48,521 nucleotides of DNA from the NCBI GenBank assembly GCA_029936885.1, contig JAPYRR010000005.1, positions 1 to 48,521 on the forward strand, written 5' to 3'. Shown piece by piece: positions 1 to 48,521 of this stretch. Each line of letters begins with the position of its first letter. Positions within the stretch are counted from its first letter, which is position 1. A model generated the notes under the pieces. The model saw only the letters and a list, made by a program, of their open reading frames with translations, did no database searches and had not been told where the DNA came from. Origin of the DNA: Fidelibacterota bacterium (GTDB lineage: Bacteria; Fidelibacterota; Marinisomatia; Marinisomatales; UBA1611). Made by a program: the position numbers and the translations under genes.

Positions 1-67
1 GAAAGGTTGGCAATGCAATCTGGGCATTTATAAAAGATAAGAAAAATAGTAGCGGGATAATTCTCAT
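1..67 (-). CDS. 5' end of a secreted protein running off the left edge of the window (partial)
   Basis: ATG at 67 opens MRIIPLLFFLSFINAQIALPTF..., a short signal peptide with an INA|Q cleavage-like site; open to the window edge; not in the ORF track. Confidence 0.6.
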   Translation of the reverse strand, partial: MRIIPLLFFLSFINAQIALPTF

Positions 68-340
68 CCCCAAATCTACACATCATCCCACAAATAAAAA
101 AACCCGCTCTAAAAAATATGTGGGATATGTTATACTCTGCATCTGCATAGGCGGTATAGAAAGAATAAATCCAGTGTTACCAAAACCTGCAGAAAAAATT
201 TAAAGACACGCTACTCCGCAGCCTGAAAACCAGCCTTGGTGTATCCGAAAAAGAAGATTACTTTTTAGTAGCAGATATGTTGCAATTATGCACTTATTTG
301 CACGCTTTTTAACAAAATGACAGGCATCTGTTTAAAACAA

Positions 341-375
341 CAAAAAAACCTCTCATCTGACGACAAAAGGCTTTG
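341..375 (-). terminator. Probable intrinsic terminator after tRNA-Ala
   Basis: Minus strand AAGCCUUUUGUC-GUCA-GAUGAGAGGUUU stem (several G-U pairs) followed by a U-run, just 3' of the tRNA. Confidence 0.55.
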
Positions 376-382
376 TAAGGAG

Positions 383-455
<73 letters not shown>

Positions 456-598
456 AATTATTTAAAAAATGAAAATTGAAAAGAAAATATTAAAAATACC
501 TTTCCAAATCCTGACAGAAAATTAAAAGTAAAAATTAAGTATTTATAGTGAAATTGTTCATTTAGTTTCATGTCACAACTTTCTTTTTTCAAATTTCA

Positions 599-2755
599 TC
601 AAAGTTTTTCGTTAAAGAAATCAATCATTTTCCTATAAAGATGTTCTCTTGATCCATCTCCATAAATACCATGATTTCGATTAGGATAAAGTAACCATTC
701 CACATCTTTCCCTGCTTTTATTGCAGCTTGAACAAAGTGGGTCGTATTTTGAGAATGAACATTATCATCACCTGTACCATGAATTATTAATAGACTTCCC
801 TCCATTCTATCAACCCAAGAAATAGTATTCGTTGAATCATATCCTGTGCTATTTTCCTGGGGAAGCCCCATGGATCGCTCCGTGTATGCTGTATCATAGA
901 GATGATAATCTGTCACGGGAGCCACAGAGACACCTGCCTTAAAATATTTCCCGTTTTTGGTCAGCATGAGACATGTGAAATACCCGCCTCCACTCCATCC
1001 CCAGGCACCGATACGTTTAGGATCTGCGAACCCTTTATCCACAAGGTAGTTTAAGCCGGCCAAGTGATCTTTAGCCAAATAATGGGCCATATCACCATAA
1101 CTCAAATTCTTAAATGCTTCTCCACGCCCACTCATACCTCGGGAATCCATGGAAAATACAATATATCCTTGTTGAGCTAAATATTGATTCCATGAGCTCC
1201 CCCAGCGATTCCAAACAATCTGAGTCCCTGGCATTCCATATCCATACATGATAACTGGATATTTTTTAGTCTCATCAAAATTGGGTGGAAAAGTAACGAT
1301 TCCATCCAGAATTTCTGTTCCGTCCGCGGTGGGGAATTGAATTATCTGCGGTGTGGTCCACTCATATTCATCGAACTGCTTACTATCTGTGTCACCAAGA
1401 ATTTTAATAATTCTGCCCGTTAGTAAATCTTTATAAACAATTTTACGTGGAACTGATAAACTAGAATACGTATCGATAAAGTAATCATTCAACCCTGAAA
1501 TTTCAATTTGATGGGATCCATCTTCAGGCGTAAGAAGTTTTATATTAGAACCATCAAAATGAATGGAATAAAACCGCGTCTCAAATACTGATTCTTTATT
1601 TGCTGTGAAATAAATAAGTTTTAATTCTTCGTCAATATATTTTATGGATTTTACTTCCCATTCTCCTTCCGTTATTTGCCATGACTTTGAACCAGAATGC
1701 TTTGCCATCCAAATATGTTTATATCCAGAATTTTCTGAGATCCAGATGATTTTTCCGTCATCCAAAAAATTGATTTGACCATGATTTTCCAGCCACCCAA
1801 CTGAATCGGATTCGGATAATATTTTCAATGATCTTCCAGTATTTCGATCAGAAATAAATAAGTCCCAATTTTTTTGTTTTCGACCCAATTTTAAAAAGGC
1901 TATTTTCTCATTGTTGACCCACTCCATCCACGGAAGATAATCATTATCTACTTGAGCATATTGAATCCATTTTCGCCCGCCACCTTTAATCCTGAGAATT
2001 CCTATTCTCATGGTTGGATTAGTTTCTCCTGCTTTCGGGTACCTAATTTTTTGGATTCTTGGATATAACCCCATTTCATCGAATAGAGTAAACTCAGGTA
2101 CTTTGGATTCATCTTCCTCCCAAAAAGCGATGGATCGACTATCCGGGGACCAGCGATAACCATCATACCCGGTCAATTCTTCTTCATAAAGCCAACCAAA
2201 ATGGCCATTCGACACTGTGGTGGATCCGGTTGTTGTCAGTTGTTTTTCTCGGTTCCTTTTAAATTCATAAAAATAAAGATTATTATCTTTTCGAACGTAA
2301 GCAACCAATTTTCCATTCGGCGAAAATTTCACATTACGAAGATTCATATTATTGTTACTGATGGGAATTAACGTTTCGGATTTTAAATCATAGGCAAAAT
2401 AGGTTCCAGAATTTGAATGACGCCAAATCTTTTCTGATTGTGTCTTAATTAAAAGTTTATCACTGGACTGACTAAAAGATATACTATTCACATTAAGTAC
2501 TTCACTTTCCCAAATAAATGCTGCACTATCCAGAAAAAGGACGGTATCTTGTTCCGGTAACGTTACTTTATACCAAGATTTCCAATTGTCTTTATTCCCC
2601 CGAATCAAAAAAGAATTTTCATTGGGTACAGGAATTTTCCAACCTAATGATGCTGATTTAAAAGGTGAGTTTAAGACTCCTTCTTCAAAACTTAACCACA
2701 CACCCATTAGAGGATTAATCATTACTATAAATAAACTGATTTTTAGAAGTTTCAC
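599..2755 (-). CDS. Dipeptidyl-peptidase IV family (S9B) serine peptidase, exported
   Basis: DPPIV-N motifs (WLYEEE, WSPDS, YPKAGETNP); catalytic GWSGGG, HGTGDDNVH, YPNRNHGI. Confidence 0.93.
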   Translation of the reverse strand: MKLLKISLFIVMINPLMGVWLSFEEGVLNSPFKSASLGWKIPVPNENSFLIRGNKDNWKSWYKVTLPEQDTVLFLDSAAFIWESEVLNVNSISFSQSSDKLLIKTQSEKIWRHSNSGTYFAYDLKSETLIPISNNNMNLRNVKFSPNGKLVAYVRKDNNLYFYEFKRNREKQLTTTGSTTVSNGHFGWLYEEELTGYDGYRWSPDSRSIAFWEEDESKVPEFTLFDEMGLYPRIQKIRYPKAGETNPTMRIGILRIKGGGRKWIQYAQVDNDYLPWMEWVNNEKIAFLKLGRKQKNWDLFISDRNTGRSLKILSESDSVGWLENHGQINFLDDGKIIWISENSGYKHIWMAKHSGSKSWQITEGEWEVKSIKYIDEELKLIYFTANKESVFETRFYSIHFDGSNIKLLTPEDGSHQIEISGLNDYFIDTYSSLSVPRKIVYKDLLTGRIIKILGDTDSKQFDEYEWTTPQIIQFPTADGTEILDGIVTFPPNFDETKKYPVIMYGYGMPGTQIVWNRWGSSWNQYLAQQGYIVFSMDSRGMSGRGEAFKNLSYGDMAHYLAKDHLAGLNYLVDKGFADPKRIGAWGWSGGGYFTCLMLTKNGKYFKAGVSVAPVTDYHLYDTAYTERSMGLPQENSTGYDSTNTISWVDRMEGSLLIIHGTGDDNVHSQNTTHFVQAAIKAGKDVEWLLYPNRNHGIYGDGSREHLYRKMIDFFNEKL

Positions 2756-2757
2756 TA

Positions 2758-3426
2758 TTAAAGTTCTCCTTTCACTCTCTCTAAGAAATTGACCATCATT
2801 TCAAAAGTTAATCTTTTTGTATTTACATTTCGCGGGCTGGGATGGAATGCTCCATATAGAATGAGTCCATTGGGGAGTTCATACCTTACACCATGGCCAA
2901 ATTTAAAATCTTTCATTTTTAACGGATGTGATTTACGAACAAATTTTAAACAAGAATCAAACCCGATCTTCCCCAATGATACTACAATTTTTAAATTTTT
3001 TAACAATTCAAATTCTTGAGCTAAAAAAGGTTCACAATTATTTTTTTCTTCAGGACTGGGTTTATCTCCAGGCGGTACACATTTTACAGCTGCAGTAATA
3101 TAACCATCAATTTCAAGTCCATCATTCCGATGATCCGAATTTGGTTGATTCGCTAACCCGACGTGGTGAAGACATTTAAACAGAAAATCAGCTGATTTAT
3201 CTCCCGTGAACACTCGACCTGTACGGTTTCCACCGTGTGCCGCAGGTGCAAGTCCTAGAATCATTAATTTCGCATTTGGGTTCCCATACCCAGGAACAGG
3301 TTTCCCCCAATAGTCCCATTCTAAATAAGATTTCCGTTTATCTTGTGCAATTTTTTCACGGAAGTCGACCAATCTTTTACATTTATAACAGCCAGTAACT
3401 TTTTTTTCTAAAACTGCAAGTGTCAT
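2758..3426 (-). CDS. Uracil-DNA glycosylase, family 5 (UdgB-type, Fe-S)
   Basis: N-terminal CxxC, GLAPAAHGGNRTGRVFTGD, KCVPP, HPSPRN. Confidence 0.92.
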   Translation of the reverse strand: MTLAVLEKKVTGCYKCKRLVDFREKIAQDKRKSYLEWDYWGKPVPGYGNPNAKLMILGLAPAAHGGNRTGRVFTGDKSADFLFKCLHHVGLANQPNSDHRNDGLEIDGYITAAVKCVPPGDKPSPEEKNNCEPFLAQEFELLKNLKIVVSLGKIGFDSCLKFVRKSHPLKMKDFKFGHGVRYELPNGLILYGAFHPSPRNVNTKRLTFEMMVNFLERVKGEL

Positions 3427-4451
3427 TCTTCATTCATGAGAAGAACTTTACCAAAATTCTTTCTATCTGATATGTATTGATGTGCTTCTGAAGCTTTTTC
3501 CATTGAAAAGACGGAATCTACCTTTGGAGAGATAATGCCCTCATCCAACCATTTTAATAAAAGAGCTCCATATCGCTTAACAAGATCATGACGTTTTTGA
3601 ATTAGACCTAAATGAAATCCAAAAACGCCTTTATTTTTCACCATCAAATTCATAGGATTGAATTTTGGCATACCAAAATATTCGGGTAAGATTTTCAAAT
3701 AATTCTTTTTAGTTCCCAAGGCAGCACTGCTAAATCCATAGGAGACCAATCTCCCAAATTCAGCTAAACATCCGTAACTATTTTTCAATGCTTTTCCGCC
3801 CAATGAATCGATAATTACATCTGCTCCTCTCCCATCTGTAATTTCAAGTACTCGTGATTTAAAATCTTCAGTCCGATAATCAATTAAATGCTCCACGCCC
3901 ATTTCACGAATATTTTCATGCTTCCAACCCGAACAGGTTCCAATTATTTTTACACCTAGATGTTGAGCAATTTGTAAAGCAGCGACTCCAACTCCACCGC
4001 CAATACCATGGATGAGAAACCATTCATTCTCTCGAATGGCTGCTTGATGCACCATCATAAAATACGCTGTAAGATAATTGACCGGAAAAGCAGCTGCCAC
4101 ATCCATCCATTTATCCTGAATAAAAAATAACTGCTCTACCGGTACATTCGCATGCGTGGAGTAACCATGAAACCGAGATAATCCCACAACTGCTTTTCCA
4201 ATGAGACTCCTATTCGAATCATCTCCGACTTTTTCAATAATTCCTGCAATCTCAAAACCGGGTACATAGGGCGGTTTAGGTGCTGTAGGATATAACCCCA
4301 TTCGTCCCATAATATCCGCAAAATTAATGCCCGTATATTTTATTTTAACACAAACTTCACCCGTTTTTGGATCTTCTAACGTATCGTTTTTAAATTGTAA
4401 TACGTTCGGAGCACCGTGCTTCGTTACAAATATTGATTGTGAATTAGTCAT
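3423..4451 (-). CDS. MDR-family NADPH:quinone oxidoreductase (VAT-1-like)
   Basis: GINFADIMGRMGLYP, PGFEIAG, HGIGGGVG, RKNFGKVLL; start taken at MTNSQ (4451), ORF track starts at 4472. Confidence 0.88.
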   Translation of the reverse strand: MTNSQSIFVTKHGAPNVLQFKNDTLEDPKTGEVCVKIKYTGINFADIMGRMGLYPTAPKPPYVPGFEIAGIIEKVGDDSNRSLIGKAVVGLSRFHGYSTHANVPVEQLFFIQDKWMDVAAAFPVNYLTAYFMMVHQAAIRENEWFLIHGIGGGVGVAALQIAQHLGVKIIGTCSGWKHENIREMGVEHLIDYRTEDFKSRVLEITDGRGADVIIDSLGGKALKNSYGCLAEFGRLVSYGFSSAALGTKKNYLKILPEYFGMPKFNPMNLMVKNKGVFGFHLGLIQKRHDLVKRYGALLLKWLDEGIISPKVDSVFSMEKASEAHQYISDRKNFGKVLLMNEE

Positions 4452-4576
4452 TTTGATCCATGGAAGATACATCAGTCTTGCTCATTGTTTCATCAATAAC
4501 CATTCTATAAATTTGCCAGCTGTTTTTCACGGTTATATATTCACATAAAATATTTACAGATTATAAAGGGTTATTT

Positions 4577-6406
4577 ATGGCTTTAATGACAACCATGCGC
4601 GAAAAGATGCATGTTGTATTGTGGGCATTGCTAGCAATGTTTCTTCTAAGTATGACGATTGGAGGAATGGTCGGTGGTGCAAATATAATTGATCAATTAA
4701 TTGGTAGGGTAAATCCTTTAACAACTATTGCTCAAATTAATGGACAAGATGTATCTCCTGATTATTTTAATCAGTTAGTAAATCGCGAGATTGAGCAAGC
4801 TCGTTCCACAGGGCAGAAGATTACCGATTTCCAATTGCAACGAGCACGAAATACGGTATGGGACAATCTCCTTCAAGATGTGTTAGTATCTCAAGAGGTT
4901 GAGCGGTTAAATATTACCGCAACAGATGATGAAGTGTTATTTCATTTAGAGAATAACCCACCTCCCTTTCTTCAACAGAATCCAAGTTTTATGACAGATG
5001 GGAAATTTGATTGGGATAAATACAGAGGCGCTCTTGCAAACCCCCAAGGAGATGAATGGGCACCCATTGAATCTTTTATGAAAAATACCTTTATTCCAAA
5101 TTATAAACTTCAACAAATGCTGGATGAAAGTATTGTTATTTCTGAAAGAGACGTAAAAAATGAATTTATAAAACGAAATGTTCAATATACTGTGTCAGGA
5201 ATTCATGTTACATCTGCAAAAGTCCCCTCAGAAGAATCTGATCCCACTGATGATGAATTATTGGCAGAATATGAAAAATCTAAATCTGATTTTACGCATG
5301 ATGGATTACGAGCATTATCCTATGTAACATGGAAAAAAGAGCCATCAAAAGAAGACTCTCTATCCGCTGAAAAATTAGCATCGGAATTATTTGACCGGGC
5401 AAAAAGTGGAGAAGATTTCGCTACATTGGCTAATGAATTTTCAGTAGATCCAGGAAATCAAGGAACGAAAGGCGGAGATTTGGGCTGGTTTGAAAAAGGG
5501 AGAATGGTTAAATCATTTGATATTGCTGCATTTTCGGCAACAAAGGGTGATATAGTCGGTCCAATTAAATCTAATTTTGGATTTCACATTATTTATGTAA
5601 AAGATAAAAAATCTGAAAATGGTAAAGAACAAGTCTTGGCATCCCATATTTTATTACAAGTAGAAATGAGTCCCACTACCCTTTCCAATTTAAAACGTGA
5701 AGCAACTTTATTTAGTTATGATGCACAGGACGATGGATTTAGTGCAGCAGTTGAATCAAATCAACTTACAGCAGAATCCCGAGATAAATTGACGGATAGA
5801 GGGTTGGCAATTCGAGGATTAGGTGGATTCAGGTCTGCCATAAGATTTGCCTACAACGGTGAAATGGGTCAATCATCTGATGTATTGGAAAATGATCAAT
5901 ATTTTGCAGTTTTTACTTTGGATGGAATCACAGCACCTGGGGTAAAACCATTCGAAGATGTTGAAGCCCAACTCAGGGGTAAATTAAAAAAAGAAAAAGT
6001 AATGGATGCAACTTTAGTTGAAGCAAATAAGGCTTTGGTTAAAATAGCAAGTAATTCCCTAAGTCTAGATCAATTAATTGAAAGCGATAGTGAATTAGAT
6101 GGTATTAAAAATGATGTTAAAACATTAAACCAAGGATTTACATCCATTGGGCGAAGTAATTACATCACAGGTGCACTCCTTGCTGCTGAACCGGGTGAAA
6201 TTCTTGGACCTTTAGAAACAGGTCGCGGGCATGCCATTATACAAGTTATGGAGATTGGTCAATTTGATTCAACGGAGTATAAAGCTCAGAAAGGCTCACT
6301 TCGAATAACAATATTCAATCGAAAACAAAATCAGTATTTCCAAGCATGGTTAGAACATTTGAAAGAAAATGCTAAAATAATTGATAACAGGAAATATTAT
6401 TTTTAA
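4577..6406 (+). CDS. ppiD: PpiD-like membrane-anchored peptidyl-prolyl isomerase/chaperone (SurA-N + parvulin)
   Basis: N-terminal TM, SurA_N-like helical region, parvulin motif FATLANEFSVDPG..GGDLGWF..MVKSF..FGFHII. Confidence 0.85.
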   Translation: MALMTTMREKMHVVLWALLAMFLLSMTIGGMVGGANIIDQLIGRVNPLTTIAQINGQDVSPDYFNQLVNREIEQARSTGQKITDFQLQRARNTVWDNLLQDVLVSQEVERLNITATDDEVLFHLENNPPPFLQQNPSFMTDGKFDWDKYRGALANPQGDEWAPIESFMKNTFIPNYKLQQMLDESIVISERDVKNEFIKRNVQYTVSGIHVTSAKVPSEESDPTDDELLAEYEKSKSDFTHDGLRALSYVTWKKEPSKEDSLSAEKLASELFDRAKSGEDFATLANEFSVDPGNQGTKGGDLGWFEKGRMVKSFDIAAFSATKGDIVGPIKSNFGFHIIYVKDKKSENGKEQVLASHILLQVEMSPTTLSNLKREATLFSYDAQDDGFSAAVESNQLTAESRDKLTDRGLAIRGLGGFRSAIRFAYNGEMGQSSDVLENDQYFAVFTLDGITAPGVKPFEDVEAQLRGKLKKEKVMDATLVEANKALVKIASNSLSLDQLIESDSELDGIKNDVKTLNQGFTSIGRSNYITGALLAAEPGEILGPLETGRGHAIIQVMEIGQFDSTEYKAQKGSLRITIFNRKQNQYFQAWLEHLKENAKIIDNRKYYF

Positions 6407-6422
6407 TATTATATCTTTTTGG

Positions 6423-6451
6423 AAAAAGGCTCGGAATTTCGAGCCTTTTTT
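6423..6451 (+). terminator. Intrinsic terminator after ppiD
   Basis: AAAAAGGCTCG-GAATTT-CGAGCCTTTTTT hairpin with T-run. Confidence 0.85.
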
Positions 6452-6522
6452 ATTTCAAGCAAAATTAAATGATTCAAAAGTAAATTCTCATATTAATCCA
6501 TGAATAGAATATCAATAATCCT

Positions 6523-7287
6523 ATGAAATTCAATACAATAAACGTCGATGTGAATAACTCAGTCGCTACGGTAACACTTAATCGTCCTCATGTACGTAAT
6601 GCCATGAATATCCTTATGATGACTGAAATGACTGATTGTTTTAATCAATTGTCAAAGCAATCTGATATTCGAATTATCATATTAAGAGGCAAGGGTAAAT
6701 CGTTTTGTGCCGGTGCAGATATTCAGCATATGAAAGACTCCGGAACGAAAAGTGAACAATATAATAAATCTGATTCTCATTTATTAGCCGATATGTATTA
6801 TGCAGTTGATCATTGTACGAAACCTATAGTTGGGATCGTACAGGGCCACGCATTTGGGGGTGGGTTTGGACTATGCAATGTATGCGATATTACAATTGCG
6901 GATGAAAATACGATTTTCGCTTTGAGTGAAGTCCTAATAGGAATCATTCCAGCTGTTATTGGCCCTTACACTGTGAAAAAAATAGGGTTGTCAGCTTTTA
7001 GGGCTCTTGGAATTTCGGGGGAACGATTTGATGGAAAATATGCAGAAATAATTGGACTCGTCCAATATGCAGTGCCATTGAATGAAATCGAAGATTTATT
7101 AGAATCCGTCATTTCGCAATTAAAAAAAGGTAGCCCAAATGCCCAATCAAAATTCAAAGATTATATCAAAAACATGGATTCATTAGATGCGACTGATGTT
7201 ATTTCAGAATTACGTGCCAGCGAAGAAGGACAGGAAGGGTTAGCTGCCTTTATTGAGAAAAGAAAACCAAATTGGCTGAATGATTAA
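6523..7287 (+). CDS. liuC: Enoyl-CoA hydratase, probably methylglutaconyl-CoA hydratase
   Basis: Crotonase motifs FCAGAD, AFGGGFGL, SEVLIGIIPAVI; cotranscribed with HMG-CoA lyase and MCC beta. Confidence 0.8.
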   Translation: MKFNTINVDVNNSVATVTLNRPHVRNAMNILMMTEMTDCFNQLSKQSDIRIIILRGKGKSFCAGADIQHMKDSGTKSEQYNKSDSHLLADMYYAVDHCTKPIVGIVQGHAFGGGFGLCNVCDITIADENTIFALSEVLIGIIPAVIGPYTVKKIGLSAFRALGISGERFDGKYAEIIGLVQYAVPLNEIEDLLESVISQLKKGSPNAQSKFKDYIKNMDSLDATDVISELRASEEGQEGLAAFIEKRKPNWLND

Positions 7288-8176
7288 AACACAATCTAAT
7301 CCTAATTTTGTAAAAATTATTGAAGTTGGGCCAAGGGATGGATTACAAAGCCAATCCCAGATCATTTCTTCTGAAGATAAAATCACATATATCGATTTAT
7401 TGTCTGATTCGGGTTTACAAGAAATTGAAGTAACCAGTTTTGTATCTCCAAAATGGATTCCACAACTTGCAGATGCCCAAATGGTCTCTAAATCGATTCA
7501 AAAGAATCCGCGAATTACTTATACGGCCCTTGTTCCAAATATTATAGGACTTGAAAATGCCGTGAATAGCAATTATAAATCTGTTGCGATTTTCACATCC
7601 GTTAGCGAAACTTTTTCAAAAAAAAATATTAATTGCACCATTCGAGATAGCATTCAAAAATTTCATACCATGAAACCGTTTTGGGAAAGTAACCATTTAC
7701 GTGTTCGAGGATATATATCTACTGTATGGCATTGTCCTTATGAAGGTTCAATTAATATTGAATCCGTAATGAATTTAATTGCAAAACTATTAGATCTCGG
7801 CATTAAGGAAATTTCGTTGGGAGACACAATTGGAAAGGCAAATCCTAGTGAAGTATGTCGATTATTGGATCAAATTTTAATCAAATGGGATTCAAGCTTT
7901 TTTGCTCTCCATATGCACGATACATTTGGGTTAGCTGAAAATAATATTAAAGTTGCTATGGAATATGGGATCAATACATTTGATAGTTCTGCCGGTGGAA
8001 TTGGTGGGTGCCCTTATGCTGAAGGTTCTTCCGGAAATATATCAACGGAAAAAGTTTTTACTCTCTGTGATTCTATGGGTATTAAAACAGGAATTCAAAA
8101 AGATAAGCTAGATGAGGCAACTCAATTTATCCAAACAATTTTAAAAAAGGAGTCTTTTACTCATGCCCAAGATTGA
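7280..8176 (+). CDS. liuE: Hydroxymethylglutaryl-CoA lyase
   Basis: [35 protein letters not shown]. Confidence 0.92.
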
Positions 8177-9761
8177 AACAAAAATCGATCCAACGTCTGA
8201 AAAATTTCAATTAAACTATTCTCATCAAAAAATACTGTCTGACGAATTGAATACAGTGTTGGAAAAAATCAGAGAAATGGGGCCTCCTCTTCGCGTTGAG
8301 AAACACCAAAAACGTGGAAAGTTGACTGCGAGAGAAAGGATTTCTAAACTAAAAGATCCAGATGTTAATTTCCTTGAATTTTCTGAATTAGCAGCTTACA
8401 ATGTTTATGATGATGCTGTTCCTGCTGCCGGAATTATTACAGGGATTATTTCAATTCATGGACATTCGTGTGTTGTTGTAGCCAATGATGCAACCGTTAA
8501 AGGTGGTACATATTATCCACTGACAGTAAAAAAACATCTAAGAGCCCAAGAAATCGCTTTCGAAAACCGACTTCCCTGTATTTACCTCGTAGATAGCGGT
8601 GGAGCATTCTTGCCAAAACAGGATGAAGTTTTCCCGGATAGAGATCATTTCGGGCGAATATTTTATAATCAAGCAAGAATGAGCGCAGATGGAATCCCAC
8701 AAATCTCAGCTGTTATGGGATCCTGTACAGCTGGAGGTGCCTATGTCCCTGCTATGAGTGACGAAGCAATAATAGTTAATAAAACAGGGACAATCTTTCT
8801 AGCGGGCCCTCCTTTGGTTAAAGCAGCCATTGGAGAAACAGCCACTGCTGAAGAATTAGGAGGCGCACGACTTCATACCCGTTTCAGTGGTGTTGCAGAT
8901 CATTTTGCCGAAAATGATGAGGAAGCTATTAATATGATTCGTGGTATTATAAATCATTTTCCCGACCAAGCCCCAAAGGATCTTGATTATAATGAACCCG
9001 TTTATGATGCCGATGAATTGTTTGGTATCTTAACCAAAAGTCACAGAACACCTTTTGATGTCCATGAAGTGATAGCTCGTATTGTTGATGATTCAAATTT
9101 TGAAGAATTCAAGGCTGATTATGGAAAAACTCTTGTGACTGGGTTTAGCAAGATTGGTGGAGAGTCCATCGGTATTGTAGCAAATAATGGAATCCTGTTT
9201 AGTGAAACGGCCTTAAAAGGAGCTCACTTTGTTGAGATATGTTGTCAACGAAAGATTCCTCTTCTTTTTCTCCAAAACATCACTGGGTTTATGGTTGGCA
9301 AAAAAGCTGAATCCGGCGGCATAGCAAAAAATGGTGCTAAAATGGTTCAGGCGGTGGCTACAGCGAATGTTCCAAAATTAACAGTAGTAATTGGAGGGAG
9401 TTTTGGCGCTGGGAATTATGCCATGAGTGGTCGTGCTTATCAACCGAGATTTATGTGGATGTGGCCAAATTCAAGGATCTCCGTTATGGGTGGCGATCAA
9501 GCTGCTAATGTATTGGCGACGGTAAAAAGTGATCAACTCAAATCTACGGGTAAAGAATTATCGGCAGAGGAAATTGAAGCATTAAGGAAACCTATACTTG
9601 ATAAATATGAAAAAGAAGGCCATCCCTATTACGCAAGTGCCCGACTATGGGACGATGGTGTCATCAAACCTACCGACACTAGACGAATCCTAATGCAAGC
9701 GTTAAAAGCAATCAAAAATAATCCATCGCCAGATCCTAAATTTCCCGTTTTCCGGATGTAG
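8163..9761 (+). CDS. liuB: 3-methylcrotonyl-CoA carboxylase beta (carboxyltransferase) subunit
   Basis: [44 protein letters not shown]-terminal VFRM. Confidence 0.93.
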
Positions 9762-9763
9762 TA

Positions 9764-9792
9764 TGTCATACCGGCCGGAGAGCTGGTATCCA
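9764..9792 (+). repeat. REP-like palindromic repeat, left of GIY-YIG gene
   Basis: TGTCATACCGGCCGGAGAGCTGGTATCCA; ATACCGGC/GCTGGTAT hairpin with GTCAT head and ATCCA tail. Confidence 0.7.
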
Positions 9793-9856
9793 TTTGATTC
9801 TGAGTTCAATTATCTAGAATAATTACTTTTTTACATAATAGAATAATACAGATGAA

Positions 9857-10078
9857 ATGACCTATTACGTCTACATTCTCACAGACAAACGAAACGGAAC
9901 CCTTTATATCGGAGCTACAAATAATCTTGAGCAACGCATGTTCGATCATAAAAATGGAACGGGAAGCATTTTTACTAAAAAATACAAAGTAACTAATCTT
10001 ATGTATTATGAAGAAACAGATGATATTGGCGCAGCCATTCACCGGGAGAAACAACTCAAAAAATGGATGCTGAATTAA
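9857..10078 (+). pseudogene. Small GIY-YIG nuclease (YhbQ/UPF0213-like), C-terminally truncated
   Basis: YYVYIL..NGTLYIGATNNL..R..H, FTKKY, AIHREKQLKKW, then runs into a repeat and stops (MLN*); the usual WK..LIE..NP.W.DL tail is missing. Confidence 0.8.
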
Positions 10079-10089
10079 GTCCGGTATGA
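10064..10089 (-). repeat. REP-like palindromic repeat, right of GIY-YIG gene (inverted)
   Basis: Reverse complement TCATACCGGACTTAATTCAGCATCCA shares the TCATACCGG head and ATCCA tail with the left copy. Confidence 0.65.
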
Positions 10090-10093
10090 AATA

Positions 10094-10972
10094 ATGGTAA
10101 AATTTAAATCCAAAAAGATGCGATTAACTCTCCTGATGATCCTGGCCATGATCACCTGGGGATTGTCGTGGACCAATGCAAAAATATTAGGTAATTATGG
10201 GGATGCACCGCTTATGATGTTTTGGCGATTTTTTATTGCCACTATTTCTTTTGCTCCGATAGTTTGGTTGAAAAAGGAATCATTTAAAATCAGTAAAGAA
10301 GCACTTCATTTTATTATTCTAAATTCTATATTTATGACATCTTACAACTTTTTTTATTTTAAAGGAACCCAAGTCGGATTAGCGGGAGAAGGTGGTGTCT
10401 TGGTCACAACGTTGAATCCGATTCTTACAACACTTTTTTCTGCGCTTTTCTTCGGTGGTATTTTATTGAGGAAAGATATTGTTGGACTCATGCTCGGATT
10501 TTTTGGCGGTGCATGTATTCTCAAAATATGGGATCTAAACCTTGATCTACTTTTTCAATCGGGGAATTTCCATTTTATTATGGCGTCCTTGTCTTGGGTG
10601 TCAGTAACGATCTTAACATCGAGATCAAAATCAGTCATCCCTTTTATTCCCTATAGTTTTTGGTGCTTCGCGCTATCAGCAATTTTTAGTTTATTCATAG
10701 CAGTGAATGAACCCTTGTTGGATGTTTTCCAATTTGATTGGATCTTTTGGCTAAATATGATGTGTTTGGCTGTAGCTGCCATGGCATTTGGTACATCAGT
10801 ATATTTTCAGGCTTCTGTGGAATTGGGGGCTAAAAAAGCCAGTGCTTACATATTCACCGTCCCCTTAACTGCCATGGGATTTGCCATGTATTATTTAGGT
10901 GAGCCGCTTATGATTACCACACTGATTGGAGGGACTTTGGGTGTTGCTGCGGTTTATTTGATCAATAAATAA
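10094..10972 (+). CDS. DMT/EamA family transporter
   Basis: About ten hydrophobic segments, WGLSW, duplicated EamA halves, LGEPL. Confidence 0.88.
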   Translation: MVKFKSKKMRLTLLMILAMITWGLSWTNAKILGNYGDAPLMMFWRFFIATISFAPIVWLKKESFKISKEALHFIILNSIFMTSYNFFYFKGTQVGLAGEGGVLVTTLNPILTTLFSALFFGGILLRKDIVGLMLGFFGGACILKIWDLNLDLLFQSGNFHFIMASLSWVSVTILTSRSKSVIPFIPYSFWCFALSAIFSLFIAVNEPLLDVFQFDWIFWLNMMCLAVAAMAFGTSVYFQASVELGAKKASAYIFTVPLTAMGFAMYYLGEPLMITTLIGGTLGVAAVYLINK

Positions 10973-11004
10973 AAAAGCCTCTGCCGGACGGCAGAGGCTT
11001 TTTT
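10971..11004. terminator. Bidirectional intrinsic terminator between convergent genes
   Basis: AAAAAAGCCTCTGCC-GGAC-GGCAGAGGCTTTTTT perfect stem with flanking A6/T6. Confidence 0.92.
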
Positions 11005-11021
11005 ACACTGTAGAATTCTGA

Positions 11022-12062
11022 TTAAGCTGGATTCTGTGATTTTTGAAATTTTTCTAATTGCTCCCCATAATATTTATCTTCAGAATCAAAAGAAATACAT
11101 TTTTCAATTTCAGCAATGGCTTCTTCTACTCGTCCCATTTTCCACAGGACTTCCGCTTTCGTATCGATATACATGTGTTTATTTTTTTCATCAATCTCAT
11201 TTTCGATCGCCCAATTAACTTTTTCTAAAGCAAGATCAAGATTTAACTTCAACTCGGACATACGCCAGGCAAATCCATTCAAATATCCTGAATTAGGATC
11301 TTTATTGGCATTGACAACTCGAATATATAGATTGGCTTCTAATTCAGGATCAACTCCACGCTGACGCACCAAGTACATAGCTTCTTGTAATGCATTTATT
11401 GAATTTTCACTATTAGGATTTTTATCTGCATAAACAATGAGTGGTGTCGGATCACGAGTTTCTCGTGCATCATATAAAATGGATTGAAAAGCGGCCGCTC
11501 CTGATGAATCTGTCCCGGCTTCAAGAATGGCATTGATCATTTCTCTGGCAGAAGCTTTATCATTCATATTTTCATATTTATTAGCCAATTTGAATAATGT
11601 ACTGAATTTTGTTCCGTCTAATTCCAATTCTCCCAATAAAGTTGGCAATGTATTTATACCATTTTTAATTTGGTTTAATTTTTCCAGAAATGGTTCCGGC
11701 GGCATATACCCTACGATCCTATCTACCTCCTGGCCATTCTCATTCGCTATGATAATTGTTGGAAATCCACGAACACCAAACTGTTTTGCTAGTTCAATCC
11801 CTTCTCCTTTTTCAGCATCAATTTTTAGGCTGATCAGGTTTTTATTTGCGAATGCTCTGACTTTATTATCAGAAAATGTATCGGCATCCAGCCGTTTACA
11901 CCATACTCACCATTCGGTCTCAAAATCCATCAGGACAAGTTTTCCACCGGATTGGGCTAGAATAGTTTGAAAGGGTACATCCTTATTCCAGGCATAGGGT
12001 TCCTTATTGGCACACCCAGAATAAAGGATTATTGTTATTACAATTAATATTAAATTTTTCAC
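11022..12062 (-). CDS. Thioredoxin-fold + TPR-like lipoprotein, predicted selenoprotein (UxxC; in-frame TGA at codon 52), 346 aa
   Basis: GTG at 12062 gives [17 protein letters not shown] (lipobox)...KLVLMDFETEW-TGA-VWCKRLDADTF...KIDAEKGEG..FGVRGFPT..EVDRIVGYMPP, in frame with track ORF 11022..11705; TGA at 11909-11907. Confidence 0.85.
11877..11900 (-). promoter_or_regulatory. Putative bacterial SECIS element
   Basis: After UGA: GUAUGG UGUA AA CGGC UGGAU GCCG A UACA; two-part stem, apical loop begins 17 nt downstream with G at loop position 2. Confidence 0.7.
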
Positions 12063-12472
12063 GCTTTCTCCATGTTTTCTTGAAAAATAGTTCGAATATA
12101 TTTCGGCATTCTTATAGGTTTCCCTTTTAAAGTTGTACTGGCATGAATCGTATATCCTTGTACTAATATTTCATCAGATTCTTTATTGCAGATGGTATAA
12201 TCAATTTTCAATTTTACCTTTGGGACGTCTTGGATAGAGGTTTTCACAATAATATCCTGACTAAATTTTGCGCCTTTTTTATACTCAGCATGTGCTTCAA
12301 TCACGGGAAGCATGGCACCATTTTCTTCTACTTTGACATAATCCAGACCGATTGAGGACAACATATCTGTCCGAGCTATTTCAAAGAATTCAAAATACCG
12401 CGAATAATACACAATCCCCATTTGATCGATATCTTTGTAATAGATCTTTATGTGATGATCGTATTGGATCAT
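12059..12472 (-). CDS. Acyl-CoA thioesterase, YbgC/FadM (4HBT) family
   Basis: [21 protein letters not shown] hotdog-fold motif. Confidence 0.9.
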
Positions 12473-13428
12473 GGTGTTTCAGTAAAATATCCTAGCTTGT
12501 CATATTTTTGGATTCGATTATTGAGAAAATTATTAGGTTCGATTTTTTCTAATTGATGTAATTCATCCACCAAGACAGATTTCAATGATTCTGCTGTATC
12601 TATAAAATTACGATGTGCACCCCCATTGGGTTCATCTACAATTCGATCACAGATTCCCACTTCCATAAGATCTTTTGGTGTTGGTTTTAATGCCTCAGCA
12701 GCATCTTCTGCCCTTTTCGCATCCCGGAATAAAATAGATGCACATCCTTCAGGACTGATCACAGAATACCATGTGTTTTCCAACATGAGCATCCTGTCAC
12801 AGACACCAATACCTAATGCCCCGCCACTGGCACCTTCACCGATTACTACGCCTACAATGGGTACCCGTAATCCTGACATTTCCAATAAATTTCGAGCAAT
12901 GGCTTCACCTTGACCCCTCTCTTCTGCTCCAATTCCTGGATAGGCTCCAATCGTGTCCATAAACGTAATAACAGGAAGACCAAATTTTTCAGCCAGTTTC
13001 ATGACACGCAAAGCTTTTCGATACCCTTCTGGACGCATCATGCCAAAATTGCGATAAAGATTTTCTTTCGTATTCCTTCCTTTTTGCTGGCCTATAAACG
13101 CTACTTTTCTGTTCTCAAAATGTCCAATTCCCGTGATGACTGCAGGATCATCCATGAAATGTCTGTCGCCGTGAAGCTCAATGAAATCAGGTGAAAAATA
13201 CTGGATATAATCAAGTGAGTGGGGTCTATTTGGATGTCTGGCTAACTGTACCCGCTGCCATCGCGATAATGTAGAATATATTTTTTCTATTTTTTCAGAT
13301 CTGCTTTCTTTTAATTTTGCAATGGATCGTAAATCATCTTTGGAAGGATCATTCGAAGATTCCAACTCGATGATCTGATCATCCAATACTCGGATGGGGG
13401 TTTCAAATTCTAGGTAATAATTTGACAT
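12469..13428 (-). CDS. accA: Acetyl-CoA carboxylase carboxyltransferase alpha subunit
   Basis: [50 protein letters not shown]. Confidence 0.97.
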
Positions 13429-13439
13429 TAGGTTTTTAT

Positions 13440-14489
13440 TTATGAATAGTTCTTATCTAGTTCGATGAAAGCCATAATTCCAAAGCAAATGGCAAGACCA
13501 AAAATAAAGTTCGCATACGTTACAGGTAAATTTAGACATAAAAACCCTATCATACTCAGGATGAGTGAGGCACCATGCATAATCAATACGGATTGTGGAA
13601 TCGGTATTCCTCTTTGAGCCAATCGATGAAACGTATGGTCATGGGATGCTTTGTGGATCTTTTTATTCCTTTTTAATCGAGAAATGATAACCAAAAGCAT
13701 ATCAAAAATAGGAACGGCAAAAATGAGAATTGGAACAAACCAGGTTGATGCTTGATTCCCAGTTTTAGGCTCATAAATAATTGCGATGGATGCCAATAAA
13801 AAGCCAAGCATCTGTGCTCCAGAATCACCTAAAAATAACCGAGCCGGATGTGAATTAAAAAAATAGAGTGCTATACATGTTCCAAGAATAACTGTACAAA
13901 GAAAAATTAGAGTTGGTTGCGCTGTTACTAACGCGATTACGAGAAATATGCCTGACGAAACTCCACTCAAGCCCACAGCCAAACCATCAGAACTATCAAT
14001 AAAATTAAATGCGTTTGTCACGGCCACGAGCCAAAATATTGTCAACCCCGTATTCAACCATGTATCCATAAAAGAATTGGTTCTAAAAAAGAATTCAGGT
14101 GATGAAAATATATTCACTTGGACGCCAAGATAAACGAGCACAACAGCTCCCAATATTTGTCCAATCATTTTTTTGGGCACGGAAAGATGCAGAAAATCGT
14201 CCAATAATCCAAATACGCCAATAATCATTCCTGAAGCAATTATAGCAAAAATATTTGGGTCTCGCCACATGCCTGATGCCAAAAGCATAATGATAAAAGT
14301 ATCTATCAAAACTATCCCACCTGTCAACGGAATTGGGGAATCATGGTTCTTATGGTCCGCACTACCCGGAATATCCATAAGCCCGATTTTAGGCGCGATT
14401 TTAAGGCTAAACCATGAAAGTGAAAGCGCAACAATAATGGTGGAGACCATTAAAAGAATGATTGGATCGAGTTGTGTAAAATTTTCCAT
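13440..14489 (-). CDS. WecA/MraY-family (GT4/PNPT) polyprenyl-phosphate sugar-phosphate transferase
   Basis: D.P...K.H..P.PLTGG, GLLDD, NAFNFID..DGL, FLGDSG, HTFHRL; multi-TM. Confidence 0.9.
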
Positions 14490-15353
14490 TTATCTTAGAA
14501 TAAGGTATTTACCTTCAGCAAAAATTAATTTACCAAACATCGCAAAAGAATAGAAAAGATTAAACAATGTTGAATAGTCACTGGCAAAATGTTTGAAATA
14601 ATATAGATAATACGATCGATGCCATTCAAAAATTGCTCTCATAGGAATCGTTCCAGAACCGCCTGCGCCACCAATATGTTTTACTATAGAATTTGGATTA
14701 TAATAGATAGACCATCCCATTTCCTTTGCACGTAAACAATAATCTGAATCCTCCTGATACGCAAAAAATTGTTCGTCAAAATAACCAATATTCTCAATGA
14801 CTTCTCTTTTGATCACCATGCATGAACCTGAAACTCCACTGACTTCATTGATTTCATTTTCATCCAAATGATTTAAGTGATATCCGGTATATTTTTTATT
14901 TTGTGGATATTTTTTTGATAAACCCAAAAAATAGGACAAAACATCTGCAGGACGAGCAATTCCCCGCCTACAGGATTGTTGAAACGTCCCGTCATAGTTC
15001 ACAACCTTTGGACCGCAAATCCCAATTTCATCATTTTTATCCAAAAATTGGATTAGAATGGAAATAGAATCCGGTTCAGGAAGGGTATCAGGATTCAATA
15101 CAACCAAGTACTTCCCTTCTGCTCTTTTCAATGCTTGATTGATAGCTCTCGTATACCCTTCATTTCGGATGTTTTTTATTAATTGAATATCTGGGAAATT
15201 TTGATGGATGAATTTTTGAGATCCATCTTTGGAATGGTTATCAACAATAATAGTCTCATAGGAACGATGACCTATAGATTTCGAAAGAGATTTAATGCAT
15301 GCACTAAGATGCTGTTTTGCATTCAGATTAACGATGCAAATGGATACTTTCAT
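14490..15353 (-). CDS. Glycosyltransferase family 2 (WbbL-like)
   Basis: MKVSICIVN start at 15353, VDNHSKDGS, LNPDT, SGSCM, FDEQFFAYQEDSDYC. Confidence 0.88.
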   Translation of the reverse strand: MKVSICIVNLNAKQHLSACIKSLSKSIGHRSYETIIVDNHSKDGSQKFIHQNFPDIQLIKNIRNEGYTRAINQALKRAEGKYLVVLNPDTLPEPDSISILIQFLDKNDEIGICGPKVVNYDGTFQQSCRRGIARPADVLSYFLGLSKKYPQNKKYTGYHLNHLDENEINEVSGVSGSCMVIKREVIENIGYFDEQFFAYQEDSDYCLRAKEMGWSIYYNPNSIVKHIGGAGGSGTIPMRAIFEWHRSYYLYYFKHFASDYSTLFNLFYSFAMFGKLIFAEGKYLILR

Positions 15354-15360
15354 ACAGGGT

Positions 15361-16074
15361 TTAGATCCACCCAAAGATCTTCCAGATCCGCAGACGCCAA
15401 ACCATCCAAATTGCTTCATACATTATGGTTTTGGACATTTTAGATTCGCCAATTGTACGATCATGAAAGATAATGGGTTCCTCCTTGATACGAGCCCCTT
15501 TAAGCCAGGCACGAAAATTCATCTCTATTTGGAATGAATATCCTTGGGACCTTACTTTATTTAATTCAATTTTCTCCATGAGGGAAACACGCCATGCTTT
15601 AAACCCGCCCGTACCATCATTGATTGGCATTCCCGTAATTGTTCTTGAATACATATTAGCACCATAGCTCAATATTAATCTTCGAATAGGCCAATTGACT
15701 ACACTTACACCATCAATATATCGACTTCCAATAACAAGGTCATTATCGGTGAGTTCGGCCACCAATCGCGGAACATCATTGGGATCATGAGACAAGTCCG
15801 CATCCATTTGTACAATCGCATCATAATCCCTTTCCAATGCCCATTTGAATCCAAAAAGGTACGCTGTACCTAAACCTGCTTTTCCTGGCCTTACTTCTAA
15901 ATAAAGGTTTGAATAAGATTTTTGGAGATTTTTAACAATTTCTCCTGTTCCATCAGGGGAATTATCATCTACAATTAATAAATGAAATTCCGGATTTGGA
16001 TCTAGAACCTTTTCAACAAGAAGTTGAATATTTTTACGTTCGTTATATGTGGGTGAAATAACTAAGGTTTTCAT
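15361..16074 (-). CDS. Polyprenol monophosphomannose synthase (DPM1/Ppm1-like GT2)
   Basis: PTYNERKNI, VDDNSPDGTG, GLGTAY..GF, QMDADLSH, GYSFQIEM, GESKMS. Confidence 0.9.
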   Translation of the reverse strand: MKTLVISPTYNERKNIQLLVEKVLDPNPEFHLLIVDDNSPDGTGEIVKNLQKSYSNLYLEVRPGKAGLGTAYLFGFKWALERDYDAIVQMDADLSHDPNDVPRLVAELTDNDLVIGSRYIDGVSVVNWPIRRLILSYGANMYSRTITGMPINDGTGGFKAWRVSLMEKIELNKVRSQGYSFQIEMNFRAWLKGARIKEEPIIFHDRTIGESKMSKTIMYEAIWMVWRLRIWKIFGWI

Positions 16075-16937
16075 TCAGTACATTTATCTATAATTTTATT
16101 CAGGCAATTATCAATTGTTGGCTGGACTACCTTTAAAAGGCCAATTAATTTATTTGATTTTAGGCCAGACATCAATGGCCTAGCAGCAGGTTGATTCAAT
16201 TCTTTTGTAGAAATCGGATGAATCAATTTTTTATCCAACTCAAATTTTTCAGCGATTTTTAAAGCAAAATCATATCGACTTAATAAATTCCCATCTCCCC
16301 AATGATATATTCCGGAAATTTTTTGTTGAATGCATAAAAAAATAATATCTGCTATAGATTCTGTCCAGGTAGGATTATTTATTTGGTCATCTACAACACG
16401 GATAATTTGTCCATCTTTTAAAGAATTCACCACCCAATTTAAAAAACTAGCCTGTGTTAAATTGTCATATCCATAAATCACATTACAACGAAGAACCAAA
16501 TGGTTTGGGTTTTCATGGAGCAAAATACGTTCAGAAGCGAGTTTTGTTTCACCGTACACATTTATTGGCGAAACTGGTGATGTCTCTGAGTAGGGCCCAT
16601 TTTCCCCGTTAAATACATAATCTGTTGAGAGGTGAATGATCTTCCCATCAAAAGCATCACATAAATGTTGTATCCCTGCAATATTTATTTCCTTGGCTAG
16701 ACGTGGGTTTAACTCACAACCATCAACGCTAGTCATGGCTGCCAAATTAATAATTAGATCTGGATTTAAGACATCCAATAAACTTTGAACAAGAATTTTA
16801 TCTCGAATATCTAGCGTATGTCCAATTTGGTTTTTTGGAACGGTTCTTCCTGTTCGAATAACATCATAGTTAAAACGAAGGTTTTGACTTAGAGCCGTAC
16901 CTAATTGACCAAACGCACCTGTGATTAAAATTTTCAT
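16071..16937 (-). CDS. rfbD: dTDP-4-dehydrorhamnose reductase
   Basis: TGAFGQLG, STDYVFNG, PINVYGETKLASE, DQINNPT, A.RP. Confidence 0.88.
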   Translation of the reverse strand: MKILITGAFGQLGTALSQNLRFNYDVIRTGRTVPKNQIGHTLDIRDKILVQSLLDVLNPDLIINLAAMTSVDGCELNPRLAKEINIAGIQHLCDAFDGKIIHLSTDYVFNGENGPYSETSPVSPINVYGETKLASERILLHENPNHLVLRCNVIYGYDNLTQASFLNWVVNSLKDGQIIRVVDDQINNPTWTESIADIIFLCIQQKISGIYHWGDGNLLSRYDFALKIAEKFELDKKLIHPISTKELNQPAARPLMSGLKSNKLIGLLKVVQPTIDNCLNKIIDKCTE

Positions 16938-16938
16938 C

Positions 16939-17955
16939 TTAGTGCAACACAGAGAAGGTTTTTACAATTAAATCTAATTGACGCATAAATATCGATTTAT
17001 CATTTCCTGGAAAATGAATCAGATAGTTAATATGATAGGTTCTATCCTTTTTCTTATCATAAAATATATACGATTGAAAGGGACCGCCTTTTGAATCTTT
17101 TAAATCAATTGTTTCCCATATACCTTTTGCTCGCCAAGCATTATTATCCTTAAATGTTGTCTTTTCAATTGAAAAATGGTAATCATTAAATCGTATAGAT
17201 TCATAATGAGATGCAGGCCATGCCCAAATATTTTCACCAACACGGAGTTCATCATTCACTTGATTCCCCTCATCCCAACTTATCCCAATCCATTGAAAAG
17301 GCAATTCTCTTCCGAGCCAAACAAAGGATGAATCTGGCGTTTTCTTGATGGATTGCCATCCCCATGGAATCTTAAGTGTCCACCCATATTCCGTATTTAA
17401 AGAATCTTCTAGTTTTTTATTTCGATCATCACCAAATATGTATCTACTTTGACGATCAATAAATAAATCGTGAAACTGTTTTCGAATGTAATCTCTTTTG
17501 TCCTCTATTGTAGAATATAATTGCTCTTTTGTACGGGCATTAATGACCATGAATAGTTGTTTATCAGCATGTACATTTTTGGCTAGAATAACAGGATCAC
17601 CCGTCTCAGTTTCAATGAACTGATTTTCGGGCAAAATTCTTTTAATTAGATTATATCCAGAATTCCTTGAATCACGGTCAATTGCCGCTACAATTACTTG
17701 AGCTTGATCTTTTAAATCTTTATAAGTAGACGGATCTGAAAATTTTAAATAATAAAAAGGTTCAGGTTCCGGCGAATAAAGTGTGTCAATAAAGATGGAT
17801 GTTAAATATTTTATAATGAAAGGTTTGTCAATATTGGAACAAATAACTCGTATTTCATTCCCAGCACCCAGAGCTTCTCTTTTTTGAGAACAACCGGATA
17901 ATTGGATTATGAATCCAACCATTAAACATAGTAGCACTTTCTGATAATAATACAT
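16939..17955 (-). CDS. DUF4837-like lipoprotein
   Basis: Lipobox LSGC; GIWE......GGPF.SY and P..DK...MRQL motifs typical of the family. Confidence 0.7.
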   Translation of the reverse strand: MYYYQKVLLCLMVGFIIQLSGCSQKREALGAGNEIRVICSNIDKPFIIKYLTSIFIDTLYSPEPEPFYYLKFSDPSTYKDLKDQAQVIVAAIDRDSRNSGYNLIKRILPENQFIETETGDPVILAKNVHADKQLFMVINARTKEQLYSTIEDKRDYIRKQFHDLFIDRQSRYIFGDDRNKKLEDSLNTEYGWTLKIPWGWQSIKKTPDSSFVWLGRELPFQWIGISWDEGNQVNDELRVGENIWAWPASHYESIRFNDYHFSIEKTTFKDNNAWRAKGIWETIDLKDSKGGPFQSYIFYDKKKDRTYHINYLIHFPGNDKSIFMRQLDLIVKTFSVLH

Positions 17956-17987
17956 CGTAAAAATTAGGGTAGATTAAACTGTAAATC

Positions 17988-19325
17988 CTATAATCGAGAT
18001 ATCCATTTTATATGAAGTTTTCCCTGGTTTAATGTTTGGCCATACGGAAGGGCATATTGTACTTTAATAATAGATTGATCAGATTTTTGAGCCATGCCAA
18101 ACCCATAGCCAAAATATCCATCCTTTACAGTGTTAAATGATGAAATGCCATAATCTGAAAAAAGATTGAATTGAATTTTAGTGTCGGGTTGATAGGCTAA
18201 TTCTAAAGTAGAAATAAAATACTGAGTGGATAAAAATTGTTGTTCTAAATAGCCTCGCATAGTTGATGACCCTCCATATAAATAATATCTACTTTTCGGA
18301 ACTTTATTATTCAAATTCGTTATTCCTTTCCCAATAAATTTTATGTATCCATGAACATTATTTTGGATTGGGTTAAAATAATTAAATTCAAATTCACTTT
18401 CTATAAAGCCATTTCCATTTTGTAATCCAATATCTACCGATCCAAATAACATCATCCCATCATTTGGAAAAAATCGATTATTTCTTGAATCTCTGAAAGA
18501 CGATAATTTAAAAGCCTTAAATCCAACTTTGTCATAACCGTTCTCTTCGCCCTTTCCAGTAGGAATAGTTTTACCGGTGGAATATCCAAGATTCATTAAA
18601 TGAAGCCCCGGGATAAACATTTGCAACATTGTTTCATTCTCAATAATTGAATATAATCCCTTGATCACTTCGTGGTGATAATTCCAATGAACACCTAAAT
18701 CCCACCCAAATGGATGAGGTTCATATACCTTGAATCGGATAACTTGTGACAATGAATCAACCCGTTGCCAGTAAAGTTCGTACATCCCAGCAGTCTCAAA
18801 TAAATTTTCAAGATGAAGATCAATTTGGCCTGTCACATCCCAGGACTCTCCCCTTTTCCCCATGCCAATTATGCCCGAAAAATGGCTTTCAAACTCAGGA
18901 TCAATTTTAATGATTGCCCCTAAAATTTCATCTCTGACTATTCCAATATCAACGGATAATTCCCGGTTCAAAAAATAATATCTGTCTTGTATTGATTCCC
19001 TAACTTTATTCAATGAGAATCCAATGGTTGCAAGTTTCAATGGATTACTGATTTGGTCTAAAACAGATTGGTTTATTTTCTCTGAAGAAATGACAATCAG
19101 TGTGTCTATCTTTTTTTTGCGATTTATTTTAGTATAGTGTGCACTTTTTGGCTGCGTTGAGAATGATTCTAAAATGAATTCAAGAGACGGATTAGAATCT
19201 TGTTGAATGATTGTAAGCAAGGAATCCATCACATCATCATTTGATATTGAATGTATCTTTATTCGCTCTCCTTGTCCTAAAAGAAGAGAAATGCTGATAA
19301 ACAAAATGAAATTAAAAATGCGCAC
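17988..19325 (-). CDS. Omp85/BamA-TamA-like outer membrane beta-barrel protein
   Basis: Signal peptide from GTG 19325 (track start 19370); barrel motifs NLFETAG, DSRNNRFFP.DG, YGGSSTMRGY.EQQF, GYGFG. Confidence 0.7.
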   Translation of the reverse strand: MRIFNFILFISISLLLGQGERIKIHSISNDDVMDSLLTIIQQDSNPSLEFILESFSTQPKSAHYTKINRKKKIDTLIVISSEKINQSVLDQISNPLKLATIGFSLNKVRESIQDRYYFLNRELSVDIGIVRDEILGAIIKIDPEFESHFSGIIGMGKRGESWDVTGQIDLHLENLFETAGMYELYWQRVDSLSQVIRFKVYEPHPFGWDLGVHWNYHHEVIKGLYSIIENETMLQMFIPGLHLMNLGYSTGKTIPTGKGEENGYDKVGFKAFKLSSFRDSRNNRFFPNDGMMLFGSVDIGLQNGNGFIESEFEFNYFNPIQNNVHGYIKFIGKGITNLNNKVPKSRYYLYGGSSTMRGYLEQQFLSTQYFISTLELAYQPDTKIQFNLFSDYGISSFNTVKDGYFGYGFGMAQKSDQSIIKVQYALPYGQTLNQGKLHIKWISRL

Positions 19326-22300
19326 GAACCTCTCCCTGAAAAGTGATAAAATTCTTATATCTGTCATCATTAATCGTATTTAATGTGAAAATCAGAGATA
19401 CGGAATGATTTAAATAATACTGAAGTCTCGTATTCGACCGTAGGCCCACTCCAACTGGATTTCCATTCAGCGCTTCAGGTGGAATATGAGTCATTCCATT
19501 TTCTTCTTTCACTGTCGTCCAAGATACCCCAGTCTGCAACCGACCTTTTTTCTGATAGAAAAATCGACCGTCCAATTTTAACCCATAGGCTGTAGATGAA
19601 AATAACTTTCCTTGTTGAATACCAAAATCTGCTCCCCCTACAAACCCAATATCCACATCATAAGAATTGGACGTTTTGAGTAAAAATTTAGTTTCATTCC
19701 ACCAACCTTTAATCTCTCGGTTTCTTAGTTCTGATATTGTCGATTCTACAAATTTCTGCCTGAATTTTGTTTTAGTCTTAAATGAAATCGTTTTTGAAAT
19801 ATTTTGATTGAAATCAAACCCAAATTCTGATAATCGATCTAAATTATTCCCACGTGAATCCATTCCATTCAGTGATTGAGAATAATCAATCCAACCCATG
19901 ACCCTTCTTTTTCCAGAATACAATAGCTCCAGTCTAGAATCCACTCGAGATTTTGTCAAAGATGTGTCTAAGATTTCAGGGGAGATTATTTGATTTAATT
20001 GAAGGTCCAACCCACGGAAATCTATCCGAGTATTAGATCGAACTAAGAGATTAGGAAATCCATTCAATTTCCCAAAATCTATTGTGAATTTTTGTGACCC
20101 TTCCAAAACAGTATTTGGGTGCCTTTGTCCCGTGGGAACGGTGTATGCTATATATGCACCGTTCGGATCAGAGATGTATGTATTAAAAATGGGGTCATAC
20201 CGAAATTGTCCTAATCCAATACCGACAGAATCATAGACGACTGCACGTGTTTCAGTTAATGATTCTTCCGTTTTTGCTTTAATTTCCCATGATATTGGTT
20301 TTTGGGGTTGACGGTAGGATAAAACAATTCGTGCCAGTGAATAATCAAAGGTAGATTTATTCGTTTCAATTGATTTAACTCGTTTTTTAAAAACTATATC
20401 CTGTTTCCATCCACTTTTAGATCGTGACTTTAAATTGAAAAATCCGATGAAATCCCGTGACGCAGACTCCCAAGATTGAGTCTCTCCATAAAATTCATCT
20501 TGACGAAGATGAATTCCAGATTCAAATGCAAAATCTTTTACCTTTATTGATAATCCACCCCCTGAATTATTAAACTGGTTTTTTTCTGCATCCACCTCTT
20601 TCAAGTAGGATATAAAAGGAGAAATGGATTTGGCATTGATCTGTAACCGACCCTGGCTTCGAACAAAATTCCCCTTCACCTGGCTGACAGATAAATAATT
20701 GAAATATGAATCCTTTAAAATGGGTTTTGTCATTCTTTGGTTCAATCTGAAACGTGATCTCTCATTTTGGGGATAGGTCAAATTCGCATATTCGAACTGG
20801 GACGACCCTATTCCATCGACCACTATTTCGGAAGTTAAATTGCTTTGGCGCACGCCTCTTTCTTTGAGAGAATCCAGATTCCAAAATCGTCTTTGCATCA
20901 CATCATTTTCCTGGCCTAAGGACTGATATGCATTGTTCCGGTTCCAATCAGAAAGTGACAGATTCCATAACACGGGACCTATTTCAAGCGAATCAACAGA
21001 AATACCAAATTTATGGGACGCACCCTTATGTAACGCATTGGTTTGATTGATGGAATTTGGATCCAACCCAGACTGATTTAATTGTCCGGAGAAGGTTACA
21101 TTTTTCCCAAGTTTGTATTCACCGCCGATAAATCCAAATTGATGAGATTCCGGGGCATGAATCGTTTGATTAGTACTATATAGATCCAGATTAGGCGCCC
21201 TCTCTGATTCAGGGACATATTCGTAAAAGATTCTGCCCTTGTCCGAAATAAGCCTTTTGTAAGCACCGTTTGGATCAAATCCAAATGTGATAGCAAAACG
21301 TGTGGAGTCGTTTGATAAAAACTCGGGATCATACACAAAAACAGAATCCACAAACACGTAATCTCCATCATCCCTGATAAAGGAATTGAAAATTATAATT
21401 TTTCCCGATTCACTGTCTGACAAGCCATCCCATATATCTTTCGACCAGTCATCCTGCTGGAATTGATCAGATTCCCTGAACATCCCTAAGGAAAGAGTAC
21501 CCTTGGCACCAAATGCTTTTTCAACCATTCCACCAATAAACCCTTTTTGAAATTGAAAATCCGAATATTGATATTCGATAAAAATATCTGAGTCCGAATG
21601 AATCAAAATATTTGGTGTAAAATTGATCTCAGCCATTGAATAATCAATGGTATAATCATGATTGAGACCTCGAGTCAATTCACGACCATCAATCCATACT
21701 TTTTCTGTTCCGGACAAAACAATGATATTTCGATTTCCATCCTTGCCGGTTAATTGATAAGGTCCTTGGTCTCCATCTCTGCCTTTTATTTCACTGGACG
21801 AGAATTTACCCTTGGTTCCGGCATATACGCCCGTCCCTTGCCAACCGTTATACTTAAAGGTATTCTTTAGTCCTACAAGCTTTCTATTAATATTATGAGT
21901 TTTATCAATATTTTTATTGAAATTAATATCCCCTGCATTAATGGCATAATTTGGGTGAGTTACTGTGAGGTAAACTTTGTCTATTTCTTCTAATTCTCGT
22001 GTCGTCCCCTCAGGTTGGATTGGTAGATCCTGATCCGATAAAACACCGCTTACAATGATATTTTTGGCTAATTGTCCATTCAACTGCATTTGCAATCCAC
22101 CGGAAAAATCAGAGCCACCCATAGGTGAGATAGTCAATTGCCTATAAATACTTCCGGATGAAAAAACGGTTGATTCTTGATGGTTAGTTTGAAATAATTG
22201 GGAGGTTGAAGAGGAAAGTTCATCATGTTGTTCAAGATCAAGGATAGGGAATGATTTCCATCTCGGTCCAACTGATAGAGGTAAACCATCCGTTAAATAA

Positions 22301-22566
22301 TCATAAGAGACTATTAACCTTCCTGGACGAACATCTTTTTCATGTAAAAAGACAATCCCATCAATATCGTTTACTTTTTCAACCTCTATCCATCGTCCAT
22401 CCTGATAAAGATTTAATGTGGATTTCAAAATAAAGGAATGGTTTAATTTTAGGGCAGTTTGGTCCTGCCCTAACAGGAGCGTATCAATCGCAGAGGTGAC
22501 CCGGGCATGAATCGAGCAGGTCAATAAGAAAATTAATTTAAGGTAGAGCCTATTTAAATTTTGCAT
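19312..22566 (-). CDS. Very large (1084 aa) predicted outer-membrane protein of unknown function
   Basis: Signal peptide; LSDQDLPIQPEG, GDQGPYQL, EKVWIDG..L.RG...DY.IDY; alternating beta-strand pattern; ends in aromatic F (EVRAHF). Confidence 0.75.
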   Translation of the reverse strand: MQNLNRLYLKLIFLLTCSIHARVTSAIDTLLLGQDQTALKLNHSFILKSTLNLYQDGRWIEVEKVNDIDGIVFLHEKDVRPGRLIVSYDYLTDGLPLSVGPRWKSFPILDLEQHDELSSSTSQLFQTNHQESTVFSSGSIYRQLTISPMGGSDFSGGLQMQLNGQLAKNIIVSGVLSDQDLPIQPEGTTRELEEIDKVYLTVTHPNYAINAGDINFNKNIDKTHNINRKLVGLKNTFKYNGWQGTGVYAGTKGKFSSSEIKGRDGDQGPYQLTGKDGNRNIIVLSGTEKVWIDGRELTRGLNHDYTIDYSMAEINFTPNILIHSDSDIFIEYQYSDFQFQKGFIGGMVEKAFGAKGTLSLGMFRESDQFQQDDWSKDIWDGLSDSESGKIIIFNSFIRDDGDYVFVDSVFVYDPEFLSNDSTRFAITFGFDPNGAYKRLISDKGRIFYEYVPESERAPNLDLYSTNQTIHAPESHQFGFIGGEYKLGKNVTFSGQLNQSGLDPNSINQTNALHKGASHKFGISVDSLEIGPVLWNLSLSDWNRNNAYQSLGQENDVMQRRFWNLDSLKERGVRQSNLTSEIVVDGIGSSQFEYANLTYPQNERSRFRLNQRMTKPILKDSYFNYLSVSQVKGNFVRSQGRLQINAKSISPFISYLKEVDAEKNQFNNSGGGLSIKVKDFAFESGIHLRQDEFYGETQSWESASRDFIGFFNLKSRSKSGWKQDIVFKKRVKSIETNKSTFDYSLARIVLSYRQPQKPISWEIKAKTEESLTETRAVVYDSVGIGLGQFRYDPIFNTYISDPNGAYIAYTVPTGQRHPNTVLEGSQKFTIDFGKLNGFPNLLVRSNTRIDFRGLDLQLNQIISPEILDTSLTKSRVDSRLELLYSGKRRVMGWIDYSQSLNGMDSRGNNLDRLSEFGFDFNQNISKTISFKTKTKFRQKFVESTISELRNREIKGWWNETKFLLKTSNSYDVDIGFVGGADFGIQQGKLFSSTAYGLKLDGRFFYQKKGRLQTGVSWTTVKEENGMTHIPPEALNGNPVGVGLRSNTRLQYYLNHSVSLIFTLNTINDDRYKNFITFQGEVRAHF

Positions 22567-23398
22567 TCAAAATCAGGATATGATCCTGGGATAAAACAGC
22601 CAATGATCTATTCATCGTCGCCACATCAATGACGGGTACACTGGCACCGGGGATGGATACCATTTCCTGAGATTTGACAGACATACCTTTTCCTAGTTTG
22701 TTAAATACAAACCAACTACCCCTTATGGGAGTTAAAAATTCCGCATTAATAATTCCAGATGGATATGAATTTTGTTTTTGTCCTAATCGATTAAAAAAAT
22801 GAACTTCCCCATCAGCGCTTAATATTCCCAGATCGCCATCTTGATTGATGCTCATATCCTTCATATGGATTGTCTTTTCGAATTCTCTGGATAAATTAAT
22901 GAATGGTTGCTCAAGCAATGATCCATTTTCAAAAATAAAAATACTATTGTAAGTGCGTGAATAAAGAAAAAGCCTTCCCCAAGGGTCTAATGTTGCATTT
23001 TCTGGAAAAATACGAGGTTCAATTTTTTCAGTTTTGACTGGATTCAACCGAAAATCCAAATGGGAGATCAAATTTTCAATTCGGTCCAGCACCCAAATTC
23101 CTTCGGGTGAAATTCCCATCCACACTAGGTCGCCATATGTATGCCCACCTTGACCAAGTCCGCCTGCAAGTGTCACATCGCCAAAGGTTCCCAATTCAAT
23201 CATTTCTCTTTGGTTCTGATCGAGCAATAAAAAACGGTTCGCAATTGACCAGCTCAAAACAGTGGGCTCTATATCTAATAGAGATATTTTATCGGGGAAC
23301 GGACGGTATTCTAATATAGATAATGAAACTTGACCAAAAATCAAGCTTGTTAAAAAATAGACGATTAATAAAATGAATTTATGCAGAGTCCGGATCAT
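22550..23398 (-). CDS. Exported hypothetical protein, probable beta-propeller (NHL/6-bladed-like)
   Basis: Signal peptide; repeated blade-like motifs (GIWVLD, DPWGRLFL, NQDGDLGIL). Confidence 0.6.
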   Translation of the reverse strand: MIRTLHKFILLIVYFLTSLIFGQVSLSILEYRPFPDKISLLDIEPTVLSWSIANRFLLLDQNQREMIELGTFGDVTLAGGLGQGGHTYGDLVWMGISPEGIWVLDRIENLISHLDFRLNPVKTEKIEPRIFPENATLDPWGRLFLYSRTYNSIFIFENGSLLEQPFINLSREFEKTIHMKDMSINQDGDLGILSADGEVHFFNRLGQKQNSYPSGIINAEFLTPIRGSWFVFNKLGKGMSVKSQEMVSIPGASVPVIDVATMNRSLAVLSQDHILILNAKFK

Positions 23399-24197
23399 GT
23401 TTAGAGATAGAGTTTAATAGAAAATAAGTACCAATCAAAATCATAAATACCGAAATAACTTGAGATCCAGAAAATAGGTCAAATAGATATTTCTCATTCG
23501 TACGAATGAATTCAATTGTAAATCGTTCAACTCCTGCAAGGATCAAATATGAAAAGAATAAACTTCCAGCGATTTTCACATTATTTCGACGGGACCAAAG
23601 AAAATAGAAGATTGCTACCGCTGCCGAGAACTCGTACAACTGTGTTGGATGTACAGACAAAACACCGGGAGCAAACCCTGAAATATCAATCCAAGGGTAA
23701 TAGACGGAAAAAACTTGAGATGTACTGGGTGGTAATCCATTTGGAAAAGATACTGCCCAAGGTAAGGATGTTGGAATACCGTAATCATCACCCACGAGAA
23801 AACATCCCAATCTCCCAATTCCATATCCTAAAATCAACAAAGGTGCCACAATATCCGCGAATGTAAGCCATTGTAAATTATTTTTTCTTAAAACCATTGT
23901 CACGGCTAGAGTACCACCCATCAATCCCCCAAGGAAAACTAAACCAGACCCGCTAAAAATCATGCCAACGGGATCCTGAATCACATCTCCTAAATTTTCT
24001 AGCAAATAATATATTTTAGATCCTAAAACACCTCCGATCGCTGCCCAAAATATCATATCAGACGCTAATTTTTCATCATGGCCTAATTTCTTCAAATCAT
24101 GGTTGAGTAAGAAATATGTTGTATAGAAAGCCACAACGAGCATAAAACCAAATGAATAAATCGTGATAGGACCAATCTCTAATAAAACCGGATACAT
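23379..24197 (-). CDS. lgt: Prolipoprotein diacylglyceryl transferase
   Basis: MYPVL..GP..IYSFG start (24197), GLVFLGG, GRLGCFL.GDDYG, HPTQLYE, RF.IEF.R. Confidence 0.95.
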   Translation of the reverse strand: MYPVLLEIGPITIYSFGFMLVVAFYTTYFLLNHDLKKLGHDEKLASDMIFWAAIGGVLGSKIYYLLENLGDVIQDPVGMIFSGSGLVFLGGLMGGTLAVTMVLRKNNLQWLTFADIVAPLLILGYGIGRLGCFLVGDDYGIPTSLPWAVSFPNGLPPSTSQVFSVYYPWIDISGFAPGVLSVHPTQLYEFSAAVAIFYFLWSRRNNVKIAGSLFFSYLILAGVERFTIEFIRTNEKYLFDLFSGSQVISVFMILIGTYFLLNSISKHDPDSA

Positions 24198-25015
24198 TAT
24201 ATTTTTTCTCCACACTCAGGACAGAATTTGTCTAATTCGCTCAATTTATTTCCGCAATTTAAACAGTTTAAATTACGAGCCTTTCCATTTTGATAATAGT
24301 TCAATACTAGCATGGTGAATAAGGTAACAACTGCTAGTGCAATCATCGGTTCCCAAATATAAAGACTATGACGCTTAATTTTTTGGGGTGGTATTTCAAC
24401 CTGAACGTCTGGCTGAGATAATTTCATAAGTTCATTCAAAGTACTTCTTGTTGTTAAGCCACGAGTATTCATGTAAGAAAAAGTAATCATATGAACATTA
24501 TTTTGTGGAATATTTGTCCATTGAATTGAGTGAATTGTTTGTCCATGTGCATCCTGAGAAGATTCTCCCTTAAATCCCGTGTATTCAAAATTCTCTGCTG
24601 CAAGGGGTTCCTGAATCTCAAAATCTAATTCTATAACTGTTTCAGAAAATGAGAGTTCATATTCAAAATATCGATTGCCAGGTTCCGGAAATTTTGTTGA
24701 ATTAATCATAAAAGCAAATTCATCTAATCCCTTCGGGACTTCCACCCAATTTAACCCCTTTATGAATCGAGTCGAGATGAGGACAAATTCCAATTCACCC
24801 TTCGGATTAGTCTTAATCTGAGAAACAGAATCCACATCGGATGGTACTGTAAAAAGGAATGTATTATTTTGTGTTACACTTTCTCGGTGACCGCTGAACA
24901 ATATTGTAACCATATTTTGGTCATATTCAGGAATAATGGACATACGGCCATGATTCAAATCTCCAAATAGGCGAACGGCTCCAATTATAAATATTAAAAA
25001 AGTGGAAAATCTCAT
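24197..25015 (-). CDS. Membrane protein with exported N-terminal domain, one TM and C-terminal zinc ribbon
   Basis: Signal peptide, TM near residues 225-240, C-terminal CLNCG..LSELDKFCPECGEK. Confidence 0.75.
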   Translation of the reverse strand: MRFSTFLIFIIGAVRLFGDLNHGRMSIIPEYDQNMVTILFSGHRESVTQNNTFLFTVPSDVDSVSQIKTNPKGELEFVLISTRFIKGLNWVEVPKGLDEFAFMINSTKFPEPGNRYFEYELSFSETVIELDFEIQEPLAAENFEYTGFKGESSQDAHGQTIHSIQWTNIPQNNVHMITFSYMNTRGLTTRSTLNELMKLSQPDVQVEIPPQKIKRHSLYIWEPMIALAVVTLFTMLVLNYYQNGKARNLNCLNCGNKLSELDKFCPECGEKI

Positions 25016-25038
25016 GGTAAAATTTATAGAGAGAAATC

Positions 25039-25749
25039 CTATTGTGTGGTCATTCTTGTAAGTACTATGAGATCATAAATGGCATGTGACCAAGCTGTGA
25101 TTCCAAATCCACGTAGAAAATAAAGTGTCCCCAATGCCATTCCTGCAAGAAACCGAATCATAAAAATATTAAATGAAAAAAAGTCACCGTATTCACCAAT
25201 AAAATGAAATGATGAAAAAATACCCGCAGCAATTATCATGGCAGACCAGTTTTTAGTTTTTTCTGACCATTGGAAAATGAATCCTAATATAGCAGATATC
25301 CCCGCAATCAACAATACTCGAAATAAAAATTCTTCATAGATTCCAGCTCCCACGGCAAGTGTTACTTGTTGAACTAACATAGAGCCCGTTGGATTCATCA
25401 ACAGTAAATAAACATTGGTCATGAAGAAATAGATCATCACCGACCATACAACACTCTCCCCCATCATCAGTAAAAGATAATCGCCATGAATTTGTGTTTC
25501 TTTCCAATACTTGCGCTGGAGAATAAATGTAATGATAAAACCAATAAAAAATATTCCTCCAATCCAATAATGCCCGGACACACCAAATATTTCCAGGATT
25601 TGTCGCATCAATGCATCGGCGCCATTTCGTAGAACGAGCATATCATCAGATGATGTAAGGAGAATCCCAATCTCGTAAATAAGAAATAACGGGATGGTAA
25701 AAAGAAAGCTATAAAGTGGAGAGGTTGTGGACCGCCAGTAAGAGTTCAT
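25039..25749 (-). CDS. CPBP (CAAX protease/Abi) intramembrane glutamic endopeptidase
   Basis: EEFLFR, FSSFH, H..YD motifs in a multi-TM protein. Confidence 0.85.
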   Translation of the reverse strand: MNSYWRSTTSPLYSFLFTIPLFLIYEIGILLTSSDDMLVLRNGADALMRQILEIFGVSGHYWIGGIFFIGFIITFILQRKYWKETQIHGDYLLLMMGESVVWSVMIYFFMTNVYLLLMNPTGSMLVQQVTLAVGAGIYEEFLFRVLLIAGISAILGFIFQWSEKTKNWSAMIIAAGIFSSFHFIGEYGDFFSFNIFMIRFLAGMALGTLYFLRGFGITAWSHAIYDLIVLTRMTTQ

Positions 25750-25753
25750 TAAA

Positions 25754-27556
25754 TCAGTCGTTATCTACCTGTAAAACGGCTAAAAGTGCTTCCTGTGGGA
25801 CTTCCACCTTACCGATCATTTTCATGCGTTTTTTGCCCTTCTTTTGCTTTTCCCAGAGCTTGCGTTTCCGCGTGATATCCCCTCCATAACATTTTGCAGT
25901 CACATTTTTTTTGATAGCTTTTATAGTCGTACGTGCTATGATTCGATTATTTAAGGCTGCTTGGATAGCCACTTCGAACATTTGTCTCGGAATCAATTCT
26001 TTCAATTTGCTGCATAAGGCTACCCCACGTTGATAAGCATCGTCCGCGTGACAAATGGTGGACAATGCATCTACCGGTTCGCTGTGAATTAGGATATCCA
26101 ATTTTTGTAGTTGAGCTTTTTCAAATTTTTTGAATTCATAGTCAAAAGATGCATACCCACTGGAAATGGATTTGAGCTTATCATAATAATCAAAAATGAT
26201 CTCGCCTAAAGGCAGATCATAATGGAGTTGGGCTTTTTCCGGGGAGAGATACTGGGTATTTTTATAAATTCCACGTTTTTTCTGGCACAAGGTCATGATG
26301 CTGCCAATATATTTTTTGGGCGTTAAAATTTCTGCCGAAACAATTGGCTCTAGGATTGCTTCAATATCCCCGATTGGTGGCATTTTTGCCGGTGTTTCAA
26401 CTTGCACTCTTTCCCCACTCCGTAATAATACCTGGTAAACAACATTGGGTGTGGTGCTAACCAATTCCAAATCAAATTCCCGTTCCAACCGCTCTTGAAT
26501 GATTTCCATGTGAAGTAATCCCAAAAATCCGCAGCGAAATCCGAAGCCTAATGCCTGACTCGTTTCCGGTGTGAATTCTAAAGAAGCATCGTTCAGCTGG
26601 AGTTTTTCTAAGGCTTGTCGCAATTGGTCATAATCGTCACCATCTGCTGGGTAAAGTCCTGAATAAACCATGGGTTTAATCTTTTTATATCCAGGTAATT
26701 GTACGTCGGCTTTATTTTCCTTAACCGTGATGGTATCACCCGGTTGGATATGGCTCATATCCCGAATACTAGCTACAACATAACCCACATCCCCCGCTCG
26801 AAGTTCTTTTGTTTTTACTTTTTCTAGAATAAAATGACCGGTTTCTGTAATCTCATATTCACGATCATGTGCAAAGAATTGTGCAGTCATCCCTTTTCTT
26901 ATTACACCGTCAAAAACACGGACATAAGGAATGGCTCCTTTATAATTATCATACATGGAATCAAAGATTAGTGCCCGGGATTTTTCACCTGAATTATCTT
27001 TTGGTGGCTCGATTCTATCTATAATGGCATTAAATATATCTTGGATACCAATCCCGCTTTTTGAACTGGCTTCGATGATCTCACTCTCATCACAACCGAT
27101 CAATTCCATCATCTGTATTTTCACATCATCCACCATGGCGGATTGGAGATCTACCTTATTAATAATTGGGATCAACGTGAGGTTATTTTCGATGGCGAGA
27201 TAAGTATTGGACACGGTTTGTGCTTCCACGCCCTGGGCTGCATCCACCAAAAGCAGTGCACCTTCACAGGCAGCCAAAGAACGAGATACTTCATAGGAAA
27301 AATCTACATGGCCCGGTGTGTCAATCAGATTCAAGATATAGGATTGTCCATCCGTGTGTTCGTATTCCATACGGATAGGATGGCTTTTGATGGTGATACC
27401 TCGTTCCCGTTCCAGGTCCATACTGTCCAGAACTTGGGCTTTCATCTCTTTTTTGGGCACGGTATTTGTTTCTTCCAACAAGCGATCAGCGAGAGTGGAT
27501 TTCCCGTGATCAATATGGGCAATAATACAAAAGTTTCGGATGTGAGCCGTTTTCAT
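25754..27556 (-). CDS. lepA: Translation elongation factor 4
   Basis: IAHIDHGKSTLADR, DTPGHVDF, GFRCGFLGLLH, KCYGGDITRKRKL. Confidence 0.98.
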   Translation of the reverse strand: MKTAHIRNFCIIAHIDHGKSTLADRLLEETNTVPKKEMKAQVLDSMDLERERGITIKSHPIRMEYEHTDGQSYILNLIDTPGHVDFSYEVSRSLAACEGALLLVDAAQGVEAQTVSNTYLAIENNLTLIPIINKVDLQSAMVDDVKIQMMELIGCDESEIIEASSKSGIGIQDIFNAIIDRIEPPKDNSGEKSRALIFDSMYDNYKGAIPYVRVFDGVIRKGMTAQFFAHDREYEITETGHFILEKVKTKELRAGDVGYVVASIRDMSHIQPGDTITVKENKADVQLPGYKKIKPMVYSGLYPADGDDYDQLRQALEKLQLNDASLEFTPETSQALGFGFRCGFLGLLHMEIIQERLEREFDLELVSTTPNVVYQVLLRSGERVQVETPAKMPPIGDIEAILEPIVSAEILTPKKYIGSIMTLCQKKRGIYKNTQYLSPEKAQLHYDLPLGEIIFDYYDKLKSISSGYASFDYEFKKFEKAQLQKLDILIHSEPVDALSTICHADDAYQRGVALCSKLKELIPRQMFEVAIQAALNNRIIARTTIKAIKKNVTAKCYGGDITRKRKLWEKQKKGKKRMKMIGKVEVPQEALLAVLQVDND

Positions 27557-27706
27557 CCGTTGAAACTACAGAGCAATGATGTTGGTTTATAAAGAGAAAA
27601 TAAATCTTTCCACCCAATCCTCTATTACTATCGTTATAAAGGAATGAGTGGTCTAATACAAATCATTGAAAAGAAAATATCTTTTGTAGGGTTATAATAA
27701 TAATTC

Positions 27707-27734
27707 TGGATTCATAATCAAGTCAGGAATGACA
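27707..27734 (-). repeat. Solo REP-like palindromic repeat of the same family as those flanking the GIY-YIG gene
   Basis: Reverse complement TGTCATTCCTGACTTGATTATGAATCCA: GTCAT head, GACTT.AT core, ATCCA tail; lies 6 nt after a stop codon. Confidence 0.65.
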
Positions 27735-27740
27735 AAAAGA

Positions 27741-28103
27741 TTAAATTCGTTTCAAGAGTTCCTTCTTTTTCTTTTGGTACTCTTCTTCGGTAATGAGTCC
27801 CTTCTCTTTCAATTCGGCCAATTTTTCAATCTCTTCAATGATCTGCAAGACATTCTTGTGTTTATCATCGTTGTCTTTATGATCTTTCACAATCACCACA
27901 CGTTGGTGATATCCACAATCGTGCCACATGTGGTCCCAGCGATTCCAATGCCAATTAACACCAAGATAGACTTGTGGCCTGTGATGATTTGTAACATGAT
28001 GAACTTTATGTTTTTTAGGTTTGTGTGTTTTTTGGCGCTTGTGGCTCGGATAGGCCAAGGATAAAAGAAAAATGAATAATAATAAGATCTTTAAATGTTT
28101 CAT
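27741..28103 (-). CDS. Small exported His/Lys-rich protein with C-terminal SHOCT domain
   Basis: GGAG RBS, signal peptide, EIEKLAELKEKGLITEEEYQKKKKELL SHOCT motif. Confidence 0.8.
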   Translation of the reverse strand: MKHLKILLLFIFLLSLAYPSHKRQKTHKPKKHKVHHVTNHHRPQVYLGVNWHWNRWDHMWHDCGYHQRVVIVKDHKDNDDKHKNVLQIIEEIEKLAELKEKGLITEEEYQKKKKELLKRI

Positions 28104-28162
28104 CTGTTTACTCCATTAAAAGTGTTACCAAGAATGACACATCTAATCCCAGAAAAGTTAAA

Positions 28163-28858
28163 TCAATATTTAATATCATCTCTGCCAACCGATTTACCGA
28201 TATGACCAACCTTATTCCCCATGGTATAAAATTCTCCGCTCCCGGCAGTCATACCAAAAAATGGAACGTTTGGAACAATGAGCCTGCCATTCTCATCACA
28301 AACACCATCCAGTACAGTCGTTGCAACTACATCGGCGAAGAAAACGGTTCGGTGTGGCGGCAAGTCAATCGTATTTATAATTCTGCATTCCAACTGGATT
28401 GGCGCCTCCGCAACAGTGGGCGCATCCACCACCACCGCTTTCCCTTCTGTAAGTTTCGACAGAGCAAATTTATCCATCACTTTACTGGAATTCATGTCCA
28501 CCCTATCAAAAGCATCCACCATGTCCGACGTCGGTACGTTCAAAACAAACTCTTGATACATTTTTATTAAGTCTCCAGCAATATGATAATCCGCTACGCT
28601 GATCCCAATTTGGGGCGGTTTTCCCTCCAGCACAAAAGTCCAGACGACCGAGATTTCTTGCGGATTACCAGGTTTTCCTTTCACGGTTAACAATATAGCG
28701 GGCACAGGGGGAATCATGGGTCCGTTCTCTGAAAGTCTTCTACGTTTCCCATTTTTAAAATCCGGGGAGATTGAATTCGGTTTGCTAGCCCATCCCAAAC
28801 CCGACATGAGTACAGGAAAAATAGTTTTTTTAATAAAAATGCGACGATTCACCGGCAA
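28163..28858 (-). CDS. Flavin reductase-like (flavoredoxin/DIM6-NTAB) FMN-binding protein with twin-arginine-like leader
   Basis: PVPAILLT, PPQIGISV, EFVLNVP, AP.VAEAPIQLEC; N-terminal NRRIFIK. Confidence 0.8.
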   Translation of the reverse strand: MPVNRRIFIKKTIFPVLMSGLGWASKPNSISPDFKNGKRRRLSENGPMIPPVPAILLTVKGKPGNPQEISVVWTFVLEGKPPQIGISVADYHIAGDLIKMYQEFVLNVPTSDMVDAFDRVDMNSSKVMDKFALSKLTEGKAVVVDAPTVAEAPIQLECRIINTIDLPPHRTVFFADVVATTVLDGVCDENGRLIVPNVPFFGMTAGSGEFYTMGNKVGHIGKSVGRDDIKY

Positions 28859-28866
28859 TTCCTTAA

Positions 28867-29001
28867 TTAAAAAATTATCTCTTTGTTGAATATATTATTC
28901 GCTTCATCTGCACGGTAGCCCCAATCCGGGTTTCCATCATCCCCGTCATAATAGTTTTCTATTATACCAATGTCTCCATCATCTAAGATTTCGGATAAAT
29001 T
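28867..29001 (-). pseudogene. Possible 3' remnant of a deleted gene (44 codons, no start)
   Basis: Open frame NLSEILDDGDIGIIENYYDGDDGNPDWGYRADEANNIFNKEIIF* preceded by an in-frame TAA; protein-like composition. Confidence 0.35.
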
Positions 29002-29042
29002 TTAATCAATATCGACTTGTTGCCTTAAATGAGAAAATGAAG

Positions 29043-29471
29043 TTATTTATTATATTTACGTTGCGCTCTCAAAAGCCGGACATTGGCTTTCTTATTTTCA
29101 CCATCCTGCATCAACGATACAACGCGCAATGCTTCCATAACTGGAATATTCAGATTATCAGAATTAGAATAGAATGCATCCATATGGAGGGCCAGGATCT
29201 TCAAATTATAACCCACTTCCTGGGAACGGTATTCATCGGCGATCTCATAAAATCGTTCAATATAATAGTGTTCCACCCAATTTTTATCATGAAGAAATTG
29301 TTTTCGCACTTCTGCTTGATGATGAGATTTCAACTTAGCGATTGCCCCGTAAGCGCCATTGATAAAAGCGATCTTTTCTTCCTGGGAATAGCCCTTCCAG
29401 AAATCGGCCGGGGTTGAATTCTGAGCCCAAATGGCTGTGATAAATAAAAGGGATAAAAGTCGGTTTATCAT
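29043..29471 (-). CDS. Exported hypothetical protein
   Basis: Signal peptide (AIWA|Q); 4-nt overlap with nadE stop. Confidence 0.8.
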   Translation of the reverse strand: MINRLLSLLFITAIWAQNSTPADFWKGYSQEEKIAFINGAYGAIAKLKSHHQAEVRKQFLHDKNWVEHYYIERFYEIADEYRSQEVGYNLKILALHMDAFYSNSDNLNIPVMEALRVVSLMQDGENKKANVRLLRAQRKYNK

Positions 29472-31081
29472 TTTTTCTTGCCTATATAATGATTCACAAT
29501 TGGAAACCGACGACCCACACCAAATGCCTTGGAAGAGACACGTAATCCCGGAGCAGCTTGTCGTCTTTTATATTCATTGATTCTAATTTTTTGATAAAGA
29601 GAATTTACTAATTCCATATCAGCGCCATCTTTGATCAATTCTGCCGGCGATTTCCTGTCTTCAACAATTGCATCCACCAACGGACTCACCACTTCATAAT
29701 CAAAAGGGTCAACTTGGTCTGGTGCCAACTCTGCCGAGGGCGGCTTTGAGATGCTTCCATGTGGAATTCTTCCAGCATTTTGAGAATTAACCCATTTTGC
29801 CAAGGTATACACATCGGATTTGCTTAAGTCTGAGATTACCGCTAATCCACCACTCATATCGCCATAAAGAGTGCAATAGCCCAAGGCTAATTCTGTTTTA
29901 TTTCCCGTGGACAAAACCATCCAACCGAATTTATTGGAAAGTGCCATGAGCAAGTTTCCTCGAGCTCGGGCCTGGAGATTCTCTTCCGCAACATTGGGCT
30001 CCAATCCAAGAAAATGGGGATGCAATACTGTTTCCAATCCTTCCACTGCTTCCTGGATTGGAATGATCCTATAGTCAATACCCAGATTTTCAGCCAATGC
30101 TTGCGCATCAGATAAACTGTGATCGCTTGAATATTTGGATGGGAGCGATATTCCATGTACATTTTCTGCTCCAAGTGCATCTGTAGCAATGGCAGCAACC
30201 AAGGCACTATCGATTCCGCCGGACAATCCCAATACAGCTTCGGTGTGTCCGGTTTTCTTAAAATAATCTGACACACCGAGACACAAAGCTCGAAACATCT
30301 TTTCTTCTCGGGGCTGCACTCTAATTTTAATCGGTTTATTGGATTCAATATCTACTAAAATTAGGTCTTCCTTAAAGGCAGCGCCTTGACCCAGACAATC
30401 TCCATTTGCAGAAAAGACTAAGGATTCGCCGTCAAAGATCAATTCGTCTTGGGCACCTACCATGTTACAATAAATAAATGGGAGTCCCGTTTCTTTAACT
30501 TTATTCTGAATTAAATTACACCTTTTGACCAATCTCCCTTCATGGTATGGAGATGCAGAAATATTAATAATTAATTCTGCGCCCATATTTTTTTGCATTT
30601 GACTGACCTTACAATCATAATCCTGATCCCAAAGGTCTTCACAAATCTGAACGCCAATTTTGACTTGTTTTCCTCGAACCGGAACAGAAATTACTTTCGG
30701 TTCGTCTCCGCTGGTAAAATACCGATCATCATCGAATACATCATATGTGGGAAGTAAAATTTTGTCTGAAGTGGATTGAAGTTTTCCAGCATAACAAACT
30801 GCAGCAGAATTGAATATTTTGCCATTCTCTTTTCTTACAAATCCAATAATTATAGGAATGGAAGATATGGATGCAATTTCAATTAGGATTAATAAGTTTT
30901 GGTCAATAAATCCATCTTCCCAAAGTAAATCTTGAGGGGGATAACCTGTTATTATCATTTCAGGAAATACAGCAATATCAGCCTTTAGATCAATACTTTT
31001 CCTATACTTCTTTAATATTATATTTTTGTTATTTTCAAAAGCACCAACTGTTGGATTGATTTGGCAAATAGCAATTTTCAT
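29468..31081 (-). CDS. nadE: Glutamine-dependent NAD+ synthetase
   Basis: CN-hydrolase domain (FPE, K.LLP.YDVFD, ICED.W) + GLSGGIDS, TGNKTE, KPPSAEL, EYKRRQAAPG. Confidence 0.96.
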   Translation of the reverse strand: MKIAICQINPTVGAFENNKNIILKKYRKSIDLKADIAVFPEMIITGYPPQDLLWEDGFIDQNLLILIEIASISSIPIIIGFVRKENGKIFNSAAVCYAGKLQSTSDKILLPTYDVFDDDRYFTSGDEPKVISVPVRGKQVKIGVQICEDLWDQDYDCKVSQMQKNMGAELIINISASPYHEGRLVKRCNLIQNKVKETGLPFIYCNMVGAQDELIFDGESLVFSANGDCLGQGAAFKEDLILVDIESNKPIKIRVQPREEKMFRALCLGVSDYFKKTGHTEAVLGLSGGIDSALVAAIATDALGAENVHGISLPSKYSSDHSLSDAQALAENLGIDYRIIPIQEAVEGLETVLHPHFLGLEPNVAEENLQARARGNLLMALSNKFGWMVLSTGNKTELALGYCTLYGDMSGGLAVISDLSKSDVYTLAKWVNSQNAGRIPHGSISKPPSAELAPDQVDPFDYEVVSPLVDAIVEDRKSPAELIKDGADMELVNSLYQKIRINEYKRRQAAPGLRVSSKAFGVGRRFPIVNHYIGKKK

Positions 31082-31350
31082 TTCACAATTTCAAAAGAAT
31101 GAAACTCATTTTTGCTCGGAAACCATTCAATACTTAATTTCTTTACTTTTGCCAATGGTGGACCATCTTGAAGCCATCCAGTCAATTCTGTTAGATTATC
31201 CATACTTCCTTCAGCAATGATCTCTACAGCATATGAAAAGAAGTTTTTGACCCAACCCGTTAAACCCAATTCCAATGCTTTGGTTTGAGTTTGTTTCCTA
31301 AACCAAACTCTCTGCACCTTTCCCGATACCATAATATGAATTCTATACAC
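31078..31350 (-). CDS. acyP: Acylphosphatase
   Basis: G.VQ.VWFR, GWVKN, VEIIAEG, GPPLAKV. Confidence 0.85.
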   Translation of the reverse strand: MYRIHIMVSGKVQRVWFRKQTQTKALELGLTGWVKNFFSYAVEIIAEGSMDNLTELTGWLQDGPPLAKVKKLSIEWFPSKNEFHSFEIVK

Positions 31351-31804
31351 GAGCTAATTCTCTATTAAGTTTTATAATGACGTCTTTAGGTGATTTAGCA
31401 TGGATTACATGCTTAATATCCCAAGTCTCGTACCCAATCACAGGTTTTTCTAATTGGAAGGCGTAAGCAATTTCACTCATGGTGCCGTATTTTCCGGATA
31501 TTGCAACTGCAGCATCACAATTGTAGGCAAGAACCGCGTTTCTTCCAATATCCATACCGGTTGCGATAGGAAGGGTTAAATAAGGGTTTCCTTCCTCTAA
31601 ATCACGACCTTTCAGGATTCCAATTACTGTGCCACTTTCTTCGGATACACCCTTGGCAATTGCTTCCATCACACCTTGTCCACCCCCACAAAAAACTATA
31701 TACTTTTCCTGGGCTAATAAACGACCAATTTCCACAGTATTTTTATACACTTCAGTCGTTATATCTCGCCCACCAAAAACTGAAATTCGTCCTTTAAATT
31801 CCAT
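31343..31804 (-). CDS. TIGR00725/LOG-like (SLOG) protein
   Basis: CGGGQGVMEA, TGMDIGRN, GKYGTMSEIAYA. Confidence 0.85.
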   Translation of the reverse strand: MEFKGRISVFGGRDITTEVYKNTVEIGRLLAQEKYIVFCGGGQGVMEAIAKGVSEESGTVIGILKGRDLEEGNPYLTLPIATGMDIGRNAVLAYNCDAAVAISGKYGTMSEIAYAFQLEKPVIGYETWDIKHVIHAKSPKDVIIKLNRELARV

Positions 31805-33099
31805 TAAGGTTCTAATCTTGTCATTGTTCTGGGGAAAGGAATTGTTTCACGGATATGTTTTGTTCCGCAAATCCAAGCCACTGTTCTTTCCAATCCAAGC
31901 CCAAATCCTGAATGAGGAACCGAACCGTACTTACGAAGATCTAAATACCATTTAAATGGCTCTAATGGTAAATCGTGATGACGAATTCTATCGATCAAAA
32001 TATCAATATCGTCTTCGCGTTGCCCCCCACCTACAATCTCACCATACCCTTCAGTAGCTATCATATCAACACCTAAAGCAAGATCATTGTTTTGCTCGTC
32101 TCGTTTCATGTAAAAAGCCTTTATTCCGGCAGGCCAACGATGAATCATCACAGGTTTATCAAAATGTTCTGATAAGAGCGTTTCATCTGGAGCACCAAAG
32201 TCTGAACCATATTTAAATTCACTTCCTTTATCTTTCAATATTTTGGCTGCTTCATCATAAGTGATTCGTGGGAATGGTGGTATAATAGCTTCCAGTTTTC
32301 CGATATCTCTTTCCAAGATTTTTAATTCTATTTGGCATTTTTCAAGGACTCGCTGAATAATAAAGCCAACCAGGTTTTCTGCCCAGGTCATGTTCTCATC
32401 CAATTCCACGAAAGCCATTTCCGGTTCCACCATCCAGAATTCTGTTAAATGGCGCCGTGTTTTAGATTTCTCTGCACGAAAAGTCGGCCCAAAACAATAA
32501 GTCTTTCCAAATGCAGTGGCGCCAGCTTCCTGATATAATTGTCCACTTTGGGTTAAAAAAGCAGTTCGTTCAAAATAATCCACTTTAAATAGCGTGGTAG
32601 TCCCTTCCACCGCGTTTCCGGTAAAAATGGGAGAATCGATCAATACAAATCCGTTGTCATCGAAAAAATCTCGGATCGCTTTTACGATTTGGTGACGGAC
32701 ACGCATGATTGCATTCTGCCGTTTGGAGCGCAACCATAAATGTCGATTCGACATAAGAAAATCAGCGCCATGCTCTTTTGGAGAAATTGGGAATTCTTCC
32801 GTAGAATGATTTATCACTTGAATCTCTTTGATTCCCAATTCGTATCCGCCAACGGATCTGGGTTCTTTTCGAACAGTCCCTTTGAGCATAACCGAATCTT
32901 CCTGGTTCAATTCTTGTTCCATATTAAATGATTCATCAGTGGCTTCGCCTTTTACAACCACGCCCTGAAGTAATCCCGTACCATCTCTAAAAATAAGAAA
33001 CCAGATCTTCCCAATATTTCTTGTGTTATGCACCCAACCTTTGAGAGTCACCTCCTGGCCTTCAAATTGCCCTAAATCTTTAATAGTTACTGTTTTCAT
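31804..33099 (-). CDS. asnS: Asparagine--tRNA ligase
   Basis: OB-fold GWV..R, RHLWLRS, FGPTFRAEKSKTRRHLTEFWM, GGGQRE, PHSGFGLGLER. Confidence 0.96.
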   Translation of the reverse strand: MKTVTIKDLGQFEGQEVTLKGWVHNTRNIGKIWFLIFRDGTGLLQGVVVKGEATDESFNMEQELNQEDSVMLKGTVRKEPRSVGGYELGIKEIQVINHSTEEFPISPKEHGADFLMSNRHLWLRSKRQNAIMRVRHQIVKAIRDFFDDNGFVLIDSPIFTGNAVEGTTTLFKVDYFERTAFLTQSGQLYQEAGATAFGKTYCFGPTFRAEKSKTRRHLTEFWMVEPEMAFVELDENMTWAENLVGFIIQRVLEKCQIELKILERDIGKLEAIIPPFPRITYDEAAKILKDKGSEFKYGSDFGAPDETLLSEHFDKPVMIHRWPAGIKAFYMKRDEQNNDLALGVDMIATEGYGEIVGGGQREDDIDILIDRIRHHDLPLEPFKWYLDLRKYGSVPHSGFGLGLERTVAWICGTKHIRETIPFPRTMTRLEP

Positions 33100-33118
33100 T
33101 TTATTATATCGTGTCCCT

Positions 33119-33679
33119 TTACCACGTTGTCATAATATCATTCAAAATATCTTCCGCAATTTTACGAACTGCAACCTTAGTAGCAAAGGCACGCGGTTCG
33201 CCAAATTCATCGTCATCATCTCCATCAATTTTACCATCATTATCATTATCAATACCATCAGATCCTATGTCTCCGCTTAAACCATAAGCACCAAATCCTG
33301 AATAAGTTCCTTCTAATAAATTCTTATCCTGTGACACATCGTACCAAGAAATTTTTACATCAATCTTGTAGCGAAATTCAGATACAGATTCTTGTTTGCT
33401 ATAGGTGTACGGGCCTTCACTTACTTTTTTAACAGTTCCTCTAAGAATAGAGTGAGCGCTCGATTCATTCACTAAATTTAATATCCCCGCTTCGTTAAAC
33501 TCAGTCAGTATCCCATCCGTGATATCTTCTGCTAATCCAAATTCAGCTGTCTCATTATCCATAAGTGGGATTGCAATTGACTTAATATGGGGCGGAATAG
33601 AACCTGCCATAGAATAAAAACCGCATGAGATATGGAAGATGGAAAATGTAAGAATTAAAATGTTTAGATAATTTTTCAT
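33119..33679 (-). CDS. lptE: LPS-assembly lipoprotein LptE-like
   Basis: Lipobox ISC, YS..GSIP.HIKSIAIP...N.T.E, C-terminal IAEDI...I; follows the sigma-54 activator as in FCB genomes. Confidence 0.75.
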   Translation of the reverse strand: MKNYLNILILTFSIFHISCGFYSMAGSIPPHIKSIAIPLMDNETAEFGLAEDITDGILTEFNEAGILNLVNESSAHSILRGTVKKVSEGPYTYSKQESVSEFRYKIDVKISWYDVSQDKNLLEGTYSGFGAYGLSGDIGSDGIDNDNDGKIDGDDDDEFGEPRAFATKVAVRKIAEDILNDIMTTW

Positions 33680-33680
33680 T

Positions 33681-34898
33681 TTAATTTCTTCGCTTTATTT
33701 TTGGATCCAAGCCAAATTCTTCAATCTTTCTATAAAGTGTTCTTTCACTCATACCTAAAGACCTTGCTGTTTTCCGTCTATTATTATTAAAAAACTTTAA
33801 AGATCGAGTAATAGCCTCTTCTTCCAAATCTTTAATTGACATATCACCTATGGCATCATCGCGAATCAATTTGTGTCCATCTTCCATTATTTCCATGGAT
33901 TTTTCTGGTAATGGCATTCCCATTTCGGATGGGGTTATTATTGGGAATTGAGTTCCAGTGGGTGGCACCTGTCCGCTCATTAACATTTTTTGAATGATTT
34001 CCGTGTCTTGTTTTAACATAAAAAGCTGTCTTAGAATAAGATCAATTTCAGCTTTATCAGATGATTGGTTTACGATTACAGGTAAAGCAGTGTTTTGAAT
34101 TGGATCTAAAGGTAATACATCCAATAATTCATTTTGCACTATTTCAGCTGTAATACGCTCCCCCTTTTGGAGTACAATTATTTTTTCAACAAAGTGTTTC
34201 AATTCACGAACATTTCCCGGCCATTCATATTGTTTCAACACACGAATTGCTTCAGGCATGAATCCTCTGTATAAAATGCCATTAGATCGGGTGAATTCCA
34301 GTGCAAAACGTTCTACCAATGGACCAATATCCTCTACGCGTTTTCGGAGAGCTGGCACATCAACGGTCACTGTTTTTAATCGATAATATAAATCTTGACG
34401 AAAATCTCCTTTTTTAACTAATTCACCTAAATTTTTATTGGTAGCAGCTATAACACGTACATCCGTATATCTCATCTTAACTTCACCAACTCTCATAAAT
34501 TCCCCACTCTCTAAAACCCGAAGTAATTTTACCTGAGTTTCTAATGGCGTTTCACCTATCTCATCCAGGAAGATGGTGCCCTTATGTGCTTCTTCAAAAT
34601 ATCCTTTCCTATCTTCACTAGCACCTGTAAAAGAACCCTTTTTGTGTCCAAATAATTCTGATTCAATTATGCCTTCTGGGATTGCACCACAATTCACCAC
34701 AACCATGGAATCATTCGATCGTTTGCTGGTTTTATGAATCGCTTTTGCAACCAATTCTTTACCTACACCCGATTCACCGGTAACGAGAACAGATATATCT
34801 ACCGGTGCCACTTGGGCTATCATTTCTAATACATGCTGTACACTATCGGAAGTCCCAATTATGCGAGATTGTTTTTGAAGTCTGTCTAAATCAATCAT
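33681..34898 (-). CDS. Sigma-54-dependent AAA+ transcriptional regulator with Fis HTH, no receiver domain
   Basis: GESGVGKE, ESELFGH.KGSFTGA, FLDEIGE, WPGNVREL, SERTLYRKI. Confidence 0.92.
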   Translation of the reverse strand: MIDLDRLQKQSRIIGTSDSVQHVLEMIAQVAPVDISVLVTGESGVGKELVAKAIHKTSKRSNDSMVVVNCGAIPEGIIESELFGHKKGSFTGASEDRKGYFEEAHKGTIFLDEIGETPLETQVKLLRVLESGEFMRVGEVKMRYTDVRVIAATNKNLGELVKKGDFRQDLYYRLKTVTVDVPALRKRVEDIGPLVERFALEFTRSNGILYRGFMPEAIRVLKQYEWPGNVRELKHFVEKIIVLQKGERITAEIVQNELLDVLPLDPIQNTALPVIVNQSSDKAEIDLILRQLFMLKQDTEIIQKMLMSGQVPPTGTQFPIITPSEMGMPLPEKSMEIMEDGHKLIRDDAIGDMSIKDLEEEAITRSLKFFNNNRRKTARSLGMSERTLYRKIEEFGLDPKIKRRN

Positions 34899-35860
34899 TT
34901 ATACACCTCCCAGGTTGAACGAATTAATGAATCTAAATCTGAATATTTTGGTGACCAATCCAGCACTTTTTGTGCTTTTTTGGATGCAGCAATCACAGTT
35001 GCCGGGTCCCCTGCCCGTCTTCCCGTAATTTCAAAAGGAATTTCTTTTTGAGATATTTCACGTGTTTTATGAATTACATCCATAACTGAATGTCCTTCTC
35101 CTGTTGCCAAATTCACCAAAATATTATTTTGCTTGGCATGGAGCATTTCCATCGATCTTACATGGGCTGTGGCTAAATCGTTCACATGAATATAGTCTCG
35201 AACACCGGTCCCATCCGATGTATCATAATCATTACCAAATACATTCATTGAACTACGCAACCCTGAAGCCACTTCCATGACAATGGGAATCAAGTTTTGA
35301 GGATTTTGTTCCTTTCCCTTTACCCTACCTTTCACATCATACCCTGCTGCATTAAAATAACGTAATATTGAAATACGAATTCCTTTTAAGTCGCTAAACC
35401 ATTTTAAATTTCTCTCAATCTGTAGTTTCGTTTCACCATAATAATTAATGGGTGATACAGGATGGTTTTCATCCATTGGGATGTATTGTGGATTGCCATA
35501 AACAGATGCGGTTGACGAAAAAACAAAATTTTTAATTCCATACCTGTCGCATGCATTCAACAAATTTATTGTGCCAATTAAATTATTATGGGCATATTTT
35601 GCTGGATTAATCATTGACTCTCCTGCAGCTTTCCATGCCGCCAAATGAATCACACCATCAAAGTTCATCGCCATTACAGAATCAAGATCCGAATCTGAAT
35701 GGGTACTTCCATTTACAAATGTGGACCTCGGATCTATATTCTCCTCTAATCCGAGAGACATATCATCAAGAATAGTCACGTCATTTCCTTGATCAATTAA
35801 TTCATAAACCACATGGGAACCAATATATCCTGCACCCCCTGTTACTAAAATTTTCATCAA
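34895..35860 (-). CDS. galE: UDP-glucose 4-epimerase
   Basis: TGGAGYIGSH, KAAGES, YGETK, LRYFNAAG, DGTGVRDYIHV.DLA.AH. Confidence 0.95.
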   Translation of the reverse strand: MMKILVTGGAGYIGSHVVYELIDQGNDVTILDDMSLGLEENIDPRSTFVNGSTHSDSDLDSVMAMNFDGVIHLAAWKAAGESMINPAKYAHNNLIGTINLLNACDRYGIKNFVFSSTASVYGNPQYIPMDENHPVSPINYYGETKLQIERNLKWFSDLKGIRISILRYFNAAGYDVKGRVKGKEQNPQNLIPIVMEVASGLRSSMNVFGNDYDTSDGTGVRDYIHVNDLATAHVRSMEMLHAKQNNILVNLATGEGHSVMDVIHKTREISQKEIPFEITGRRAGDPATVIAASKKAQKVLDWSPKYSDLDSLIRSTWEVYK

Positions 35861-37857
35861 ACTGTTATTCCTAAATCTTTTTCAAATTCTTCAATTTCAT
35901 CCCTAATGGATGCTGCTTTTTCAAATTCTAATTTTTCTGCTGATACAAGCATTGCTTTTCTCAGTTCTATTAAAATCATTTGTTTTTCAGCTTCAGGTAG
36001 AAGATCTTTGTCATAACCGGGTACATACACATCTTCTTTCTTTTGCCTTGAATCTGCCACCGCTGTTGAAATCAAAATATCATCTACTGACTTATAAATG
36101 GTTCTTGGTGTTATATCGTGGTCCTTATTGAATTTTTCTTGAATTTTTCTTCTTTGATATGTCGTAACTACAAGATATTTCATGGCATCTGTTGTTTTAT
36201 CTCCATATAGAATAACAAGCCCACCAATGTTTCGTGCGGCTCGCCCTGCCACCTGAAGTAATGAACTTTTGGATCTAAGGAACCCTTCCTTATCAGCATC
36301 CAATACCGCCACTAGACTTACTTCGGGAAGGTCCAATCCTTCTCTAAGAAGATTGATTCCAACTAATACATCGAATTCGCCCATTCTTAATTCTCGCAAA
36401 ATTTGAACCCTATCTAATGTCACAATATCTGAATGAAGATACTTAACTCGTATATTAAGTCCAGCTAAATAATCTGTTAAATCTTCTGCCATTCGTTTTG
36501 TCAAAGTTGTTACAAGTATTCGTTCATTTCGTTTTGCACGGTAACGAATCTCACTAACGAGATCATCGATTTGACCTTGCGATTCTCGAATATCGACTTC
36601 CGGGTCTAATATTCCGGTTGGACGAATAATTTGTTCAATAACCACCCCTTTTGTCAGTTCCATTTCTCGATGGGATGGGGTTGCCGATGTAAAAATTATT
36701 TGCTTCTGGGCTTTAAAGAATTCATCATATTTCAAAGGTCGATTATCTAAGGCACTTGGGAGTCTGAATCCATGTTCCACCAACGTTTCTTTTCGCGCCC
36801 TGTCCCCATTATACATCCCTTGGATCTGTGGTAGCGTAACATGTGATTCATCTAAGATTGTAAGTGAATTTTTAGGAAAAAAGTCCTGCAATGTATAGGG
36901 CGTATCTCCCGGTGCGCGATCCGCAAAATACCGTGAATAATTTTCGATTCCAGAGCAATAGCCTAATTCAAACATCATTTCAATATCAAAATTGGTTCGT
37001 TGTTCTAATCTCTGGGCTTCCAATAATTTGTTATGACTCCGAAGAAAATCCAATCGCTCGTTTAATTCCTGGCGAATTTCACCAATGACCCGTAATGTTG
37101 TTTCTTTATCTGTAACAAAATGCTTAGCGGGAAAAATAACAGCAGTATGAATTATTTCCTTAATTTCTCCAGAAATTGGATCAAATTTTGTGATTGAATC
37201 CACATCTGAACCAAACATTTCGATCCGAATACATGCATCTTCGTAAGCAGGGAACACTTCAATAACATCGCCGCGAACACGAACATTGCCCCGTTCTAAA
37301 ACTTGATCATTCCTTGAATAATGAATATTGATTAGCTTAGATAAAAATGAACGACGATTCAGTAAATCACCTTTGGAAATGGTCACGGAACCTTTATTGT
37401 ATTCTTCAGGTGAACCGATGCCATAAATACAAGATACAGAACTGACCACAATCACATCTTCCCTTGCCATAAGTGAACTGGTAGTTTTGAGCCGGAGTTT
37501 ATCAATCTCCTCATTTACTGACATATCTTTTTCGATGAAGGTATCGCTCACGGGTAAATAGGCTTCCGGCTGATAATAATCATAATAGGAAATAAAAAAC
37601 TCCACCGCATTATCCGGGAAGAGCTGCTTGAATTCACCATACAACTGGGCTGCCAAGGTTTTATTGTGGCTCATGATCAAGGTTGGTTTTTGCACTGCCT
37701 GGATCACATTAGCCATGGTAAATGTTTTCCCTGAGCCTGTGACACCCAGCAAGGTCTGATATTCTTCACCACAGTTAATTCCCTTTACCAATTCATCAAT
37801 GGCTTGAGGCTGATCTCCCTGTGGCGTGAAATCGGAGTTAATTCTGAACTCTGCCAT
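35857..37857 (-). CDS. uvrB: Excinuclease ABC subunit B
   Basis: GDQP.AI, GVTGSGKT, SYYDYYQPEAY, GFRLPSALDNRPL, C-terminal UVR motif. Confidence 0.98.
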   Translation of the reverse strand: MAEFRINSDFTPQGDQPQAIDELVKGINCGEEYQTLLGVTGSGKTFTMANVIQAVQKPTLIMSHNKTLAAQLYGEFKQLFPDNAVEFFISYYDYYQPEAYLPVSDTFIEKDMSVNEEIDKLRLKTTSSLMAREDVIVVSSVSCIYGIGSPEEYNKGSVTISKGDLLNRRSFLSKLINIHYSRNDQVLERGNVRVRGDVIEVFPAYEDACIRIEMFGSDVDSITKFDPISGEIKEIIHTAVIFPAKHFVTDKETTLRVIGEIRQELNERLDFLRSHNKLLEAQRLEQRTNFDIEMMFELGYCSGIENYSRYFADRAPGDTPYTLQDFFPKNSLTILDESHVTLPQIQGMYNGDRARKETLVEHGFRLPSALDNRPLKYDEFFKAQKQIIFTSATPSHREMELTKGVVIEQIIRPTGILDPEVDIRESQGQIDDLVSEIRYRAKRNERILVTTLTKRMAEDLTDYLAGLNIRVKYLHSDIVTLDRVQILRELRMGEFDVLVGINLLREGLDLPEVSLVAVLDADKEGFLRSKSSLLQVAGRAARNIGGLVILYGDKTTDAMKYLVVTTYQRRKIQEKFNKDHDITPRTIYKSVDDILISTAVADSRQKKEDVYVPGYDKDLLPEAEKQMILIELRKAMLVSAEKLEFEKAASIRDEIEEFEKDLGITV

Positions 37858-37864
37858 AATGTCT

Positions 37865-37894
37865 AAATTACGGCATTTTACTGACGGGGGTCAA
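37865..37894 (-). promoter_or_regulatory. Putative sigma-70-type promoter of uvrB giving a (near-)leaderless mRNA
   Basis: TTGACC-N18-TAATTT-N7-ATG; no Shine-Dalgarno. Confidence 0.5.
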
Positions 37895-38019
37895 TGGCAG
37901 ACTTTAATTAGATTTTGATAAGGATTTGGGAGTTTGGAGATTGGATTAGGCAAAATAAAAATGATTATATATTTGGTTAAAAGTTAGATTATTATCCAAC
38001 CTTGTTTTTAGATTTCATC

Positions 38020-38139
38020 ATGACCATGAACCAATTTATTGTTTCTCTTGAAAATGAAATTCCACCGAATGGGATTTCCCAATTATTGGAAGCACTATGG
38101 TGGGAGAAAAAAGGTGAATTTCCATTTTCGATGAATTGA
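38020..38139 (+). pseudogene. Truncated N-terminal fragment of a small conserved hypothetical protein (39 codons)
   Basis: MTMNQFIVSLENEIPPNGISQLLEALWWEKKGE matches, from memory, the start of the F..SL....PP..S..L.ALW...KG.W..AH family, then degenerates to a stop. Confidence 0.55.
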
Positions 38140-38175
38140 TAAATAAACAAAAAACTAAATGGGTTTTAATTCTGA

Positions 38176-39999
38176 TTATATTGACCTGGCCACTTTTATA
38201 ATCTCTGTCGCCACTTTCACAGGAATTCCCGTTTCTCCATGGATCACTTCCGGCGTGAGTTTGGCAATGGCTTTCGGACCGTCAAAGGTTTGGAGCAATT
38301 TTTCCAATCGTTTTTTTCCCATACCCGGGATTTTAGCAAAAACAGATAAAACCATATCCTTATTTCGTTTCTGTCGTTGAAATGTGATGGCAAAACGATG
38401 GGCTTCATCCCTGATCCGGCGTAATAAAATAAGACCCGGACTTTGTTTGTGGATTGATTGTGGGTCCGGATTCCCCGGAACGAAAACTTCTTCCAACCTT
38501 TTAGCCAATCCAACAACTGGAATGTAATCCAAGCCCAATTCTCTTAAGGCCGAAACGGCCATGCTTAACTGTCCTTTTCCCCCATCTATGAGGATAAGAT
38601 CAGGGAAAGGTTTTTCTTCATTTTTTACCCGTTTATAGCGACGAAATACCACTTCTCTCATAGCAGCAAAATCATCAATCCCAGTCACTGTTTTTACATT
38701 GAATTTTCGGTATTCGGTTTTTCTCGGTTTTGCATCGATAAAACAAACTAGGGAAGCCACCGTATTGGTTCCACCAAGATGGGAAATATCAAAAGCTTCA
38801 ATCCGTTTTGGGGGAACATCCATATTCAAATCTTCCTGAAGTTGCCCCAACATCTTTGGAATCTGTTCTTTCCGTTTAACACGATTAATGATCCATTCTC
38901 CCAAAAGGAGTTTCGCATTTTGCATAGTGACACGAAGCTCTTTTGCTTTTTCACCTTTTTGGGGATAGAGAAAATAAACAGCGCCATTTCGTTTTTCTTT
39001 CAACCATTGATTTAAGTCTTTTTCATCATTAGGCTGGAATTGAAGTGAAATTTCCTTTGGGATAAAATCGCTATCCATATAAAACCGTGAAATAACGGTT
39101 TGCAGCGTGGCTTTGTCATTTTCATCTAATCCCCGGAGAGAAAGTTTTTCTCGACTAAAAATCCGTCCATTTCGAATCCGAATAATCACCGCCACACCCA
39201 AATTATCTTCTCTCACCAGGGCGATCACATCTCGTTCTTCAAAATCTGTTGCTACGTGGCTTTGCTTTTCCTTGAAGGATCGCATGGCATACAATTGATC
39301 TCGATACATGGCTGCTTCTTCGTACTTTTGATTTGTGGATGATTTATGCATTAGATCGTTTATAAATGCTTCCGTACTCTTCGTTTTTCCCTTCATGAAA
39401 TCTTCAATACGGTTCACCATTTCTTGATAATTATCCTGAGAAACAAGACCTTCGCATGGACCTTCGCATCTCTTTATATGATAATCGAGGCATAGTTTTA
39501 CCTTTTTCTCAGCAACCATTTTATCATCCAAATAATAACTACAACTCCGAATTGGAAATACTTTATGAAGTGCTTTTAATGTTATACGAAGACGGCCAAC
39601 ATCAGTAAATGGTCCATAATACTTTGAACCATCCTTTATAATTTTTCTCGTCAATAAAACCTGTGGATATGGCTCTTTGGTAATTCGAATGAACGGGTAA
39701 GTTTTATCATCCTTTAAATCTATATTATATCTTGGGCGATGCGTTTTGATGAGATTCGCTTCCGTCATGAGAGCTTCCACTTCATTTCGCACCACGATCC
39801 ATTCAAGATTTTCAATATTTCGAACCAATGAAATAGTTTTTGCTCGCTGGTGTTTTTTACTTTGGAAATAAGTCCGGACCCGATTGCGAAGATTCTTGGC
39901 TTTGCCAACATAAATAATTTTTTTATCGGAATTGAAAAACTGATAAACCCCGGGATGGGTGGGAATTTGTTTCAGTTTTTCTTGGACGACACCATTCAT
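38176..39999 (-). CDS. uvrC: Excinuclease ABC subunit C
   Basis: PGVYQF, YVGKAKNLRNRV, IEAFDISH, DGGKGQL, RDEAHRFAI, HhH tail. Confidence 0.98.
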   Translation of the reverse strand: MNGVVQEKLKQIPTHPGVYQFFNSDKKIIYVGKAKNLRNRVRTYFQSKKHQRAKTISLVRNIENLEWIVVRNEVEALMTEANLIKTHRPRYNIDLKDDKTYPFIRITKEPYPQVLLTRKIIKDGSKYYGPFTDVGRLRITLKALHKVFPIRSCSYYLDDKMVAEKKVKLCLDYHIKRCEGPCEGLVSQDNYQEMVNRIEDFMKGKTKSTEAFINDLMHKSSTNQKYEEAAMYRDQLYAMRSFKEKQSHVATDFEERDVIALVREDNLGVAVIIRIRNGRIFSREKLSLRGLDENDKATLQTVISRFYMDSDFIPKEISLQFQPNDEKDLNQWLKEKRNGAVYFLYPQKGEKAKELRVTMQNAKLLLGEWIINRVKRKEQIPKMLGQLQEDLNMDVPPKRIEAFDISHLGGTNTVASLVCFIDAKPRKTEYRKFNVKTVTGIDDFAAMREVVFRRYKRVKNEEKPFPDLILIDGGKGQLSMAVSALRELGLDYIPVVGLAKRLEEVFVPGNPDPQSIHKQSPGLILLRRIRDEAHRFAITFQRQKRNKDMVLSVFAKIPGMGKKRLEKLLQTFDGPKAIAKLTPEVIHGETGIPVKVATEIIKVARSI

Positions 40000-40291
40000 A
40001 CTTATGTGAAATTACACATTTTTTATTGAGTAATAATTCTTAATGTTGTTTTGATATTTTAACTTTCAAATGAAACATTTAAATAATGATCATAAAGGGT
40101 AATGCTTGTTAATGAATTTTTGAAATAAGTCTATTAAAACGTATTATTTTATATTTATTCTAAAACAGTATATTATTAGTTATACATAGTTTTATAATTA
40201 ATAATTAACTATTTGGATTATAGGAGAATGATGATTAGCATCTACCATTAGAATAACATTTTTGCAAGGTAATCCAAATGATCAACAAAAG

Positions 40292-41737
40292 ATGAAGAAT
40301 ATTCTGTCACTTTATTCTAGCAAATTACTCATTGGTGTGCTAATCGTTTCCTGTGTGTTGCTAAATGCACAGGATAATTCGAAAAAGCGAAAGGTATATC
40401 GTACTCAGAGTGGTGTATTAATTCAGGCACCTAAACCAATCTTTGAAAGAAAGAATAAAAAATCGAAGGTAACTCTAGATAATGTGCAAGGAAAAGCCCA
40501 AAAAGAACGGAAAGAATTAGAATATAAAAATCGGTTAGAAAGTTTGGAATCCCGGTTGACAGAATTGATTGAGCAATCAAATAATTCTCAAAATGATACT
40601 GTTTTTATTTATACAACTTTATATGACACAACAACAGTTTTTGACACAACTTTCATTTACACAAATGCAACAACAACTAACTACGACACTGTGATTATCA
40701 GTGACAGCCTTTATATCATCAATTATGATACAACAACTATCGTAAATACAAATTATGATACAGTGGTGGTGTTAGATACAACTTATCTTTACACCTATGA
40801 TACAACCGTCGTGCGTGATACAGTTTGGGCATTTGCAATAGATACTGTTGTAATTTATGATACAAGTTGGGTTTTTGCCTATGATACGACGACTATTAAC
40901 GATTCCACCTGGGTATTTGCCTATGATACCACTGTTGTTTATGACACACTGGTCATATTTAACAATGACACGGTTACCATCCATACCCATTCATCAAATT
41001 TCACACCAGATATGGCCGATGGACAGCGGTCTCAATTTCCAAAATGGAAATCACTTAATGATGTAATCCGTGCTCGGGACACAGATGATCCCACTGCACA
41101 AGAATGGATTAATCAGGCGCTTTATGCAGCTGGTGGTGATTGGTCAAAAGCAGGAGATGAATATTTAAAATTTCAAAAAATCTATTCATCTGCAATCGTT
41201 AAAAGTATTTTAAATCGACCAAATAACAACAAGTTCATTGGACCTGAGATGAAATACAGATCAGTGGTATTTGATACACTGAAAATTTTATCATTTGATA
41301 CGCTTATTGTCAAAGATACAATCAGGGATTTAATTAAAGAGACGTATGTCAAATATGATACTTCTGTAATTAATAAGCCTAAAGATGTTATCGCTCATGT
41401 TACGCCTCCGGGTCATGAACTCATCCTAAAATTCTATACAAATGGAAATGTTAAGGAAAGAGGTTTGATGAAAGGAACTAAACGTAACAGACTCTGGATC
41501 TTCTACGATGAAAACGGTAAAGAAATTCGTAAAACAACTTACGAAAATGGCAAAATTATAATTGATTCTGACCTTAATGAGATTAAAACCCTTAATGAGA
41601 TTAAAACAGATACATTAGGACAATCAAATGAAAAACCCGAAGTTGAGTCTGCCGAATTAAAGTCAAAAAAATCATCGAAGAGATTTTTTTTCTTTTCTAA
41701 ACGCGATGCTCAAATTCCCTTTCAGAACAGCGAATAA
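40292..41737 (+). CDS. Exported protein: coiled coil, D-[T/S] repeat region, insert domain, MORN-variant-like C-terminus
   Basis: Signal peptide from ATG 40292 (LLNA|Q); heptad ELEYKNRLESLESRLTELIE; 17 D-[TS] motifs; FYTNGN.KE.G......G/R.W.FYDENG....YENG. Confidence 0.8.
   Translation: MKNILSLYSSKLLIGVLIVSCVLLNAQDNSKKRKVYRTQSGVLIQAPKPIFERKNKKSKVTLDNVQGKAQKERKELEYKNRLESLESRLTELIEQSNNSQNDTVFIYTTLYDTTTVFDTTFIYTNATTTNYDTVIISDSLYIINYDTTTIVNTNYDTVVVLDTTYLYTYDTTVVRDTVWAFAIDTVVIYDTSWVFAYDTTTINDSTWVFAYDTTVVYDTLVIFNNDTVTIHTHSSNFTPDMADGQRSQFPKWKSLNDVIRARDTDDPTAQEWINQALYAAGGDWSKAGDEYLKFQKIYSSAIVKSILNRPNNNKFIGPEMKYRSVVFDTLKILSFDTLIVKDTIRDLIKETYVKYDTSVINKPKDVIAHVTPPGHELILKFYTNGNVKERGLMKGTKRNRLWIFYDENGKEIRKTTYENGKIIIDSDLNEIKTLNEIKTDTLGQSNEKPEVESAELKSKKSSKRFFFFSKRDAQIPFQNSE
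40796..40963 (+). repeat. Four degenerate 42-bp (14-aa) in-frame tandem repeats
   Basis: YDTTVVRDTVWAFA / IDTVVIYDTSWVFA / YDTTTINDSTWVFA / YDTTVVYDTLVIFN at 40796, 40838, 40880, 40922. Confidence 0.8.
41572..41607 (+). repeat. Perfect 18-bp tandem duplication (LNEIKT x2)
   Basis: CCTTAATGAGATTAAAAC repeated twice. Confidence 0.9.
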
Positions 41738-41772
41738 TCCTAAGAACACCCAAAATAGTATTTAATGGTTTC

Positions 41773-42180
41773 TTAATTCTGCTTTTCAGCTAATTCTACT
41801 AATACCCCACCCGTTGATTTTGGATGAATGAATACAACTTTATACCCTTCTGCTCCAGTGGATGGTTCATCGCTTAATACATGAATATTATTTTCTTTAA
41901 GTTCCTTTATTGCTAGATATATATCTTCTACTTCAAAACATACATGATGGATTCCGGCCCCTCGTTTTTCTATGAATTTCGCGATAGCTGATCCTGGTTT
42001 TGTTGATTCAAGGAGTTCAATTTTTCCATTCCCTGTGTCATAAATATCCGTGGTAACACTCTGGTCTTCCACCACTTCTGTGGATTGGTGTTCAATATTT
42101 AAAATATGATTCCAAAATGGGGCATCATTTTCCAGGTCTTTTACGGCAATTCCGAGATGTTCAATTCCAAGTATTTTCAT
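41773..42180 (-). CDS. mce: Methylmalonyl-CoA epimerase
   Basis: IEHLGIAV, KIELLE, G.GIHHVCFEV, FIHPKSTGGVLVEL. Confidence 0.93.
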   Translation of the reverse strand: MKILGIEHLGIAVKDLENDAPFWNHILNIEHQSTEVVEDQSVTTDIYDTGNGKIELLESTKPGSAIAKFIEKRGAGIHHVCFEVEDIYLAIKELKENNIHVLSDEPSTGAEGYKVVFIHPKSTGGVLVELAEKQN

Positions 42181-42223
42181 TTTTTATTTCAACACAGATT
42201 TCATTATGATTACTCATAAATAT

Positions 42224-43255
42224 TTACAATAAATTTTCCGAGTTGGAATTTAACTTTAATCCCAACCCATTCCCATTTGGTAACACCAGTCTCCCTTCTT
42301 CTACCTTTACTCCAAGATAAGGATCATTATTGATCAGTAAATTCCCATCCAGATCAACCTTATCAACTTCTCCAGCCAATTGTGCAGCGGCTGTAATGCC
42401 AACAGACGATTCAACCATACATCCTAACATGATTTTCATATCATAAAATCGTGCCAAATTAATCATTCTTTTCCCTTCTTCCAGAGATCCACATTTCATG
42501 AGTTTAATATTGATCCCATCAAATGCATGTGCGATTTGCGGAATATCCGCGGAATTAATGCTATTCTCATCTGCATAAATATCAAGAGGTGATTTTGCCT
42601 TTAAAGCTGCCGTTTTATCTAATTGATCAGCCGGGAAAGGCTGTTCCACAAATTCTACATTCTGATCTGCAAGCCACTTTGTTAATTCCAATGCTGTCTC
42701 CGGCTCCCACCCTTCATTGGCATCAATTCGAATAACTTTATCAGTGTGTCGCCTTATTTCTGTCATGATATCTCTATCCATTGTCGGTGTGCCCAATTTC
42801 ACCTTAAGAATAGGGTAAGGATCAGCTTCATCAATTTTTTGCCCAATTTCGTCCAACTCCCCAATTGCGATTGTAAAACTGGTTAGTGGCAATTTTTCTG
42901 TTTTAAAATCCATCAAGTTAAATACCGGTTTTTCACATTTTTGTCCCCACCAATCCCACAAAGCCATGCTGAAGGCAGCTTCCAAAGCATTAATTCCTTT
43001 TAACTGAGGTAAAATGTAATTCCAAATAATATCACGATTTGAGCAATCGTCCGGGAGTTTAACCTTCTGCTTCAATACTGAAAGAATTCGCTCCGTTGAT
43101 TCATTATATCGTAAAGAGGGTGCAGCTTCTCCCCGACCCATAATTTCTCCATCCTTCAAATAAATCAAGATAATATCGTACCAGTCGTGGGCACTTCGGG
43201 CAATACCAAAAGTATGATTTAAGTGAATTCGATACGTGGTAAATATTAATTCCAT
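42224..43255 (-). CDS. Dipeptide epimerase (enolase superfamily; L-Ala-D/L-Glu epimerase / DgcA-like)
   Basis: F.IAR, GEAAP, KVKLG, DANEGW, EQP, ADE, IKLMKCG, DLDG. Confidence 0.88.
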   Translation of the reverse strand: MELIFTTYRIHLNHTFGIARSAHDWYDIILIYLKDGEIMGRGEAAPSLRYNESTERILSVLKQKVKLPDDCSNRDIIWNYILPQLKGINALEAAFSMALWDWWGQKCEKPVFNLMDFKTEKLPLTSFTIAIGELDEIGQKIDEADPYPILKVKLGTPTMDRDIMTEIRRHTDKVIRIDANEGWEPETALELTKWLADQNVEFVEQPFPADQLDKTAALKAKSPLDIYADENSINSADIPQIAHAFDGINIKLMKCGSLEEGKRMINLARFYDMKIMLGCMVESSVGITAAAQLAGEVDKVDLDGNLLINNDPYLGVKVEEGRLVLPNGNGLGLKLNSNSENLL

Positions 43256-44283
43256 TCGTCCAACGCACTTAGTATTCGTTCAAGCATTTCCTTTCCACCA
43301 AACCGAATCAAATCTGTTACAGGTAAGCCATATCGATCTTGCGCAGAATTACAGGTTTCCATTGCCGGATCATTGTGAAGTTTCAGTGTGAGAAAGTTAA
43401 GTCCTAAAAATGATGATTTTTTGAAGGGCTTCATGAGGTCAATATGCATTTGCATTAGCTCTTTCAAGTCCGGAAAGGGATTCCCAGCCACATCTACATC
43501 TCGACCCGGTTCATGCGTAAAGATCATAAAATCGGGCATACATCCATGAAGCAGCCCCAAGGTAACACCAGAGTAAAGCATATTATTTAACGCGCCCTGA
43601 CCTTCTACAATAGCCAATTCTGTATCATCTGGAAGTTGATCCAGACAATACTCGATCTCACCTGCCATAAAATCTGATACGACTGCATCAATCGGAACTC
43701 CTTTCCCAGATAATAAAATTCCTGTTTGCCCTGTACCTACAAATTCGACTTTTCTGCCTTGATCCTTTAAGGATTTGATAAGTTCCCAAGCTGTTGTCAT
43801 TTTCCCCGTATCACAATCGGAGCCTACTATGAGTAAAACAGGGAATTTTCTATTGATCCATGATCCTTTTGGGAAATGTGGCGGACTTGGCGGTTGGCGA
43901 AGATCTGTAATTGACATATCCATTTTATTGGCTAATTCTGATAGTTCTTCATCTTCATTTAAGAAAACATGCATCCCCGAAATAATATGACACTCGTAAA
44001 GGAGTGCATCCTTAATCTCATGCCGGTATGCATCATTTAACTTTCCCCCTTGAGGTGCAGCACCTATAACAAGATGTGTTGGAGAGAATTTTTTCGAATC
44101 TGAAAATGTAGCAACGCAAGGAATATCCCCGCCCCATCCTAGAACCTGTTCAGCTGTTTGACCCGTTTTCTCAGGATCAATTACACACACCACTTCTTCT
44201 GGTCGATTACGAATGAGCATGTTGCCTGTTTTATTCTCAATATAATCATATGCTCCAATGGCAAGTATTGCGTACCGTTTCAT
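43246..44283 (-). CDS. DUF1611 family protein (DgcN-like N-acetyltransferase)
   Basis: IG.AP.GG.L, SGMH.FL, G.DC..GKMTT, TGQTGI, PIDAVVSDF.AG, VEGQG, LLHG..PD. Confidence 0.88.
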   Translation of the reverse strand: MKRYAILAIGAYDYIENKTGNMLIRNRPEEVVCVIDPEKTGQTAEQVLGWGGDIPCVATFSDSKKFSPTHLVIGAAPQGGKLNDAYRHEIKDALLYECHIISGMHVFLNEDEELSELANKMDMSITDLRQPPSPPHFPKGSWINRKFPVLLIVGSDCDTGKMTTAWELIKSLKDQGRKVEFVGTGQTGILLSGKGVPIDAVVSDFMAGEIEYCLDQLPDDTELAIVEGQGALNNMLYSGVTLGLLHGCMPDFMIFTHEPGRDVDVAGNPFPDLKELMQMHIDLMKPFKKSSFLGLNFLTLKLHNDPAMETCNSAQDRYGLPVTDLIRFGGKEMLERILSALDEWN

Positions 44284-44327
44284 ATAGATAAACTTTTGGA
44301 AACCCTACTTTAAATATTAAAAAGAGA

Positions 44328-45098
44328 TTAAGATCGAAAGTCAGCTTTTCGCTTTTCAACAAATGCTGTAAGACCTTCTGAAGTCTCATCTGTTCCAAAA
44401 AGATCACTGAAAGCTTCTACTTCCAGATTTAATCCATCGATGAGTGTATTCCCTGCAGATTTATGAATACAATGTAAAGATTCGGCTATGGATCTTGGTC
44501 CATTTCCAAGAATGAGCTTGGCAAATTTCATTGTTTCTTCCATCAATTGATCCAAAGGAAATATTTTATTCACAAGTCCAATCCTGTGCGCCTCTTGTGA
44601 ATTAATCATATGGCCACCAATAATCAGTTCTATCGCATTCCCTTTTCCCACAATCCTAGGTAAGCGCTGGGTGCCACCCCATCCTGGAATGAGTCCCAAT
44701 TTCACTTCCGGTTGTGCAAACATAGCATTTTCACTTGCAAATCTAATATGGCATGCGAGACTGATCTCACATCCCCCGCCCAAGGCAAATCCATTCACAG
44801 CAGCTATAACCGGTTTTGGGGAATCTTCGATTGTCATGGTTATTTTCTGACCCAGTTTACCAAAATCCAATGCTCCTTCTGTATCGAGTTGCTGCATTAG
44901 TTTAATATCTGCACCTGCAATAAAAGCTTTTTCTCCCGCGCCAGTCAATATTATTACGCCCACATTTTTATCTGCAATAAATGTCTTTACAGCTAGGTCT
45001 AATTCTCGTAGTACCTGCGGATTCATCGCATTTAATGCATCCTGTCTATCAATAGTCAAAATCCCAACTTGATCAATTATTTCTATTTTAATAAACAT
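44328..45098 (-). CDS. Enoyl-CoA hydratase (crotonase)
   Basis: AFIAGADI, NGFALGGGCE, QPEVKLGLIPGWGGTQRL. Confidence 0.92.
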   Translation of the reverse strand: MFIKIEIIDQVGILTIDRQDALNAMNPQVLRELDLAVKTFIADKNVGVIILTGAGEKAFIAGADIKLMQQLDTEGALDFGKLGQKITMTIEDSPKPVIAAVNGFALGGGCEISLACHIRFASENAMFAQPEVKLGLIPGWGGTQRLPRIVGKGNAIELIIGGHMINSQEAHRIGLVNKIFPLDQLMEETMKFAKLILGNGPRSIAESLHCIHKSAGNTLIDGLNLEVEAFSDLFGTDETSEGLTAFVEKRKADFRS

Positions 45099-45106
45099 TT
45101 AAATCC

Positions 45107-46576
45107 TTATTTCCAAAACGTTCGACTAAATAGTACCATGACGGTAAAAATTTCTAATCTCCCTAGGAGCATACAAAATGTAAGAACCCATTTCCCAGGA
45201 TCAGACAAAAGTGCATAATTATCTGTTGGCCCAAACTCTCCTAACCCAGGACCAATATTCCCCATGGCGGATGCAGCAGCACCGATGGCTGTTTCAAGAT
45301 CCAGCCCCATGGATGAAAGAATGATTGTTGAAACCATAAATGCCATCATGAAAAACAGAAAAAAGCCCAAAGTATTTCTTACAACATCTTCCTTGATTAA
45401 TTGTTTACCGATACGTACGGGAATCAATGCTCTGGAATGTAACATCCGACGAGTTTCCAAAGCGGCGTACTGCACCAGCAACATACATCGAATGACTTTC
45501 ATTCCACCACCTGTAGAGCCTCCCATTCCTCCCACGAACATTAAAGAGAGTAAAACCAACTGTACAAATACAGGCCACAATTCATAATCTTCTGACCCAA
45601 ATCCTGTTGTTGTTAAAATACTGATTGTCGCAAAAAGCGATTCTCGGAAATTCAGATGAGTCATGGAATCTCCTTGTAAAGAAATTGCTAAAAAAATTAA
45701 AGAAGTGACAATGACTGTTCCACCCAGATACACTAAAAATTCTTTATCTTGAACATAGGATTTCATGTTTCCATTTAATGCTCTGAAATGAAGCGTAAAA
45801 TTCACACCCGCAACAAACATGAAAAATATTATGATATAATGAATCACAGAACTATCATAATATCCGATACTTGCATTTTTTGTGGAAAATCCACCTGTGG
45901 GCATCGTCGTAAATGAATGGCAGATAGCATCAAAGGAATCCATCCCGGCTACCATGAGAGCAATGGCTTCAACAGCCGTTATTCCAACATAAACAATCCA
46001 AAGGAATTTTGCCGTTTCACGAACTCTAGGTGTAATTTTATCCGCAACTGGTCCAGGAACTTCTGCCTTAAATAATTGTACACCACCGACCCCCAATAAT
46101 GGAAGAATCGCAATATAGAATACAACAATTCCCATCCCACCAATCCATTGTATAAATGAACGCCAAAAAAGGATTCCGTGCGGAAGGCTCTCAATACCAT
46201 TAGGCAAATTTGGTAATGTTATGGGATTACCAATAATGGATGCACCTGTTGTCGTGACACCGGACATGGATTCAAAAAATGCGTCGGTGATGTTAGGAAT
46301 TGCTCCTGAAAAATAGAATGGTAATGCGCCAGCCACAGCTGTAAGAATCCAAGAGAATGTAACAATTGCAAATCCATCCCGATTTGTAAAAGATCTACTA
46401 TGTTGTGTCAAAAGCCAAACGGGTATTCCAATTCCCAAACAGATCAATGATGAATACAAAAATCCAGACAGATCAGATTCTCCATAACCATAGGATATAA
46501 AAATAGGCAATACCATTGTAATGCCTAATATTGAGAGAAGTGCCCCCAAAATATTCAGGAGTGGCTTGATTTTCAT
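45107..46576 (-). CDS. trkH: Trk potassium uptake membrane protein
   Basis: FFESMSG.TTTGA, QWIGGMG, TGGFS, TTTGF, GSTGGGMK, GNIGPG, GRLE. Confidence 0.95.
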   Translation of the reverse strand: MKIKPLLNILGALLSILGITMVLPIFISYGYGESDLSGFLYSSLICLGIGIPVWLLTQHSRSFTNRDGFAIVTFSWILTAVAGALPFYFSGAIPNITDAFFESMSGVTTTGASIIGNPITLPNLPNGIESLPHGILFWRSFIQWIGGMGIVVFYIAILPLLGVGGVQLFKAEVPGPVADKITPRVRETAKFLWIVYVGITAVEAIALMVAGMDSFDAICHSFTTMPTGGFSTKNASIGYYDSSVIHYIIIFFMFVAGVNFTLHFRALNGNMKSYVQDKEFLVYLGGTVIVTSLIFLAISLQGDSMTHLNFRESLFATISILTTTGFGSEDYELWPVFVQLVLLSLMFVGGMGGSTGGGMKVIRCMLLVQYAALETRRMLHSRALIPVRIGKQLIKEDVVRNTLGFFLFFMMAFMVSTIILSSMGLDLETAIGAAASAMGNIGPGLGEFGPTDNYALLSDPGKWVLTFCMLLGRLEIFTVMVLFSRTFWK

Positions 46577-47925
46577 GATCCGAACAGTTTTTTTAATTTA
46601 CTTATGGCTTTCGGTTTTGCAAAAACCAATGCAGTATCATCTTCAGTTATGATGGAAGATCCATGAGCAATCCGAATCTTGCCATGATGGTTAATCATCC
46701 CAACAATACTGTCATCTGGGAAATTTAATTCTTTTAAGGGCCTTTGTGTTACAAGGCTACCTGCATCAGGTTGGAATTCAATTACATCCACATCAATTTC
46801 ATCAAACGTTACAACTGGTATTTCAGTTACGTCTGAATGAAGTTCCTTTAATATTGAATTCACAGTGGATAGATTTTTACTAATGACTGCCCCTGCCCCA
46901 ATTTCTTGAATCGTAGAGATATATTCCGTCGTCGAAATATGTATAATAGTTTGCTTTGCACCTAAATGTTTAGCGAGGAGACCTGCAATCAAATTTGTTT
47001 TTTCATTTTCTGTAACAGAAATAAAACTATCAACTTCCTGAATATTTTCTGATTTGAGAAATTCAATATCAGTTCCATCGCCATAAATGACCATAGATTC
47101 ATCAATAGTGTGTGAAATTTGCCCCGCTTTTGGTCTATTATTTTCTACTAAGCGAACGTTAATAGAATCGCTGGGAAGGTCTATCGCTAATGATCGCCCA
47201 ATTTTTGAGCCACCAATTATCATAACCCGATGAGTTTCTGTCACATCTTTACATAATAATCCTAATAAGTTTTCAATATCTTCTGTTTTAATAATGAAAT
47301 ACCCTATATCACCATCATGGAATTCAAAGTCCGCCCATGGAACTATAGTTTCTAATCCCCTAAGAACGGCAATTACACCAAACCGAAAATGACTATTTTC
47401 TAAACAAACTTTTCCAAGTGGTTTACCATTTAGGTTTTCGCAATTTCCATCAATCCGTAATCCTAACATGGTAAGACGTCCGGATTCAAAATCCATTACT
47501 TGGACTGCATAGGGGTGTTTCACCAATCGTATAATTTCTTCACAAGCAGCTTTTTCAGGATGAATCACTATATCCACACCAAATTTTTCGGGTCGAATAA
47601 TGGAATCCTTTGCTGTGTATTGTTGGTTTCGAAGCCGGGCAATAATTTTATTCGCACCCAATTTGTGAGCCTGTTGGGATGCTATTAGGTTGACTTCATC
47701 AACACGAGTAAGACATAGAACATAGTCAGCCTCTCCTACATGTGCTTCTGTAAGCGTTTTTGGGCTTGCTCCATTTCCCTCTACGACAATTACATCCAAG
47801 TTTTCTGACGCACGTCTACACTTAAATGGATCATTGTCGATAACTGTTATATCGTAATTTTCTTCGCTTAATGCTTTGGCAACGTGGAACCCCACCTCAC
47901 CTCCACCAATTATAATTACCTTCAT
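46573..47925 (-). CDS. trkA: Trk potassium transport NAD-binding subunit
   Basis: Two RCK N/C pairs: IIGGGEVG and IIGGSKIG; adjacent to trkH. Confidence 0.95.
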   Translation of the reverse strand: MKVIIIGGGEVGFHVAKALSEENYDITVIDNDPFKCRRASENLDVIVVEGNGASPKTLTEAHVGEADYVLCLTRVDEVNLIASQQAHKLGANKIIARLRNQQYTAKDSIIRPEKFGVDIVIHPEKAACEEIIRLVKHPYAVQVMDFESGRLTMLGLRIDGNCENLNGKPLGKVCLENSHFRFGVIAVLRGLETIVPWADFEFHDGDIGYFIIKTEDIENLLGLLCKDVTETHRVMIIGGSKIGRSLAIDLPSDSINVRLVENNRPKAGQISHTIDESMVIYGDGTDIEFLKSENIQEVDSFISVTENEKTNLIAGLLAKHLGAKQTIIHISTTEYISTIQEIGAGAVISKNLSTVNSILKELHSDVTEIPVVTFDEIDVDVIEFQPDAGSLVTQRPLKELNFPDDSIVGMINHHGKIRIAHGSSIITEDDTALVFAKPKAISKLKKLFGS

Positions 47926-47987
47926 ACCATGATACTCTTAAATATCTATCGAAAAAATTACTTCAATTAATGGCCAAAAAAAGCATT

Positions 47988-48521
47988 TTATGCATGAGTG
48001 TTTTCTCGCCATATATTAGCTCCAAGTGACCTAAACTTTTCTTCAATTTTCTCATATCCTCTGTCAATATGGTACACTCTGCTCACTTCTGTTTTTCCTT
48101 TTGCAGCAAGCCCTGCAACAATTAATGATGCACTTGCACGAATATCCGTAGACATAACGGGGGCACCCACCAATTCTTTCACGCCACGGACAAAAGCAGT
48201 ATTATTATCCAATTTAATATTCGCTCCAAAACGATTGAGCTCTGGCACATGACTAAAACGATCATGATATACAGTATCTGTAATGATGGATGAACCATTC
48301 GCCAACGCCATCAATGATACCCATTGTGCTTGAAGATCAGTCGGGAATCCCGGATAAACACCCGTTGTCATATCTACTGATTGAATTTTTTCTGCAGGTG
48401 TAATTGTAACGGAATTATGGGTGGTTTTTATTCCACATCCTGCATCTTTTAATTTTAAAAGAACTGAATCTAAATGCTGTGGAATAACATTAGTGTTTTC
48501 TGCGATTTTAGAGATTGCATC
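47988..48521 (-). CDS. murA: UDP-N-acetylglucosamine 1-carboxyvinyltransferase, 3' part (5' end outside window)
   Basis: YPGFPTDLQAQ, RF.HV.EL, GAPVM.TD.RASA, YHIDRGYE; frame open to the window edge. Confidence 0.95.
   Translation of the reverse strand, partial: DAISKIAENTNVIPQHLDSVLLKLKDAGCGIKTTHNSVTITPAEKIQSVDMTTGVYPGFPTDLQAQWVSLMALANGSSIITDTVYHDRFSHVPELNRFGANIKLDNNTAFVRGVKELVGAPVMSTDIRASASLIVAGLAAKGKTEVSRVYHIDRGYEKIEEKFRSLGANIWRENTHA

What the first reader, a model, noticed from the sequence alone, without database searches (positions are those of the whole stretch)
11022..12062. Hidden selenoprotein: lipoprotein thioredoxin (UxxC) fused to a TPR-like domain, with a SECIS-like hairpin
Seen: the ORF track reports only a 227-aa TPR-like fragment. 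The frame extends 119 codons upstream to a GTG at 12062 that overlaps the thioesterase stop (GTGA). It encodes a lipobox (LYSGC), then DFETEW-TGA-VWCKRLD, with the single TGA (11909-11907) exactly at the first Cys of the thioredoxin WCxxC motif. A cis-Pro GFPT motif follows, and there are no other lesions. Directly 3' of the UGA is the hairpin UGUA-AA-CGGC[UGGAU]GCCG-A-UACA, whose loop starts 17 nt downstream with an early G. Established: Trx-fold UxxC selenoproteins and UGA-proximal SECIS elements are the bacterial Sec pattern. Inference: an exported, lipid-anchored Sec-thioredoxin with a TPR-like binding module, sitting at the end of an envelope/lipid operon and routinely mis-annotated as a split gene. 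Many neighbouring genes end in TGA, so this is site-specific recoding rather than code 4/25.
Basis: partly seen in the sequence, partly recalled or inferred. Interest (0 to 1): 0.85.

Follow-up and report, generated by a model that had tools for sequence, protein, structure and literature searches.

The report
Hidden selenocysteine thioredoxin-TPR lipoprotein gene
The apparent stop codon inside this gene almost certainly encodes selenocysteine at the active site of an exported, lipid-anchored thioredoxin-type redox protein that is widespread in marine Marinimicrobia but cut short in public annotations; it is a well-supported new example of a known kind of selenoprotein.

Summary
One frame runs from GTG 12062 to TAA 11022 (346 codons). 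It has a single in-frame TGA at 11907-11909, at the first position of a thioredoxin UxxC motif, followed by a hairpin.

The selenoprotein reading is strongly supported:
- The genome holds tRNA-Sec, selA, selB and selD.
- TGA is an ordinary stop elsewhere in the genome.
- Of 106 orthologues from Marinimicrobia genomes, 84 have TGA at the same column and 22 have Cys.
- The 4-bp core of the hairpin is fully paired in 80 of 83 Sec forms but in only 3 of 21 Cys forms. It shows compensatory changes and rare codons chosen to keep it.
- Contigs of three independent studies show the same TGA.

The protein has a signal peptide with a lipobox Cys, a DsbD-gamma-like thioredoxin domain and a TPR-like helical domain. 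This two-domain architecture matches cytoplasmic CnoX/YbbN.

UxxC thioredoxin-fold selenoproteins of this Pfam type are already catalogued ("thiol:disulfide interchange protein" / "Trx-like 2"). This scan also found the same family before in another genome. It is therefore a new member of a known kind, of moderate interest. Selenium incorporation, the substrate and the reductant are untested.

The parts
11022..12062 (-). Complete selenoprotein gene: 346 codons, GTG start, TAA stop, one Sec-UGA
   Evidence: Full-length orthologues align from residue 1-10 to about 340-346.
12060..12062 (-). GTG start codon, overlapping the thioesterase stop codon as GTGA
   Evidence: Orthologues start at the aligned position, mostly with ATG (MKN...).
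12012..12062 (-). Signal peptide with lipobox (residues 1-17, ...LYSG-C17)
   Evidence: Cys at this column in 90 of 99 full-length orthologues. AF2 models residues 2-15 as a lone helix followed by a low-confidence linker. No signal-peptide predictor was available.
11907..11909 (-). Sec-UGA codon (U52), first position of the UxxC redox motif
   Evidence: TGA in 84 and TGT/TGC in 22 of 106 orthologues at this column. No difference listed here in contigs of 3 DNA runs from 3 studies.
11898..11900 (-). Resolving cysteine C55 of UxxC
   Evidence: Cys in 99 of 99 full-length orthologues.
11877..11900 (-). bSECIS-like hairpin: lower stem 11897-11900 / 11877-11880, core stem CGGC 11891-11894 / GCCG 11882-11885, loop UGGAU 11886-11890
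   Evidence: Folds at -7.6 kcal/mol (24 nt) or -9.7 kcal/mol (28 nt). Core fully paired in 80 of 83 Sec forms against 3 of 21 Cys forms. On 74 distinct Sec sequences the 4 core pairs have 0 unpaired cells and 17 double-sided changes.
11676..11954 (-). Thioredoxin-fold domain (residues 37-129), DsbD-gamma-like, with cis-Pro P101 (11760-11762)
   Evidence: Pfam PF13098, E 3.7e-18. PDB sequence hits to 2kuc and DsbD C-terminal domains. Foldseek TM (target) 0.73-0.81. P101 in 99 of 99.
11034..11648 (-). All-helical TPR-like domain (residues 139-343, 13 helices)
   Evidence: AF2 mean pLDDT 91.7. Pfam TPR_8 at 302-328, E 1.4e-6. Foldseek hits to consensus TPR superhelices and to YbbN. Conserved N262, W266, R267, M268, D300, T301, E304, K338.
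10969..11006 (-). Intrinsic-terminator-like hairpin plus T-run just after the stop codon
   Evidence: 17 pairs, 7 of them G-C, followed by a T tail.
12059..15419 (-). Upstream co-directional genes: GT2 (14490-15419), GT4 (13440-14489), AccA (12469-13428) and 4HBT thioesterase (12059-12472)
   Evidence: Pfam. The thioesterase lies directly upstream in 14 of 19 related loci, and accA was found in 15 of the 19.

Best explanation
This is a genuine selenoprotein gene of a Marinimicrobia (SAR406) bacterium.

Decoding. The UGA at codon 52 is decoded as selenocysteine. A small hairpin lies inside the coding sequence, with its apical loop UGGAU starting 17 nt after the UGA. It acts as the bacterial SECIS, recruiting SelB with Sec-tRNA(Sec) to the ribosome (inferred from the standard bacterial mechanism).

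Product. The product is a 346-residue exported protein. It has a signal peptide ending in a lipobox cysteine, so it is probably lipid-anchored on the periplasmic side. It has a DsbD-gamma-like thioredoxin domain whose redox pair is U52-x-x-C55, forming a selenenylsulfide. It also has a C-terminal TPR-like helical domain.

Most likely function (inferred, not shown). It is an envelope thiol-disulfide oxidoreductase, probably acting as a reductase or isomerase. The TPR domain would dock client or partner proteins, making it a periplasmic counterpart in architecture of the cytoplasmic chaperedoxin CnoX/YbbN.

History. In the orthologues sampled the Sec form is the common state, with scattered replacements by Cys.
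For: Shown by computation:
1. Frame and domain. A single in-frame TGA sits inside a Thioredoxin_2 match that spans it.
2. Sec/Cys pairs. 84 TGA and 22 Cys at one column in 106 orthologues of 28-72% identity. Residues are conserved on both sides of the TGA: W25 94/99, F47 98/99, C55 99/99, P101 99/99.
3. Machinery in this 87%-complete genome. tRNA-Sec; adjacent SelA and SelB; SelD, itself with a TGA at the GSGU-ASK position. SelA was found in 39 of 41 related genomes.
4. The hairpin meets the published bSECIS model as quoted in PMC13188914 (passages, Fig. 2 legend). The model asks for a loop of 3-9 nt, a stem of at least 4 bp, G in the first two loop positions, 16-37 nt spacing, and MFE at or below -7.5. 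Here the values are 5 nt, 4 bp plus 4 further pairs, UGG, 16 nt, and -7.6 to -9.7.
5. Covariation.
   - Core stem: 0 of 296 cells unpaired, with 17 double-sided changes.
   - All nine pairs together: 86.6% of cells paired, against 19-55% when the 3' partners are slid by 1-3 columns.
   - When the Arg codon CGG is replaced by CUG, CAG or AUG, the third base of the paired Ala codon changes to match.
6. Codon choice.
   - In Sec forms: CTG in 77 of 83 Leu, CGG in 64 of 74 Arg, GCC in 56 of 66 Ala.
   - Genome-wide usage of the same codons: 7.9%, 14.6% and 20.2%.
7. The hairpin is lost in most Cys forms: 4/4 core pairs in 3 of 21.
8. TGA is a normal stop: 224 of 807 long ORFs end in it.
9. The TGA stands in contigs from three studies.
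10. Fold. AF2 pLDDT 91.7. The best Foldseek match is E. coli YbbN (3qou), and the Trx domain matches DsbD-gamma.
11. The lipobox Cys is conserved in 90 of 99 orthologues.
Against: - No direct evidence of selenium incorporation or of translation across the UGA.
- No Rfam family matched the hairpin.
- The hairpin overlaps the conserved peptide R-L-D-A-D, so part of its conservation is protein-level. Three Cys forms still carry it.
- The whole-stretch fold is only modestly better than shuffles (z = -2.4).
- Three divergent Sec orthologues (L137-L139) lack the hairpin in this register and have another one a few bases away.
- No DsbD/CcdA membrane domain (PF02683) was found in this 87%-complete genome, so the electron donor for a reductase role is unknown.
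- The global superposition on YbbN is poor (TM 0.26-0.31, rmsd 21 A). The likeness is in architecture only.
- Lipoprotein status rests on sequence pattern alone.
- The direction of change (Sec to Cys) rests on a FastTree with a midpoint root.
Confidence: 0.93

Rival explanations
1. The TGA is a nonsense mutation or an assembly or sequencing error, and the gene is a pseudogene or really has Cys there.
For: Table 11 splits the frame. Public databases hold only truncated products of 227 and about 268 aa for the close relatives.
Against: TGA stands at the same column in 84 of 106 orthologues down to 28% identity, with protein conservation on both sides. Contig pieces of two runs covering the site have 0 differences, and a third run lists none there. 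The hairpin covaries.
Confidence: 0.01
2. The organism reads TGA as a standard amino acid (code 4/25-like, Trp or Gly), so no selenocysteine is involved.
For: Two database proteins of this family (P0013, P0024) carry W at the Sec column. This may only reflect a source pipeline translating TGA as Trp.
Against: 224 of 807 ORFs of 250 codons or more end in TGA. The SelA, SelB and EF-type frames have no internal TGA. Complete Sec machinery is present. The aligned residue in homologues is Cys, not Trp or Gly.
Confidence: 0.01
3. The UGA mostly terminates translation. The cell makes a 51-residue lipopeptide and, from an internal start, a separate TPR protein, and Sec read-through is rare or conditional on selenium supply.
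For: Bacterial Sec insertion competes with release factor 2 (established knowledge, recalled). No expression data are available here.
Against: The thioredoxin fold would be split into non-functional pieces. The internal ATG at 11705 lies inside the fold. Cys orthologues are made as one chain of 343-351 aa. Residues on both sides are conserved in one frame.
Confidence: 0.04

Closest known systems
[quoted passage not shown]
   Same: The best Pfam domain is PF13098. The motif is UxxC with Sec first. The thioredoxin domain is DsbD-gamma-like by sequence and fold. There are many Cys homologues. The setting is marine.
   Different: Neither paper mentions a TPR fusion, a lipobox or Marinimicrobia (0 occurrences of 'TPR', 'tetratricopeptide', 'Marinimicrobia', 'Marinisomatota' or 'SAR406' in PMC13188914; 0 of 'TPR' and 'signal peptide' in PMC2398784). 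Direct homology to the catalogued exemplar could not be tested here, and supplements were not available.
CnoX / YbbN chaperedoxin (E. coli, PDB 3qou; Salmonella 3qdn)
   Same: An N-terminal thioredoxin domain is followed by a TPR helical domain. These are the top Foldseek hits (E 1.7e-7 and 1.2e-6).
   Different: CnoX is cytoplasmic (recalled), whereas this protein has a signal peptide and lipobox. Sequence identity is 18% and the global TM is only 0.26-0.31. The helical domain here is longer (13 helices). The active site here holds Sec. No CnoX-specific family was hit in Pfam or NCBIfam.
DsbD C-terminal (gamma) domain and the Bacteroides thetaiotaomicron putative disulphide isomerase 2kuc
   Same: These are the closest solved thioredoxin domains: 2kuc at E 1.9e-19 with TM (target) 0.81 and 35% identity, and DsbD-gamma at TM (target) 0.73-0.79.
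   Different: There is no DsbD membrane or alpha domain here. The PF02683 family was not found in this genome. This protein has Sec instead of Cys and carries a TPR domain.
[quoted passage not shown]
   Same: It is the best NCBIfam hit, over its DsbD-gamma-like C-terminal part (E 1.8e-19).
   Different: The score is 69 bits against a cut-off of 805. Only the thioredoxin part matches, and there is no rhodanese domain. TsoB is listed with a UxxxxU motif and 2 Sec (PMC13188914 passages). This protein is not a member.

Membership tests
Bacterial selenoprotein gene (Sec-UGA recoding) | In-frame UGA aligned with Cys in homologues (Sec/Cys pair) | tested here: met
   22 of 106 orthologues have TGT/TGC at the column where 84 have TGA.
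Bacterial selenoprotein gene (Sec-UGA recoding) | UGA-containing homologues in other organisms, with coding conservation on both sides | tested here: met
   W25, F47, C55 and P101 are conserved in 94-99 of 99.
Bacterial selenoprotein gene (Sec-UGA recoding) | bSECIS stem-loop just 3' of the UGA that meets the consensus model (loop 3-9 nt, stem of at least 4 bp, G in loop positions 1-2, spacing 16-37 nt, MFE at or below -7.5) | tested here: met
   Loop UGGAU, 4-bp core plus 4 further pairs, 16 nt spacing, -7.6 to -9.7 kcal/mol. Criteria taken from PMC13188914 (passages). Spacing and core stem length are at the lower limits. bSECISearch itself was not run.
Bacterial selenoprotein gene (Sec-UGA recoding) | selA, selB, selC and selD in the genome | tested here: met
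Bacterial selenoprotein gene (Sec-UGA recoding) | Selenium actually incorporated at the UGA | not testable with these tools
   Needs proteomics or 75Se labelling.
Thiol:disulfide interchange / Trx-like 2 selenoproteins (PF13098 / cd02953, UxxC) | PF13098 thioredoxin-like domain with UxxC, Sec first | tested here: met
   PF13098, E 3.7e-18, residues 37-129. Motif U52-V-W-C55.
Thiol:disulfide interchange / Trx-like 2 selenoproteins (PF13098 / cd02953, UxxC) | Assignment to cd02953, or direct homology to the catalogued exemplar | not tested
DsbD-gamma likeness is shown only through PDB and NCBIfam hits.
CnoX/YbbN chaperedoxin | Thioredoxin domain followed by a TPR domain | tested here: met
   (3qou is the top hit).
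CnoX/YbbN chaperedoxin | Cytoplasmic protein without a signal peptide, and sequence-family membership | tested here: not met
   An N-terminal signal peptide with lipobox is conserved. Identity is 18%. No CnoX family appears. It may work like CnoX but is not a member.
Bacterial lipoprotein | Signal peptide ending in a lipobox with an invariant Cys | tested here: met
   MKN-hydrophobic stretch-YSG-C17. Cys in 90 of 99 orthologues. Pattern only; no predictor was run, and lgt/lspA were not searched.

The most novel reading that the evidence does not exclude
This may be a distinct, so far undescribed selenoprotein family: a periplasmic, lipid-anchored 'seleno-chaperedoxin'. It would be the first thioredoxin-TPR (CnoX-like) fusion with an active-site selenocysteine. 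It would be ancestral to and retained across much of the phylum Marinimicrobia, where it would protect or repair envelope proteins. Its SECIS hairpin would be so tightly embedded that it fixes the peptide motif R-L-D-A-D/E in Sec forms, a motif that relaxes once Sec is replaced by Cys.
Probability: 0.3. Interest if true: 0.5.

Novelty: new member of a known kind. Interest (0 to 1): 0.35.

Why it matters
Marinimicrobia (SAR406) are abundant, uncultured ocean bacteria. In the genomes sampled here about a third carry this gene, and most of those carry it in the selenocysteine form. Standard gene calling nevertheless splits it, so public protein sets hold only truncated pieces (227- and about 268-aa products).

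Correct annotation would do three things:
- add an envelope redox selenoprotein to the selenium demand of this phylum;
- show that the full Sec trait is common there, although three SAR406 single-cell genomes were once listed as having only an orphan SelD (Table 1 of PMC5029168);
- provide a clean natural data set of Sec/Cys switches, at least 11-13 on the tree, with gain or loss of a minimal SECIS. That is useful for training selenoprotein and SECIS predictors.

Tried and rejected
- Rfam scan of 11700-12000 at E up to 10 gave only three chance-level hits and no SECIS family.
- RNA evidence. The one metatranscriptome contig laid (X19) covers only 11013-11237, has 8 differences and runs on into unlike sequence. 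It says nothing about expression of this gene or translation across the UGA.
- Electron donor. A DsbD/CcdA membrane domain (PF02683) was not found in the 87%-complete genome.
- SelW-like family (PF10262) was not found in this genome.
- Third redox cysteine. C322 in the TPR domain was invariant in the 22-row alignment, but it is Cys in only 67 of 99 orthologues. The idea was dropped.
- Genome-contig scan. The pattern-based scan found only 6 close relatives. It was used only to name the phylum.
- Rows left out:
  - L036 (G023), a C-terminal fragment.
  - The G245 hit and the second G014 fragment, which were never fetched.
  - L137-L139, left out of the covariation alignment because their hairpin is in another register.
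  - 7 short rows, left out of the tree.
- No complex prediction was run, because no partner is known.

Full report
**Observation**

On the minus strand, table 11 yields two ORFs in one frame: a 51-aa ORF (11907-12062, GTG start) and a 227-aa ORF (11022-11705). Reading TGA as U joins them into a 346-residue product. It has exactly one recoded codon, U52, in the context DFETEW-U-VWC-KRLDAD.

The GTG start overlaps the stop of the upstream 4HBT thioesterase as GTGA. The hairpin UGUA-AA-CGGC[UGGAU]GCCG-A-UACA lies at 11877-11900. The 63-nt stretch from the codon before the UGA folds at -16.3 kcal/mol (z = -2.4; 5 of 200 shuffles fold as well).

**Is the frame one protein?**

- Pfam Thioredoxin_2 (PF13098) matches residues 37-129 across the TGA (E 3.7e-18). 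TPR_8 matches residues 302-328.
- NCBIfam gives only partial, sub-threshold hits to DsbD-type and thioredoxin models.
- An AlphaFold2 model built on a 22-row alignment has mean pLDDT 91.7. It shows a signal-peptide helix, a thioredoxin fold and 13 helices.
- Foldseek against the PDB puts E. coli YbbN/CnoX (3qou, E 1.7e-7) and its Salmonella homologue first. Both are thioredoxin-plus-TPR proteins, but the global TM is only 0.26-0.31.
- The thioredoxin domain alone matches DsbD-gamma (TM of the target 0.73-0.79) and the B. thetaiotaomicron disulphide isomerase 2kuc (0.81, 35% identity).

**Does the organism decode Sec?**

The genome (1.71 Mb, 125 contigs, 87% complete) holds the full machinery:
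- A tRNA-Sec (67.2 bits against a cut-off of 47), which ARAGORN calls tRNA-SeC with anticodon tca.
- SelA (438.7 bits) and SelB (315.5 bits plus its C-terminal part), adjacent on one contig.
- SelD with one in-frame TGA at the ...GSG-U-ASK... position.
- An AhpD-like (CMD) match that also holds one TGA.

TGA is otherwise a normal stop. Of 807 ORFs of at least 250 codons, 493 end in TAA, 224 in TGA and 90 in TAG. SelA was found in 39 of 41 related genomes. The two without it are 60% complete and a 1.1-Mb genome that also lacks the orthologue.

**Comparative evidence**

Named relatives are Marinimicrobia / Neomarinimicrobiota MAGs.
- A search of 41 related genomes found an orthologue of this protein in 20 of them, most with '1 TGA' inside.
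- A sample of 301 genomes of the phylum gave 102 with a match at E <= 1e-30.
- I fetched 87 further regions and analysed 107 loci.
- 106 of these loci cover the Sec column: 84 have TGA and 22 have TGT or TGC. That is 83 and 21 in the automatic count plus L129 and L097, which I read by eye.
- L036 is a C-terminal fragment. The G245 hit and a second G014 fragment were not fetched.
- Identity to the window protein runs from 72% down to 28%.
- In 99 full-length rows, C55 and P101 are present in 99, F47 in 98, W25 in 94 and the lipobox Cys17 in 90.
- On a FastTree of these 99 rows (79 Sec, 20 Cys; midpoint root), the Cys forms are small groups nested among Sec forms. They need at least 13 changes, 11 of which are forced by well-supported branches. 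This fits Sec as the older state, but the direction was not formally tested.

**The hairpin**

- Criteria. The review PMC13188914 (passages read, Fig. 2 legend) gives the bSECIS model: a loop of 3-9 nt, an upper stem of 4-16 bp, a G in the first two loop positions, 16-37 nt between the UGA and the loop, and MFE <= -7.5 kcal/mol. Here the loop is UGGAU, and the core stem is 4 bp, extended by 4 more pairs beyond a small internal loop. The spacing is 16 nt and the energy is -7.6 (24 nt) to -9.7 (28 nt) kcal/mol. Spacing and core stem length are at the lower limits.
- Sec against Cys forms. The four core pairs are all formed in 80 of 83 Sec orthologues, but in only 3 of 21 Cys orthologues. The three Sec exceptions (L137-L139, the most divergent rows) have a different hairpin a few bases further on.
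- Covariation. This was counted on 74 distinct Sec sequences: 83 rows gave 77 distinct strings, of which I left out those three.
  - The core pairs have 0 unpaired cells and 17 cells changed on both sides.
  - The nine-pair structure is 86.6% paired, against 19-55% when the 3' partners are slid by 1-3 columns.
  - 0 of 500 shuffles reach the observed covariation score.
- Protein versus RNA selection. The changes are informative because the stem lies in codons for R-L-D-A. Where Arg CGG is replaced by Leu CUG, Gln CAG or Met AUG, the third base of the paired Ala codon is A, U or A respectively. That is selection on RNA, not on protein.
- Codon choice agrees.
  - In Sec forms: CTG in 77 of 83 Leu, CGG in 64 of 74 Arg and GCC in 56 of 66 Ala.
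  - These codons make up 7.9%, 14.6% and 20.2% of their families in this genome.
  - In Cys forms, CTG is 8 of 19 Leu, and the Ala is often replaced by Glu, Lys or Ser.
- Fossil hairpins. Three Cys forms (L081, L104, L140) keep the hairpin, and L081 and L104 are nested among Sec forms on the tree. These look like recent replacements.
- Rfam has no matching family.

**Sequence reliability**

Contigs of three DNA runs from three different studies cover 11907-11909. The X4 and X5 pieces over the site have 0 differences. The X10 piece has 3 differences, of which two are listed (11284 and 11481), and none is listed at the codon. Together with 83 other TGA-bearing orthologues, this excludes an error.

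**Context**

The gene is the last of a co-directional string: GT2, GT4 (MraY/WecA-type), AccA, 4HBT thioesterase. It is followed by a strong terminator-like hairpin at 10969-11006. An EamA transporter converges on the other strand.
- The thioesterase lies directly upstream in 14 of 19 related loci.
- accA was found in 15 of the 19, once directly upstream with no thioesterase between.

This conserved order does not by itself indicate a shared function.

**How it most likely works**

- Shown: the frame, the domain content, the Sec/Cys pairs, the covarying hairpin and the machinery.
- Inferred from the established bacterial mechanism: SelB with Sec-tRNA(Sec) binds the hairpin as the ribosome reaches the UGA and inserts Sec.
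- Inferred from the sequence: export, lipidation at C17, and a selenenylsulfide redox pair U52/C55 in a DsbD-gamma-like domain.
- My best guess is an envelope thiol-disulfide reductase or isomerase whose TPR domain binds clients. That would make it a periplasmic analogue of CnoX.
- The electron donor is open, because no DsbD/CcdA membrane domain was found in this incomplete genome.

**Comparison with what is known**

The 2026 review lists a 'Thiol:disulfide interchange protein' selenoprotein family with PF13098 and UxxC. [quoted passage not shown] This gene fits that kind.

Neither text mentions TPR, and the review mentions no Marinimicrobia.
- A full-text search for 'Marinimicrobia' with 'selenoprotein' found 3 papers, none with both terms in title or abstract.
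- A search for 'selenocysteine' with 'SAR406' also found 3 papers. One of them lists three SAR406 single-cell genomes as orphan-SelD organisms (Table 1 of PMC5029168).

Supplements, which might list this family, could not be seen. This scan found the same family before on another genome and reached the same verdict (e1-2420146). I re-tested its claims independently here.

**Verdict**

This is a real, well-supported selenoprotein gene that standard annotation mis-calls. It is a new member (with a TPR-fusion, lipoprotein architecture) of a known kind, and of moderate interest.

Noticed in passing
G000:C87:8621-9547 (L009): SelD of this genome is itself a selenoprotein candidate. It has one in-frame TGA in ...LSHGSG-U-ASKIGP..., and the 60 nt from the UGA fold at -17.9 kcal/mol.
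   Followed up: partly
G000:C81:17360-17512 (L141): An AhpD-like (Pfam CMD) match holds one in-frame TGA in a 194-aa open frame. It is probably a third selenoprotein gene of this genome.
   Followed up: no
G000:C43:1914-4900 (L008, L010): selA and selB are adjacent on one contig. tRNA-Sec lies on another contig (C66:6112-6203).
   Followed up: partly
P0013 and P0024 (database proteins): Two public full-length proteins of this family carry W at the Sec column (EWWGWC, EWWTWC). This is probably a TGA translated as Trp by the source's gene caller, but a real TGG was not excluded.
   Followed up: no
L081, L104, L140 (Cys orthologues): Three Cys forms still carry the complete core hairpin (a 'fossil' SECIS), and L081 and L104 are nested among Sec forms on the tree (L140 was too short for it). 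The other 18 Cys forms have lost it, and the R-L-D-A peptide motif has relaxed.
   Followed up: partly
L137, L138, L139 (most divergent Sec orthologues): These keep the TGA but have a different hairpin (for example GGACC-AGUU-GGUCU) a few bases further 3', instead of the CGGC/GCCG stem.
   Followed up: no
literature: PMC5029168 Table 1: Three SAR406 single-cell genomes were listed in 2016 as having an orphan SelD. Here SelA was found in 39 of 41 related genomes, so the full Sec trait appears to be common in this group.
   Followed up: partly
window 9857-10078 (+): A 73-aa ORF (MTYYVYILTDKRNGTLYIGATNNLEQR...) looks like a small GIY-YIG-type protein. This is recalled resemblance and was not tested.
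   Followed up: no
G000:C6:23714-24589 and 39223-40098; C6:26315-26710 and 41824-42219: Two pairs of GTPase (EF-type) matches with identical scores lie 15.5 kb apart on contig C6. This suggests a duplicated block such as a tuf/fus region.
   Followed up: no
window 11034-11648 (-), residues N262, W266, R267, M268, D300, T301, E304, K338: A set of polar and aromatic residues in the TPR-like domain is conserved in 96-99 of 99 orthologues. It is a candidate client- or partner-binding surface.
   Followed up: no
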